Source of the DNA: Setoptus koraiensis
Lineage: Eukaryota > Animalia > Arthropoda
DNA length: 64,000 bases
Assembly: GCA_048013815.1 (NCBI GenBank)
Contig: CM106586.1
Location: 2,046,001-2,110,000, forward strand
Reading direction: 5' to 3'
Shown: piece by piece, positions 1-64,000 of the stretch
Position numbering within the stretch: position 1 is the stretch's first letter
Layout of the letters: each line of letters starts with the position of its first letter
Position numbers and translations under genes: made by a program
The notes under the pieces: model-generated
Databases searched by the model: none
The model's input: the letters and a program-made list of their open reading frames with translations, nothing else
Told to the model about the DNA's origin: nothing

Positions 1-1
1 C

Positions 2-1372
2 TATGTCAGTTCCTATGCCTCTTTTTTCTAAATTATGAGCACATCTTCCAATATTGTCTAGTAACGGAGTGAATTTGGTGTGGTATTGTCTGTTACATTC
101 TTTCAAGAGTTGAGCTTCGACAGTATCACAAAAGCAGCTACATATACCATGCGTTGTGAAGTGAACCGGATGATAATCGGTGTTGTTCGACAACACATTG
201 CATGGGTTATTGATGTAGACTGTCAACTCAAACACATCGGCGGTTACTCCCACTGTTCCCGCTACAATTAATGATGTTAGTAATAATAGGCTCTTGACTC
301 CCATCATGTCTCTTAAATTCACAAACTGATTTCTAGCTAACGGTTTGGTTAATATATCCGCTATTTGTCGTGATGTTTCAATATACTTGACTTTGACTTT
401 CTGTTCTTCTATGGCTACACGAATAAACATATATTTAACATCAATAAGTTTGATCTTTGTATGTATCTGTTGATTAACTATTAGTTTTATCGCACTTTGA
501 CTATCTAAATATAGATTGATAGGATTTGTCATTTCTCGACCAAGCTCACTTAATAACTGTCTAACCCAAATGAGATTACTACAAGCTAAGCTAGCAGCGA
601 TGAATTCAGCATTTGTGGTTGACGTTGCCGTTGTCGTTTGCTTTGTTGAACGCCAAACTACTGGTGCTCCATTGAGCATGACAATTATACCACTAGTTGA
701 CTTCTTCGTATCTAAGTCTCCGGCGAAGTCGGAGTCAGAGTAGGATTCAAAGTGAAAGTTCTCACCCTTATTGTAATGCAATCCTATGTCTGATGTAGCT
801 TTCAAATATCGGAAGATCCTCTTCACTCCCGCCCAGTGGGATGGCTTGACACAATCAGCATAGCTGGCTAATTTTGACACTGCATAGCTTATGTCTGGTC
901 TTGTGCCATTGCTTACATAAATGAGGGATCCAATTGCTTCTTTATATGGAACTATAACTTCTTTCTCCACGTGATCTAAGGACAAACCATTTTTGCAATA
1001 CTTTTGGTTGTGCTCCATAGGAGTGGATGCATCCTTAGCGTTGCTTAACTCAAATCTTGCGATCATCTTTCTTATGTAGTAGCGTTGATTGACAATCATG
1101 TCTCGATTTTTTCTGTCTCGATAGATTTCCAATCCAACGAAACAACTCGGATCCATAATGGACACCTCAAATTTCGTCTTGAGGAAGTTGGTTATTTTAT
1201 CCAGCAGTTGGATATTATTGCTACACACTAATCCGTCATCTACGTACAAGACTAATATAAGGGTGATCTTGTCTCTATCATCCTTTCTTACCATGATGCA
1301 ATTATCTTTGTACAACGGCTGCAGCTCAAATGTCTTCAGAAAAGAAACAAACGTACAGTTCACTTCATACGT
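2..1372 (-). mobile_element. Ty1/copia element A: RT C-terminal half + RNase H, reading in frame into an env-like extension; runs off window start
   Basis: Hand translation of the minus frame is stop-free from 1399 to the window edge (so absent from the ORF track). Motifs: LYVDDG, YKEAIGSLIYVSNGTRPDISYAVS, YSDSDFAGD, ADILTKPL, then KSLLLLTSLIVAGTVGVTA...NNPC...EKRGIGTDI. Confidence 0.93.
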
Positions 1373-1900
1373 TACTGAGCTGTTATACACATTCAGTGTT
1401 TACTGGGTACAGTTCATATTCCAACACACACGAACACACAAACCAATGAGCAATTGAAGACAATGCCTCAAGCGGACCAATTAACGCTATCGGGGCAACT
1501 CTGGACAATTTGGCGATAAATGCGAGAAATCCGAACAAACAGTCGACGAAACTGATGATCAGATTGCTAACGCCGACACGATAAACAGAGCAATCAGGCC
1601 AACGTACTCATATATACTTTAAATCCTATCTTACTTAGCATCATTGAGTGGGTCCTGGGTGTGAGGGCCATGGTTAAAATATCGGCTTTCTGGTCTTCTG
1701 ATTTGATATACTCTAGTCTGAATTCTCCTTTGTTAAATCTCTCTCTCACGTAGTGTACCTTGAGATCGATGTGCTTTGTTTTGCCGTGGAACTCAGGGTT
1801 TTTAATGAGCCGGAGAGCCGATTGGTTATCTATAAATAGTGTTGGTTGTCTGGTTTTTAAACCAAGTTCTCTAAACAGTGAGTTTAACCACGTAAGTTCA
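1365..1900 (-). mobile_element. Ty1/copia element B: RNase H C-terminus, 3' region and probable start of an LTR (TGTTGGAATATG at ~1425)
   Basis: Minus translation ELTWLNSLFRELG...FIDNQSALRLIKNPEFHGKTKHIDLKVHYVRE...KADILTMAL; differs from element A, so a separate copy. The LTR call is tentative. Confidence 0.85.
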
Positions 1901-2400
1901 NNNNNNNNNNNNNNNNNNNNNNNNNNNNNNNNNNNNNNNNNNNNNNNNNNNNNNNNNNNNNNNNNNNNNNNNNNNNNNNNNNNNNNNNNNNNNNNNNNNN
2001 NNNNNNNNNNNNNNNNNNNNNNNNNNNNNNNNNNNNNNNNNNNNNNNNNNNNNNNNNNNNNNNNNNNNNNNNNNNNNNNNNNNNNNNNNNNNNNNNNNNN
2101 NNNNNNNNNNNNNNNNNNNNNNNNNNNNNNNNNNNNNNNNNNNNNNNNNNNNNNNNNNNNNNNNNNNNNNNNNNNNNNNNNNNNNNNNNNNNNNNNNNNN
2201 NNNNNNNNNNNNNNNNNNNNNNNNNNNNNNNNNNNNNNNNNNNNNNNNNNNNNNNNNNNNNNNNNNNNNNNNNNNNNNNNNNNNNNNNNNNNNNNNNNNN
2301 NNNNNNNNNNNNNNNNNNNNNNNNNNNNNNNNNNNNNNNNNNNNNNNNNNNNNNNNNNNNNNNNNNNNNNNNNNNNNNNNNNNNNNNNNNNNNNNNNNNN
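1901..2400. other. Assembly gap (500 N)
   Basis: Run of N; ORF-track entries 1760..2470 and 1898..2413 are artefacts of it. Confidence 1.
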
Positions 2401-2410
2401 GAATCAGTAT

Positions 2411-2503
2411 CACTTGTCAGGATTTCGAATTTTCAATTTCGAATTGTTACCACCGAACTTCGAACACTGAACCACGAACATCGACGGAGCAGATGAAAAT
2501 ATT
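2411..2503 (+). repeat. TTCGAA-rich degenerate minisatellite (repeat C), copy 1
   Basis: Units like TTCGAATTGTTACCACCGAAC, also seen at 10520-10742 and 11609-11690. Confidence 0.7.
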
Positions 2504-3496
2504 GGGTGTCCTTCGGAATACGTACCAAGCCCGATTTCCTTCAAACTCCACAAAGGGGCCCCGAATGGGCCCCAGAGAACGTTGTTGATGGTCCGGAAGT
2601 GCGGAAATTCCTACTTCCGGAAATATAGAAAAATTCATTTTTCGGGCCTCAGAGGAGCCTCAGACCTGAAATTTTTGCATGTCTGTATAGATCTCGATAG
2701 AAGCATTGTGATTGTTGTCAATACCAAGATGAGTGACAGCCGGTTCGCTGGATATTCATAAATTACCTCATCAGTCACTTCCGGTTTGAGAAATATCGCA
2801 CTTAGTCTGGTTTGGTCGGCTCTCTCGCTAGATAAGGAACGCAACTCATATACAAGAATGAACGAAACCCGGTCCGATCGCGGGCCCCGCCCACTCGACT
2901 CCCAGTCCTCGGGAAGAATCTTTTTTGGTTTGGTGGCCGTCAGTCGTCCCGCCGGAGGCCGCAGGCCGTAGGCGTGGACGACTGGAGGCCGAACCCCTCC
3001 TCGGGCACGGCCCAAGATGCATGGAAGACGGAGGGGCTATTGTACTGCATTGAACCCTGGCCCTGAACCTTTATTAGTAGGAGGCCTGGCCGAGGCTAGG
3101 ACATCAGACTTCGCATGGGGTGGTATTCTTTTCTGGTGGTAAAACCGCAAAAGTTTGGGGATATATCCGTTTATTGATTATGCGCTGTTTCAATTCGTGC
3201 CGTGCGCATTGGTCATGCCTCTTAGGTTTGACCGCTTTTATCTTCTACCTGGAGCTTCTAGGTACAATCTACCCTCGGTATGAAGACGTTACTACCCTAC
3301 CCGAAGTCCGTGCGGGTGGGTACGGCCGATTATACCGTCAATATGCCCTCAAATACCCTCGAATACCCAGAATACCCTCGGTAACGAAGAATTTCCGCAC
3401 TTCCGGAATACCTTTTCCGGTCTCAGGGCACCATAATCTACCCAAAAATACCCAAAATACCCAAATTGGACGTGGTACGTATTCCGAAGAACAACC
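2504..3496 (+). mobile_element. Non-autonomous DNA transposon, family B copy 1 (GG..CC ends)
   Basis: Left end GGGTGTCCTTCGGAATACGTACCA; right end (rc) GGTTGTTCTTCGGAATACGTACCA. Collinear with B2. Flanks AAAATATT / AAAATCTG match 6 of 8 (degenerate TSD). Confidence 0.85.
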
Positions 3497-3679
3497 AAAA
3501 TCTGAGACATTTTGATTTATTTTGTCACACTCTATAGCTGCTTTGAACAGACCAAACGAATTATTCTCATAGCATACCGCACACAGGTCGCGCGATATAA
3601 CACAGAGTGCGCCTTTGCTGACTTTTTGTGTCTCGAAAAATTATTCATTGTGACTAAATCGGGTATTCTAAATTCACCA

Positions 3680-4790
3680 AATTTTGTACGCAAGCAGTCA
3701 ACATGTGTATCTAGCTATATTGAAAATCTGAGGCACGTAGATCTTTTCTCCCAAGTCTCGCGGACTCGCTTCAAATAGCTCATTCGGGTGTTCTTGCGAT
3801 TAGGTCCCAGCGCCGATCATCACGAAACTTGACACACGGGCCCCGCAGGGGCCCCACATCATGGATTAGGTGGTCCGGAAGTGCGGAAACTTCTGGTTCC
3901 GGTTTTACATGAAGTTAAAGCTAGAGCTCTGAACATTGAGAATCAGGTAGATGACCTCCAGCGGAGCAGGATGGAATCTAAATCAATCCGGTATCACTTC
4001 CGGTTTGCTAGATATCAAGGTTCAACTGAAATTAGAGGTGCGGCCGGGCCTGTGCGGTTGCGGCAAGCGGGCCCATACTGTGCACAGACTGCGCAACACC
4101 ATGTATTAGCATGTAATTCAGTTGTTCCTACTTGTCTCATCCTTATTTTTTATTCGCCCCTTCATTTGTGGGTGGATTGCAGTCATGTAAGCGGAGGGTA
4201 GAGGGCGCAGCCCGAAACCCGAAGCGCTCATCAACCCTACCCGAAGGGTTCCCGTCGCACGCAGTCGTCGCGGGAGCGGCGACGGAGATGTGACGGCCTC
4301 CAGAATACGAGGCCGAAGGCCGAGTTCTAAGAACAATTGCAGGCTCATCCCTGAGTGTAGCGAAGCATGAATTTGGCAATTTCCGGTCTCTCAACTCTTG
4401 GAATATCGCTATAACCAGAGAACCGGAAGTGGTAAAGAGCTAAAACTTATGTCATTGTGTTGATCGTCATCTGGAACGTCATTCTGATGAGTTTCAACTC
4501 TCTAGAAGCAACTTAAGGTAAAACCGGAACCGGAAGTTTCCGCACTTCCGGACCACTTTTCCTGATGGTTTTGGGTCAAGATGAACCTGTACCGGAAGTT
4601 TCATCATAATCGGCGCTGGGACCTAATCGCTAGAACAACCGCTCATTCATACATTGAAGTAGCAAACAACATAGATCGTGCGTCTTACAGCACATACTGT
4701 GCCATCGCCCTCGGTGTACTTATCTAGATGGTTATCTCCGACATGTCATTACATACTCGCTTCTATATTCTTATCATACTTGTCCATCCA
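3680..4790 (+). repeat. Dispersed repeat D, split by element E1; inverted copy at ~10255-10430
   Basis: TACGCAAGCAGTCAACATGTGTATC (~3690) and TTATCTCCGACATGTCATTACATACTCGC (~4735) match the reverse complement of 10255-10430. Confidence 0.6.
3786..4640 (+). mobile_element. Non-autonomous DNA transposon, family E copy 1
   Basis: Perfect 8-bp TSD GCTCATTC (3778-3785, 4641-4648); ~45-bp imperfect TIRs with core GCGATTAGGTCCCAGCGCCGAT; subterminal CCGGAAGTGCGGAAACTT boxes. Confidence 0.92.
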
Positions 4791-4826
4791 AAAAATTGAG
4801 CGCTCGAGATACTGACATAATCAGTA

Positions 4827-7010
4827 TCACTTGTTTAAACGCGATACATGGGCGGTAATTCGTTGTTGTCTCTTGCGCTCTGCTCCTGCGTATTCTAGCA
4901 CATAGATGTCGCGTGGCTTCCTCACTATCACTTCGTACAGACCGACAAACTTTTCTACAAACTTCACTGAGCCTCTGTTTGCCCGAGGCTCAAAATAGAC
5001 CCTGACTATCTCACCAAGTTGGAAGCTCGCATCCATGTGGTGACTGTCGTGAATTTTTTTGGCTGCTCTATTTGTTTTCGTTGTCGATTCGGCGGCTGCT
5101 TTGCGAATCATTTCGAGCCTCGTGCTTAGTGACTCGTAGTAATTGGTTTCGTCGTCAAATGCGCTGATGGGCTCGTTTGGCAGCCGTAGCCGTCTCCCGA
5201 AGAGTATCTCGTATGGCGAGAATTTAGTTGTTGTGTGGCGGATGGCGTTGGTGCTTAGTATGCTCATGTCGACTTGCTCGTCCCAGTTTGATGAGCCGTC
5301 GATTGCCATAGCTAGTTTATCTTTGAAAGATTGTATAGCCCGCTCCACCACCGCGTTTCCTTGGTGGTGGTGTGGCGTAGATAGTTGCAACTCTGCTCCC
5401 AGTGAACCGAGTGTTTGCTTTACGACCTCTGCCCTAAAACAACTCGCGTTGTCCGCCAGGAACATTAGTGGGACCCCGTGGTACGCCACTATTTGTTCTT
5501 TGATAAACTTAATTACTGTTTTTGCTGATGTTGTCGCTACAGCCTGTGCAAACACGAACTTGCTGAAGACGTCGATGCCTATCAACACATGTCGGTTTGC
5601 ATTCGGGGTGTTGTAGCGAATAGTGCCACACTCAGATTTCCACCAAACTTCACACATGGGGCCCTTGGGGCCCCCAAACAACGGATTCGCTGGTCCGGAA
5701 GTGCGGAAACTTCCGGTTCTGGTTTTACACAAAATTCAAGCTAGAGCTATGGAACTTGATATGCAGCAGGATATGAACATTCTGAGTACAATGGAGTTCA
5801 TTTTACGTGTGTGCGGCTTCCGGTTGCGGAGATATTCAGGAAAAACAGCGCGGGTATCCCGCTCGGGACGAAACATCCGCGCGCACGAGTAAATACGTGC
5901 GCCCTAGAGGCTCCGATATGTCGCCACACAAGATGGCACAGCGCTACATCAGTGCTTATGTTCCGAGGCTTTTAACATTTCTTCTAGTCTCTTACTCTCG
6001 TCTATGGTTTGCAGTCATGTGAGCGGAGGGCTGAGGGCGAAGCCAGAAACCCGAAACCCGAAGCGCTCATCAACCCTACCCGAAGGGTTCCCGTCGCACG
6101 CAGTCGTCGCGGGAGCGACGACGGAGATGTGACGGCCTCCAAATTACGAGGCCGCAGGCCGAATTCTCAGACCCACCGCAGGTTCATCCCCGAGTGCAGC
6201 GAAGCTGAAATTCGTCAACTTCCGGTCTTCCTGACCAATAAATATGCCGATATCTCGAGAACCGGAAGTCGCACCGAGCTGAAAATTATGCCATTGTATT
6301 CAGCGTCCTTTGGAAGGCTAGTATGGTGATTTTCAGACCTCTAGCTCTAACTTGAGGTAAAACCAGAACCGGAAGTTTCCGCACTTCCGGACCACTTTTT
6401 TCGTTCTATTGAGGTCAATATGAACCTATACCGAAAGTTTCATCAGAATCTGAGTGTGGCACTATTCGCTACAACAACCTGCATTCGTTGTCTCCGGCAG
6501 TGGTCCGAGGAAATCTAGGGCGATCATTTGCATCGGTTCGTGCACATTGAACGAGTGCATGAGGCCCTGTGGTGCCTTTATGGGCACCTCAAATCGCTGG
6601 CAGACGATGCACTCTTTGACGTTCTTCGCCACGTCTTCTTTGAGATTTTTCCAGTATTACTTGGCTTTCACAAGGTTTTGCGTTCGGTCGATCCCTGGAT
6701 GGCCATTGCTGTGGCTGTCCTTCATGACCTGTTCTCTGTAATTTATTGGCACATACAAAAGGCCGTTTTTGTATATGTACCCGTTGTCAATCCTTATCGA
6801 CGTGTCGTTGCCGACGTTCGCCGTCAGCTCGACTGCCTCCGCGTCTGCGTCATAGGACTTGCGATAGTCGGCTAACGGTACCAGTACAAAGCAAAATCTG
6901 TCGTCGTCCAGATTATCTTTGTACTGGCACTGTGGCTGGCGCGTCAGGCAGTCGGCCTCGCAGTGCTTTTCGCCAGATTGGTGCTTTATGTTTAATTTGT
7001 ACTCTGGAGA
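4827..7010 (-). mobile_element. Ty3/gypsy pol fragment (RNase H end + integrase), split by E2, one in-frame stop
   Basis: KHQSGEKHCEADCLTR; zinc finger HSNGHPG...CIVC; IALDFLGPLP joins in frame across E2 to NRHVLIGIDVFSK, LADNASCF, HHQGNAVVER, and GPY/F-like FVGLYEV. TAA at ~6657-6659. Confidence 0.93.
5606..6479 (+). mobile_element. Family E copy 2, inserted in the gypsy integrase
   Basis: Perfect TSD TGCATTCG (5598-5605, 6480-6487); TIR core GTAGCGAATAGTGCCACACTCAGATT at both ends. Confidence 0.93.
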
Positions 7011-7044
7011 TAGTTTCTTGCGTAGTAATGTGTGACAGACACGA

Positions 7045-7300
7045 AAAATTGATCAGACCTGCACAGATTGTGGATGGCATAGTGCTAGCTTTCTCTAGGA
7101 AGTTTCAGGGATTTATCCTGGTGAGAACGATTTCGAAAATGGCTCATACTCAATTACCCCTTGTGCCCTAAAATGGCCTATGGCGCCAATACCAGAAACA
7201 GAAAATTGATTAGACTTGCACAGATCGTGTATGGCACAGTGCTAGCTGTCTCTAGGAAGTTTCAAGAATTTATCCTGGTGGGAACAGTTTCAACAATGGA
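7045..7300 (+). repeat. Diverged ~100-bp direct repeat (period ~157 bp), each copy ending in an ATG
   Basis: AAAATTGATCAGACCTGCACAGATTGTGGATGGCATAGTGCTAGC...AAAATGG versus AAAATTGATTAGACTTGCACAGATCGTGTATGGCACAGTGCTAGC...ACAATGG. Confidence 0.8.
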
Positions 7301-10115
7301 TAGCTTCGCAACCAGTAGTATTAGCGATGCTTGCGACGAAATAGTCACACCACAGGTGGCTCCTGATGGTGCAGAGAGAGACCAAAATGTATATAATCCT
7401 GTAAATAATGATGTAAATACTGTTAGTGATGTGCAGATGGCTCCTGCAACATCCGAGACGCAAGGTGCTACAGCAGCAGATGGATCTAGTGACCAACCCA
7501 CCACTAGCAGGGGTTCTTCTCCTCATACGAAAGACCCGTCTATGGCCAGAAAAGCCGCGAAGGCCGATCCAAGTGATCCCGATTATTTTTGGATCTCTCC
7601 CTTGTACAACAATAATCCACTTAACGTGGCATTTAATAGAGTTTCCATGCTTAGTCAACCTGTGAATGATTTGACCGATGATCTCTGCGATAACTTCGCT
7701 CTGATGGCTCACAATTATTTCAATAGTCCCGAGCTCAGGAAGGATCTTGATGTCGGCTATGAGCATGTAAGAACAGTAAGGTTTATGCCCATTCACACCT
7801 TCTGAAAGCCAGTAGATCCGATATTGACGAAGCACTATGATTGCCTTTGCTGGCTCATACGTGACGGCCGGAGCCGTGCAGACCCGTGCCTTGTCTGTTG
7901 CTTCTATGGTGAACATCATGTTGGTTGGCGTGAGAAGATAGGTGCCAGATTTAAGCGTGGGCGACCAACACCAGGCGGTCAAACAATACTCCAACTTGTA
8001 GCAATAATAGGCACAGTCTCCACGCCCATGCTTTATAATATACCGGTGCGGATGAGAGACGCAATATCTCTTAAGATCACGGGCGACAACACCATAACTC
8101 AAAGGCTTCAGCTTCTGAACCGACAGCCCGTTGTTCAAGCTGTGGTAGTATACTATAGCCTACTATAGTGATGGATACTTTGAGTTGGCCTGGCTCATAA
8201 GTGGATTTGAGCATTTCATGAAAATGTATGCTCCAACAAGGGAACTTGCTAGCGAGGGGCCGAGATCTGTGAAACCACATTTCGCACGCAGTCTGCCTCC
8301 AAGTGATGCATGGGTTACTACGTACATGTCTGACGACACGTATTACCAGATAAACCGCATAAGAAAGCACGTGGGTTGTTCCATCGAACAGCGACCACGC
8401 CCAATTTAGGTATTTTGGGTATTTTTGGGTAGGGTATTGTACCCTGATACCCGAACAGGTATTCCGGAAGTGCGGAAATTCTTCGTTACCGAGATACCCG
8501 AGGTACCGCATACTAGGTATATTAGGGTATTTGAGTGCATATTGACGGTATAATCGGCCGTACCTTCCCGCACGGACATCGGGTAGGGTACTAACGTTTT
8601 CATACCAAGGGTAGATTGTACCTAGAAGCTCCAGGTAGGAAATAAGAGCGGTCAAACTCAAGAGGCGTGACCAATGCACACGGCACGAATTGAAACCGTG
8701 CACAATCACTAAAGGGATATACCCCCAAACTTTTGGGATTCCACCACCGGGAAAGAGTAACACCCCAGGCGAAGCCTGACGTCATAGCCTCGGCCAGGAC
8801 TCCTACTAATAAAGGTTCAGGGCCAGAGTTCAAGGCTGTACAATAGCCCTTCCGTCTGCCATTCATCTTGGGCCCTGGCCGGAGGAGGGGTTCGGCCTCC
8901 AGTCGTCCACGCCTACGGCCTGCGGCCTCCGGCGGGACGACTGACGGCCACCAAACTAAAAAAGATGCTTCCAGAGGACTGGGAGTCGAATGGGCGGGGC
9001 CCGTGATCGGGCCGGCTTTCTATCATATAGGGTGTGGACTTGCTTTAGAGACCGTAACTAGTTGGTAGTACAGCCGAATCAGTTTTAGAACCGGAAGTGT
9101 GACTTGCGCTTATTGTAGAATATCTCGCGAACGAGTTGATGTAAAAGATTTATCTTTACGCTATCACATTGATAGCATGTGGATCTAGACAATCATACAA
9201 GAATTTGAGGTTTGAGGCCCCTCTGAGGCCCGAAAAATGCATTTTTCTATATCTCCGGAAGTAGAAATTTCCGCACTTCCGGACCACTTTATTTGTTCTT
9301 TGGGGCCCCTTTTGGGCTCCCGTGTTGAGTTTGAAGGAAATCGGGCTTGGTCGCTGTTCGATGGAACACCCAGCACGTGAGCTGTAATGCTCTTGAATAC
9401 CCAACCAGGCTGTTTGCCTATGGAGACAAGACAATTGATTCCGCAACTGTTGTTGACGAGTGCGATAGCGGGCTTGTTGATCCAAGTAGCACCTGCATAA
9501 AAGAGTGGAACCGAGCCTGTAAAGAGTATTTCAATGGATACCCGGGTTATGTCGTTAAGCCGTTGTTCGGACCTAACGTGCGTGATATTCCGGAGATGGT
9601 CACTAAAGTCGAGCCTGACTGTAAATTGATCCAGCCAGTAATTTACAATATTCATGTGTTCTGGGCCGTGTTCTCTACCCAGATCAGGTCTCAGGCCTGC
9701 ACAACAGTGGCGTTTTATAGCAACCATCAGCCCTGTATGCTCGCAGCTACGTTCTGCAAGGAACTGCGCTCCAAATTCCAAGCTCGCTACAGGTTTGGAG
9801 AACATTGTAACCTGTTCAACGACATTACATTTGGCCGGTTCTGTTATGTAATTGACAGAAGTGATAGATCTACTCCTTGTACAGGAAGGCCCTGGGAGCA
9901 ATTGATCCCTATGCTAACTATCGCATCCCGCCCAGATGCAGAGTTATTCCGAGAGTGATGACACTTCCTGCTTGATTGAGGAAGCTGTCGGCGCTGAGTT
10001 CAGGGACTACGCCAAATTTACTAGGGACGAAATCCAGTCCCTTGAAGTGCGACCGTCCATTAGGTCTGAACTGAATGACCGCTATGAGTACAGAGTGCCT
10101 GATGGTATCTTCTGA
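7296..10115 (+). pseudogene. Disrupted ~600-aa orphan ORF with a codon-aligned open antisense frame; candidate endogenous viral element
   Basis: ORF-track pieces 7161-7805, 7824-8168, 8185-8409 and 9347-9958 plus a tail (9921-10115) join after reading through one TGA (7803), removing a 10-bp duplication (8151-8160), removing B2 plus one TSD, and one +1 shift near 9915. No protein family recognised. Confidence 0.7.
8374..9371 (-). mobile_element. Family B copy 2, inserted in the orphan ORF
   Basis: Perfect TSD AGCACGTG (8366-8373, 9372-9379); TIR core TTCCATCGAACAGCGACCA at both ends; interior is the reverse complement of B1. Confidence 0.93.
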
Positions 10116-10254
10116 GCAACGGCATCCATATTGCCATCATATGTGAATAATTTTGTAAGCTCTCCTAGCCAGAGAGTACGCGTTACCCCTGGCCAGGGAA
10201 TGCTTATAGTTCAATACATGTACACTTTTCCCATCAATATATAAATGAACATAA

Positions 10255-10430
10255 CCAAAGGATAGACAAGTATCGTTGGAATATGGATGCGAGCATGTGA
10301 CAACATGTCGGAGATAAACATCTATGCCTGTCAGATCAGAGTAGCCGAAAAGATGACAGATAAAATACAAGTTCTCCAAATTCCTATCGCAGCATGATAC
10401 ACATGTCGATTGCTTGCGTACGGAATTTAG
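10255..10430 (-). repeat. Dispersed repeat D, inverted copy
   Basis: Reverse complement aligns by eye to 3690-3740 and 4730-4790. Confidence 0.55.
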
Positions 10431-10519
10431 TAGGATTCTAATGGTCAGTTTCGCCACAATGATTAATTTAGTTAGACACACCAATAAGTCGATGGCGCAC
10501 ACTTGGTTATAGTGCATCA

Positions 10520-11690
10520 ATTTCGAAGTTCGAATTGTGACCATCGAACTCCGACCATCGAACACTGACCATTGAACATCGAACGTGCAGATGAAACAAT
10601 CATCATGAATTCGAATTTTCAATTTCGAATTCGAATTCCGACATTCGAAATGTGACCACAGAACTTCGAACTGTTACCACCAAACTTCGAATTTTGACCA
10701 TCGAACTCTGTACAAGCACCTGGAACTGGTATCGGAAATTCGGGTTGTTGTAGCGATTAGGTCCCAGCGCCGATCATGATGAAACTTTCGGTACAGGTTC
10801 ATCTTGACCCAGAACCATTGGAAAAAGTGGTCTGGAAATGCGGAAACTTCCGGTTCCGGTTTTACCTAAAGTTGCTTCTAGAGAGTTAAAACTCACCAGA
10901 CTGACATTCTAGATGACGATTAACAGGATGACATAACTTTCAGCACTTTACCACTTCCTGTTCTCTGGTTATAGCGATATCTCTAGACTTGAGCGACCAG
11001 AAGTTGCCAAATTCATGCTTCGCTACACTCAGGGATGAGCCTGCAATTGTTCTTAGAACTCGACCTGCGGTCTCGTATTCTTGAGGCCGTCACATCTCCG
11101 TCGTCGCGACCGCAACGACTGCGTGCGACGGGAACCCTTCGGGTAGTGTTGATGAGCGCTTCGGGTATCGGGCTGCGCCCTCTACCTTCCGCTCACATGA
11201 CCGCAATCCAAACACAGCTGTAGGCGAGAAGAGTAGGTGAACCACCCAACAGAGAAAGAAGGGATTAAATGACTGAAACAGACGTGAATACAGAATGCAG
11301 CGAGTACGAGGCACAGGATAGGTCCGCTGACCGCAACCGCACAGGCCCGGCCTCACCCCAAAATTTGGTTTAACCTCTATATCTTATGAACCGGGAGTTA
11401 AAGCGGATTAATTCTGATCTCATCATGCTTCGCTAGGTGGCAACCATCTGATTCTGAAGTTTCGTGGCTCTATCTCAATATTTTAGCATCTCCGGAACCG
11501 GAAGTTTCCGCACTTCCGGACTGCTTAATTCATAGTATGGGGCCCCTGCGGGGCCTGTGTGTCAAGTTTCATGATGATCGGCGCTGGGACCTAGTCGCAA
11601 CAACACCCGAAATTCGATTTTTCAACCTCGAATCTCAAATTTCGAATTGTGACCACCGAATTCTGACCATCGAACTAAGAACACTGACCA
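10520..11690 (+). repeat. TTCGAA-rich minisatellite (repeat C), split by E3
   Basis: Many TTCGAA / GACCATCGAAC units at 10520-10742, resuming at 11609-11690. Confidence 0.75.
10743..11608 (-). mobile_element. Family E copy 3
   Basis: Perfect TSD GAAATTCG (10735-10742, 11609-11616); reverse complement of E1 architecture. Confidence 0.92.
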
Positions 11691-12127
11691 GTTACCTTCG
11701 GTGGGGCTACAAAATTGTGTACTTGCCCTCATTACCGGATACATGACGTCCGGTCTTGTAGTAACCGCCGTGTACATGAGGGAGCCCACAGCTTCTCGAA
11801 ACTTCACATCGGATCCGAGTGGACTATGAGACCCTAAATCTCCCTGCACATAGGCCACAGGGCAGTTGACGGGAGTACAATTCTCCATGTCGAACTTTTT
11901 CAAAATTTTGTTTATATATGATTTTTGATGCAAGAAAATCCCGTGTCCAACAGAGATATCAATCTGAAATCCTAAATAGGATGTTAACGGTACCTATCGT
12001 ATTTCAAACTCAGACATCAGTCTGTCCATGACATCTTCTATAGAGAATTTGTCACGTGCAATTAAAAGGCCGTCATCGACATAAATCGCCAATATTACCA
12101 TAGGGTCCTCCCTATAGAAGACACAAC

Positions 12128-12360
12128 GGGTATTCTATACAAGAGCGCCACACTCCGATTTCAATGAAACTTCACACACGGGGCCCGCAGGGCCTCGGAA
12201 CACTAACTTCGCTAGTCCGGAAGTGCGGAAACTTCCGGTTCCGGTTTTAGAAAAAATTTGAGATACAGACTCGAAATTCGGTACACAGCCTGATCAGAGC
12301 ATATGCAACATACTGACGCCAATTTCAGATCTGAACAACTTCTGGTTCTCATAATATTGT
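12128..12360 (+). mobile_element. One-ended (left arm only) family E-like copy inside copia C RT
   Basis: GGGTATTCTATACAAGAGCGCCACACTCCGATT...GAAACTTCACACACGGG, GGCCC-GCA-GGGCC hairpin, CCGGAAGTGCGGAAACTTCCGG box; no right end found. Confidence 0.75.
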
Positions 12361-12645
12361 CAATTGAAAAGGCATTCGCAGCGAGAAAACTGCAGCCCTG
12401 TCAGAAGCTGTACTTGCGCAATTGGTCGGAATTACGTTGATTGATGAACTGTCAGATCTGACAACTGCGCAATCGATGGGATGCTCCCAGTTCGCAATCA
12501 TCTGATCATCTCTTCTGTTTTCATCTTTTTGGCTGCTGCAAAAGCGAAGAGGGCTCTTATTGTTGGCATACTGGCCACAGGAGCGTAGGTTTTGGTGTAA
12601 TCGAAGCCGTAAACCTGACTGAAGCCCCGAGCCACACGACGGGCC

Positions 12646-12855
12646 GGGTGTTCTTCGGAACACGTACCAAGCCCGATTTCCTTCAAACTCCACAAAGGGG
12701 CCCCGAAGGGGCCCCAAAGAACGTTATTGATGGTCCGGAAGTGCGGAAATTCCTACTTCCGGAAATATAGAAAAATGCATTTTTCGGGCCTCAGAGGAGT
12801 CTCAGACCTGAAATTTTCGCATGTCTGTATAGATCTCGATAGGAGCATTGTGATT
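12646..12855 (+). mobile_element. One-ended (left ~210 bp) family B copy 3 inside copia C RT
   Basis: Near-identical to B1 2504-2713; copia RT peptides flank both sides with roughly 25-30 codons missing. Confidence 0.85.
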
Positions 12856-13058
12856 TTTGTTTTCTGGAGCGTCGACTATTTTCCAAACTCCATTCTTGTG
12901 CATTGAGGACATCTCCCCGTCTATGGCAACGACCCACTTGTCATAGTCGGGTCTTTGTACTACTTCTTCGTAAGATTCTGGATCACCGAGAGACGCTGCC
13001 GTGGCCATTAACTGGTGAATATTTTCCACCAAATTTGTCGTTAAAGATTCATTATCTC

Positions 13059-13881
13059 GGGTGTTGTAGCGATCAGGTCCCCACTCGGATTTCGAAGAAA
13101 CTTCACACAATGGCCACGTAGGGGCCCCATACTATGAATTTAGTATTCCGGATGCCAGGAAACTTCCGTTTCCGGAGATACAAAAATATCGAGATTGAGC
13201 TCCCAAATTTCAGAAGATGATAGGAGACACCTAGCGGAGCATAATTGCATCAAAATCAATTTTCTCTAACTTCCGGTTCGATAGATAAAGAGGTTCAAGT
13301 TGATCCGAGGTTGTGGCCGGGTCTGTGCGGTCGCGTTCAGCGGACTCATCCTGTGCCACGTATGCGCAGCACCATGCATTATCGTATTCTTCTGCCATTC
13401 CAAACATCTGTGTCTGGATTGCAGTCATGTGAGCGGAGGGTAGAGGGCGCAGCCCGATACCCGAAGCGCTCATCAACCCTACCCGAAGGGTTCCCGTCGC
13501 ACGTAGTCGTCGCGGGAGCGACGGCGGAGATGTGACGACCTCCAAATTACGAGGCCACAGGCCGAGATCTCAGACCTATCGCAGGTTCAGACCCGAGTGT
13601 AGCGAAGCTGAAATTCGTCAACTTCCGGTCTTCTAAACCTATAAATATGCCGATATTTCGGAAACCGGAAGTCGCAAAGAGCTGAAAAGTATGCCATCGT
13701 GTTCAGCGTTCTCTAAAACCTGGTCTGGTGAGCTTCAGATCTCTAGCTTCAACTTTATCTCAAACCGGAACCGGAAGTTTCCTGGCTTTCGGACTGATTT
13801 TTCCGTCTTATTTGGGTCAAGATAAACCTATACCGGAAGTTTCATCGGAATCTGGGTGGGGACCTAATCGCTACAACAACC
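13059..13881 (+). mobile_element. Family E copy 4, inserted in copia C
   Basis: Perfect TSD ATTATCTC (13051-13058, 13882-13889); removal restores ...QMRDN-ESLTTNL... in frame. Confidence 0.93.
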
Positions 13882-14969
13882 ATTATCTCTCATCTGAACA
13901 TTTCCGTCAGCACTCTGACTTATCGTTTTATGGATACACGGTTGTGAAATCGTTAATGGTCTATCTACTTGCTTAGACTTGAACGGACCGAACTTGCCAA
14001 GATTAAATTTAAGCAGACCTGACAGTTTCTTCTGTGGAGACCTTTCTTCAACAACAGACTCATCTGAACAGGACATTGTAGATGTCTCAAACACGGGTGC
14101 AGATTGTATCATATTTTGAGGTTCATTGTATCTAACTGTGTTGTTTAATTCTGAACTGTCACTCGAATTTGATTGATTTTCAATGAGCGAACTAGATTCT
14201 TGACTATCTTCTAGAAAATTACTGTTGATGTTAATTCCTTCATTGTCTTCACGATTCACCGAATTTGCTGAAGCTCGAGCTTCGAACTTATTCTTATAGC
14301 TTTGATTATAAACCACTGCCGATTCACCAAAAATTCTCAAGTTCGATACGTCTGGTTTCTTGTTGAACCATAGTTCGAATGGCGTCTTCAATTTGTTGCT
14401 ACTATTTGGTGTACGATTCAACACGTACAAGCTTGTTGCGACTGCCTCGTCCCATCATGATTTTGGGAGATTAGAGGCAATCAACAAAGTGCGAGCACAC
14501 TCGATGACCGTTCTAATGTCTCTTTCAATGTATCCATTCTGTTGATGGATGTAAGGCAATGACTTATGGTGAAGGATACCTTTGTCCAGTAAAAAATCTG
14601 ATAGACTTTTATTAACAAATTCTGTACCATTATTCGTGTTAATCTGGAGAACTGTATTACCAGTGGCGAGTTTAGCTTCAGATACCATTAGCTTTACTTG
14701 ATTGCCAAATTCAGATTTGGTTGAAACATATGCTCCCATTCTAAAGCCTGACATTTCGTCCTTACACAATGATAGATACATATTACCATTTACACTTGGA
14801 CTGCTAGTTACGATGACTGTGTCAAGATGTAAAACTTGGCCTGGTTTCTCTGCACGACTAAGATTCCTAGATGGATTCCTCTTACCAAGTGCACAGTCTG
14901 GACAACTATTAGTTTGAACATTTTCGATTTTAAGGCCGTCGACTACATTCATTTTTGCCATGTCTTGTA

Positions 14970-15222
14970 CCGTGTGGCAATTTGCCAATAGCTTGAGCTG
15001 TAGTTCAAGGAAAAACCGCTCGAGGTCGCTTTTTGTACACGCATTTTTCGCGCTTGAGATCGAATGAGCAATCGAAAAACAAATCAACAAGAAAAAAAGA
15101 AGAAAAAACGAAACATTTATCGAGACACTTCAAGCTTTTTAATGCATTTTTCGGCTGATGCGAGCGCCCCTCGCGTCTTTCTATTGAACTACAGCTCAAG
15201 CTATTGGCAAATTGCCACACGG
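14970..15222. mobile_element. 253-bp MITE, Tc1/mariner/pogo-type (TA TSD)
   Basis: Perfect ~39-bp TIR CCGTGTGGCAATTTGCCAATAGCTTGAGCTGTAGTTCAA, TA on both sides; removal restores AHVSVNTIQDMAK in copia C. Confidence 0.92.
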
Positions 15223-16512
15223 TATAGTATTAACTGATACATGAGCAAATCTTTTGTGCCAGTTTGAAATCGTTGTTGCCAGCATGGCAACAGGTCTACT
15301 TGGAACGACTATTTTCAAGTCAAGCATATAGACCCCATCCTTCAGTATTCCACGTAACACGGTATTTTGCTTTTTCATCAACTTCACATCATCTTTACTG
15401 TACTTAACTTCTATATCCTGCTGAGTTGCTGAACGTATCGAAAATAGGTTGGTAACCAACTTTGGGACATGATACACATTTTCTATAATACCAGCAGTTG
15501 ACATTATTCTACCTTGACCAATTGCAGACATACATGCGCCATTACCTAAACGTATTTCCAACTCCTTCTCAAAAGGTTTATACACTGTGAACCAGTGGAG
15601 GTTTGGTGTCATGTGATTGCTACAACCACTATCTGCAACCCAAACTTCTTTGGTTAATTCTGTTGACGTAGCTACTGCCATAAACGATACAGGGCTTCCT
15701 CCAGTACTTGGCCCCTGACCATCCATCTTCTTGTTTTTGAGTTTGTAGCAATCTCGAATAATATGGCCTGGCTTTTTACAGTAAAAACAAGATCTTACTG
15801 AACTTCCAGGTTGCCCTGATGCAGTAGCAACCAAAGCTATCGGCTCTGTTTCCTTTTTAAGTGTTCGTGAATGTGCTATCACGTTAGCAATTAAATGATT
15901 CAATGTTCGTTCCGTTGGAGTCAATAACTTGAAGGCAACTACAAAACTAACAAAACCACTTGGTAGAGCGTTCATTATGATGCTTATTAGGGCATCATCT
16001 GAGACCTGTTCTCCCAGTAACTTCAATTTGCTTGCTATTGTCTGTATCTCCATGAGAGATTTAGCTGCATCTATTGTTTTATCAATTCTATACGAGTGCA
16101 ACTTGCTGAGTAACTCTTGCTTTTCATACGTGGTTTTGTTTTCAAAAATTATTTCTAAACGCTTCCATACATCGTAGGCATTATCACATCCCACCACTAA
16201 GGCCATGTTATCCTCACTTAAAGCAGACCCTATAAGCGCTAGCGCTTGTCGATTTGCAACAACATCATCCACTCGCTCTGTTACTGCATCATAGATGAAT
16301 TTTGCCTTCAATATATTTTCAAGTTGCCACTTCCAAGTTACATAATTATCTTCCCTAAGTTTGTCGATTTTGAAGTCACATTTTAAATCACTCGAATGTC
16401 GACCGGCTAAGACATTCTGAAGAGGTGCATCTTCTTCTTCTGAATCTTGCAAATTTAACTGATCCATCTTGATAATCACTAATCAAACCTTTTAATTTCT
16501 ATGTAAGGTACG

Positions 16513-16527
16513 CCACTTCTGACACCA
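16513..16527 (-). promoter_or_regulatory. Primer-binding site of copia C, complementary to a tRNA-Leu 3' end
   Basis: Minus strand TGGTGTCAGAAGTGG just upstream of gag; matches the ...CCACTTCTGACACCA 3' end typical of eukaryotic tRNA-Leu. Confidence 0.75.
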
Positions 16528-16690
16528 CGTTTTATAATGTACCAACTTCATCTGTAGTTTATGATTACTTTATTCAATCTAACTTAATCACTGTGCAACC
16601 ATCCCTTTTATAGTGGTGGCACAGTACAGTACAACAATGACAATTACATTATGTAACATAATCTGACACAGATGGATAGATATGATTACA
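16528..16690 (-). repeat. Probable short 5' LTR of copia C
   Basis: Minus strand begins TGTAATCATA, contains TATAAAAGGG and AATAAA, abuts the PBS; ends AAACG rather than canonical CA. Confidence 0.55.
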
Positions 16691-16872
16691 ATTACTGATG
16701 TAAAGAACACAGTTTGATGAGTCAGTCAACACTCACACATATGTATCCATCCTGTGCGCGACTATAAAAGGCGCGCACATTATTAAATAAAACCAGACTT
16801 TTTACATCGAACACTTACAGTATGTATGTATATGCATTGGTATCATTGTGACCAATGATTCTTCGGAATCTT

Positions 16873-17059
16873 CATTATGGTGACTCTGGATAACTAATGG
16901 CGTAAAAACTATGAAGCTGACCCTATGCCCGAGGTGGCAACACTTCATAGCGACGAGGGCAAATCATTCGAGTGTCTGCTCTATCATTTGTCGATGGTAG
17001 GTTATATGCCTACCATGGTGGTAACGGGTAACGGGGAGTTAGGGCTCAACTCCGGAGAG
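16873..17059 (+). rRNA. 18S: Isolated 18S rRNA fragment (V2 to start of V3), non-functional
   Basis: TTATGGTGACTCTGGATAACT, AATCATTCGAGTGTCTG, GATGGTAGG...CCTACCATGGTGGTAACGGGTAACGGGG...CTCCGGAGAG are conserved SSU rRNA segments; similarity stops abruptly at ~17059. Confidence 0.88.
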
Positions 17060-18286
17060 CAAGGGTGAGTGTGATCGATTTATTGAAGATTTGGTCTACT
17101 GTGAATGATGCCCGTCAGAAAAGCTCAAATTCGCAAAGAAAAAAAAATGTAAAAATTTCAACTTCTTAACCCGAACCCCCCCTTAACAAGATTTGCGAAT
17201 CGAGGCAATGGTGGTTTCTATCATAGGATGTAAAATTTTTTAATGGTTTTAGATTGGTTGATGTTAGAACCACGAAAAGATTATTTGCTGAAAATCTGAA
17301 TATCAGCCTCTTTTTCATGTTCTATTATACAGTAGCGATGGCCTTAAAAAATTAGATGATAAAAAAAATTCGTGTCATTATTGCAAAAAAAATGGGCTCA
17401 AGAATAGCGTATTCTTTCAGCTGTCGATCTGGGGAGTTCAGAAAAGCTATAGTTGAGTCAATTTTAGGGTCACACTAAAGAGGTTTACCTTGTAAGCTGC
17501 AATGAAAATCTACCACAATTTGAACTGTAGGAATTCCGTGAAAAACAACCAATGTGTTATCTGTGTTGGCGTTTATCTTCTACCATATCTACTGTGCAAT
17601 TCGAACGGATTTTCCCTGAACTACGGCTTGAGGTATCGGCAGATTTCCACCCAGTACAGGGCCCATGTCCAATATTGAGCAGCAGCCCAATACACATGGG
17701 TGGCGATTAGGTCGCTACTCGCGAATAATAGCGCACAGCGACGTCGCTATATACCTTGTGTGCGGTCTCTCTCTCTTCCTCTCTCACCTCCATTGTTGTT
17801 GTTGTTGAACGAATCTACGTGACTGGGCGATGGGGGCGGCAATGAGAAGGGGAAAGCACATTCATCACATACGCTCAAACCTAAGCGGTAACATCTGGGT
17901 AAATCGTACGTGGTTGCAAAAAAAAGGAAGCCATCAACAGAGACAACCACCATGTAGACGATTTGCGCTATAGAATAGGTTATGCCATATATGTGGTGGT
18001 GATATTATTGACAGAATAATAGCGGACATAGAAATCAGGAAGGAGGTTCGCTTATACTATTGGACAGTATATTGGAAGAAGCATCCAGAGCGAGGAACTG
18101 CGTCGAATTGAGTTTGTTCTTGGAACATTGATTGAAATAATCTAGTCAAGTAAAACAATAAATACCATAAATTAGTAGGAGAAGCACAAGGATACTCAAT
18201 TGGCGAACTGTAATAGTTTGAACTATTTCCAATCTATGACAAGAACTATATCAAGATTCGAACAAAAGCAAGCATAGTCAATCACC

Positions 18287-21200
18287 ATGAACGAACGTAT
18301 ATTTTCTATTGGACAAAAATCACTTGTAAGCAATATGAGTTACAATATAATATTATTGTTTTTGTTTATTATTATTATATTCTCATTGTCCTTCTTTAGT
18401 GAATTGTCGTTTGCGACGTTTGTCAATACTAGCACAAACAACAGATTGCTCGATGCTGAGTCCAATAGCACCATTGGAATCTGCAACGAGCAAGATTTTA
18501 GCTTTACTTTCACCGAATGCGATCAATATGGGGGACGTTGGCGAGTTCTCGTGCCTAAATACGGCTATGATGCCACACATTTCAATTGTTCTCTAGACGA
18601 TTTAAAAAAGAATAAATCCATAGCAGCCGAGTTGACACAGCCTGTTAGAGTGGAAAATTGCTTCACTTTATGCGAACCGGGCTCATTTTATAATAAAAGG
18701 AGCCTCAATTGTGAACCATGCCAGCAAGGCTATTACAGTTTGGGAGATGGGCGCAAATATTCTGCCTTCAGCCAAGCGATGATTGATAAAAATTTTCGCA
18801 TATTCAATGAGACATTGTACAATCCTAGCGCTAGCCCCGATGATAACAGCGACAATAGTGATGAAAAACATTCAGAGAACACTGAAGAATATTCAAGTAA
18901 TAGATTGGAGGCAAATCCTTGGCGTTCATCGCTTAGGTCACAAGACAAAGATAATGCAGGCAAGAGACTGCCATGTCCATCATGGAAAGTCGACGAGAAT
19001 GATAAAATACTCAAACTAGATATTGAGTCTGGTGTGTTGTTTGAAGGGCACGGTTGTGCTAGTTCAGTGGCAATGAACGTTAAAATAGTGAAAAAAGGCC
19101 AGATAAGATACACTTATCAGTACGATGACGCCTCATCCAATGTTGTGTTTGTGTTTCATCATAAGAACTATGAAAGTGTTTCATCAGGTACAGCGTCTCA
19201 ATCACCAAACAGCAAACATACAGCATATTCTGCTAGTACACAATACAAATCAAATGATTTATTAGTGCCTCAAGATTTGTCATTCCCGGAGCACACGTCA
19301 CAACAACGTTCCTGGAAAACCGATATAATAGATATAGAGCAGCCGGGCTACTATATATTTGTTTGGCGTGTCAGTTTATTGAATCAATTATGGTTTTCGC
19401 CCCGCCAACAGCAGCAAGCTAGCACCATTGGTGCCACAACAACTTCCGCTTATGATAGTGGATCATTGAAGTCTACCAACGCACATATTGCGATTAAATC
19501 AATTGAGATACACGGCATAGAATACACTTCGGGTTGTTCAATGTGCGAACCGGGAACATTCACAAATGTTACAGGTGCCCAAGTGTGTACACCATGCCCA
19601 ATTAATACTGCTAATAATTTGTCCGGCCAAAGACGATGTAAACAATGTGATAATGAGCTAGAATTTGCCCAAATTGGCTTCAATAGATGCTTGGCAAGAC
19701 CAAAATGTGGCCCAAACGATTATTATCGTTCGGTTGGTATATGTAAGAACAACAAACGACTGATTAGCTATGTTTGGTTTGAGCCAAAGATTTGCACTGG
19801 AGGCGAACAGTTGCCAGTTGAACAGGAAGAGAACTGTCGAAAATTTTATGATAATAGTGGCAAAAAAAACAGGACACGGCATATAGATAAGTTAATCAGT
19901 GATATAAAGTTGAAGAAAGGAGCTGAATTCTCTGGCTATCAATTATGGAATAGAAATTTGGTTTGCAATCCAGGCATGGGAATGACAGTTGATGGGCCAC
20001 ATCAACATCCTACAATGGGTACAATAATGGCAAAAATCACCACTATTTTGGAACTAAAACAAGGCGATACATACGCCATTGATTCAATTCAGAACTTTTG
20101 CAAATATTGTCCCATTGGCACGTATAATGATGGCCATGATATGAACTGTCAGATTTGTCCAGCTTGGCTAGTTCCACAATTTGAATTTAGTCTAATGTTG
20201 TGGTCGCAAAATAGCACAATTATAAGTAATTATATCACTACACAATCCATCGGTAATGGTGATGCCTCGAACTATGAAGATCCTAGCCGCTCCTCCTGGA
20301 TTATATCGCCAGAGGGTGACACATATGTGAGAACATCCCCCAGTTCTCTATTGGGTACCTATTCCGTTTTGAATCTGATTATGCCTGGCTTCAGAACTGT
20401 CCGAGGCGGCAATGTGAGCTTCGCTTTTGAGATATTTTGCGACCAAGGCGACGAATGCCAATTGTTTTATTTGGTATCATTAGGCAATCAGCAAGCGTAT
20501 TTAATACAAGATTGGTCCAGTTCCACTGAGGGCACGGAAATATTTTCGCACGAGATAGGATTTAATACAAGTTTCACTAGTAGTTGGGCATTCAGAAGAC
20601 GCTCAAGTTACCAATCGTACGCACGAGTTTATTCTTTGAATGTGACGAATTCCATTATTGGTGGCGCTGTTAGTTGTAGCGCTTGCACGACAGTTCGAAC
20701 GGTGATTGATGGCCAAAACTCATGCCTATCCTGTCCTGTTGGACAATATTTAAATATCGGACTGAACGTGAGCGAAAATGAATACAAGCAACAACAATTA
20801 TTTACTAGTGCCACTACTGGCTGCGAAAGATGTCCGGCCGGTACTACTGGCAATCGTGAGGTTACCAACAGAATTGGTATAGAGCAATCGTGCAAAAAGT
20901 GTGGTCCGCAATTGGTTTCTAGCGAGGACAGATTACATTGTTACAGTGATTGCAGATTTATGTTGGCTGGACATTGGTACAATATTACGGGCAAACATTT
21001 GGAAAACATTGATGCAACGACAGACGAGGATGACATAATCAGCCATAGTAATGCCGATGACCACAATGATGTTATCACAATGAAGACGAGCAAACTTTTT
21101 GCCTCAAACGGACACGAGTATTATCATGTTTATAAGCTGTCATTGTGCGGCCTAGAGGCAAAAGCAAACTGCATCGACAATCTGAATACCTCGAATGATC

Positions 21201-22234
21201 CTCAATTCATGCAAGTAGCTACTAGATCTTATATTTGTCGCTCGACAATCATTCCGGACAATGGTAAACTATTTACGTCACAATCGATCAGCTTGGGCGA
21301 TCGTCTGCTGGCTGTGACAACCGACACTGTTTACAATAATATTAGTGTTCACGAAGATTTCAAATTGTTGGCCGATACTAACAACAATTCCTCGTCAATG
21401 GTGCATATGTTCTATGAGACTTCCGTTCCCACTCGTGCATGTCCGAAGGGTCGTTTTACTGTTATTACGCTTAGGTGTTCAAATCAAGCCTATAGAGTAA
21501 CGGCAAACAAGCAACGTATCATTAGAGATGGTCAGTATGAGATTGCCGCTCCTAATTCGTGTCCATACGGCACATGCGATGGGTGCACTTTCAATTTAAT
21601 TATAACTAGCTCTTCGTCGTCGTTGACATGTAGATTGTGCGAACTATCGGATTATAGTCAAATTGTTGGTGAATGCAAAAATACGGGCCTACAAACAATA
21701 CACTATGTCAATCCTAGACATTGTGCAACGCCGAAAGCCATGGCCAACGCCAATACAAATATGATTTTAAATGGAAAGAGCAGACCTTGTGTCACAAGCT
21801 TGCCTCGCCAATTACAATTATGGATATTGATATTATGCTCTGTTGGATTATTTCTATTGACATTGGTGTTTCATTTCTGGAAAAAGAATAGAAAACTAGA
21901 ATATAAATATTCTAAATTAGTTAATGTCAATGATATGAACGATCCAAGATCAGCACAATTCGACGAAGAGGACTCAAACTCGCTGGCCGAACATGATGAC
22001 TTTGGTAGGTATCAAGAGGTCGAACAGAGCGATACTAGCCAGGTGACAATTTTATCCAACAACAATGGCAGTCAAAGACGAAGACAAATGAATTATTCCA
22101 ATCCAATCAAGAATTTGCTTAGCGACGATTCCAGTTTAGATCGAATACGTGACGAAGATTTTGAGACAATTCAATTGACCAGTAACTCAGAAGCCAATCT
22201 GCTAACAGCCAGCGACAGGTGGCGCAACGCCTGA
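18287..22234 (+). CDS. ELAPOR: ELAPOR/KIAA1324 (UPF0577)-like type I membrane protein, single exon
   Basis: N-terminal hydrophobic signal, FTECDQYGGRWRV, CEPG Cys-rich repeats, HVYKLSLCG, CPYGTCDGCTFNL, C-terminal TM followed by WKKNRKLEYKYSKLV. Confidence 0.92.
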   Translation: MNERIFSIGQKSLVSNMSYNIILLFLFIIIIFSLSFFSELSFATFVNTSTNNRLLDAESNSTIGICNEQDFSFTFTECDQYGGRWRVLVPKYGYDATHFNCSLDDLKKNKSIAAELTQPVRVENCFTLCEPGSFYNKRSLNCEPCQQGYYSLGDGRKYSAFSQAMIDKNFRIFNETLYNPSASPDDNSDNSDEKHSENTEEYSSNRLEANPWRSSLRSQDKDNAGKRLPCPSWKVDENDKILKLDIESGVLFEGHGCASSVAMNVKIVKKGQIRYTYQYDDASSNVVFVFHHKNYESVSSGTASQSPNSKHTAYSASTQYKSNDLLVPQDLSFPEHTSQQRSWKTDIIDIEQPGYYIFVWRVSLLNQLWFSPRQQQQASTIGATTTSAYDSGSLKSTNAHIAIKSIEIHGIEYTSGCSMCEPGTFTNVTGAQVCTPCPINTANNLSGQRRCKQCDNELEFAQIGFNRCLARPKCGPNDYYRSVGICKNNKRLISYVWFEPKICTGGEQLPVEQEENCRKFYDNSGKKNRTRHIDKLISDIKLKKGAEFSGYQLWNRNLVCNPGMGMTVDGPHQHPTMGTIMAKITTILELKQGDTYAIDSIQNFCKYCPIGTYNDGHDMNCQICPAWLVPQFEFSLMLWSQNSTIISNYITTQSIGNGDASNYEDPSRSSWIISPEGDTYVRTSPSSLLGTYSVLNLIMPGFRTVRGGNVSFAFEIFCDQGDECQLFYLVSLGNQQAYLIQDWSSSTEGTEIFSHEIGFNTSFTSSWAFRRRSSYQSYARVYSLNVTNSIIGGAVSCSACTTVRTVIDGQNSCLSCPVGQYLNIGLNVSENEYKQQQLFTSATTGCERCPAGTTGNREVTNRIGIEQSCKKCGPQLVSSEDRLHCYSDCRFMLAGHWYNITGKHLENIDATTDEDDIISHSNADDHNDVITMKTSKLFASNGHEYYHVYKLSLCGLEAKANCIDNLNTSNDPQFMQVATRSYICRSTIIPDNGKLFTSQSISLGDRLLAVTTDTVYNNISVHEDFKLLADTNNNSSSMVHMFYETSVPTRACPKGRFTVITLRCSNQAYRVTANKQRIIRDGQYEIAAPNSCPYGTCDGCTFNLIITSSSSSLTCRLCELSDYSQIVGECKNTGLQTIHYVNPRHCATPKAMANANTNMILNGKSRPCVTSLPRQLQLWILILCSVGLFLLTLVFHFWKKNRKLEYKYSKLVNVNDMNDPRSAQFDEEDSNSLAEHDDFGRYQEVEQSDTSQVTILSNNNGSQRRRQMNYSNPIKNLLSDDSSLDRIRDEDFETIQLTSNSEANLLTASDRWRNA

Positions 22235-22975
22235 TATAGCCAAATTATAAATGAACCCCGTTGTTGACGGTCGTTACAAAACAATCTTATTTTGCTTGTG
22301 CTTAATTTTCATAAATAAATTAATAAATAGATAAATAAAGAAGTAACGAGCTATTGGAAAATCTGCCTCAATTGGTCGCATTTCATCTTTGCCACATTCG
22401 AAGTCGCATTTATTCAGGGATCAGTTCTCGACTTCCGATATTGTACATAGCGATTCGCGGTGCATTGTGTAGTGCCTGAAAACAGAGTGTTCCGTTCGAG
22501 TTCGCAAGAACGTATGCGTATTGCAATAATCTTGATTGGACATAATGGAAAAACACTGAGCAGCCAATTGTAAACCTTCAACTATCCACATGCGTAGTGC
22601 TGAATAACTAAAGCCCTGTCCGAACCAGTGTGCTCGAGCAAGAGTCGATTTTTCAACTTCATTCCTTTGAAATCATCAGCCTGCTGGCAACACGATTCGC
22701 CTCAGCAATATGTTAGTTACTTGACAGTATCTCATTCTATCAGTCGACTTGTGCATTCTTCGAAACATGAGTCGATCTCAAAAGTCAGCAAAATCAAGCT
22801 GAAGAATCTTTTCCGCCGATCACACTTATCTGTTCGAATAAAAAAACTGCTGTTGTCATTCGTGTGTTAGTTCATTCAATGAACCCCATTACATATTACA
22901 ATTTGTAATAGTCGGCGTTTTACCGATGCACATGTGATTATATGATTTTTATTACAATTACCAGCGACATTGGAC

Positions 22976-25900
22976 CTAAGTCTGAGTAAGTTTATTGCAT
23001 TGGTACTTGGAACATCCTCCACTTTGAGTGAAACCATATAGAGAGGCACTTTTGAGACGCAACTTAAACGAATGCGGTATATAGCTGTTGACCAGTATGT
23101 GTCCGAGTAGTCTTTTTATATTTAATTGTTAAAACAGTTGGAAGATAAATAAATAAGTTGATTGAATTAGTGGATTATGTTCGTTGGTGGCTATTAAATA
23201 AGGTGGTGTAGTAATGGTCAGACAATTGATACTCACATTGAGCTTACTGCTCTGTCCAATTTGTTTGCTTTATTTATGTTGACTTTGTCACTAAATTCAC
23301 ATGACAGCCTCTCAAGACAATGATCGTTGTCATTCAACAGTCCATCGCAGGTTAAGTAGCTAAACGTAATAGTGTGAGAAATAGAGCAAAGCAAGATTTA
23401 GATAATAGGTGATCCAAAGATAGTTTTGGTACCATCAGGATGTCCGTGTCAGCGATTGAGACAAACGGAATAATCAAACTACAACTAATGATACTCACCT
23501 GGCCATCAATTTGTCCCTATCTTGGTCACTAAATTGGATATGTTTCAGGTAGTCATTGACGACTTTAGATTCGCCTCTGGATCTTTGCGCAATCGAGTTC
23601 ACATCCGCATCCGAATTTCTCTGTTTTGGATGATGAGATTTGGCCATATAATATCCGCCACTTGTTGTAAAGTCTTTAATTCCGCTTGACTGACTTGGTC
23701 GTGGATTGTAATTCTGCTGCTGATGTCTATTTGACTTCTGATATAGACGATCTCCATCGTCTATTGATGACCAATGGTCATTATTGCTACTATTGTTGTT
23801 ATTATCATACAATTGATTATTTAAAACATTGTGCTTGTGGTAACCATTGTAACGGTTTCTATCTTTACGATTTCTATCTCTATGCTCATTATTGCCATTA
23901 TTAGTTAGTGTCTTATCATTGTCATTGGTCATATCATTGTAGTCTTGATTGGTATCGTAACGATTGTTGCTGTTTTCACTCATACTGTTGCTGTTGTTAC
24001 TATTAACGTCAATCATATTATTATAGTTGTTGTCATAATTCATAGATCTTGTCAGACTGCGCTGATTGCGTTGATCTTCGTCATGTTTGAAGTAATTGTC
24101 ATGATTGGAATCAGGTAACAAGTTTTCTTGATCTCTGATTTGCGAATGTTTTGCACGATTAGACTTTTTCTTCATCCTTTCGGCATCATTATTGTTGATC
24201 ACCTTCTTGTTATTATTGATATAATAATTATTGTTGTCTTTTTTGTTGCCACCATTAGCCACAGAGTCGTCATCATTCGATGCTTCATCGTCCTCTTGAT
24301 CATCTAGCTGAGTATTGTTTGGCTGTCTCTTGTTGAATGGTCTGTTGGAAACACTGCGGCCAGGAACAACGATGTCCGAATCCTCATTGAAATCAATTTT
24401 TTTGACATTTAATTTGCTCTCGGATCTACCACCGCTTAGAATTCTCTCATTAGCTCTCTTATTGAAATTATTACTGCCACCCATCTTACTACTACTGTTA
24501 TGTTGGTGTCTACGCGGTTGATCATTGTCTCTCTTGTTGTGCAAATCGGCCGAGTCAATATTCTTGGGATGTTGTTGCTTTGCGATGATAGCTGTTTTTT
24601 CCACGATATTCGAATTGTTATTGTTAGTAGAGTCATAATCACTTGTTGAATTGACATTGAGATCATAATCGCTGGAATCCTGCGAGTCAGAGTTATTTGT
24701 GTTGGATTGAGAGGCATTTCTTACCAATAAATTGCTCAACCTGACCAAAGCTCTTCGTGTTGCCTCATCTAGGACTACAGAACTACCCGAAGTTAATAAT
24801 TTCGTTGGGGCCGGTTCAGGCTTTGGCGTTGTCGATAACAGAGATTTGTCCCTTGCAGTTGCGGAATCTGCCGGTGCTACAGTTTGTTTTGGCGACACGA
24901 CACTGCGACGAGACGACCTTTTTGTGCCCCTCACATTCTGGTTTAGTTTTCCAGCTTGATTTGAATTATTAACATCTATCTTACTATGGTCTAAGTCGGT
25001 CAACGGTTGCCTGTAATCGGCTGCATCATCAATTCCCTCCTCGATCATATCATACGTGGGCAGACTAAGATGTTGTTTCTTTATCAGATTGTTCTGATGT
25101 TTTTGTTGGTGCTGTTGCTTCATATTGATTTGATTCTGGTGATTTGCTGCATCTTGTGCATCTGAACCGTCTATTTGCGTGATCATAGTGGTAATAATAT
25201 GAGACGATCTCTTACCACTTGCGTCACCTGCCAGAACATCATCACCAATCGATTGAATTGTACGCTTTGACTCATTTAACTCGTGACCGTCATTAGTGTG
25301 CTGTTGTTGTTGCTCCGATAATTTTTCATTGGATTTAAGTGAGGTGTCTTCATGGTTTATATTACTTGTTGCTGGCACACCGTCACTTTTAAGGGTATCT
25401 CGTTTTCTCCTATCATTCAACTTAACTGCACTACTATTTTTCGCATCTGATAATTGACTTTTCATTGAATTTAGAGCTACTTTTGATGCATTTTTTTCAT
25501 CTTCATACAAAGAACTGGTCGCCTCATTAATATCATTCGATGATGGGGGCGATATAATCGTCGACGTTTGATCATGAGTGTGAGTTCCATGGCTAGCGAA
25601 ATATCCAGATGACGATTCTATAGCAACAGGTAACGCCGGCCAAGTGTCTTGTTGATGTTGCTGAGTGTCAGATGCAGCAGACATGTCAGTGCTATTATTA
25701 TAATTATTTTTATTGTCTTTATTATTGTTAGCATTCAATTGATTGAGATTACTATAAATGGCAGTGGTGGTGTTGTCATCATTGGAGAAAGTATGATTGT
25801 GGTCGGTGTAGTTGTAATTTGCCAACGGTGACACCGATCTCATCAAGGGTGGCATAACTGTTGTTGTGTCGTCGCCATTATCTGCTTGTGACATAATGTT

Positions 25901-28900
25901 TTCATGGTCAAATAGGCTCTTTACTATGGCCGGTGGGGGTCGTGTAGATGATGTCATGGACGAATCATATGATCTGTTTGAATAGGGATTGAAATCTGTT
26001 GCGGGATCTACAAAATGAAACCTATGCGAAGAAGGTGACATTGTCATGTTGGTGGCACCTGACACTGGATGCAGAAACATAAATCCCAATGCGGGCGCCA
26101 ATAATAACGGAATTGCGGCCATCAATAAGTGGCCCGCATTGGAAAAGAATTCGCTGCTTCCAGATCGTTTTTTATTCAATGATGCTTCATGAGTATATTG
26201 TGTATGTTGCGGATATTTGACTGCTGAGAACAATTTTCTTTTGTTGCTGCCATGATTAGCCTGATTGTTGCCTGATAGTGTAGCCGATGAACGTCGTCTC
26301 ATATAAGGTGTCTGATGGGCAGCAGCACTTATAGCAAAAGGATGATGAATATCGTTGGTGTAATGATATGACAATGGTTGCTGCGAGCTTGCTATCTTGT
26401 ATTGTTGTCTTGATGGTTGCGGTTGCTGTTTCATCAGAATAGACATTCTATCAAAATCCAATGTTGTTGGCTGTTGTTCAGGCTGTATGGTTCCAAACGG
26501 ATGCATATAATCCTCTACTTGTATTACGGGTATTTGTTGGTGTTGTTGGTGGTGATGAGATGTCGTTATGGCAATATTATCCTGATTAGAATCTGATGAC
26601 GGACCACTAAATATGTAATTGGATGTTTGTTCTTGGTGATGTGATGGCTCATTTGATTGATAGACACCATTAGTTTGATGGAGTAGATTTAAATGTGCTG
26701 GCTCGCTAACAACAGATGGGGCACCTGTCGATGTTACATAACCAAAGACAGCGCTCTTTATTGTACGGTGTGCAACATTGTTAATTGATTGTTTTGCGCT
26801 ATAATCATTCTGTAGTTGTTGTTGTTTGATTTGATTGTTCAATAAATTTTGGTTGTCTTCTTGATTATTAGAATAATGACGTTCGTTGCTCAAACTATTA
26901 CTGGTGCTAGTTTTATTGTCATATAGACCAGTTCTCTTGTCCAAATTGTCATCTTGTTGATCATTCGTTTGATCGAAATCCTCACTGTTTGGTTCTATCT
27001 GAGTGCCACCATTTTGATCGGGAGCGGGTGATGTTTGCGTTACTGATACCGCCACCACAGGTATGAAACCTGTCGCAGGCTTTATTGGGGCCAATCCATT
27101 GTTGGTATAAGCGTCTTGAATGTGATTTGAAGTGCCAGCGGGAATGGCGGGAATTGTCAGTGGCAATGCAATAGATGACGAGGGCCTGTGACGACGAAGC
27201 CGGCGAGCTTTCGACAAACCGGCAAAGTCTGTCACTGGATAATTGTCATTGTCGCCATTGGTGACAGGTATCAAATTATATTGATACTGATCACCGTTTA
27301 ATTGTAACCTCTCGGGTATGCTTGTAGAGTAATGTTGATGATGATTAATCAAAGAAGATGGAGATCTACCGTTCAGTTGTATAGCATTACGCAATAGATA
27401 CGGTCTAGTGACTATTTGTGGTTGTTCAGAATATGCGGGATAATTTCCATAAAATTGCTGTTGTTGCTGTTGTTTTTGTTGCAATCGTTGCTGCGATATT
27501 AGTCGTTGTTTCTTTCGTTGACGTTGTCTATCCAATATTTGTCGCACTCTTATTTGGTCATCCATTGATTCAAACGGTTTTCGTTTGCTCGATTGCATAA
27601 ATTGATGATTGTTTCTTGTTACCTTAACACTGGATTGATCTGGTTGATTATTATAAAATTGATTTGATTGGTGATGATGCGTCACAATAGGCAAATCCAT
27701 GCCAATATTAGTTGCATAGTAGTTACTCGGTGTTGCCGATTGCTGATAAAATTGCTTCTCAATACTTTGTATAACACTTCCAACTCGATCAGAGTATAAA
27801 GCATTAGCTGGCTGTTGTTGTTGTTGTTCCGATGTTGATCCAATTTGACCATTGTGACCAATGACTGAAAACTGATTGTCCAACATGGATGGATATCGTT
27901 CATCCGTAGTTTGATAATTGTATGCAATGACATTCTCATTTCTTCTTGTCATTTTATCCGGCCTTCTGATAGTAAGTCTCCTTTTTAACCCTTGTTGAGG
28001 CCCTCTTAAACTGTTGCTACCACTGCTCTGTTGATGTTTGGTAGGTGCTGTTGATGATGACACAATGTGATGGTCACTTTTGTGATCTCCTTCATTATTA
28101 TTGTCATCATTATTTGTCTGATGCAATATAGAATGGCGACTAGCGTTAGTCTTATCGTAATCATTGCCATTTTGTTGTTTAACTGTAGATTTATTTGAAT
28201 CTGCATCATGTGGCATTGTTGTTTCTGCGCTTGTTTTGCTACTGTCGTCGATACTGGTTATTTCCGGTCGTTCCATTTGCTTATAATTGCTATTAACAGA
28301 TAACAATTGTGCATTCATTTGATCGTCGTACATTGATTTAGTTGCATCTGTTGTGCTCGATTCACCGACAGGCATTTTGGTGCTATTGTCTTGCTTTTGT
28401 TGGTCACGATTTCCAGCGACCACATTGAATATATCACCAGCCGCTGTTGATCGCAATTGGTAGTTGTTATTTGTGGTACGTGTTTGATGTGACTCGTTGC
28501 CAAAACTGTTGTCGAGAGAGTCGTCGAAAAGAACATTGTTGTTGCTATTGTTTTGCACCCAAGAATGTGAAGTTTGTGATGACTCTCTGCCGGATTCCAT
28601 CATCGGACCTACATTGGACATAATTTCATCATTAGATCTTTCTCTCATTGACGGTGATGGCTTATAATGTTGTTGCTCGTGTTGTTTGGGCAAATCATCG
28701 TCCTGTGATGTTATCAATGATATCTGAGACGACGATATTGCGATCATTGCGTCTTCGGTATCATTCAAATGGGATTTTTTCGTATTATTTTGAGTGTTCA
28801 TTATTCTCTTCGCACTATTTTTACTATGGTTTGTTCTAGTTGCTTCAAACGATGAGGCATTATGAAGAATTCTGTTATTTCTGATCAATGTTACGTCATT

Positions 28901-29362
28901 GTTGTTTGTTGTAGGAACTAAGGCTGCATGCCATGCCATTTGTCTATTTGTTTTACTCGTGCTGGCAATCATACTCTGATCGGCTATAATCAGTATGCAT
29001 AGAGACAAGGCAATTGTTATGAAGTTTCTCATTAGTTGTGTTGTTTGACGTGACGATATCATCATTGAACCATGCTTAATACTAATCAGGCTAATAAATT
29101 GTTTATTGCACGTACAAGAAAATGAAACTTCTTTTAATATGATTCTATTTTCATAATATTTCGCATACTTTTTTCTATAAGTTGTTGGTCTGCGATCCTC
29201 ATTAGTATCTGTACATGTTCTACTGATCAATAAATTATCCTTGCGAAACTGATGCGATGCTTGCCGAACTGATATAGTATTGAGTGACTTCAAACAGTGG
29301 CTTATTTTGTGATGCAATGATGATCGAATAATGCAATCACATTCTTCACAAAAAATAGCCAT
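22976..29362 (-). CDS. Large N/Q/D-rich low-complexity protein with small Cys-containing C-terminal domain; 3 exons (29362 or a downstream ATG-23499, 23359-23237, 23111-22976)
   Basis: 1955-codon ORF ends at a GTGAGT donor (23498); two phase-compatible exons give YLTCDGLLNDNDHCLERLSCEF...ILVNSYIPHSFKLRLKSASLYG...CSKYQC*. Signal-like FITIALSLCILII and internal hydrophobic LLMAAIPLLLAPALGFMFL. True start uncertain. Confidence 0.75.
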
Positions 29363-29928
29363 AGCTGGTCATTTAATTTCTTGGAATTATTGATTTTATC
29401 TTTATCTCGAAGAAGAAGAAGTTTCGATGATGCTATTATTAGATGCAGCAGAGAGTCTAAAATGGAGCAGCAATAATAGTAGTGATGGATGCAGTAAATA
29501 TTTGTCGAGTTGCACAACAACAAAGAATGTGCCCTAGCAGTCCATTCGAGAATACCGTTATGTCTTTGTTTTCTTTGTCTTGTTCGTCAAGTTTCACGTT
29601 GGTCTGCCCAACGGCCAAGCTCGAGTTGAAGCCGTGAGTTAGTTGTCAAATAGAATAACCTCGCTAAATGTTAACCTATCTCGCCATTGATCCCTCCCTC
29701 TCTCATAAACTAATCAAGTTTTTTCGCTCTAAATTGATGTATGTGTGACATTTCAGTCAGTCACTGTTTCAAATGAACTGTTACTCCAAATGAACTGATG
29801 CTATCAATGTAAATTGTTGTTGTATGGCTTGTGTGACTTGTTATGTCATTTCCATGTCTCAGATGCATCATTGAAGAGGACGACGACTGAGACCACCACC
29901 AGATCTAGGACCGTCAGCAGCTAATCGA

Positions 29929-29933
<5 letters not shown>

Positions 29934-29958
<25 letters not shown>
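29934..29958. repeat. (CA)n microsatellite
   Basis: Direct reading. Confidence 0.9.
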
Positions 29959-29959
<1 letters not shown>

Positions 29960-32914
29960 GGACATTTTAAGCGACCATTTTGACTTTGAAAATAATAACA
30001 CATAAGTATCACAATACATACAGTGTTAGCAACGGAAACAGTCAGTCAAGTGTTGGAAGATTGCAGAGATTTGCATCTACTTGAATCTACTGTTTGCCAT
30101 CGCGGAAAAAGACTCACATCACATATTAAGATGACTTGTTGTAGGAGTCATTAGGCTGGCGCTGGCTCAATCAAGCATATAGTGGACATTGCTCAATACC
30201 TGTTAACCAATAGCAGCTGTATCATGAGAGGTATGACAGGCTGTTGTTGTTGTTAAGTGAGATGACGGTCACTATAACCAACAACAACTATTACGTAACA
30301 TTGCAATTGTTGACGAAAATAATCGTCGTCTGCACTTGTATCTTCTATTGGCCATATAGCGTATGTAGTGATTAGTGATGCATGATGATCACTGATCAGA
30401 TTAATGGTAACTACTATCGGCTACCATTGTAACTTCCAGTGTTTCTATGACTGTCAAGTATATTCCTGCTAGCACTGATGACTGTTTAATTTCATTGACA
30501 GTAAGCAGTTGCTCATCGAGTAGACTTATTCTAGTCTAGTGTCAGTAAATGGTGGTGGTAGAAGTAAAATGCAATTTAGTTTGCAGTAAGGTAAAGTTCA
30601 AGTTGTAGATGAGACAAGAGAGAAGCCTATTATTCCCATCAATAAAAAAGCACTCGAATTGAGTTGATATTCTTTTTTGTCCTTTCCTGAATGAATGAAT
30701 TTCTTGCGAGGTTGAAACTGAATGACCAAATTGAAAGATCCGCCGACGGCGTTTTGCCCGTACTAACGTCCAACAGCCATACATATACACACAAGTAGTA
30801 GCACTAAGTCATATATGGCAGATTGGATAGCCCATTGATTCAATTGATTGAATTGGTCACTCTGCGAACTGAACCAATTCGCACAAATTAAAACGTTCTA
30901 AGACAAAGGAAACCTGGCTACTAGTTGTTATGTACAGGTGAGTGAATCAGGAACTACCAATGACCATCTGCACGAGTTAAGAGCAACAATATACAGTTGA
31001 TTACTGATATATTTTATTAGTACTAATATTAGTGATTATTGTAAATACATCTAAATAAACATTACACTGCGTGCATGTGATTGGCTGACACAGACCATCA
31101 CATTTAGGACCAGATTATATATAATACAACTATGGCGTATAAAATACATTATGAGTTGTAATTTAGTTGAGCTAATTGTATTGATTTGCTCTGCAAACGC
31201 GTATCAAATTACACATATGTGGAAAGTCACTAAAGTTGTAACCAACTTTTGTCGCCTTCTTCAATCTGGTTTTGTACTTTTGAGCAATGTAACCATTCTT
31301 CATTGTCGCTTGCATGACATTTTTTAAGGCATTCGATAGTCTGCGATGCACTGCAACGAATCAATGGACAGTCGTCACTGTTGTTGCGATATGTTTAGCA
31401 AAGTGAAATGAAAAATGAAATGGAAATCTATCAGTATATGCTACTGCTATTGTCAAAAGACATAGAAAACTTTTTTCGTAGCTTATAAATCATAGGGCTA
31501 GTTCGTTAGTATCACGATATAACAGATATAGAGTGACTTGTTGTTCGTGTCCTAAATTGTCGCGCAACAGGTGACATGTCAAATATACACGATACATGAT
31601 ATTTAGAGCAGCCATGGAGAACAAGTGACAAGTGGTACTTACAATGAGATGACATCTCGCTCTAATGGACCCGTTTCGTCGTCGACGCGCTTATCTCAAC
31701 TAAATAAACAGGATGACCGCTCAAAACAGTGATCAATTTGTAACATCACACCGCTACATGACAAACAATTGGCCAGTATCTAGTACTGTACACTATTCAC
31801 AGACCAACTAACCGTCAAAATTGCCATGACTCCTATTACTTATGTTTTCGGTTATCATTATTATTGTTTGCTCGCCAGTGATTGTTTTTTTTTTGCGCTA
31901 GCAACAATTGTCGTTCCATGTAAGCAAAGCCGAAATATCACAATATCTCTTTCTGTGTTCAATAATGCTCCAGCACTTGTTGTTGGTTCGACGGTTGGCA
32001 ACCTGCTTGGCATGAAAAATCTATACTGATGATTGTTGTCATTTTTGTTTGTTTCATGTGTCATCAGTAGTGTTATTGATCAAACTTTCCAAACGTTTTA
32101 TCTGACTGCCACCCGTCGTTGATGTTATTGTTTCATAATGGGCGTCGCTCAACAGACTGCATCTGATTTCGAAGGTATGTTGCTTCCTCTGTCGGCCAGA
32201 CTCAACAAAGTTCTCCATCAACAATATCATATTACTAAGTAAATATTATATTTAATAACACTTATATTACAACTATGAATGTGATAAACAATCAATAGCT
32301 TTTAAGACGCAAATCACCTTCAAGTGAGGACCATCAATCGGGAAATAATAATGTACATTGTGGCCTGATGCGTGATCATCTGAACGGCATTGTTGTTGCT
32401 TAGACGCTACGGTAAGAGGGCTTAGAAAGAGCAATTGCGAAGCATTAAATAGGGTCCGTGCTTCAGGAGAGAATGTCCGGCTGTCAAGGTCAGATAATTG
32501 CTGGCTGTCACTTTCTGTCATCGCTTTTGAATACCTGATATTACTCACCATTCGTTCTAATTATAATGTTGGTGGTCCACCGAATTTACGTATGGTGATC
32601 TCGTTAACTGGTGATAGCCGTTGTTTAAAAGCAAGAGCCATACTATGCCCATGATCGATATTTTATTTTCGATGAACATCTTCTCTTCTGGTATGATCGC
32701 AATTGTTGCCCTTACTATCGCTGACCATTGAGCTAGACAGCATTGATAGTGTCGATGGTATCAAATTTTTGAGATGTCTCAACATTTTCTCTGCCATCAA
32801 CTGATGTGAAGATAGTCGTAGTAGTCGCCATTATTGTTTTATTATACTCGATACGGTTATTCATCAAATAGCTATTGCCTCTTTTTTTTCACTGAAGACT
32901 GGACATCAATCTTT

Positions 32915-32965
32915 TTTCTTCTTCTTCTTCTTCTTCTTCTTCTCTCTCTCTCTCTCTCTCTCTCT
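32915..32965. repeat. Compound (CTT)n(CT)n microsatellite
   Basis: Direct reading. Confidence 0.9.
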
Positions 32966-33077
32966 GGAATGCCGCTTTCATAACGTTGTTTGTGACTTCC
33001 GTTTAATGAAACGTTACTATGGTGTGTATCTTTTGTTGTTTTTTCACTTCCACTACCAGTCCAATGTGTGTCTCGCA

Positions 33078-34505
33078 CTAAGGAATTTTGAGCTTACGCC
33101 CTTGCCGTTTTCTGGTGTCCACTTTAGCCACTTGCAGAGGCTCTATCTTTCTTCTATTTATAAGTGTCGAGTCATTTAGTTTTAAATCTTTGTCGGTGTT
33201 TTGAGTGTTAAATGAAACTGACTTTTTTGTCATTAGTGGTGTATCTTGTTCTCCTTTGAAACCGAATTGCTGTTGTACAGTTAGTGCTGGTGATATTACA
33301 GCTGCTCCTGATAATGATATGGTCATATCGTCATCCACAATGTAACCTTCGTTAGATAGATCGCTATCGAACCGAGTTATGTCACTCAATTCAATAGTAT
33401 TGGCCCCGTTAAAGTCATCGGCAACATCCAGCACTTGTCGTTGTGTTCTCTTGCTCAGGCCAACTAAAGAACGTTTCTTTCTAATGTTGTTCATACTATT
33501 GTTGTCTTTTGAATCGATAACAACAGATCGCCTTGATCTGTTGCTTGATCCCAATAGCAACTGGCCTATCATTGAAAGTGGACCGCTCCATCGATTCAAC
33601 GACGATGTGCCACCAGAAACACTCTGTAATATATTGCCTAAGATCGAAGCACTCGAGGACTGGTCATCATTGCCCAGTTTTGAAGGAGATTGGTTTGACA
33701 GCTGCTGTTGTGACGAGTAAAAGTTTCTTCTCGTGTCATCTTGCGACGCTGTGTTGGTGGTGGAAGCACCCCCGTTTCTCAGACCTCTTAACAGTTTGCT
33801 TATAGTGGGCCACCAAGAGGCCAGTTGAGTGACAGCAGGTAGAAATTGATGCAGATCAATTTGACTCAATTGCTGTGTCAAAGAGCTAGTGAACGACGTG
33901 GAAGGGGAGCTGGGTTGCGGTACGAGCTGGGTTGCTGATTGTTGCATGAATGGCTGTTGTAGTTGTTGATGTTGTTGCTGTCGTTGTTGCTGCTGCTGCT
34001 GAAGTTGATGTGAATAATGCGGGTGCTGACTATTCTTCTCCAATAATACCTGATGCTGACCTAAAGAGTCTTGATAGTTTTTCGCAACAATCGGCGAATG
34101 TTTTTGATAGCTGGGCACCTCCAACCAATCGTCTAATGCTAAACTCATCACTGGACTCTGGCTTATTATGTTGCTGTTAATATCTGTTGGTTGTGATGAT
34201 GTCAGAGTACGTGGCAAATATCTACTATGGCCCCACAAGTTTACTATTTTGGGCGACAACAACCTAGCCAGAAAAGATTGCACATGATTGGCGTTCAACT
34301 CACCTAATTGCTGAGGTAATTGTTTAGAACTCCATTGATGATTGTGAGGATGGTCTATGTCATTGATATTGTCAACCGATTGACCGTTATCACTATTGTT
34401 TGACACTATAAGTGTGGGCAGAGATACTAAGACAAATATCACAGGATAACATGAATATACCAGAGTATTAATTTTTCGATTTGAGTGAGCCATCCTTGAT
34501 CTCAT
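33078..34505 (-). CDS. Secreted Q/S-rich uncharacterised protein (3' end may be spliced)
   Basis: 475-codon ORF, signal-like VIFVLVSLPTLIVS, polyQ, RSRRS and RKKRS basic sites; possible GTAAGC donor near 33090. Confidence 0.65.
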   Translation of the reverse strand: MRSRMAHSNRKINTLVYSCYPVIFVLVSLPTLIVSNNSDNGQSVDNINDIDHPHNHQWSSKQLPQQLGELNANHVQSFLARLLSPKIVNLWGHSRYLPRTLTSSQPTDINSNIISQSPVMSLALDDWLEVPSYQKHSPIVAKNYQDSLGQHQVLLEKNSQHPHYSHQLQQQQQQRQQQHQQLQQPFMQQSATQLVPQPSSPSTSFTSSLTQQLSQIDLHQFLPAVTQLASWWPTISKLLRGLRNGGASTTNTASQDDTRRNFYSSQQQLSNQSPSKLGNDDQSSSASILGNILQSVSGGTSSLNRWSGPLSMIGQLLLGSSNRSRRSVVIDSKDNNSMNNIRKKRSLVGLSKRTQRQVLDVADDFNGANTIELSDITRFDSDLSNEGYIVDDDMTISLSGAAVISPALTVQQQFGFKGEQDTPLMTKKSVSFNTQNTDKDLKLNDSTLINRRKIEPLQVAKVDTRKRQGRKLKIP

Positions 34506-35056
34506 GACTTTACATCATTTGTCGATTATAAATAGAACACAAATAAACAAGAGTTACTGCAGTTATTTAAATTGTTTCTAGTCTAATACATTGGAATTGC
34601 ACAGTAGGCAGACCAAAGACCTTTTCGACTTGATTGGGCGTATCACATTGAACGAAAAACTTGTATGTAATATCGCAATATTTTACAAAAGCTACACTTT
34701 TGTTCCCCTTGCAAACTACATTCAACTATTTTAGCCGTATATCATGCTAATGATACAAACAACTAGTTAGCGAAACAAAAGCTGATGCAATACATTGCAA
34801 CAACAATCGGATAGGTGACAAAGTTATTATAACGATCGATACACTATTGGATGAGTGGTCAGCAGAGGAAGGATAAAAGAAGTGAAGCTTTTTTCGTTCG
34901 TTGCAGATTTATCACGAATCTACTGCGCACACAATTAAAAACTTTGCCGATCTTGGTGCTTTGGGGACACGAGACCTACAGCCCTTTAGATTTTTGTCTT
35001 ACATTGAATAACACGCTATTGATGAAATAATAACGATGATGAGTGCGACGCTTGTT

Positions 35057-35060
<4 letters not shown>

Positions 35061-35092
<32 letters not shown>
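35061..35092. repeat. (GA)n microsatellite
   Basis: Direct reading. Confidence 0.9.
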
Positions 35093-35097
<5 letters not shown>

Positions 35098-35595
35098 GTA
35101 GTGGAACTTGTCGTGACATGTTGCCGATTTAATTAGAAAAATGACTTGTACACCAGCTATAAGATCAACATATGAAAGCAAGATGTTTCGGGTAAAAATA
35201 TACCATCCATATAGCGAAGGTATTCATTTTAGTGAATTGTCACTCAAATAGAATACAATAAATATCTAGCTCAAATACAGTGATATCAATCTGCGAAATC
35301 GTTTTATTTATCAAAAATCTATCTACAGTGATCTATAGTGATCACTGGTATACGCAACTGCCACGGGTGTATGCATTGTCATGCAGACTGTATCGCAATG
35401 CGGCCCCTCTTTTGATGCAGGTCATTTCAAACGTACGCGCTGAAATGGCACATGCGCGTTCCCTTGCGCTATGCGCGCAAAAGTGGTCAAATATGTCAAC
35501 ATCCATTTGGAGCGCCATTAAAATGATTGGCACCCTAGAATTTTACCTCCATTTTATCGTGACCAATACTAAGGTGCCTACCACAAAAAAATAAC

Positions 35596-36204
35596 ATGGA
35601 CAGGACGTTTCTAGCAATCGCTCAGGTTGATAGTCCCAGCAAACTTCCATCGGATTTGGAAATATTGATCGGCGAAACGTTAGAGTCGACCGAAAAGATT
35701 GCCGAAGCATGGCAATACCCAATGAGGAGCTATGCCGCTGGTCTGCTAAAGCGATGCATCAAAAAAGAAGAGGACAAAGAAAGAATGGATGAATTAGTAG
35801 AAAAACTCACAAAATCCCAAACGGAAACGTTCAAGAAAATTCTCGAACAAAGAATGTTTGAAATACTGTCTAACAAGGCGGACCTCAAAGAAAAAATCAG
35901 CTATGTTTGTAGACATTCTGATTCTGATCATCTGATTCACAGAATACTACCACCAATCAATGAAACTACTGAAAAGTTTGTCCAGTCGCTCAAGGAAAAA
36001 ACGGATGGAATGCAGTCTATACAAGAGCTCAGATTGATGATAGACTCGATTAATAATCAGATCCAGTCATATGAAAATGAACGTATTACACTGGAGAAAG
36101 ATTTTTCCGCATCTTTTGACAAAATTGAAGATATCTGCACCAGTGGCATACGTCAGAGTGCTTGTAGAAATTACTCATCCAATGCCTCAAAGGATGAATC
36201 CTGA
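35596..36204 (+). CDS. Hypothetical 202-aa helical/coiled-coil protein
   Basis: ATG-initiated ORF with natural E/K/L-rich composition in an otherwise stop-rich AT region; no family recognised. Confidence 0.55.
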   Translation: MDRTFLAIAQVDSPSKLPSDLEILIGETLESTEKIAEAWQYPMRSYAAGLLKRCIKKEEDKERMDELVEKLTKSQTETFKKILEQRMFEILSNKADLKEKISYVCRHSDSDHLIHRILPPINETTEKFVQSLKEKTDGMQSIQELRLMIDSINNQIQSYENERITLEKDFSASFDKIEDICTSGIRQSACRNYSSNASKDES

Positions 36205-36409
36205 GGAATACTGGATGACACTTTTGAATGCTAGACTTATGGGACACTCAATCCGAAAAAAAAACATTCATTCATTCATTATACCTATCACTTGTACCAT
36301 AAAATATTGTAAATACATCGATGTTAGATCGAGAGACGAGAGGGGAAGGGAGAAAGAGAGAGTTTTATATTTGCTAATAAAAGGAAATAGTAACAGCTTT
36401 TCTTTTCGG

Positions 36410-37654
36410 CTATATTGACTTGATAGAATCCAAAATAGACATCTTGAATGCCAGATCCCAATAATGCTCGCATTTATGAGCCCTGAAAAAATCACGGGCA
36501 GCTGCGTCATTAAGAACTTGTTTTATCTTAATATCTTTGAAAGCCCTCTCTTTGACTTGACCCTCCCAGACCAGTAGACACTTATTTTCGGTTTTTTTAA
36601 CTTGACCATCTGAAGTATCCATAGCGTCATGCTGAGCGCTGTCCTGGACTTTATCATCACGATAATCGTCGTATTCAGACCAATTGATACGATTGAGCAT
36701 CAACCTTTTAAACTTCTTCTGCTGTTTTGGACCGCCTTCGACAACAACGACATTGATATCTTTATATAATAGTATTATGCCTGTCATGGTGAGCTGTTTG
36801 GCGTTGATACTGACTTTGTATTTGAGTGCGGATGAGCTGAGATTGAGCACCCTATAGACTATCACATGAATACCCGTCATACTGAGATCTTCTTGAAATT
36901 TTCTTAACTTCTTCTCTTTTTTTTGTTCACCAGTTAATTTTTTCGCTTCATTGTGCTCCAGATGAGCCTGTCTCCTCTGAGATATTTGCTCTTTTACCTT
37001 TGCTTCACTTTTACTTGGATCCAAGATGGCCTCTCCACCTAGAGCTAGCATCATATTAGATTTAGTCAATCTTGGCTCTGGCGCAGCCTCTAATCCTAGC
37101 TTGATTTGTTCCTGTTTCTTTCTGTTGGCTTCAGCTCGAAGCGTCCTCCTGAGCCTCTTCTGTTCTTTCTTGGTAAGATAGATTAATGGTGGAGGCGCTT
37201 TGCTTGTGTCTATGGGAGGTTGTTGGACTATCGGATGCTCAACTAGGTGAGTGATGCCATCGAATATTTCCTCTGGTTTAGAGGTCTTAAGGCGCTGCAC
37301 AACCTCATCGAGAGAGCGTCCCTTGAGAAGTAGCATATCCCACCATTCAACTATCGGAGGTTGGTCATCTGCTTTCTGCTCTGCAGAAGTGGTAGGGGCT
37401 ATTGTCAACGAGGCGAGTTTCGCTGCATCTTTGATACCGGTTTTTTGTGAGGCTAGCTCAATACGTTTCTGTAATTCTATCCTTCTTGCTTGTCTGCGTA
37501 AGTCCTCAGCTAACGTGACGTACTTTCCGGGTTCATTAAATTCGAATGTCCTCACTCGTCTCACTGGTCCAATAAATTCCTTATCCTCTTGCTTCTCTAG
37601 GCGCCTCCGTTCTCTTTCCTCTTGGGCTCTGATGTTCGCTTTGACTGTAAACAT
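36410..37654 (-). CDS. PRPF3: U4/U6 snRNP protein Prp3, intronless
   Basis: TFEFNEPGKY, PPIVEWWD, ITHLVEHP, YLTKKEQKRLRR, KQLTMTG, VVVVEGGPKQQKKFKRLMLNRINW, CEHYWD. Confidence 0.96.
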   Translation of the reverse strand: MFTVKANIRAQEERERRRLEKQEDKEFIGPVRRVRTFEFNEPGKYVTLAEDLRRQARRIELQKRIELASQKTGIKDAAKLASLTIAPTTSAEQKADDQPPIVEWWDMLLLKGRSLDEVVQRLKTSKPEEIFDGITHLVEHPIVQQPPIDTSKAPPPLIYLTKKEQKRLRRTLRAEANRKKQEQIKLGLEAAPEPRLTKSNMMLALGGEAILDPSKSEAKVKEQISQRRQAHLEHNEAKKLTGEQKKEKKLRKFQEDLSMTGIHVIVYRVLNLSSSALKYKVSINAKQLTMTGIILLYKDINVVVVEGGPKQQKKFKRLMLNRINWSEYDDYRDDKVQDSAQHDAMDTSDGQVKKTENKCLLVWEGQVKERAFKDIKIKQVLNDAAARDFFRAHKCEHYWDLAFKMSILDSIKSI

Positions 37655-38221
37655 TGTTGGAATCTCGGTCGGTGATCAAAGATATAAGGACTGGCTAGTA
37701 ATGCAGAGGGAGGCCTTTGTACATTGGGTCGGTGTAAAAATTTATTTTGCTGTGACATTTATCATGTGAGTAAGATTGCGAGAATGCCTCTTATTGCACT
37801 TTCTCACAGTAGTACAAATAGGTCGTCTGTTTACTATCGTACGACTATAGAATAAAATACGTTGCTGCTGCCTTCACGGAATAGGGTCACGAATTAGAAT
37901 TGTTGCTGTGAGGATAATGAACCAGGGTGCCTAATAAATACTGTACCAGAAAAATATGAAGAATACAACCAAACCTATCACTGAGTTTGAGAATCACCCT
38001 GTCTCGAGTAAATATCGTTTTCAAAAAGATTATAATTCAAAAACCGCGCTCCGTGTTTTCAGTCAAAATTGTCGAATTTAGTAAATATAAATACAGGATG
38101 TACTAAGATGTAGTAAGACAATCACTTTAAGCTGATTTAATATCTTCATCATCCCTCAGTCGAATTTCTAATTATTGTTTCATCCAATAGTATTCACAAT
38201 AGTAATACATATTGTACCAGT

Positions 38222-39169
38222 ATGTTTGTATGGGACTGGATCGCTGGAGCTCTTAGTTATCTGGGCTTATACAGGAAGAATGCCAAGTTATTATTCCTCG
38301 GGCTAGATAATGCAGGAAAAACTACCCTATTACACATGCTTAGAGATGATCGAATGGCTCAACATGTGCCCACTTTACATCCAACATCTGAAGAATTAAC
38401 TATGGGAAGTATCAAATTCACCACATTCGATCTAGGAGGCCATCATCAAGCTAGAAGAGTTTGGAGAGATTATTTTCCGGCCGTAGATGCAATTGTATTC
38501 CTTGTCGATACATGTGATCGAGAAAGATTTTCAGAGTCCAAAACAGAGCTGGACGTAAGTGTTCCCCTTAATCCATCATCTCGTACCTCGGGTGGAAAAC
38601 GACTTCTTAGATGATGTGAATCGGTTTTTATGAGCCGTATTCAGTTTCTTGTGAGCTCACATTCTGACTACTTGCCATGATCAACTGTGATACCGGTCTT
38701 TTCGATCACCCCAAATTTATGTTTTGTCAGAATTCTCACCATAACTGAAGTCATTTTCCACATTATATTTTCAACAACTACTTGATTATCATAACATTTT
38801 TTCTTTTCACCCTCATTATAGAGTCTTCTGACAGATGAACAGTTATCTAACTGCCCTGTGTTAATATTGGGCAATAAGATTGATAGACCAGGAGCAGCCA
38901 GTGAGGATGAGATTAGAGGATATTTCGGATTGCAAGGCCAAACAACTGGGAAGGTAAAAAACTAACGGAATTCTGAGTGTCTCATAGCGAACAAAACATA
39001 CCTTCAAAATCTGAATTAACCAGTATTCCTATCTCCTCTCTATTTATTACTGCAGACTAAGATAAACCGCTCCGACCTGCCAGGTCGACCCTTAGAATTG
39101 TTCATGTGCTCTGTTCTGAAAAGACAAGGCTATGGTGATGGATTTCGTTGGCTAAGTGATTTTATTTAA
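38222..39169 (+). CDS. SAR1: SAR1 small GTPase; exons 38222-38554, 38822-38953, 39056-39169 (192 aa)
   Basis: [14 protein letters not shown], then spliced [21 protein letters not shown] and [24 protein letters not shown]; GT-AG introns, both phase 0. Confidence 0.96.
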
Positions 39170-39360
39170 TGATCAAGATTTTAGATAAGTTACCATGATA
39201 ATGATAATATAAGCAAATCAATATTCATTTTGAGAGGATAGAGTTAAATATATCAATTTTTGAAGTAGTAATAGGAATGAACAAGCCTCTAATCTAAGAA
39301 TTGATCTCATGTATGCGTTTATTAATTCTTGTATATTTGATTCAGTTTTAGACTCGTATA

Positions 39361-41988
39361 CTAACTAGAGAGAAAAGCTTTTGTTGCAACACTGTCTCTC
39401 TTAAGCCAATCCTCATTCAAGCGAATAGTTTCAACAGATTGCTGAACAACTCGTTCTGATCCTGGGAACTTATTCTCCGTGAAGAATTTTAATACTTCCA
39501 AAGCTTTTTCTTCGCTAGCGAAATTTCCTGTTAAGTGTTTAATGAGTTGAATCATGAGCATTCCGCCAGCGTAACGTTCCTTCAAATCTTCTGCACGGCT
39601 TGTTAATAACTCCCAAGCTGCATCGCGGCCCTTTGTGGTCATCGCAACAGATATGATGACAAATACTTTGTCTTGATCTCTAACTTCGTTGGACATAGCG
39701 AAGTCTATGACTCGTTTAATACGGGACTTATCTTTGGAGTAGCCGAGAGCCCTGGCAGCCCGATTTTTCTCCTCGTGAAGATCGGATTCGCGGTAAATTT
39801 TAAAGATTGATTCAAACATTTCGTCATCACCGTAGGCGGCTATCGCTCTGTAGACTGCGCTTCTCAGATCAGCAGGTATCAGCGAGGTCTTGTTGAGGTG
39901 GGCCGAGAAACGTTTCTTGGCCTCAGCTATAACTTCTTGGTCGTCAAATGAAACGAGTCGACCAATCACCAGGGCCCGAGACAAAGCGTCAGTGTGAGTT
40001 TCATTAGAAGAAGGTGTCCAAGTGAGTTTCTGAAAGAAGTCATTGTATAGTTTTCGTCCGTAACTATGGAACAAATCTTGAAAATCGGTATGAGAGAAAA
40101 GTATATTGAGACGGCCTAGACAGTTGTCGATCGACGACCAAACTGTGTAGTTATTCTCGCCGGAAAATGCATTCAGTAATTTGAGCAGTTCGACGGTCGA
40201 GACGGCACCCGCTTGACAAAGGGCAAAGTAATCGCTTTGTATACCAAATCGGTCTAAAGGTGGTAAAGTTTTTTTGGATATCGCTGGCCAGAATTTGGTG
40301 ATCATTTCTTGTGGATAAGCAGTTCTATAGAGTCCAATGGTGCCCGGATTAAACTTGATCCAGTTGTCACCTACATTCTCAAGTTTAATTTCGTCGCTCG
40401 CCTTCTCCAAAAGAACTTCCTTTGCTGTTTCACTGGGAGAAGCACCTGTTGTTACTGCAAGGGGTATCATCCAGATCAAGTTGCTTTCTTCGGCTGAGAT
40501 TTTACCATCGGATGCAAATTTATTTTGATTTACTTTAACAATTGTAGATGTACCCTCGCTTCTGCATGTCACTGACAACCATGGAAAACCCTTTTGTTTC
40601 GTCCATTGAGTCATGACTTTGGTGACTGGCTTAGAGCTAGCAGCTTCCAAAGCCTCCCATAGGTGTTCAGTCGAGGCATTACTGTATGCGAACTTGGTCA
40701 GGTAGGCTTTCATGCCGGATCTAAAACATTCGTCTGAAATGTAGTTATGTAACATCCTTATAACTGATGCCCCTTTGTTATAAGAGATATCATCGAAAAT
40801 AGCGTCGATCTCAGAAGGGTGATTGATAGGCACTTCGATTGGATGGCTGTTATGGAGCGCATCTAACTCCAAAGCTCTAGCGTATGAATCTGTAACAAAT
40901 TGAGTCCAGATATCATACTCAGGAAATATGTGATCAACACATAAAAATTCCATAAAAGAAGCAAATCCTTCATTTAGCCATAAATGAGTCCACCATTCCA
41001 TTGTGACCAAATTACCGAACCACTGGTGGGCGATTTCGTGAGCAACTACCAGTGCTATGTACTGTTTCGCTTGAGTAGACGTATTCTTTGGATCAACGAG
41101 AAGGCATGTTTCTCTGTATGTGACTAAACCCCAATTTTCCATAGCACCAGATGAAAAATCTGGTATCGCAATGAGATCCATTTTCGGTAGTGGATACGGC
41201 ACGCCAAAGTATTGTTCATAGTATAAAATAGATTTGATAGCCACATCCAAAGCAAACTGTCCGAGTTCTTTTTTGCCCGGCTGCGTAAAGACTCTAACGG
41301 GTCTATTCTTGCAAAGATCTTCGACATGATCAAACTCTCCAACAACACACGCAACCAGGTAAGTTGACATGATTGGTGTCGTAGCGAATTTAACAACTTT
41401 TTTACCATCGGCATTGCTTTTCTCTTCAATGACATTCATGTTTGACAATGCAATACGTTCAGCGTCAACCACGAGAGTTATATCAAATTTAGCCTTAGCG
41501 GACGGCTCGTCCCAACATGGGAAAGCACGCCTAGCATCAGTTGGTTCAAATTGGGTGACGGCTGCGTATCTTTCTTCGCCGTTTGGGGCGACGTATTTAC
41601 TTCGATAGAAGCCTTTCATTTTATCGTTGAGTGTTCCATCGAATGTGATCGACAATTTGCCTTGTCCTTTTTTCAGTGGTTTGTCGAATATCAACACTGA
41701 GGTCTCTGATTTTTTGGATTGTATCACTTGTTTGATAGAGAATACTTCATCGCCTGCTATATCGGCCACAAAGGACACATCGGTAAAATTGAGTTCTACT
41801 GCGTGCAGGACAATCCTATCCACATTTGTTTCGTTGATTGTCACCTCGATGCTGACATGGCCTTTGAAGGTAAAAGCCTCCAGATTTGGCTCTAGAGTGA
41901 CATTATATCCATGCGGGGTACAGCTGCTTGGTAGACGAATGTCGGTGAAAACATTGTCATCATGAGTCACGGACAGAACCATGGTCAC
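39361..41988 (-). CDS. NPEPPS: Puromycin-sensitive aminopeptidase (M1 family), intronless
   Basis: TQFEPTDARRAFPCWDEP, GAMENWGL, VVAHEIAHQWFGNLVTMEWWTHLWLNEGFA. Confidence 0.96.
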   Translation of the reverse strand: MTMVLSVTHDDNVFTDIRLPSSCTPHGYNVTLEPNLEAFTFKGHVSIEVTINETNVDRIVLHAVELNFTDVSFVADIAGDEVFSIKQVIQSKKSETSVLIFDKPLKKGQGKLSITFDGTLNDKMKGFYRSKYVAPNGEERYAAVTQFEPTDARRAFPCWDEPSAKAKFDITLVVDAERIALSNMNVIEEKSNADGKKVVKFATTPIMSTYLVACVVGEFDHVEDLCKNRPVRVFTQPGKKELGQFALDVAIKSILYYEQYFGVPYPLPKMDLIAIPDFSSGAMENWGLVTYRETCLLVDPKNTSTQAKQYIALVVAHEIAHQWFGNLVTMEWWTHLWLNEGFASFMEFLCVDHIFPEYDIWTQFVTDSYARALELDALHNSHPIEVPINHPSEIDAIFDDISYNKGASVIRMLHNYISDECFRSGMKAYLTKFAYSNASTEHLWEALEAASSKPVTKVMTQWTKQKGFPWLSVTCRSEGTSTIVKVNQNKFASDGKISAEESNLIWMIPLAVTTGASPSETAKEVLLEKASDEIKLENVGDNWIKFNPGTIGLYRTAYPQEMITKFWPAISKKTLPPLDRFGIQSDYFALCQAGAVSTVELLKLLNAFSGENNYTVWSSIDNCLGRLNILFSHTDFQDLFHSYGRKLYNDFFQKLTWTPSSNETHTDALSRALVIGRLVSFDDQEVIAEAKKRFSAHLNKTSLIPADLRSAVYRAIAAYGDDEMFESIFKIYRESDLHEEKNRAARALGYSKDKSRIKRVIDFAMSNEVRDQDKVFVIISVAMTTKGRDAAWELLTSRAEDLKERYAGGMLMIQLIKHLTGNFASEEKALEVLKFFTENKFPGSERVVQQSVETIRLNEDWLKRDSVATKAFLSS

Positions 41989-42608
41989 TACAGAGGGATT
42001 GCCCTTTTCAATGGATTCTCAATGTTGATTACGAACTAGATAATGAGGGACGCTTTAATCACGATGATAGAAGCTAGTGATTTGGTAATACTATCTTGAA
42101 TATTGAAAAAGATTCTTGGGCTCCTAATAGAATGAGATATAATGGTCTATGACAATAGTCGGAATGAAACAAGTCTATCTATATGCTCTTGTCATATATA
42201 TATCCGGCCATTCGCCGGTACAGAAACTCTGTGTGCAGCGCCAATTTCAAAACGATTTTTTTTGTGATGAAGTTCAACATCAGTTCATATGTACGAACTA
42301 ATATATGCGAAGCGATGCACGCGGACGGTACACGTCCTTTTTCGATATCTTACGATACATTTGAGGATAATGCTCACAAACATTCAACTATCGAATCATC
42401 TAGGTATTCAATAGTGCAATTTATTGCATGTGCTGTCTATTTTGTAAATGTGTTCTCTATTTCATAACACCTAACACGCAGCGACCGGTGGCCACTTCGA
42501 GGCTGTTGGGTCTTGTACTCTCTAGGAGACTATTGAGTGACTGCGCGTTTACACCAGATTACCTCATATTCTGCCATCACTATCACTCACTATATTCTAC
42601 TCAACAAA

Positions 42609-43040
42609 ATGTTTTGCGATGAATATCAGGTACATTCGCTCACCCGAGCGAATGAAGAATACCAAAATTTGAATCAAGATATTGCATCGGAATCACCAAG
42701 AATCAAAACGACTGCTTTATTCAAACAAGCGACAACAGACGATATTGAAATCGAATGTAATGTTTAAAATCCTCCATGTAAGATGTTTGACGAGATGACC
42801 TCAGATTTCAACTTAAGTTGACCTTCCTAATCTTTTGTCTCTCACGAAGCGATGATCATCAATTCTGTTGTAAAACTCATTAGAATAGTAACAGTAGAAT
42901 AGTAATAGTTAAATCAGTCTGGATACCAAATGCTCTGAACATGTATCATTCATTAAAAAACTTTCACCGCACAATCTCTACACCAATAAGTGATTGGAGG
43001 AGATCGAGAGGGGTCCAACAAGACGCTGTGCAATAAATGA
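42609..43040 (+). pseudogene. Degenerate ACBP-like paralogue
   Basis: Exon 1 EEYQNL...TALFKQATTDDIEIE parallels the 44008 copy, intron sequence also homologous; downstream W..G...DAV is followed by a stop. Confidence 0.55.
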
Positions 43041-44007
43041 AGCAACTCGAACACCAGCAGAGCAACAAAACGGAAAACAGAGCGTACCTATTGGGAGATC
43101 TTTACTCGTCAAAGAGAAATCTTACAAGTCTTGTTACCATAGCAACTCGGCGAGAGTAGGAACAAATGCACAGCACTAAATGACGAACACTTTTCCTCCT
43201 AATGGTGTTCAAGGCATTATAAATTGATTAAGACTATCTAAGTGTTACAGCTACGATTGGAACTCCTCTGTCAAGTACTGAAGTTAAATTCATGCCACTA
43301 GACTATTAATTGCATAATAATTTTCAATTAAGTCTATTAAGGACATGTCTTATGTTAATTTCTTCTCAAGATTGATAGCTAACCTGATATTTGAGCACCT
43401 TTCATCGCACAGTGTGTTGATATGACGATTTGTTTGTTTGACAAGACACTCAACATGTTGTTGCTCTTCCCATGATACATCGGAAGCTTGAGTACGAGAT
43501 TAAAACTTGAAAGTAAGCCCGATTTCAATTAAAGGTGATATCTAATGGTACCAATGCTAATCTTCTATTTGTGTCGAGTATATCGAACGTTGATACATCT
43601 AAATTATCTGATTGTTAGTTTTTTAGCGTTCCAAGTGGACACACACCCAATTGCTTTCACGACAGGTGTTATGAATCACCTTCTTGGTATATATTGTTAC
43701 ATCCCCTCCTTGCTTATGTATCAAATCCATGCCAAAAAGCATCAATTTTACAACCGAAAACTTCAGCCAACTTACTCAAACGACTATAATTGACTTCGAT
43801 TTGGATGTTCCAATCTAATGTGCAGGATAATGTTTTGAAGTATAAATCCCATTACATTTCACATTATCTGACATCACAACAATATCATACAAAGGTGCGA
43901 GACAGATCGATGATCTTGTATTCATTTTGTCTATTTGCCCCGTCCATCATAAGTATTTACAATCTCAATCAAGTTTAAGACAAAAAAAGAAAGAATTCTG
44001 CAACAAA

Positions 44008-44406
44008 ATGTCTTACGATGAAAGATGTTTCCATAACGGGTGGGACTTCATCCGAGCCTATGAAGAATACAAAAATTTAGACCAAGATATTGTGCCAGAA
44101 TCAGACAGGATCAGAATGACTGCTTTATTTAAGCAAGCGACTATGGGCGATATTGGAATTGAATGTAAATATCATCCATTAAAGATATTCGACAAGATGA
44201 TCTCAAATTTCAACTTGAGTTGACCTTTCTAGTCTTTTGTCTTTCCCGAAACAATGACAATTTAATCAGTGTCTCCGGACGATGGAACATATAAACAATG
44301 CCAAGAATGGAAATCGATCGCCGGAACACCCAAACACGAAGCCATGCTCTTGTATATGAATCTAGCTCGTGATTTGTGCATCAAATATTCATCGGACAGT
44401 AGTTAG
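44008..44406 (+). CDS. Divergent acyl-CoA-binding protein (ACBP)-like; exons 44008-44164 and 44270-44406 (~97 aa)
   Basis: FIRAYEEYKNL...ALFKQATMGDI, spliced to QEWKSIAGTPKHEAMLLYMNLARDLCIKYS; GT-AG intron at the position where ACBP genes commonly have one. Confidence 0.72.
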
Positions 44407-44704
44407 ATGACAGAAGTAGGAAGTTGAGAGTTGTTACAAATACACAGAAGAATAGAGCTGCTGTCGGCTATATCTAAACTATATTTCACATGTATGTGTA
44501 AATAAATTCAACTGTCAATTTATTTCGTTGGATCTACCTCGAAATACCTCTCTTGTTCCGACTTGCTCTAACAAACTCGTATTTGTTAATAACATTTAGT
44601 CCTCAGGTCCAGATTTATTATAGAGAGAAAAAGCGAACGAGAGAGAGAGAGAACGAGAGTTTTCGACTCACCTTCGGGTTGTGAGGCTGGCGGGGTCGCG
44701 GTTA

Positions 44705-44767
44705 GGGGTGTCAGGGGTGCCGGGGGTGCCGGGGGTGCCGAGGGTGCCGGGGTAGTGGGTGCCGAGG
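44705..44767 (+). repeat. G-rich 9-bp tandem repeat (GGGTGCCGG-like, about 6 units)
   Basis: Direct reading; GC island in AT-rich surroundings. Confidence 0.85.
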
Positions 44768-44785
44768 TGGTTTGAATGTTGTACG

Positions 44786-44912
44786 AAAGAAGAAAAAACG
44801 AAACATTTATCGAGACACTTCAAGCTTTTTAATGCATTTTTCGGCTGATGCGAGCGCCCCTCGCGTCTTTCTATTGAACTACAGCTCAAGCTATTCGCAA
44901 ATTGCCACACGG
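44786..44912. mobile_element. Right half of the TA-TSD MITE family
   Basis: Near-identical to 15096-15222 and ends CACACGG|TA. Confidence 0.9.
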
Positions 44913-45097
44913 TAGTTTCACAGTAAGTTGCACAGGGGAGTGCGCGTTCATGTATTTTTCCATAGCGTGCAGCGCCCCCTACAATAAATAAATAAAACCT
45001 ACAATTATATCGTGGAAATTCACAGGTGATGTTGTTAGTCCGCAAGACAGAATGCACATCTGCACCCAGATAATTTTATCAGACAAGCATCCTCACA

Positions 45098-46330
45098 ATG
45101 AAGAAGCAGTTTAAGGTGGCCTTTCTGCATTTAGATCTGGGAATCGGAGGAGCTGAGAGGCTTGTTGTCGATGCAGCATCAGCTCTCAAGCGACAGGAGG
45201 GATTCCAAGTGAAAATATACACAGCTCATCATGATCCAGGTCGTTGTTTTCCCGAAACAAATGGGGATCTGGATGTTCAAGTGATAGGAGGTTTTATACC
45301 AAGATCTATCCTGGGACATTTGATAGCTTTTATGGCCTACATGAGAATGATTTACATAGCCTTATATTTAGTTTATTTTTGTCCTCAATCTTACGATCTT
45401 TTTATCTGCGACCAAGTTTCAGCGTGTATACCGTTCCTTCACCTTTCCAAGAAGAAGGTTGTATTCTATTGTCATTTTCCGGATCAATTATTGACTCAAA
45501 GATCTAACAAATTTAAAGAGTTATATAGAAGGCCCCTGGACTGGTTCGAAGAGTACACAACAGGTAAAGCGGATACTATTTTGGTCAATTCACAATTCAC
45601 CGCTAAGATATTTAGGACGACTTTCAAGTCACTCAATAGCGTACAACTGCATACCCTCTATCCTTCTGTCAATTGTGAATTATTTCTTAACAACAGAGCA
45701 GTTGATAACTCAAGCGGTGGGGAGCCGAACATAAATCGCAAAATTTGCCGTTTTACGTTTTTATCGGTTAACAGGTACGAAAGAAAGAAGAATTTATCGC
45801 TAGCTATCCGAGCACTGTCAAAACTATATAATGATGATATGAATCTACCTGGTGCACTGGATGTCCATCTTAACATGGTTGGTGGCTATGATGAGCGCAT
45901 CGCAGAAAATGTAGAATACTTCGAGGAGTTGGTCCAACTGGCGTTTGATTTAAGTGTACGACCTAGAGTGACGTTCTTCAAATCACCAAGCGATCAGACA
46001 AAACTTGATCTATATCGTGACTGTGATGCAGTCATATACACCCCTGAAAATGAGCACTTTGGAATAGTTCCTCTGGAGGCGATGTTAATGGGGAAGCCAG
46101 TCATTGCTTGTGATAGCGGTGGACCTTTGGAAACGATTGTTCATGGTAAAACCGGATATCTGTGTCACCCCGACCCGGAATCATTTGCTGACAAGATGTT
46201 TGAGCTCTGTTCTAATACGACAAAGAGTCAACAGATGGGTATCGCGGCACGAGAGCACGTAATCAAGAATTTTTCTTTCAAGACTTTCCAAACCCAACTC
46301 GTTAGAGTCTGCCTACAAACAGCGAATTGA
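45098..46330 (+). CDS. ALG2: Alpha-1,3/1,6-mannosyltransferase ALG2, intronless
   Basis: FLHLDLGIGGAERLVVDAA, FYCHFPDQLL, LSVNRYERKKN, YTPENEHFGIVPLEAM. Confidence 0.96.
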   Translation: MKKQFKVAFLHLDLGIGGAERLVVDAASALKRQEGFQVKIYTAHHDPGRCFPETNGDLDVQVIGGFIPRSILGHLIAFMAYMRMIYIALYLVYFCPQSYDLFICDQVSACIPFLHLSKKKVVFYCHFPDQLLTQRSNKFKELYRRPLDWFEEYTTGKADTILVNSQFTAKIFRTTFKSLNSVQLHTLYPSVNCELFLNNRAVDNSSGGEPNINRKICRFTFLSVNRYERKKNLSLAIRALSKLYNDDMNLPGALDVHLNMVGGYDERIAENVEYFEELVQLAFDLSVRPRVTFFKSPSDQTKLDLYRDCDAVIYTPENEHFGIVPLEAMLMGKPVIACDSGGPLETIVHGKTGYLCHPDPESFADKMFELCSNTTKSQQMGIAAREHVIKNFSFKTFQTQLVRVCLQTAN

Positions 46331-46441
46331 ATATATCCTTCTTTGTCACTCTCTCGATTGTTTATAAATTAGATGACTAGAATTCGATTAAAGTCTAAAG
46401 CTGATAAATTCACCTTATTTATTAGTTTTGTTGCTGTTGCT

Positions 46442-46660
46442 TCAATTTTTTCCTCTATTTCTTCTTTCTATCCAATAGATTTCAATTTTTTCAGAAAATG
46501 AGACACTTTTCTTTTTCGGTTTGGTTGGTTGGTTGTTGGTTTCGGTCGGCTCCGGTCCCGGTATTTGGTCCGAAAATTGCCTAAATAGTTGGGCCATTTC
46601 TAAAAATAATTGTTCTAGTTTTTCTAGTTGTTTAACGACGTTGGCACGATCAAAATCCAT
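46442..46660 (-). CDS. Possible 72-aa microprotein with an RVxF-like motif
   Basis: ATG ORF, amphipathic N-terminal helix, KKKSVSFSEKIEIYWIER; size alone is not proof of coding. Confidence 0.35.
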   Translation of the reverse strand: MDFDRANVVKQLEKLEQLFLEMAQLFRQFSDQIPGPEPTETNNQPTKPKKKSVSFSEKIEIYWIERRNRGKN

Positions 46661-46811
46661 TGTGAAATGAATGTATAATAAAAAAGAGAAAAAAGAAGAA
46701 AAATCTAGAACTCGATTAAATTGTACAAAACAGTTTCTTATGAAGACAAAGTGATTGTCATTTTGATCATAGCGTCGATATTGGTCGTTGTTATTAGTAA
46801 CAAGTTAGTTA

Positions 46812-48920
46812 TTACACAGCAGGTTCATTTGACGTCTTCACGGGAAGCTGTTGAGGAATATCGATTCCGGCAATCGCTCCAAGATGAGACCGGTAATTGT
46901 TACACACGTACAGCGTGATAGTTTTTTGACCTCTCCAGGCGGCGAGTGGTAGGTCCATTTTCTCTTCAGAATCTTTGTCATCATGCTTGTACATGAGAAT
47001 GATGCTTCCGTAATCTAATTTCTCAAATTTCTCCTGAGCCAAGATATTGAATTCTTCAAAAGAGACGCCTCGGTCGTTTAATAGTAAGGTGAGATCAGGT
47101 TTATAAATTTCAACACACATATCCACGTTGATGTAAGGTAATAGACAATCGATACCATCTTGACATATTCTATATCCGGGGCCTGTTTTTGGATCGGAGC
47201 GACAAAATAATCTTACTCCACTATTGATTATCTTCACAGATTGATTTGAGTTCGTCTCTTGGTTAACAGAAATGAAATCTTTAGCTGATTTGGACACAAG
47301 ATAGATATGCCGCTTCCTGCCCTCTGTGCAGCGATGGACGAGCTGACCATAGGGAAACTTATCGTCTATTCTGTAAGCCTTTTTAATTGCCTGCCAGTCA
47401 GAGTCATTCTCATCAATGAAGATGAATGGATCTTCTTTAAAACCAGTGAATTTCATCTTCTTCTTCGATTTTTTTAAGCTTTGTTCGTCTGTCTTAGGAT
47501 CGTTCAAATAGTCCGAGTTGGTTTCCTTTTTTTTTTCAGCTAAATCTTCTTCCCACGGTAGATACTCTCCAACTTTGCGCAAAACTGCAACAAAAAATCC
47601 TCCTGTGTTTTGCAAATGAGGCAGTATCCTTATGCACCTCTCTAAGTTGAAACATTTAGCTGTTTCGGGACTCGGTGGAAACAAATTAGCTGTGACCTGA
47701 GTAGCATACTCGGGGGGGACATCAGAATGATTATCAATGATTTTCATATCTTTGCCCATGACGGTCCATTTACTCAAACCAGGAATAAATTTTAAATCAC
47801 TTATCCTGTTGCCAACATCTTCAAGAACAACACTTCCCTTACATATAGACAATAAAGACGATATGACAGCTTCGTCTTCAGTTGGATTGAAACTACATGT
47901 AGAATATACAAGGAGACCACCTTTCTTCAATAACTCCAAGCCCCTCTTCGCAATCTTATGTTGTACTCCGTGGAAGTTGTTAGAATTTGCGACGTTCCAT
48001 TTTTTCCAAACATCTAGATTTTTCCTTATTGTTCCATCGCCAGAGCACGGAACATCACACAAAACTCTGTCAAATTTTAAAGGAACTGTCTTCTGGCTCT
48101 GAGTGTCTACGGTGAAAAGAGGTGGCATTTTTGCCGCATCTTGATTTATGATAACGCAATTCGGTGAGTTTAGACGACTCGATTGATGCACAAGTAAGTA
48201 GCATCGCTTATTGTCTACGTCATTAGCAATGACAACTCCGTCTTTGAGGCCTCGATTTGGTTTTTTCGATAATGTATCACTTGCGTAAATATCATGCTGT
48301 AAATATTCAATCAATTGAGCTGTCTTGGAACCGGGTGCAGCACACATGTCGAGAATCGTTTGTCCTTTGTGGACATCCAACAAAAGTGGTGGTAACATAG
48401 AGACGGATTCTTGTCGGCTAATAAAACCAGTTTCTGTTTCAGCAATCAGAAATTTATGAAGTTGCTCTAGAATTGGAGATTTTCTTATATCGATGCGACT
48501 ATAGTTCATCTGCCATGCTAAATGGTTCGGGTACCAGCCGAGACATTGAAGTATAGGCTTGGACGAAGAGTTGTTCGAGATGCCCTCTTGATTGAGAACG
48601 ATAGATATATCATCTTGGTTAGTCAGTTTGGACGCATCTGTAGTAAGTAAACTTTCAAATTTATGCCCTTCAACGAGATCGCGTAGTATTCGTGCCTGTA
48701 CTGTACAGAACGTGTTTATCCTAAATGATGCAGGCAATGGTTCTAATAGTGATGCGGTGAATCGTGTCCATTCATCTGATGATAACATATTTTGTGCCTT
48801 GTAATAAGCAACAAAGTTATCATTTTTCTTCTCTATCGGAATGTAGTCATGACGCACTACCTTACTCTCCTTGGCTTTTCCACGGACCCTTTTGCGCGAT
48901 CTATTTTTGTTTGTCCTCAT
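46812..48920 (-). CDS. NSUN2: tRNA (cytosine-C5)-methyltransferase NSUN2, intronless
   Basis: ISRQESVSMLPP, LDMCAAPGSKTAQ, FDRVLCDVPCSGDGT, VYSTCSFNP, PHLQNTGGFF. Confidence 0.96.
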   Translation of the reverse strand: MRTNKNRSRKRVRGKAKESKVVRHDYIPIEKKNDNFVAYYKAQNMLSSDEWTRFTASLLEPLPASFRINTFCTVQARILRDLVEGHKFESLLTTDASKLTNQDDISIVLNQEGISNNSSSKPILQCLGWYPNHLAWQMNYSRIDIRKSPILEQLHKFLIAETETGFISRQESVSMLPPLLLDVHKGQTILDMCAAPGSKTAQLIEYLQHDIYASDTLSKKPNRGLKDGVVIANDVDNKRCYLLVHQSSRLNSPNCVIINQDAAKMPPLFTVDTQSQKTVPLKFDRVLCDVPCSGDGTIRKNLDVWKKWNVANSNNFHGVQHKIAKRGLELLKKGGLLVYSTCSFNPTEDEAVISSLLSICKGSVVLEDVGNRISDLKFIPGLSKWTVMGKDMKIIDNHSDVPPEYATQVTANLFPPSPETAKCFNLERCIRILPHLQNTGGFFVAVLRKVGEYLPWEEDLAEKKKETNSDYLNDPKTDEQSLKKSKKKMKFTGFKEDPFIFIDENDSDWQAIKKAYRIDDKFPYGQLVHRCTEGRKRHIYLVSKSAKDFISVNQETNSNQSVKIINSGVRLFCRSDPKTGPGYRICQDGIDCLLPYINVDMCVEIYKPDLTLLLNDRGVSFEEFNILAQEKFEKLDYGSIILMYKHDDKDSEEKMDLPLAAWRGQKTITLYVCNNYRSHLGAIAGIDIPQQLPVKTSNEPAV

Positions 48921-49526
48921 GATTGGTGATTATTAATTATTGTTAGTATGTGCTTGCAGGGCTATTCATAAAATATTTATAGTGTATAATAGAGGCTCGC
49001 AAATACGAGAGAATATTAGAAAACGTTAGCTAGTATATTCGAAATCAAGTAACACGTGGATCTAATGGTCGTGAGGACAGGCGCGGCTGCAATGCCGACA
49101 TAATTGGGTATAGTATAGAGGGCGTGCATATTCTGAGCAATACCTCGGCTTGGCCTATAAGAATTGCGTTAGATTTGATACTATTGCGAACGTACAGTAG
49201 CCGAGATACTATTCATTTGGTCAACTCAACTTATCTTCGAATGATGAAGATAGGATCCCAATAAGTTTTATATTCATCCCAACGAATATAAAACTTATTC
49301 AATGACTCTAAACCTGTGTACCTGTGTTCAAGGTACAACTGTTTGTGCGCATCGAATGTCTACCTGAACAGATGGGCATGCGGATGCTTGAGAAAACGGG
49401 CCATATGTGCTCTTTTACAAGTTAGATGCAATTATAAATGAAACAATATTATAAAAAGATTATTTTATTAATCGAAATGATATTTCATATTCCATACAGT
49501 TGACACTTCAAAACATATTCCTCCAA

Positions 49527-50333
49527 ATGGGTGCTAGAGATATCGACACCTCTTTATGGCTACATAACAAATTAGGGACTAGCAATGATCAATGGAGTGG
49601 CACCACCATCGTATCACAATTAAACCAGGATCTTCTCAGAAATATCAGAGACTGCTTTACAGAGTTGCAACCCCAAGTCAAGATAAAAATACTTCTCTCG
49701 AGTATGCACATAGCTCGCAAAAATGTCGAAGAATGGAGGCACCAGTTAAATGAGATATTCGAGTTAGCTGTGGTAGATTCAGATCAATGGGTTTCCACAA
49801 TAGCTGAGTTATTGAAAACTTACCCAGAGAATTTCCAGATCAACTTGCAGATTGAAGAAAATGGAAAAGTTTTCACTGAGCTGATATCCGACCTGAAAAA
49901 GCTGGTCAAGAAAAGTGACTCCGACAGAGTAATGTTGCCCATGGAATGCCTTTATCTTAATAAAAATGCCATGACAGCGCTAGTTGGTTCACTAAGTCCC
50001 ATGGAGAAGCATTTCACTTTGATTCGTAAGCCAAAATCAGCTGCTCTGAGGGCCGAACTTCTGCAGCGCTCTAGTGACGCAGTTAGCGGAAGAAAGAGTG
50101 GTGTCGGACCTATGATTCCCATAAGATGTAGAGGGGTGACTGGCGACTCGACACCATTGCGCGCCATATCCACTAAAAGTATTCTCCCCTACGCTAGTAA
50201 ATCGAAGACGAAACAATCGCTAAAGCCGAGGGATGGTGGTATCAAGCTTCTGGATATAGCTGAACAGCCTTTGAGTGCGAAGGAGGCCAAACGACGAAAG
50301 AAGACCGTGTCGGAAGAAACGAAGGAAGAATAG
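49527..50333 (+). CDS. NELFA: Negative elongation factor A (short, 268 aa), intronless
   Basis: DTSLWLHNKLGTSNDQWSG, IRDCFTELQPQVKIKILLS, VMLPMECLYLNKNA, KHFTLIRKPKSAALRAELL, GGIKLLDI...AKRRKK. Confidence 0.92.
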   Translation: MGARDIDTSLWLHNKLGTSNDQWSGTTIVSQLNQDLLRNIRDCFTELQPQVKIKILLSSMHIARKNVEEWRHQLNEIFELAVVDSDQWVSTIAELLKTYPENFQINLQIEENGKVFTELISDLKKLVKKSDSDRVMLPMECLYLNKNAMTALVGSLSPMEKHFTLIRKPKSAALRAELLQRSSDAVSGRKSGVGPMIPIRCRGVTGDSTPLRAISTKSILPYASKSKTKQSLKPRDGGIKLLDIAEQPLSAKEAKRRKKTVSEETKEE

Positions 50334-50455
50334 AATTCTTAGAAATCGCACGTACGAATGTATCAAACTGAGAAACGTGAATATATGTGAATTTTGTGTA
50401 TGTTTATATTATGTTTTTATATTTAGGCGCTTTCTGATATAGATGTGCAATCTAA

Positions 50456-53428
50456 TTAGTACAAGGGTCTTGGGCGGTGTGCTCCTCTAAAGCGGTCTTC
50501 ATTTCCATCTCTCGAACGACTTCGAGACCTACGGGGTAGAAGAGTGCGAGATATAGGAAGATTTGAACCACGATTAAGAAGTGACGGGCCAGTGTTGGGA
50601 TATATTGATCCTACTTGCTGTTGTCTACTCATCCATGGTTGCCTGCCAGGGGATACTCGAGATTGGTAACCTTGTGGCTCACGCCGAGTAGGATAATATG
50701 ATTGATTTTTTGTCTGTATAGGTGAGATTTGTCGTATACGCGAGCCGCGATCCCTAGGAATGATGCGCGGTGGTGATCGAGATGGTCTTGGACGCATTGG
50801 AGATCTTGCAGAGTGACTCTGTCGAAATTTCGGGGGTGTCCTGGAAGTACTTCGCGACTTGGATTTTCTTCTAGGCGAGATTCGCCGCCTTCTTCGCGAT
50901 CGCGAAGAGGACCCTGAAGAAACTTCAGAGCTTGATCTATATACTGTCTTAGATGGAGGCGAAGTGCGACGCGGCCTACGGGGAGACCTAGACCTTCTAG
51001 ACTCTGATAGCTTGCGTCTCGGTGATGGACTATTTCGTCTTCTAGAAACACTCGCGTGAACTTTTTTATGACCTGATGTGTTTCTATCGTCTCTACTACG
51101 GATATCACCGGGACCAGAAGAAAGATGCTTCTGCTCTCTCTTCTTTCTCATTTCTTCTCGATATTTCTCTCTCTCCGCAATTTGTTCCTCACTCAAGGGT
51201 AACCAAAAGATACAGGGTGTTGCCACGGTCTTCTTGAACAAGTCATCCAGCATCTTCACGGTAGATTTACCGTTTTCTTCGTTGTCTGCTTGATTACTGT
51301 CACCATGCTGTCGCTTGGAGTTCTCAGGTGATCTTGATGTGTGCTTACGTTTGTGATTCAGTTCGTCTTCTGCGACTCTTTCACCGAGCCTATTCCTCAG
51401 GCTATCTTTATTTGTTTTCATTGTCTCCGACTTAAGTTTTCCCTCGCCAGGAATGTCATCCTCGAGCTTGCCACCTAGTCTGTCGGCCATAATTGACTTG
51501 GAAGTAGTGCTCGCTGCGACAGCGTTGCTGTCGTCTTGGTCATCGTTAGTACTGGCTTCATTGTTAACCTCTTTAATATTGGCATCCTCGACCGGTTTGG
51601 GACGATCCATAAGCAGATAATTGTCCAAGTCTTCCACTGTTAGGAAGTCTACATTTAATGTTTTGAGGTTAGATGAAGGCCATTGCTGACCGTGCAAAAA
51701 TTCACGAGAGATCTTGGCGGCTTCTACGCTCTCATATTGTACGCAACATTTTGATTTTACTCTATCTGTCCAAAATCTTCCGTCAATTATGGGGCCGTGT
51801 TTAGTCAAGACTTCTTTCAGTTGCCCCAATGTGAAAGGCCTCACTAGATTCTGTATAAAAAGGACTGGGCTAGGTTCATTCTTAGCGGGCGTTGCCGATC
51901 GTCCTGATGAATCTTCTTCTGAGGTGTCCTTCAACTTAATCTGTTCGTCTTGTATTTGATTGATTTTATCGTTCGAATCAGTAGTGGCTGTTTTTGAAAC
52001 ATCTTCATTAGAGCTATCTTTACTCTCAACTTTGAAAGATGAACCGATCAAGTCATCTTTCATATCTTCATCTGTACCAATGAGGTTATTAAGCGAAATA
52101 TCATCTTTAACCTCGATAATTGGTGCATCATTTACTTTGTTGGATTGTTTAGTAGAACTATTTGTGTCTAGATCTGGTATCAATTCCAGGAGCTTTTGCG
52201 ATGAGAGGCCTCTATTTAACATAGATGACTGCTGCTTTGATGAATCATTGTCAGTCTTAGACGACCAGCGGCGTTTCTTATCTTTTTTCAACCTTTGTGT
52301 GGGTTCTGTCTTGGCAGAGTCTTTAGTTTCATCGCCATTGGACTGCGCTGGAGCGTTTGGAGTTTCCGAAGTTACAACTACAGTATCAGTTGCACTATCT
52401 AAGTTAGAGGATCGGTTTTCAATCATACATGAGTTCTCATTTGAGTTAGACTTGGCTGTAGATGAGAAATCGAGATCATCTGCAGGTTCCTTGATTTGCA
52501 ATTTGTGAATTTGGCTATCATTTTGCGGTATGTCAGACTCAACCTCGAGATGTTGCTGACTCGTTTCATCGTTCCTTGTTATTTCATGAGAATATGATGA
52601 TGTATTGGATGGATCATTTGTTTTAGATACTTCCGATTCTTCGGCATTATCGTTTGTGGCTACCGACAACCCTATAGTCTTATTTGCTTCAGAGTCTTGG
52701 ATCTGATCAATCGATACGTTAGTAGTTTCAGGAGTGGCGATCCTTTCATCAGAAGTTTGCGCTATGTCATTGATTGTCTGGTCGTTGCACTTCGCGTCTG
52801 CATCGTCTTCAGTCAGCTTGTCCTGTATTTGCGTTATTTGGCTCGGCACAACTTCTATGCTCGTGTCCAGCTTTGAAGGATGCGAGTCAAGAGCAGGATT
52901 AAGTTCTTGATTCACCCTCATGTCGATCGGTGGCTGATTGTTTATGGCATCCTCGGAATCAAGTTGTTGATGCTCAGTAGAAGACTGAGAAACAAAAGTT
53001 TGCTGATAATGCTGCTTCTGTGGGTGCTGCTGCAGATCAAGGGGTTCACTCATCATAACTTGATGCAGTTGTTGCAGTTGTTGTTTTTGTTGTATATCAA
53101 AGTTTGGAGATATAGTGTAAGGAGGGTGTTGTGATTGTTGATGTTGCTGTAGCTGATCAATTCGTTGTTGTATTAACAATTGCTGATTAGCAATGACGTT
53201 ATCATCTATAGATTGAGGCAAATTATCATGTACGTGATGTTGCTCAAATTGATTGGTATGTGAGGTCTGACCAGATGAGGTTCTCAAAATTGCTGCACGC
53301 AGTCGGTCAATCAGCTCTTTCTTATTGCCTGATTTTGTAAGTGATCTTTTAGTGAGCTCGTCTCTCAATTCAGCTACCTTAAGGCTGGATATAGGTCTGC
53401 CTAAAGCTTCAACACATTCGTCGTCCAT
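50456..53428 (-). CDS. ACIN1: Acinus (SAP domain, RRM, RSB motif, RS-rich tail), intronless
   Basis: LKVAELRDELTKRSLTKSGNKKELIDRL, LFIQNLVRPFTLGQLKEVL, WPSSNLKTLNVDF, LDDLFKKTVATPCIFWLPL. Confidence 0.93.
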   Translation of the reverse strand: MDDECVEALGRPISSLKVAELRDELTKRSLTKSGNKKELIDRLRAAILRTSSGQTSHTNQFEQHHVHDNLPQSIDDNVIANQQLLIQQRIDQLQQHQQSQHPPYTISPNFDIQQKQQLQQLHQVMMSEPLDLQQHPQKQHYQQTFVSQSSTEHQQLDSEDAINNQPPIDMRVNQELNPALDSHPSKLDTSIEVVPSQITQIQDKLTEDDADAKCNDQTINDIAQTSDERIATPETTNVSIDQIQDSEANKTIGLSVATNDNAEESEVSKTNDPSNTSSYSHEITRNDETSQQHLEVESDIPQNDSQIHKLQIKEPADDLDFSSTAKSNSNENSCMIENRSSNLDSATDTVVVTSETPNAPAQSNGDETKDSAKTEPTQRLKKDKKRRWSSKTDNDSSKQQSSMLNRGLSSQKLLELIPDLDTNSSTKQSNKVNDAPIIEVKDDISLNNLIGTDEDMKDDLIGSSFKVESKDSSNEDVSKTATTDSNDKINQIQDEQIKLKDTSEEDSSGRSATPAKNEPSPVLFIQNLVRPFTLGQLKEVLTKHGPIIDGRFWTDRVKSKCCVQYESVEAAKISREFLHGQQWPSSNLKTLNVDFLTVEDLDNYLLMDRPKPVEDANIKEVNNEASTNDDQDDSNAVAASTTSKSIMADRLGGKLEDDIPGEGKLKSETMKTNKDSLRNRLGERVAEDELNHKRKHTSRSPENSKRQHGDSNQADNEENGKSTVKMLDDLFKKTVATPCIFWLPLSEEQIAEREKYREEMRKKREQKHLSSGPGDIRSRDDRNTSGHKKVHASVSRRRNSPSPRRKLSESRRSRSPRRPRRTSPPSKTVYRSSSEVSSGSSSRSRRRRRISPRRKSKSRSTSRTPPKFRQSHSARSPMRPRPSRSPPRIIPRDRGSRIRQISPIQTKNQSYYPTRREPQGYQSRVSPGRQPWMSRQQQVGSIYPNTGPSLLNRGSNLPISRTLLPRRSRSRSRDGNEDRFRGAHRPRPLY

Positions 53429-56413
53429 TTTGATGCAGGTTTTTTAATAAAGGGGAGTGTCGTGTTTCCTCTTTCTTTCTAAATATATAAATATGTCTCT
53501 TTGATTTCTTATTGCTAACGTTGCTTGTTAATTTAAATATATGGTCTCGTAGTTAGAGTGTCCGTTTATTTGTGTGATAAATTTTGTATGTGTTAACATG
53601 AATATAGTTATAAATATATGTATATATTTATGGGTGCCTGTTTGTTGCCTTGTGGTTTATTTGAGCATATGAGAAAATTGTTAGACGAATTGAGTTAAGT
53701 ATCAATAGAAATAATGTCGGCATGAATGTTCAGCAAAATGACAATGATAACAAGAGGCCGATATAATCTAATCATCAATAGTGATTGCAAATTTACAGTA
53801 ATGTGTGTTTGTCTATAATAATTGTTGAAAATTAGGCTCGTAATGTAACATGATGTTTGGGCTGATTCACAATTATATTCTGCATCCTTGCGGAGAGTAG
53901 TAGTGTGCCGTATTAATTCACAGCATTCATCAGCAGCAATATACTGGCGGTAGTCTATAGTTGTTGCAGTAGCATTGGCATCAGAAAATAAGTTCATGCA
54001 CTCACAACCAATGTACAAATCTCATGTTCACTATTCACTCTGGAATAGTGGTGTGCTCGCTATTGCAAAGCGCTCAAACTTTCACGTTTTTACTATTACT
54101 ACTGTATAGTTTATCGGACGAAAATTAGTGCTGGCGAGCCTGTCATGTGCAAGCACAGTCAGCAACTCACTATCCGATGTGCGCCTCGGATGCTCGTCGT
54201 TTATATTCAACGATCTGTGTGTTGTGTCGGTGCGCTCACTTTAGATTCACCCTATACCATATACACAATTCAACAGTACAGTGAGCCAGTGTAATAAGCG
54301 ACACACATGAAAACTGCATTGCAGCATGAATGTGTTTATCTCTGGTCTACGAATGTAGTACAGGGTGTTTCAGCTTGATAGTTCTACTATGACATGCCTA
54401 CAACATGGGTGTGCATCTTGAAATGAACGAAGATGCATGCAGTGTGTGCGCTTTTTCCAATGTCCTTCGGCGAACTTTATTTATATTCCGCCAGGAGCGC
54501 GCAGAGCGTGCTCGGATGTACACACAAGCACAGAGTGTTTCTTCAAATGTTTATTTATTTTGACTCTATTGAGCTTGCATGCAACTACATGAAGGCACGT
54601 GTTTTTGGACGCGAGGTGGCGCACGCCTGTTCATATTAAAATAAGCACTCCGCAGGATCTACTACTCGCTCTCAAACTCTATTGGATAAACCAAGTACGC
54701 CGCCCTGGCGGAATAAAAAAAAATAACCAGCAGACTTTAGGAAGAGCTCACACAGTACAAGCACATATCCTACTCATGTTGATACTGTGCTGAACATGCT
54801 CAATAGCCGATTCTACAATCACGACACGAAACAGAGCCGACACGAGCGGCACATCACAGATCTAAAGAACGATCTGTGCTTGTGCGCGGCACGTCGCATT
54901 GAATGTCTGTTGGTTCCCAAAAAGGGACTCACACAGGGCTTTCTCATTGTAACAATTCTCTGTGACACACTGTGTACTGAGTGCGCCTTTTCCAATACAT
55001 ATCGGTTTATTAGCTCTCCTCGTTCAGTGATGCCTGGTAACAGTTGGTGAAAAAGAAGTTCTCCATTTGCAGAGCATTTCGAGTTGACTCATTACTTACT
55101 CGCCTAATTTGAACTTCAGTAAATATGACTAACTTTGTTATAAACCGAGAAAGTTGCAACATTCGTTTCAGCACAAACAAATGACATTCTTTTTTATAAT
55201 GAATGATGCTCAACTGGCGGTCCGAATGTTAAATCAACACGTATTCTATATTGCTCTGTCGCGAGGACTAGACTGTCTAACTCACAAGCAAACTTATGAA
55301 TAAATATTTCACTAGCACTTCTCATGCAATGGAAAACGTATTTAGCTGTAACAGAGCCTACACACTTGCCAAGCTGATTTTTCTATCGTAGAGTTTCTAC
55401 GAGGCGAAGCGCGTATAGAAATCTATTCAGATGTAGCGACGAGATTCTGTAATATGTGAACGTGCAAGTTATACGGCGTCAAGGTGATGAAATCAACGGG
55501 CAAAAACCACAAAACCTTTCTCTGAGTAGTGAGAGTTCACCATTCTTTGTGAACCCAGACATGAGCTGAACTAGAAATTACGTTGGGCTCTAGCTAGCAA
55601 GTTCTGGCTCTCTTCTGTTCGGATGATCATCCAAAAGTCGTTTCGAATTTTTCAACTGAACACCCTGTGATACATATGCGCATAATGTAGCAGCGTGCTG
55701 CATGCTGCGTGCTGTGTGTATGTGTTTACTCGTTTCAGCAGTCAACAAAACAAAAAACAAAATATATGTGCTAGCAGTAGTATAGAAAGTGAACAGAAAA
55801 ATTCGTTGGAAATCGAACTGTTATGCCACGATTCTTCCCTACTGGAGACAAGAGGCGCTCGAGTAAATCTGCAATGTACTTTACTTTTGATTGCACACAT
55901 AACAGATACAATTTTGATTTCATATCTCACAACATAGAGATGCTAAATACATATAGCATCTAAATACATGTTAAGCTTATTAGTTATATATATATAATTC
56001 AATTTATTCAATCAGCAACATATCTGATAGGGAATCCAGTGAATTGTGGCTCAAGATAAACCACAAGGAAAAACAAAAATAAGCGCGCTAATGGAGCTGA
56101 TCTCTGGCGCGTAGCAGAGACAAATATCAAGATCATAATAATCACGTAATCATCTTTAACTGGTGAATTATTTTGAATAGAAATAAATTCTTCGAAAACA
56201 ATCTGCTATTAGTCGAAAATTTCATGAAACAACAACAACAACGACCAATTCAAATATCATCAATTCATAATGTTCGCAACAAACACACTTATGTATGGAA
56301 TAATTACATCAATCTACGTGTGAATATCAATATTGGCTGCAATTGAATTTAGATAGAATCATTAAAAAGATTGTAACAATTTCAAACGACGTCAACCCAA
56401 TTCAATTATTAAA

Positions 56414-57868
56414 ATGTCTGTACTGGAACAGATAAAGACAATCGCTGGAACTCGATCTCACATAAGCGAACTTGAAAAAAATAAACTTTACTTTGCTTCT
56501 TTACCGAAAAAGACCAGGAAAGAATGGGACAAACGAGAGATCAAGGGACGATTTCGTTGCTTCACTGTAGACACCGATCCCGACTTTCATTATGAAGGCT
56601 TTCACGCTGATTTTGGCCCTTTGAATTTAGCGATGATTCATCGTTTTTGTTGTCTTCTCGATAACGGTCTACAAGAGATTGAATCGTTACCGAAACCTGA
56701 AAGAGCTATCATATTCATGACCACATTTGAAGATCCAGAGAAAAGAGTCAATGCAACATTTCTCATTGCAGCTGCAGCAATCGTTTTATTGAAAAAGGAT
56801 CCCAAATATTTGCGAGACGCTCTCTGTAGATCTCAGTCCCTATCAGGCAGAAGAGATGCTACTGCATTTATACCTTTCAGAGACGTAAGTGGTAATACAT
56901 CAAACCCATTTGAATTAACAGTGTGGCACTGTATAGAATCCATGTATAAAGCAGTCAATCTCAGATTATATAACTATAATACATTTGACAAGGATGAATA
57001 CCTGCATTATGAACAAGTGCAATTTGGTGATCTCAATTGGATTGTGCCAAACAAACTTATGGCATTCTGTGGACCACGCGAAGAGGAACTATTGAACGAC
57101 ACAATATGCTGGCACTCTCCAGAATTTTACCACGACTATTTCAAGGCGAAGAATGTGACTGACATTGTAAGGTTGAACAACAGAGACTACGACTCTAGCA
57201 GATTCAAGAAAATGGGTTTCAATCATCATGAACTTTACTTTCCAGATGGGTCGGCACCAACGGAAAATATCGCAAACATTTTCCTGGACATCGTGGATTC
57301 TGCTGCTGGCGCTGTTGCAGTGCATTGTGCGGCTGGAATCGGTCGAACGGGAACTTTAATTGCATGTTGGATCATGAAACATTATAAATTCACAGCAGAG
57401 CAGAGTATTGCATGGGTTCGCATCGCGAGACCTGGCTCTATAATCGGACCCCAGCAAAACTGGCTAAGAATCAAACAAAGATGGTTATGGGCTCAACACT
57501 CTGCTATCTGTCAGCTTGATTGTGATTGCTCAGAGCTTGCTCACATGGAAAAATCAGTTACGAGGATCAAGGCTGCTCCTCTCAGCAACTATTACCCTGA
57601 GTTTGTCCAACCTAGATACGAACTAAGAGGCAGGTGTCCTGTTGTAGACATCAATAAAGAATATGTCGTGGAAGAGGGGGGCAAAAGTGTGGTCTACATG
57701 ATTCGTTCACGTCGTGTAAAAGCACAGCAAAGGTCCTCAAGTCAGGGAGGAACAACAATGAACAAACAAGCTACTCAACTTCTATCAAGCAAATATGAGA
57801 AAGAAAAAGCCAAAAATACAAGAGAGAAAGTCTCTAAAACTAATCGAATCGGGAATGCGCTCTTTTAA
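56414..57868 (+). CDS. CDC14: CDC14 dual-specificity phosphatase, intronless
   Basis: YEGFHADFGPLNLAMIHRFC, YEQVQFGDLNWIVP, IVRLNN..YD, LYFPDGS, VHCAAGIGRTG, WVRIARPGSIIGPQQ. Confidence 0.94.
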   Translation: MSVLEQIKTIAGTRSHISELEKNKLYFASLPKKTRKEWDKREIKGRFRCFTVDTDPDFHYEGFHADFGPLNLAMIHRFCCLLDNGLQEIESLPKPERAIIFMTTFEDPEKRVNATFLIAAAAIVLLKKDPKYLRDALCRSQSLSGRRDATAFIPFRDVSGNTSNPFELTVWHCIESMYKAVNLRLYNYNTFDKDEYLHYEQVQFGDLNWIVPNKLMAFCGPREEELLNDTICWHSPEFYHDYFKAKNVTDIVRLNNRDYDSSRFKKMGFNHHELYFPDGSAPTENIANIFLDIVDSAAGAVAVHCAAGIGRTGTLIACWIMKHYKFTAEQSIAWVRIARPGSIIGPQQNWLRIKQRWLWAQHSAICQLDCDCSELAHMEKSVTRIKAAPLSNYYPEFVQPRYELRGRCPVVDINKEYVVEEGGKSVVYMIRSRRVKAQQRSSSQGGTTMNKQATQLLSSKYEKEKAKNTREKVSKTNRIGNALF

Positions 57869-58409
57869 TGTCTAGACAAGGGAAAACTCGAAAATTTCTT
57901 GTTCCCTCTTTCTGGAATGAGCCGTTGTGCCCAAAAAGTTTAGAATACACCGACGAAGTTATTAAGTGTGAGGATCTTTGAATAATGTCCTCAATCCTGA
58001 GATTGTTTCATGCATTCATATTAACATGAAGGTTAATCACCCCAAGTTGAATCGCCCCGGTGAAAATTATCAAGAACAACTGCAAACTCTAGTGGACGCA
58101 TGGGCATTTAATTGTTAGATTTCCAAACCAAGTGATCTTATAAACTCCGTCGTCAAGAAAGAGCGTGACATCAACGGCGTGGCTTGATGATTGTAATATT
58201 TGCAGCATTTCTGTTTTTTAACCTATCCAAATGATTGTATACTTACTTAGACTTTTGTATTCTTTCTGTATATTGTGACATAAAGAACAAAATCTAAAAG
58301 AATCCAAGAATATATCAAAGAATAAAATCAAGAATAATAAAATATATCCGCGATAGTTCCAAAATTAGTCTGCTCCAATCATCGTTCTCGTTGAAGTTGA
58401 TTTAAGAAG

Positions 58410-59047
58410 GAACCAAAACTAGATCATCCGACTAAAATGTATCGCAAACTGTTATACTGACCATCAAAATCATTTTAATATTTGAAACGTTATTTCTTAG
58501 AAAGAATGATTGCTTATAGTGATCGACTGAGGTGCTGGGTCTTGAGTCGAAACCCTTTCAGAACTGACTAAAAATGTTGATCTAGCTAAATTTGAATATC
58601 ATGTAATCAATTAACGCGAGTGACATTTAACATTGAATGTAACACTAGCAACAATATCCCGATGTTTTAGGATATTTAATTGCAGTGACAGATTTCTATG
58701 ATGATTCTATATTGCGTATAGAATTATGCCCACAATGGTAAATGATTCTGGACTATTTAGCTTGTACAATAAGCCAGGATTATAAATATATTGTTTTGGT
58801 TACCAACATTATATCATTATAGCAATCAAGTGATTGATATCTGCTGTAAGCTAACGCAGGATTCAGATATTATCCTCACTATTGAAAGAATTTTTATTGC
58901 ATGCAAAAACTAGATTTTATGATATACTTGATAGCACTTGTAACTTTGTAAATATAATATGGGAAACTCATATTCTATGTTTTCCCCTTCTTACCAACCA
59001 CTTAGTAGTAATTAACTAATTGATAATTGCGTCGAGACAGAGGAAAT
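58410..59047 (+). repeat. Direct repeat, copy 1 (copy 2 at 63375-64000, running to the window edge)
   Basis: Collinear ~640-bp match; distal ~230 bp nearly identical. Confidence 0.92.
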
Positions 59048-59672
59048 CATTATCCAACTCGTTCATGAATAGGTTATATTGTAATTAATCTTGACTCCAT
59101 GTTTGATCTCCAGTGACATTAATTTAGACGTTGATACAATATGATGCATATTTATCATACAATGTTATTGAGGCTGTAAAATAGAGAATAGTCATGCGAA
59201 CCCGGTTTATTAAATATTCACGGGAAGTCATGGTGACCAGAATATTATCCTGTGTCAGGGAAGAACTGTGACTGTTAATCATTTAGGAGTGAGCTCAATA
59301 AATGCTCGATAGATGTGAAGCCATCAATGATCTTATTTAATCTAGTGTTGTGACATCAATTATGAACTTGTGGTTGATTGATCAAAACAACGAAATAAAC
59401 AATAACTACGCAAAAGATTAATGAATCTTATATTCTATCACTGGATGTACTGCAATTTTTCGCTATATAAACATAGGCTGTGAATTTCTCGGTGTCGTTA
59501 TCATTCAGAGCTCAGCAGAGACAAGTTATGACCATCAATAATTTTTAACTCATCGATAACGAGTAGACAATTACGATGATAGTATAGTTTTCAGTCAATC
59601 GAACTAACATCTAAAACTAAAATTATCTACAATACAAAATCAACTACGAACCAAGACTTATTCACATATAAG

Positions 59673-62600
59673 ATGTCTATTTCTACCTGTTGGGCGATTT
59701 TGTTTTTGATAGTGTCGATTGGCACTGCCAGCCATGCTCAAGGTAAGCTACCATTGCGAATTTATCATTTAGAACTTCAAATCTAGTTGACAACTAGTGT
59801 TCCAAATATTCAACTCTCCTTTCTTTGTGCCAATCTACTCTCGTGTCGAATCAATAATTTAAAATTATTTTCGAAGTTGGTCATTCTAATCAAGACTACT
59901 TGAAAAGGGTTGATTCTGACGGAGGATCAAGCTGCCTCTGTTCACAAGATACAAATTTGATCGTAGCCATTGAAGATCTATACTATTGGTCAGAAGGAGG
60001 TGAGTTTCAAGTACTAGCATGTCTTAGATGAAAGCAATATCTCAAGTATATCTCAGGATGAATAAGAGACATTGATCTAATTCTGACCAATAAATATCAT
60101 GTTTATCACTTATGTTGTTCATCCGGATCAATTAGTTGACAGAAATCTCTCATTGCCACGGCGAGACAACAACAACACAGGTAGACGCCCGCCAAGACCG
60201 ATACCATTAATACCACCGACACCTGGAATGATTATGATGAATAGTAGCTCTCATCAATCGTCTAGCCATTCGATGGTATCATCCGATGAGTCAAAACAGT
60301 CGAGTCATTCGTCTATCTTGACCTATAATGATTATAGGCCAGAACCCAATGGTGCATATTATGTGATTGCAGATGGACCCGTGAATGCATTACCTCTATT
60401 ATTGTCTACAAATAATAGTTCTATATCTTCAAGTCACTCACAACATGAAAATTCCGATACTTCAAACTCACAACAGACTTACATGACTAGTTACTTGCCC
60501 CCTTTTGGTGGTAGACTTCCAGGTAGTGGTTATTTAAACCAACCTAATCTTCAGAATCCAGAGTCGACTAGTTATATTCCCGTTGACGAATTTCCATCAG
60601 CAGTTGATGATAAACATGATAGGAACGATAATGACAACAGCGAAGCAAACGACCAAGACTCACCTACAACTGAATCGAACGATAGCAATGTTTCTGATGA
60701 ACCGAAATCGCCATCCACAACTCAATCCTCTGATGACTATGATGAATACTATGATGATGATGATGATGATGATGATGATCCATCAGATAAATCCGACTCA
60801 CCTGCAGCCACAAGTACTAGCAAAATCACAGAAGAATCCGAAAGCACAACAACACCCGAAGAAACAACAACGACCACTACTACTCAATTGACAGAAAATA
60901 ACGATGATGGCAATGATGACGATGATTATGAGGATGATGGGGATGAGTATGATGGTAACACTGATGAACATAATGGATCTTCCAATGGTCGTCACCATAG
61001 CAGGGGAGATGGTCAGCACCACTCAAGCGACCCTGACAGAGAAAAAGGTGATGAGGATAAATCTCCAGAAGAACTGGACGAACCGAGAATCGAACCGCCG
61101 ATTGATTCTCTAGTCGAACAGCACGATCAGCGAGGAAACGATGAAGATGACGAAGATGATTATGATTATGATGACGAAGATGAGTATGATGACTCTGATG
61201 ATGATGATCCAACAACAACAACAACAACGACAACCACCAGTACAACCACCAGTACAACAACTACATCAACACGAGCACCGAAAAGACGAAGAAACAAAAC
61301 TACAACGACCGAAAGTGCTAACCTCGAGACTTCAACATCAAGTTATACAGACGAAACAACGATTTCCCCAGAAACAACGTCAACATCGGCAACTAGTCAA
61401 GATGATTCAAGTGAGGAGACAACGACACAAAATGGCGCCGAGAAGCCTGAACATGAGGACAGAATTGATAATAATAGCGGTGATGATGATGGCGAAATAG
61501 GAGATATTCGCGATGAATCTTCGAGTGAGAGGCCGAGAAGAAGAAGAAGAGGACCAAGCTCGACGATAACTTCATTGACTGCAACAACCGAAAGTGCGGA
61601 CGTCGAGACAATAGCCACTCCAACGACACCGACATCAACTGAGGCCGATCCAAGCGATGACGCAGCAACCATAGTTGATAGTAGCAGCGAAAATATTAAC
61701 GATAAACAAGATGAATTATCGAGTGAGAGGCCACGAAGAAGGAGGAGAAGGCCAACTCCGGCGACAATTCCAACGACAAGCTCTAATGTGGATAATGCGT
61801 CGTCTGACCAAGACTCTCAAGATCCCAGCAATCAATCTCTCCTAGAGGAGCTTCAAGAATCACTTGATGGCTTGAGTAACTACGGTTCTGAATCGAAATC
61901 TGAATCAAGCCTGTCAAATCTCTTTAGTGGTCAACACAGAGACGACAATAACAACGAGGGATCGTCGACCAGCAACTTGAATGGTTTGTTTAATAACCTT
62001 GGAATCGGTCGCTACAATATCAGCAACTCAAATGTTGTTTCGAATCTGTTGCCAAACTTAACACAAAGTGATTTGTCCTCAATGATCAACGGAACTGTGC
62101 CCATGATAGTGACAGACCTCTTTGCAAATATGCAAAATTTGACCGAGCTGAACGAATTATCTGATCTATCATCTGAAATATCAGGTAATAGCGAAGATGA
62201 AATCATTGCGGAGGCCGAGAGATTGTTCAAAATATGGATTGAGGTAGAAATCAAAAGATACAAACTGATGGGCACAGCAGCTACGTACTTCCGTCGCTCA
62301 GGTTTGACACTATTTAGGAGAATTGTTGTTCGTTATATGAGAATTGTATCGAGATTTTCAGGCAACATGTTGAATAATATAAGGTATGGCAATATTTTGG
62401 CTTTAGATACGACAGAGAAAATCATAGTTTTCTTATTGAAAAATTATCTTGACCGCACCAATGGATTGATGAGAATTATTGGCGATCAAGTTTCACTTGT
62501 TGGTAAATCTATTGATTCCACTGGACAATCTATGAAAAACATGACTCTGAACCCAATAGAGATAGCTTCAAAAGTCCTTGATAGTTTACCTGATCCGTCC

Positions 62601-63140
62601 AGATATTCCAACTATTTCCGTAACTTGACAAACCGAGCCACGAGTCAATCATCTGATGGAAGTTCTTCGTCATCTGTCAATGGTTACAGCGGATTGCTTT
62701 CATCGTGGTCATCTGGAAGCGGCCAAAACGGATTGCTCTCATCTTTGACATCGTCATTATGGGGCAATGAGGACAATGAACAACAATCTTCTGATTCAAC
62801 AGGTGACGATGGTTACTTCACTGAAACCAAGGTTACCGTCCATAGAATACCGTCTGACGGTTCAGAAGATCAAGTCAACTCTTACAGCTACACATCCAGA
62901 CCTAGATATACAAGCAGTGGATTCGGCAGTCTAACATCAACGGACAATAATGATGGAGCTAACGATGATGGCAAGAATGACAACAGCCAATCATCATCAT
63001 TTTGGTTCCAAACATACAAAACTGGTAATGATCAACAAGATTCAACAACAACGAGCAAGCCGAGAGAAGGATTGCTAGGTAACTTGTTTGGTAGAAGTTC
63101 AGATAATTTAGTAGGCAAACTAGGCCTCTGGGGACGCTGA
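59673..63140 (+). CDS. Secreted D/T/S-rich mucin-like protein with helical C-terminal domain; exons 59673-59742, 59877-59999, 60136-63140
   Basis: Signal-peptide exon MSISTCWAILFLIVSIGTASHAQ followed by GTAAGC; phase-1 GT-AG junctions join into the 1013-codon ORF; poly-D and poly-T tracts. Confidence 0.78.
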
Positions 63141-63374
63141 GAATGGTACTAATTGGCTCTCGATGCGATCCATACATTTCTCAAGCATACAGTGCTGAAA
63201 ATATCTCTACTATTACAACAAGCTAATCCACTAATCGATTTCACTCATGTTATCATTGATACTGTAACCAATAATAGATGAGAGTTGATGTAATAATACG
63301 TGCTGCATAGTACAAAAAAAAAAATACTATAACTGATAATTTCTTTCTCCAATTCTGGCGAATAATTTGAGAAT

Positions 63375-64000
63375 GAACCAAAACTAGAACTTCTGACTAA
63401 AATGAATCACAAACTGTTATAGTGACTGTCAAAATCATTTTACTATTTGAGACGCGTTATTTCTTACAACAATTTACTCATCGTGATGGCTCTTCTGTCG
63501 AAACTCTTTCGAAACTGACTAAAAATGTTGATCTAGCTAAATTTGAATATTATATAATCGATTAACATGAGTAACATTCAACATTGGATGCAACACTAGC
63601 GACAGAATCCCGATGTCATAAGATGTTTATAATCGCAGAGACAAATTTCCATGATGATACGTGTAGAATTATGCCCACGATGGTAAATGTTTCCGGACTA
63701 TTGTGCCTGTACATTAAGCCAAGATTATAAATATATTGTTTTAGTTACCAACATTATATCATTATAGCAATTAAGTGATTGATATCTGCTGTAAGCTAAC
63801 GCAGGATTCAGATATTATCCTCACTATTGAAAGAATTTTTATTGCATGCAAAAACTAGATTTTATGATATACTTGATAGCACTTGTAACTTTGTAAATAT
63901 AATATGGGAAACTCATATTCTATGTTTTCCCCTTCTTACCAACCACTTAGTACTTAGGTAGTAATTAACTAATTGATAATTGCGTCGAGACAGAGGAAAT
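63375..64000 (+). repeat. Direct repeat, copy 2
   Basis: Matches 58410-59047 with a ~10-bp insertion near 63950. Confidence 0.92.

Follow-up and report, generated by a model that had tools for sequence, protein, structure and literature searches.

The stretch of Setoptus koraiensis DNA that was analysed (64,000 nucleotides, here called the window) holds a gene that is broken into five colinear pieces on the plus strand. An intact relative of 661 amino acids, P0001, aligns over all of them with 37-48 % identity, and because this alignment is colinear the pieces are those of one gene. Piece 1 (7296 to 7802) encodes an acidic, low-complexity N-terminus followed by the start of a conserved middle region, and closes at an in-frame sense stop at 7803-7805. 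Piece 2 (7806 to 8147) continues in the same frame and is 56 % identical to P0001; together the two align to P0001 residues ~70-334. Piece 3 (8164 to 8370) corresponds to residues 342-426 (45 % identity), piece 4 (9380 to 9913), which contains a predicted CE-clan (Ulp1/adenain-like) protease-fold domain, to residues 413-587 (38 %), and piece 5 (9921 to 10115) to residues 616-659 (45 %), its stop being near the end of P0001. The initial annotation proposed that a sense ORF of ~600 amino acids could be rebuilt here, which agrees with the 594 codons counted and with the colinearity of P0001. The N-terminus of P0001 is ~80 residues longer than that of the window gene, and since the ATG of piece 1 overlaps a repeat junction, the true start is uncertain.

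Pieces 2 and 3 are separated by a frame break (8151 to 8168) where 8 nt are directly repeated at a spacing of 10 nt, resembling the footprint that may remain when an element with a target duplication of 8 nt is excised. It is gap-free in contigs of runs X1, X2, X3 and X4. The second frame break (9914 to 9920), also without a gap when compared with contigs of X1 and X2, was placed using the antisense stops and a conserved proline; by homology alone it could lie anywhere in 9913-9966. With its four breaks, the window copy now makes no full protein. Short-read contigs of X1, X2 and X4 are gap-free over the gene pieces covered, so the gene is no assembly artefact, and the chimeric assembly that the initial annotation had kept in mind is not borne out by these contigs. 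Piece 5 is followed by a unique tail of 144 nt (10116 to 10259, plus strand), a putative 3' untranslated region. The tail has a modest hairpin (fold z -2.43, with equal stability in 1 of 200 shuffles) and one antisense stop in the aligned frame, at 10137. It gave no Rfam match, and no second gene was seen in it.

Between pieces 3 and 4 lies a non-autonomous TIR element (MITE) of 998 nt (8374 to 9371), with inverted ends of ~40 nt and copies of its 8-nt target duplication at 8366-8373 and 9372-9379. Further copies of the MITE are found in the window at 2503-3476 and 12639-12860. A contig joint bypassing the element was present in all 4 runs examined, and the insertion is polymorphic. The unique sequence at the locus spans 2968 nt, of which 1006 nt are insertion, and the gene is at least 1.96 kb long. 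It is intronless, and its depth is low, like that of the neighbouring unique DNA. The left flank (7036 to 7291), outside the gene, consists of two units of a very high-copy tandem repeat with 157-nt spacing, seen as a direct repeat at 7036-7142/7193-7299; its summed depth is 1e4-3e5 compared to ~130 in the gene, and contigs of the repeat family diverge after 7291. The right flank (10260 to 10511) is a high-copy repeat that is unrelated to the left flank and has an inverted relative at 3596-3749/4725-4789. Neither a target duplication around the gene nor terminal inverted repeats of its own were found. The idea that the flanks are the terminal repeats of one element was rejected, as they are only 72-82 % alike and high-copy, compared to ~1 % decay of the gene. 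The surroundings contain copia and gypsy-type debris, and the neighbouring integrase, which is encoded on the opposite strand beyond a satellite-like repeat, shows ordinary codon use. No contig of runs X9 and X11, from other organisms, was placed on the gene, which is not proof of absence, and none of the runs listed as holding the sequence is RNA.

The most striking property of the gene is its codon use. When the five pieces were counted in place (7296-7802, 7806-8147, 8164-8370, 9380-9913 and 9921-10112), CTA, TTA and TCA did not occur once among the 594 codons, which include 35 Leu and 46 Ser codons, exactly the numbers counted by hand in the initial annotation. The expected number was 23.6 with host codon usage (P 6e-13), 24.7 with the usage of neighbouring transposable elements and 17.8 with the third-position make-up of the element itself (P 4e-10). 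Synonymous shuffling, suggested earlier as a way to separate avoidance from codon bias, reached zero in 0 of 20,000 resamplings, the minimum being 7. The two non-aligned frames contain 38 and 28 such triplets, each out of 589. A- and T-ending codons are otherwise common, as had been noted: ATA, GTA, ACA, CCA and GCA are all frequent, and GC3 is 47.5 %. In the host and transposable element genes of the window, 25-36 % of the Leu/Ser codons are CTA, TTA or TCA. Across the 64-kb window, the longest runs free of all six relevant codons (193, 170 and 118 codons, the first taking in 15 codons of the MITE end) are the gene pieces, and the longest elsewhere is 91 codons. If frame break 2 is placed late in 9913-9966, two avoided codons fall inside the gene compared to 17.8 expected (Poisson probability, calculated by hand, ~3e-6). 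The codon avoidance on the gene is real, and a GC3 of 47 % does not account for it.

The codon-aligned reverse frame (7293 to 10136, minus strand) is stop-free over every gene piece. Stop-to-stop minus-strand ORFs at 7290-8159, 8077-8781, 9185-9913 and 9918-10136 are codon-aligned with plus-strand ORFs at 7125-7805/7806-8168, 8149-8409, 9335-9958 and 9918-10115, which confirms the earlier observation of an aligned minus-strand ORF over each piece, although the right-hand coordinates noted then fall somewhat short of the stop-to-stop limits. At 7290, the antisense stop coincides with the junction to the flanking repeat and thus need not be the natural end of the reverse frame. No aligned antisense ATG was found near the start of this frame; the first one (9924-9926) is 70 codons into it, and the end of the frame may be missing or mutated. 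The reverse translation had no Pfam match, and a PH/GRAM identity was rejected, the best atlas score (0.82) being at chance level.

A search for other copies, also suggested with the initial annotation, revealed a second copy of the gene, ~85 % alike and with different lesions, in two runs. The 40 listed differences between the copies are distributed as 27 at third, 10 at first and 3 at second codon positions (P 1e-5), and dN/dS is about 0.085-0.09, supporting purifying selection on the forward protein. As the divergence is biased to third positions and the lesions differ, the copies diverged under selection before they decayed. Such a history would fit separate integration events fed by a population that replicates outside the host genome. 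Over the 91 codons of the second copy that were compared, a single antisense stop occurs, as could result from decay or equally from a lack of codon avoidance. Decay of the window copy since integration was estimated at ~0.9 % (95 % range 0.02-5 %).

Four relatives were found, all in Logan only and on one contig each, of 2103-3577 nt. The contigs of P0001 extend ~1.3-1.6 kb beyond the ORF, and in P0003 the C-terminal domain is fused to ~370 further residues. A small protein family thus exists. No homology to named viruses was found in the protein, virus and metagenome searches. With Pfam, eight window translations gave only DUF6561 (E 0.04); a word-indexed protein search gave 0 of 71 candidates for piece 4 and 0 of 47 for piece 2 ('longer' only), and the search with alignment A1 returned P0001 as the sole match of 7991 scored. 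IMG/VR, metagenomes, prokaryote genomes and INPHARED (the last by tblastn) yielded no relatives in searches where exact short peptides are needed and blanks are weak, and PDB sequence searches gave nothing under E 0.1. P0001-P0003 contain no transposase, integrase, polymerase or capsid according to Pfam, PHROGs and NCBIfam.

The statement in the initial annotation that no protein family could be recognised has been superseded by these relatives and by a predicted fold. In a model of P0001 residues 439-599, CE-type structures fill the top 27 of the 50 VIA rows (Z 8.0-3.8), the first unrelated structure having Z 3.7. The best match was SseL (Z 8.0, rmsd 4.2, 138 aligned residues), and Ulp1 had Z 5.9; the clan labels follow PMC10318531 in part. 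Mean pLDDT of the P0001 model is 39, with 60-87 across most of the domain. Foldseek rows for the domain are weak (E 0.015-0.07) and include adomavirus, iridovirus and giant-virus proteases. A protease fold of the CE clan (Ulp1/adenain) is thus predicted for the C-terminal domain of P0001. H502, H526 and C579 of P0001 are invariant in the five sequences, with His preceding Cys; in piece 4 the invariant His is at 9653-9655, the second His at 9725-9727 and the Cys at 9878-9880. No conserved acid was seen after the strand following the His in the aligned sequences. Neither the window translations nor the relatives matched Pfam C48, C5 or C57, and a single-sequence model of piece 4 (pLDDT 42.8) had no meaningful match in BFVD, PDB or VIA. 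Two other assignments were rejected: an AID/APOBEC-like deaminase (atlas lead 0.76-0.85), since the Glu of HxE is lacking and P0001-P0003 do not share the PC..C pair, and three CE-like domains formed by internal repeat, for which hhalign probabilities were under 1 %. The predicted fold is like that of Ulp1/SENP (C48), adenain (C5), poxvirus I7L (C57), ASFV pS273R, SseL/ElaD, OtDUB and the CidB DUB. Unlike in these proteases, identity is 7-12 %, no HMM matches, the acidic residue is missing, the Cys is followed by xxxPW, and the domain sits in a protein of 530-660 amino acids with a further middle region.

In agreement with the initial annotation, no RdRp motifs were found: there is no conserved motif C, no GDD in the gene pieces and no RdRp homology. 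P0001 lacks the GDN/SDD triplets seen in the window pieces, and P0002 has 0 of the 8 triplets checked. The structure matches, which cover the C-terminal domain (model residues 1-435 being too poor), include no RdRp fold. Alphanarnavirus termini carry a 5' G-run and a 3' C-run with a 3' stem-loop; neither junction has GGGG/CCCC runs, ends that may have been lost on integration, and one C4 occurs inside the tail hairpin.

The gene shares a codon-aligned reverse frame, loss of CUA/UUA/UCA and moderate GC3 with ambigrammatic alphanarnaviruses and the second segments Culex narnavirus 1 Robin, ZJMV3 Robin and Aedes japonicus narnavirus 1 S2, as these are described in the portions of PMC7010960, PMC8316113, PMC8155312 and PMC10460169 drawn on here. 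In the parts of PMC7010960 considered, rORF narnaviruses avoid these codons without a GC3 explanation, and endogenised fragments of their RdRp are reported from ant, ladybird and sharpshooter genomes (section 2.9). In CxNV1 and ZJMV3 the forward frame is constrained and the reverse frame unconstrained (PMC8155312), a pattern that the gene matches. Like the Robin-type segments, the gene is non-RdRp with a forward frame under purifying selection; unlike them (0.8-1 kb), it is at least twice as long, at 1.96 kb or more and ~600 codons, the contigs of its relatives measure 2.1-3.6 kb, a protease-like fold is predicted in its relative, and no RdRp partner is known. In contrast to alphanarnaviruses it is seen as chromosomal DNA, and no G/C termini, reverse-frame start or sequence homology were found. 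It resembles arthropod non-retroviral EVEs in being intronless, decaying, surrounded by LTR-retrotransposon debris and present in more than one copy, but differs from the rORF-narnavirus RdRp EVEs in encoding no RdRp, having no known viral homologue and being recognised by its ambigrammatic codon signature.

On balance we consider it probable, by a modest degree, that the gene was recently endogenised from an undescribed RNA virus with ambigrammatic coding, in which it was an accessory (non-polymerase) segment. Codon avoidance at GC3 47 % is the signature of rORF narnaviruses and was counted for this reading. With no homology to named viruses, no RdRp and no G/C termini, membership in the narnaviruses, or an RNA-viral nature, is not shown. 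Of the endogenised narna-like segment first proposed, the dual-strand-open, decayed, chromosomal and foreign-looking character stands, and the narna-like or RNA-viral status stays a proposal. Segment-sized Logan contigs, the second copy with its divergence under selection, the forward-only constraint, the intronless, low-depth locus amid retroelement debris, the lack of its own TIR or TSD and the endogenised rORF-narnavirus fragments of insects were also counted for an RNA-virus segment; the missing antisense ATG near the start of the reverse frame, the gene size compared to Robin, the known hosts of the CE-clan fold and the middling Z of the model were counted against it.

In such a virus, the forward frame would encode a protein of ~600-660 amino acids with a disordered acidic N-terminus, the middle region and the C-terminal CE-clan fold, which could work through a His-Cys dyad, either as a deconjugase of the ubiquitin/SUMO type or as a processing protease, or might only bind, being catalytically dead. 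What keeps the reverse frame open would be translation and ribosome cover of the complementary strand, on the model of Culex narnavirus 1, and not a conserved protein. On at least two occasions, the reverse transcriptase of a host retroelement would have made a DNA copy of the viral RNA; the window copy would have landed in a transposon nest and decayed by ~1 %, and it may now be a template for small RNAs.

A DNA origin is unlikely but has to be weighed most seriously among the alternatives. The gene could come from a small DNA virus, a Polinton-like element or a DNA transposon, with the CE-clan protease overlapped by a true antisense gene and both copies being dead, low-copy remnants. CE-clan folds are found in cells, DNA viruses and bacterial effectors, no RNA-virus family being among those given in the section of PMC10318531 used here, which names them as cargo of adenoviruses, poxviruses, ASFV and mavirus; Ginger1 and Mutator transposons also carry Ulp1 domains, C-terminal in a long ORF as here, in transposon-rich regions (PMC2836005, in part). 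The weak Foldseek rows point the same way, and purifying selection between copies also fits transposable elements. Unlike in Ginger1 and Mutator, no transposase domain accompanies the protease-like domain in the protein and the gene has no TIRs or TSD of its own, and no antisense ORF is described for them in that part of PMC2836005. The domain searches of P0001-P0003, the strand, separation and ordinary codon use of the nearby integrase, the blanks in IMG/VR and INPHARED and the segment-sized contigs of the relatives further argue against a DNA element.

It is quite unlikely that the gene derives from an RNA agent that became ambigrammatic independently, be it a virus not belonging to Narnaviridae or a helper-dependent satellite, possibly as a two-gene segment of ~3.3-3.6 kb; the mechanism would be that of the RNA-virus segment favoured above, with different ancestry. 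The P0003 fusion, the sequence beyond the P0001 ORF and a size and fold unlike Robin suit such a segment, whereas there is no link to any RdRp and the window tail shows no second gene. Bacterial CE-clan effectors and SENP/Ulp1 being the best structural matches, an effector gene acquired horizontally from a bacterial endosymbiont, or a retrocopy of a host Ulp1-like gene, was also considered, the openness of the antisense frame then being due to the codon use of the donor. This is highly improbable, as the host and transposable element genes of the window use the avoided codons freely, GC3 47 % cannot give the avoidance, and no prokaryote relative or Pfam C48/C5/C57 match exists in the searches. 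Chance, GC3 bias or misassembly we regard as refuted. The piece limits were indeed set at breaks after the pattern had been noticed, and pseudoambigrams exist (PMC13262655); however, P is 4e-10 or less, the frames are fixed independently by P0001, and contigs from three studies match.

If the RNA-virus segment reading is correct, a CE-clan protease may be placed in an RNA virus. To our knowledge, ambigrammatic coding in eukaryotic systems is almost confined to the RdRp segments of narnaviruses and to two or three very small Robin segments without known function. A gene twice as large, for which a fold can be assigned, an intact relative exists and two integrations into the host are seen, would carry the phenomenon into a new protein family and offer a first clue to the function of such an accessory segment. 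If instead the DNA element were true, a fully overlapping antisense frame of ~600 codons in a eukaryotic DNA element would also be unusual. Tentatively, and with more doubt than belief, we suggest that there are undescribed segmented ambigrammatic RNA viruses of arthropods with a 2-3.6 kb accessory segment encoding an Ulp1/adenain-fold deubiquitinase or deSUMOylase, whose fossils could be found by codon signature alone. Stop-anticodon avoidance can also serve to find homology-free EVEs.

The orphan gene at 7290..10136 is open on both strands, and this observation is real. Its plus strand holds the stop-to-stop ORFs 7125-7805, 7806-8168, 8149-8409, 9335-9958 and 9918-10115, and the ORF listing confirmed overlying minus-strand ORFs with identical codon boundaries (7290-8159, 8077-8781, 9185-9913 and 9918-10136), for which the initial annotation had given slightly shorter right-hand ends. 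When codons were counted in place in the five pieces (7296-7802, 7806-8147, 8164-8370, 9380-9913 and 9921-10112; a few codons at the breaks excluded), CTA, TTA and TCA were absent from all 594, as had been claimed, and the earlier hand counts of 35 leucine and 46 serine codons proved exact. The usage of 11 host ORFs in the window predicts 23.6 such codons (P 6e-13), that of 5 TE ORFs 24.7, and the third-position composition of the gene itself 17.8 (P 4e-10). The proposed synonymous shuffling gave zero in none of 20,000 resamplings of the gene's codons, and the antisense openness thus stays significant. The same triplets occur in the two non-aligned frames (38/589 and 28/589). The longest runs open on both strands in the 64 kb (193, 170 and 118 codons) are all pieces of this gene, the next being 91. 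As GC3 is 47.5 % and A-ending codons other than the avoided ones are common, a GC3-driven pseudoambigram, of the kind described in passages of PMC13262655, was ruled out.

The gene lies in a transposon nest (1.5-16.5 kb) of copia gag, integrase and RT pieces, a gypsy-type integrase and several MITE families. The unique stretch, ~7292 to ~10259, lies between a tandem repeat with a unit of ~150 nt and a second repeat unrelated to it, and no TIR or target duplication of its own was found around it. Both the ATG (7296) and the antisense stop (7290) sit across the left junction, so the gene may be truncated at each end. Summed depth over the gene, a rough guide only, was ~127-137 (runs X1/X2) compared to 111-119 in adjoining unique DNA; the flanks and the MITE reached 1e4-3e5. 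The tandem repeat (7036-7291, unit ~150-157 nt) has the top summed depth of the stretch, ~3e5 versus ~130, and is a major satellite or a transposon-borne array. A gypsy-type integrase remnant (rve, H2C2; 4827-7052, minus strand), MITE-split and of low depth, ends at this repeat beside the gene. MITE-interrupted copia fragments (gag, integrase, RT, RNase H-like) lie at 11622-11993, 13864-16482 (minus) and 1594-1900 (minus), and nested amid the copia and gypsy debris are two or more related families of MITEs, ~0.9-1 kb long, with a common subterminal motif (8374-9371, 2503-3476, 12639-12860; 3783-4640, 5600-6485, 10743-11611, 13054-13881). There is a scaffold gap of 500 N at 1901-2400. Outside the nest, host genes at 18278-63140 are long single-exon ORFs, e.g. 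an 885-aa M1 aminopeptidase, a 500-aa CDC14-like phosphatase and ORFs of 1318 and 1957 aa, pointing to a compact, intron-poor genome, putatively that of an arthropod such as a mite.

The gene is decayed. Four lesions interrupt its plus-strand frame: the codon at 7803-7805 is an in-frame stop, the frame breaks at 8151-8168, where 8 nt are directly repeated, a MITE of 998 nt with an 8-nt TSD has inserted at 8374-9371, and the frame breaks again near 9914-9920. Matching contigs came from 4 runs, which represent no more than 3 samples and 3 studies; one run may be the window's own source. The frame breaks lie without a gap in the contigs covering them, and an allele lacking the 8374-9371 insertion was present in all 4 runs, so that the MITE is polymorphic. 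One new stop in ~118 rate-weighted opportunities on both strands corresponds to a decay of ~0.9% (95% 0.02-5%). The break at 8151-8168 resembles what an element that duplicates 8 nt of its target leaves behind on excision; the MITE 200 nt downstream has a TSD of equal length, and its family may have struck the gene twice. Past the lone antisense stop at 10137, which could be a later mutation, the aligned antisense frame (10140-10673, minus) is open across the remaining unique tail into the flanking repeat.

The search for further copies, also suggested earlier, was made at 80% likeness over run contigs and yielded a second copy in X4 and X6 (two studies), ~85% alike over parts of 7515-8143; X9 and X11 gave no match. 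In the second copy an in-frame gap of 126 nt covers a stretch that the relatives P0001 and P0002 conserve, and there is an insertion at 8032-8037. Forty of the 56 differences between the copies were listed (7545-7820, positions assigned by hand), of which 27 were in third, 10 in first and 3 in second codon positions (P 1e-5); with the break codon excluded, 26 were synonymous and 13 nonsynonymous (dN/dS about 0.085). The stop at 7803-7805 is private to the window copy. The copies therefore diverged under selection on the forward protein and later broke at different sites. As a point against the viral reading, a single antisense stop falls within the 91 codons compared in the second copy; this number does not discriminate avoidance (0.1-0.45 expected with 1-5% decay) from none (1.4-2.3).

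The relatives make the pieces parts of one gene. A phmmer search with piece 4 (9380-9913) against 1.84 billion representatives gave 3 matches, P0001 (661 aa, E 1.5e-36), P0002 (529 aa, E 8e-6) and P0003 (542 aa, E 2e-5). P0001 aligns colinearly with all pieces in four blocks (residues 70-659, 37-48% identity), which fixes the reading frames independently of the antisense pattern. The four cluster members are all Logan-only, with one contig each (3297, 3577, 2103 and 3359 nt). A profile search returned P0001 alone among 7991 scored, and IMG/VR, metagenome, prokaryote-genome and phage searches found no relatives. The earlier statement that no protein family is recognisable holds in that Pfam, PHROGs and NCBIfam gave no family of note, but must give way to a small family including P0001-P0003. 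P0003 begins within the C-terminal domain, after which come ~370 unrelated residues; these match no known family, and the P0001 contigs could fit a similar second ORF. P0003 may be a polyprotein, a read-through product or a broken copy.

The C-terminal domain is predicted to have the fold of the CE clan, the Ulp1/adenain-like cysteine proteases. Modelling piece 4 from its sequence alone gave no useful information; the model of P0001 from a 9-row alignment had a mean pLDDT of 39, with 49-87 per block over 440-590. In a wide VIA search with it, the top 27 of the best 50 rows were all CE-type, all on residues 439-599: SseL (Z 8.0, rmsd 4.2, 138 aligned), OtDUB (Z 6.5), RickCE and XopD (Z 6.1), Ulp1 and the CidB DUB (Z 5.9), I7L (Z 5.4), pS273R (Z 4.9) and adenain (Z 4.2), with SENPs also listed, and the first unrelated row at Z 3.7. 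Since Z values up to 8 are middling, it is the uniformity of the list that argues for the predicted fold. Foldseek against viral models gave no row with E <0.001, several weak rows being Ulp1-like or adenain-like proteases. His502, His526, Cys579, Pro583 and Trp584 (P0001 numbering) are invariant among the 4 relatives, the window copy retains them, and their order agrees with that of the CE clan, His and then Cys. As the usual catalytic acid is missing in the family, protease activity is a prediction, and a catalytically dead binder is possible. A deaminase, an atlas lead, was ruled out as its motif is not conserved. The reverse-frame protein matched nothing in Pfam or the atlas.

The gene works like the segments of ambigrammatic narnaviruses such as CxNV1 and ZJMV3, in which, according to parts of PMC8155312, forward frames are under purifying selection and reverse frames are not; membership is a candidate assignment. 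The proposal of an endogenous narna-like sequence stands as to a decayed dual-strand element with forward selection. RdRp motifs were not found in the gene, however, and at 1.96 kb or more it is larger than Robin-type second segments, 0.8-1 kb in the passages of PMC8316113 and PMC8155312. Neither junction shows a G4 or C4 run, though the ends may have been lost on integration, and the first aligned ATG of the reverse frame comes at 9924-9926, 70 codons in, where a start may likewise be missing or mutated. A gene of a DNA virus or transposon is a less probable origin, to be given weight because CE-clan domains are typical of these (parts of PMC10318531, PMC7464072, PMC2836005), and an RNA replicon of other ancestry is quite improbable. 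We lean, with no great confidence, towards an accessory segment of an ambigrammatic RNA virus, with a deconjugating or processing product and copied into DNA at least twice, because an RNA replicon would have reason to keep its complementary strand open: in CxNV1, as parts of PMC8316113 describe, persistence requires that the reverse ORF of the RdRp segment be intact, and its translation rather than its product seems to matter.

The product of such an accessory segment would either oppose host control based on ubiquitin/SUMO or serve in the processing of viral proteins. Reverse transcription by retroelements is an established route for nrEVEs, and a retroelement reverse transcriptase would have copied the segment at least two times. 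Endogenised RdRp fragments of rORF-narnaviruses have already been reported (passages in PMC7010960). In the mainly open-access literature covered, neither an ambigrammatic segment that encodes a CE-clan fold nor an ambigrammatic EVE of non-RdRp type was seen to be reported. Relative to what is known, the new element would be a non-RdRp ambigrammatic one with a predicted CE-clan fold, residing in host DNA.
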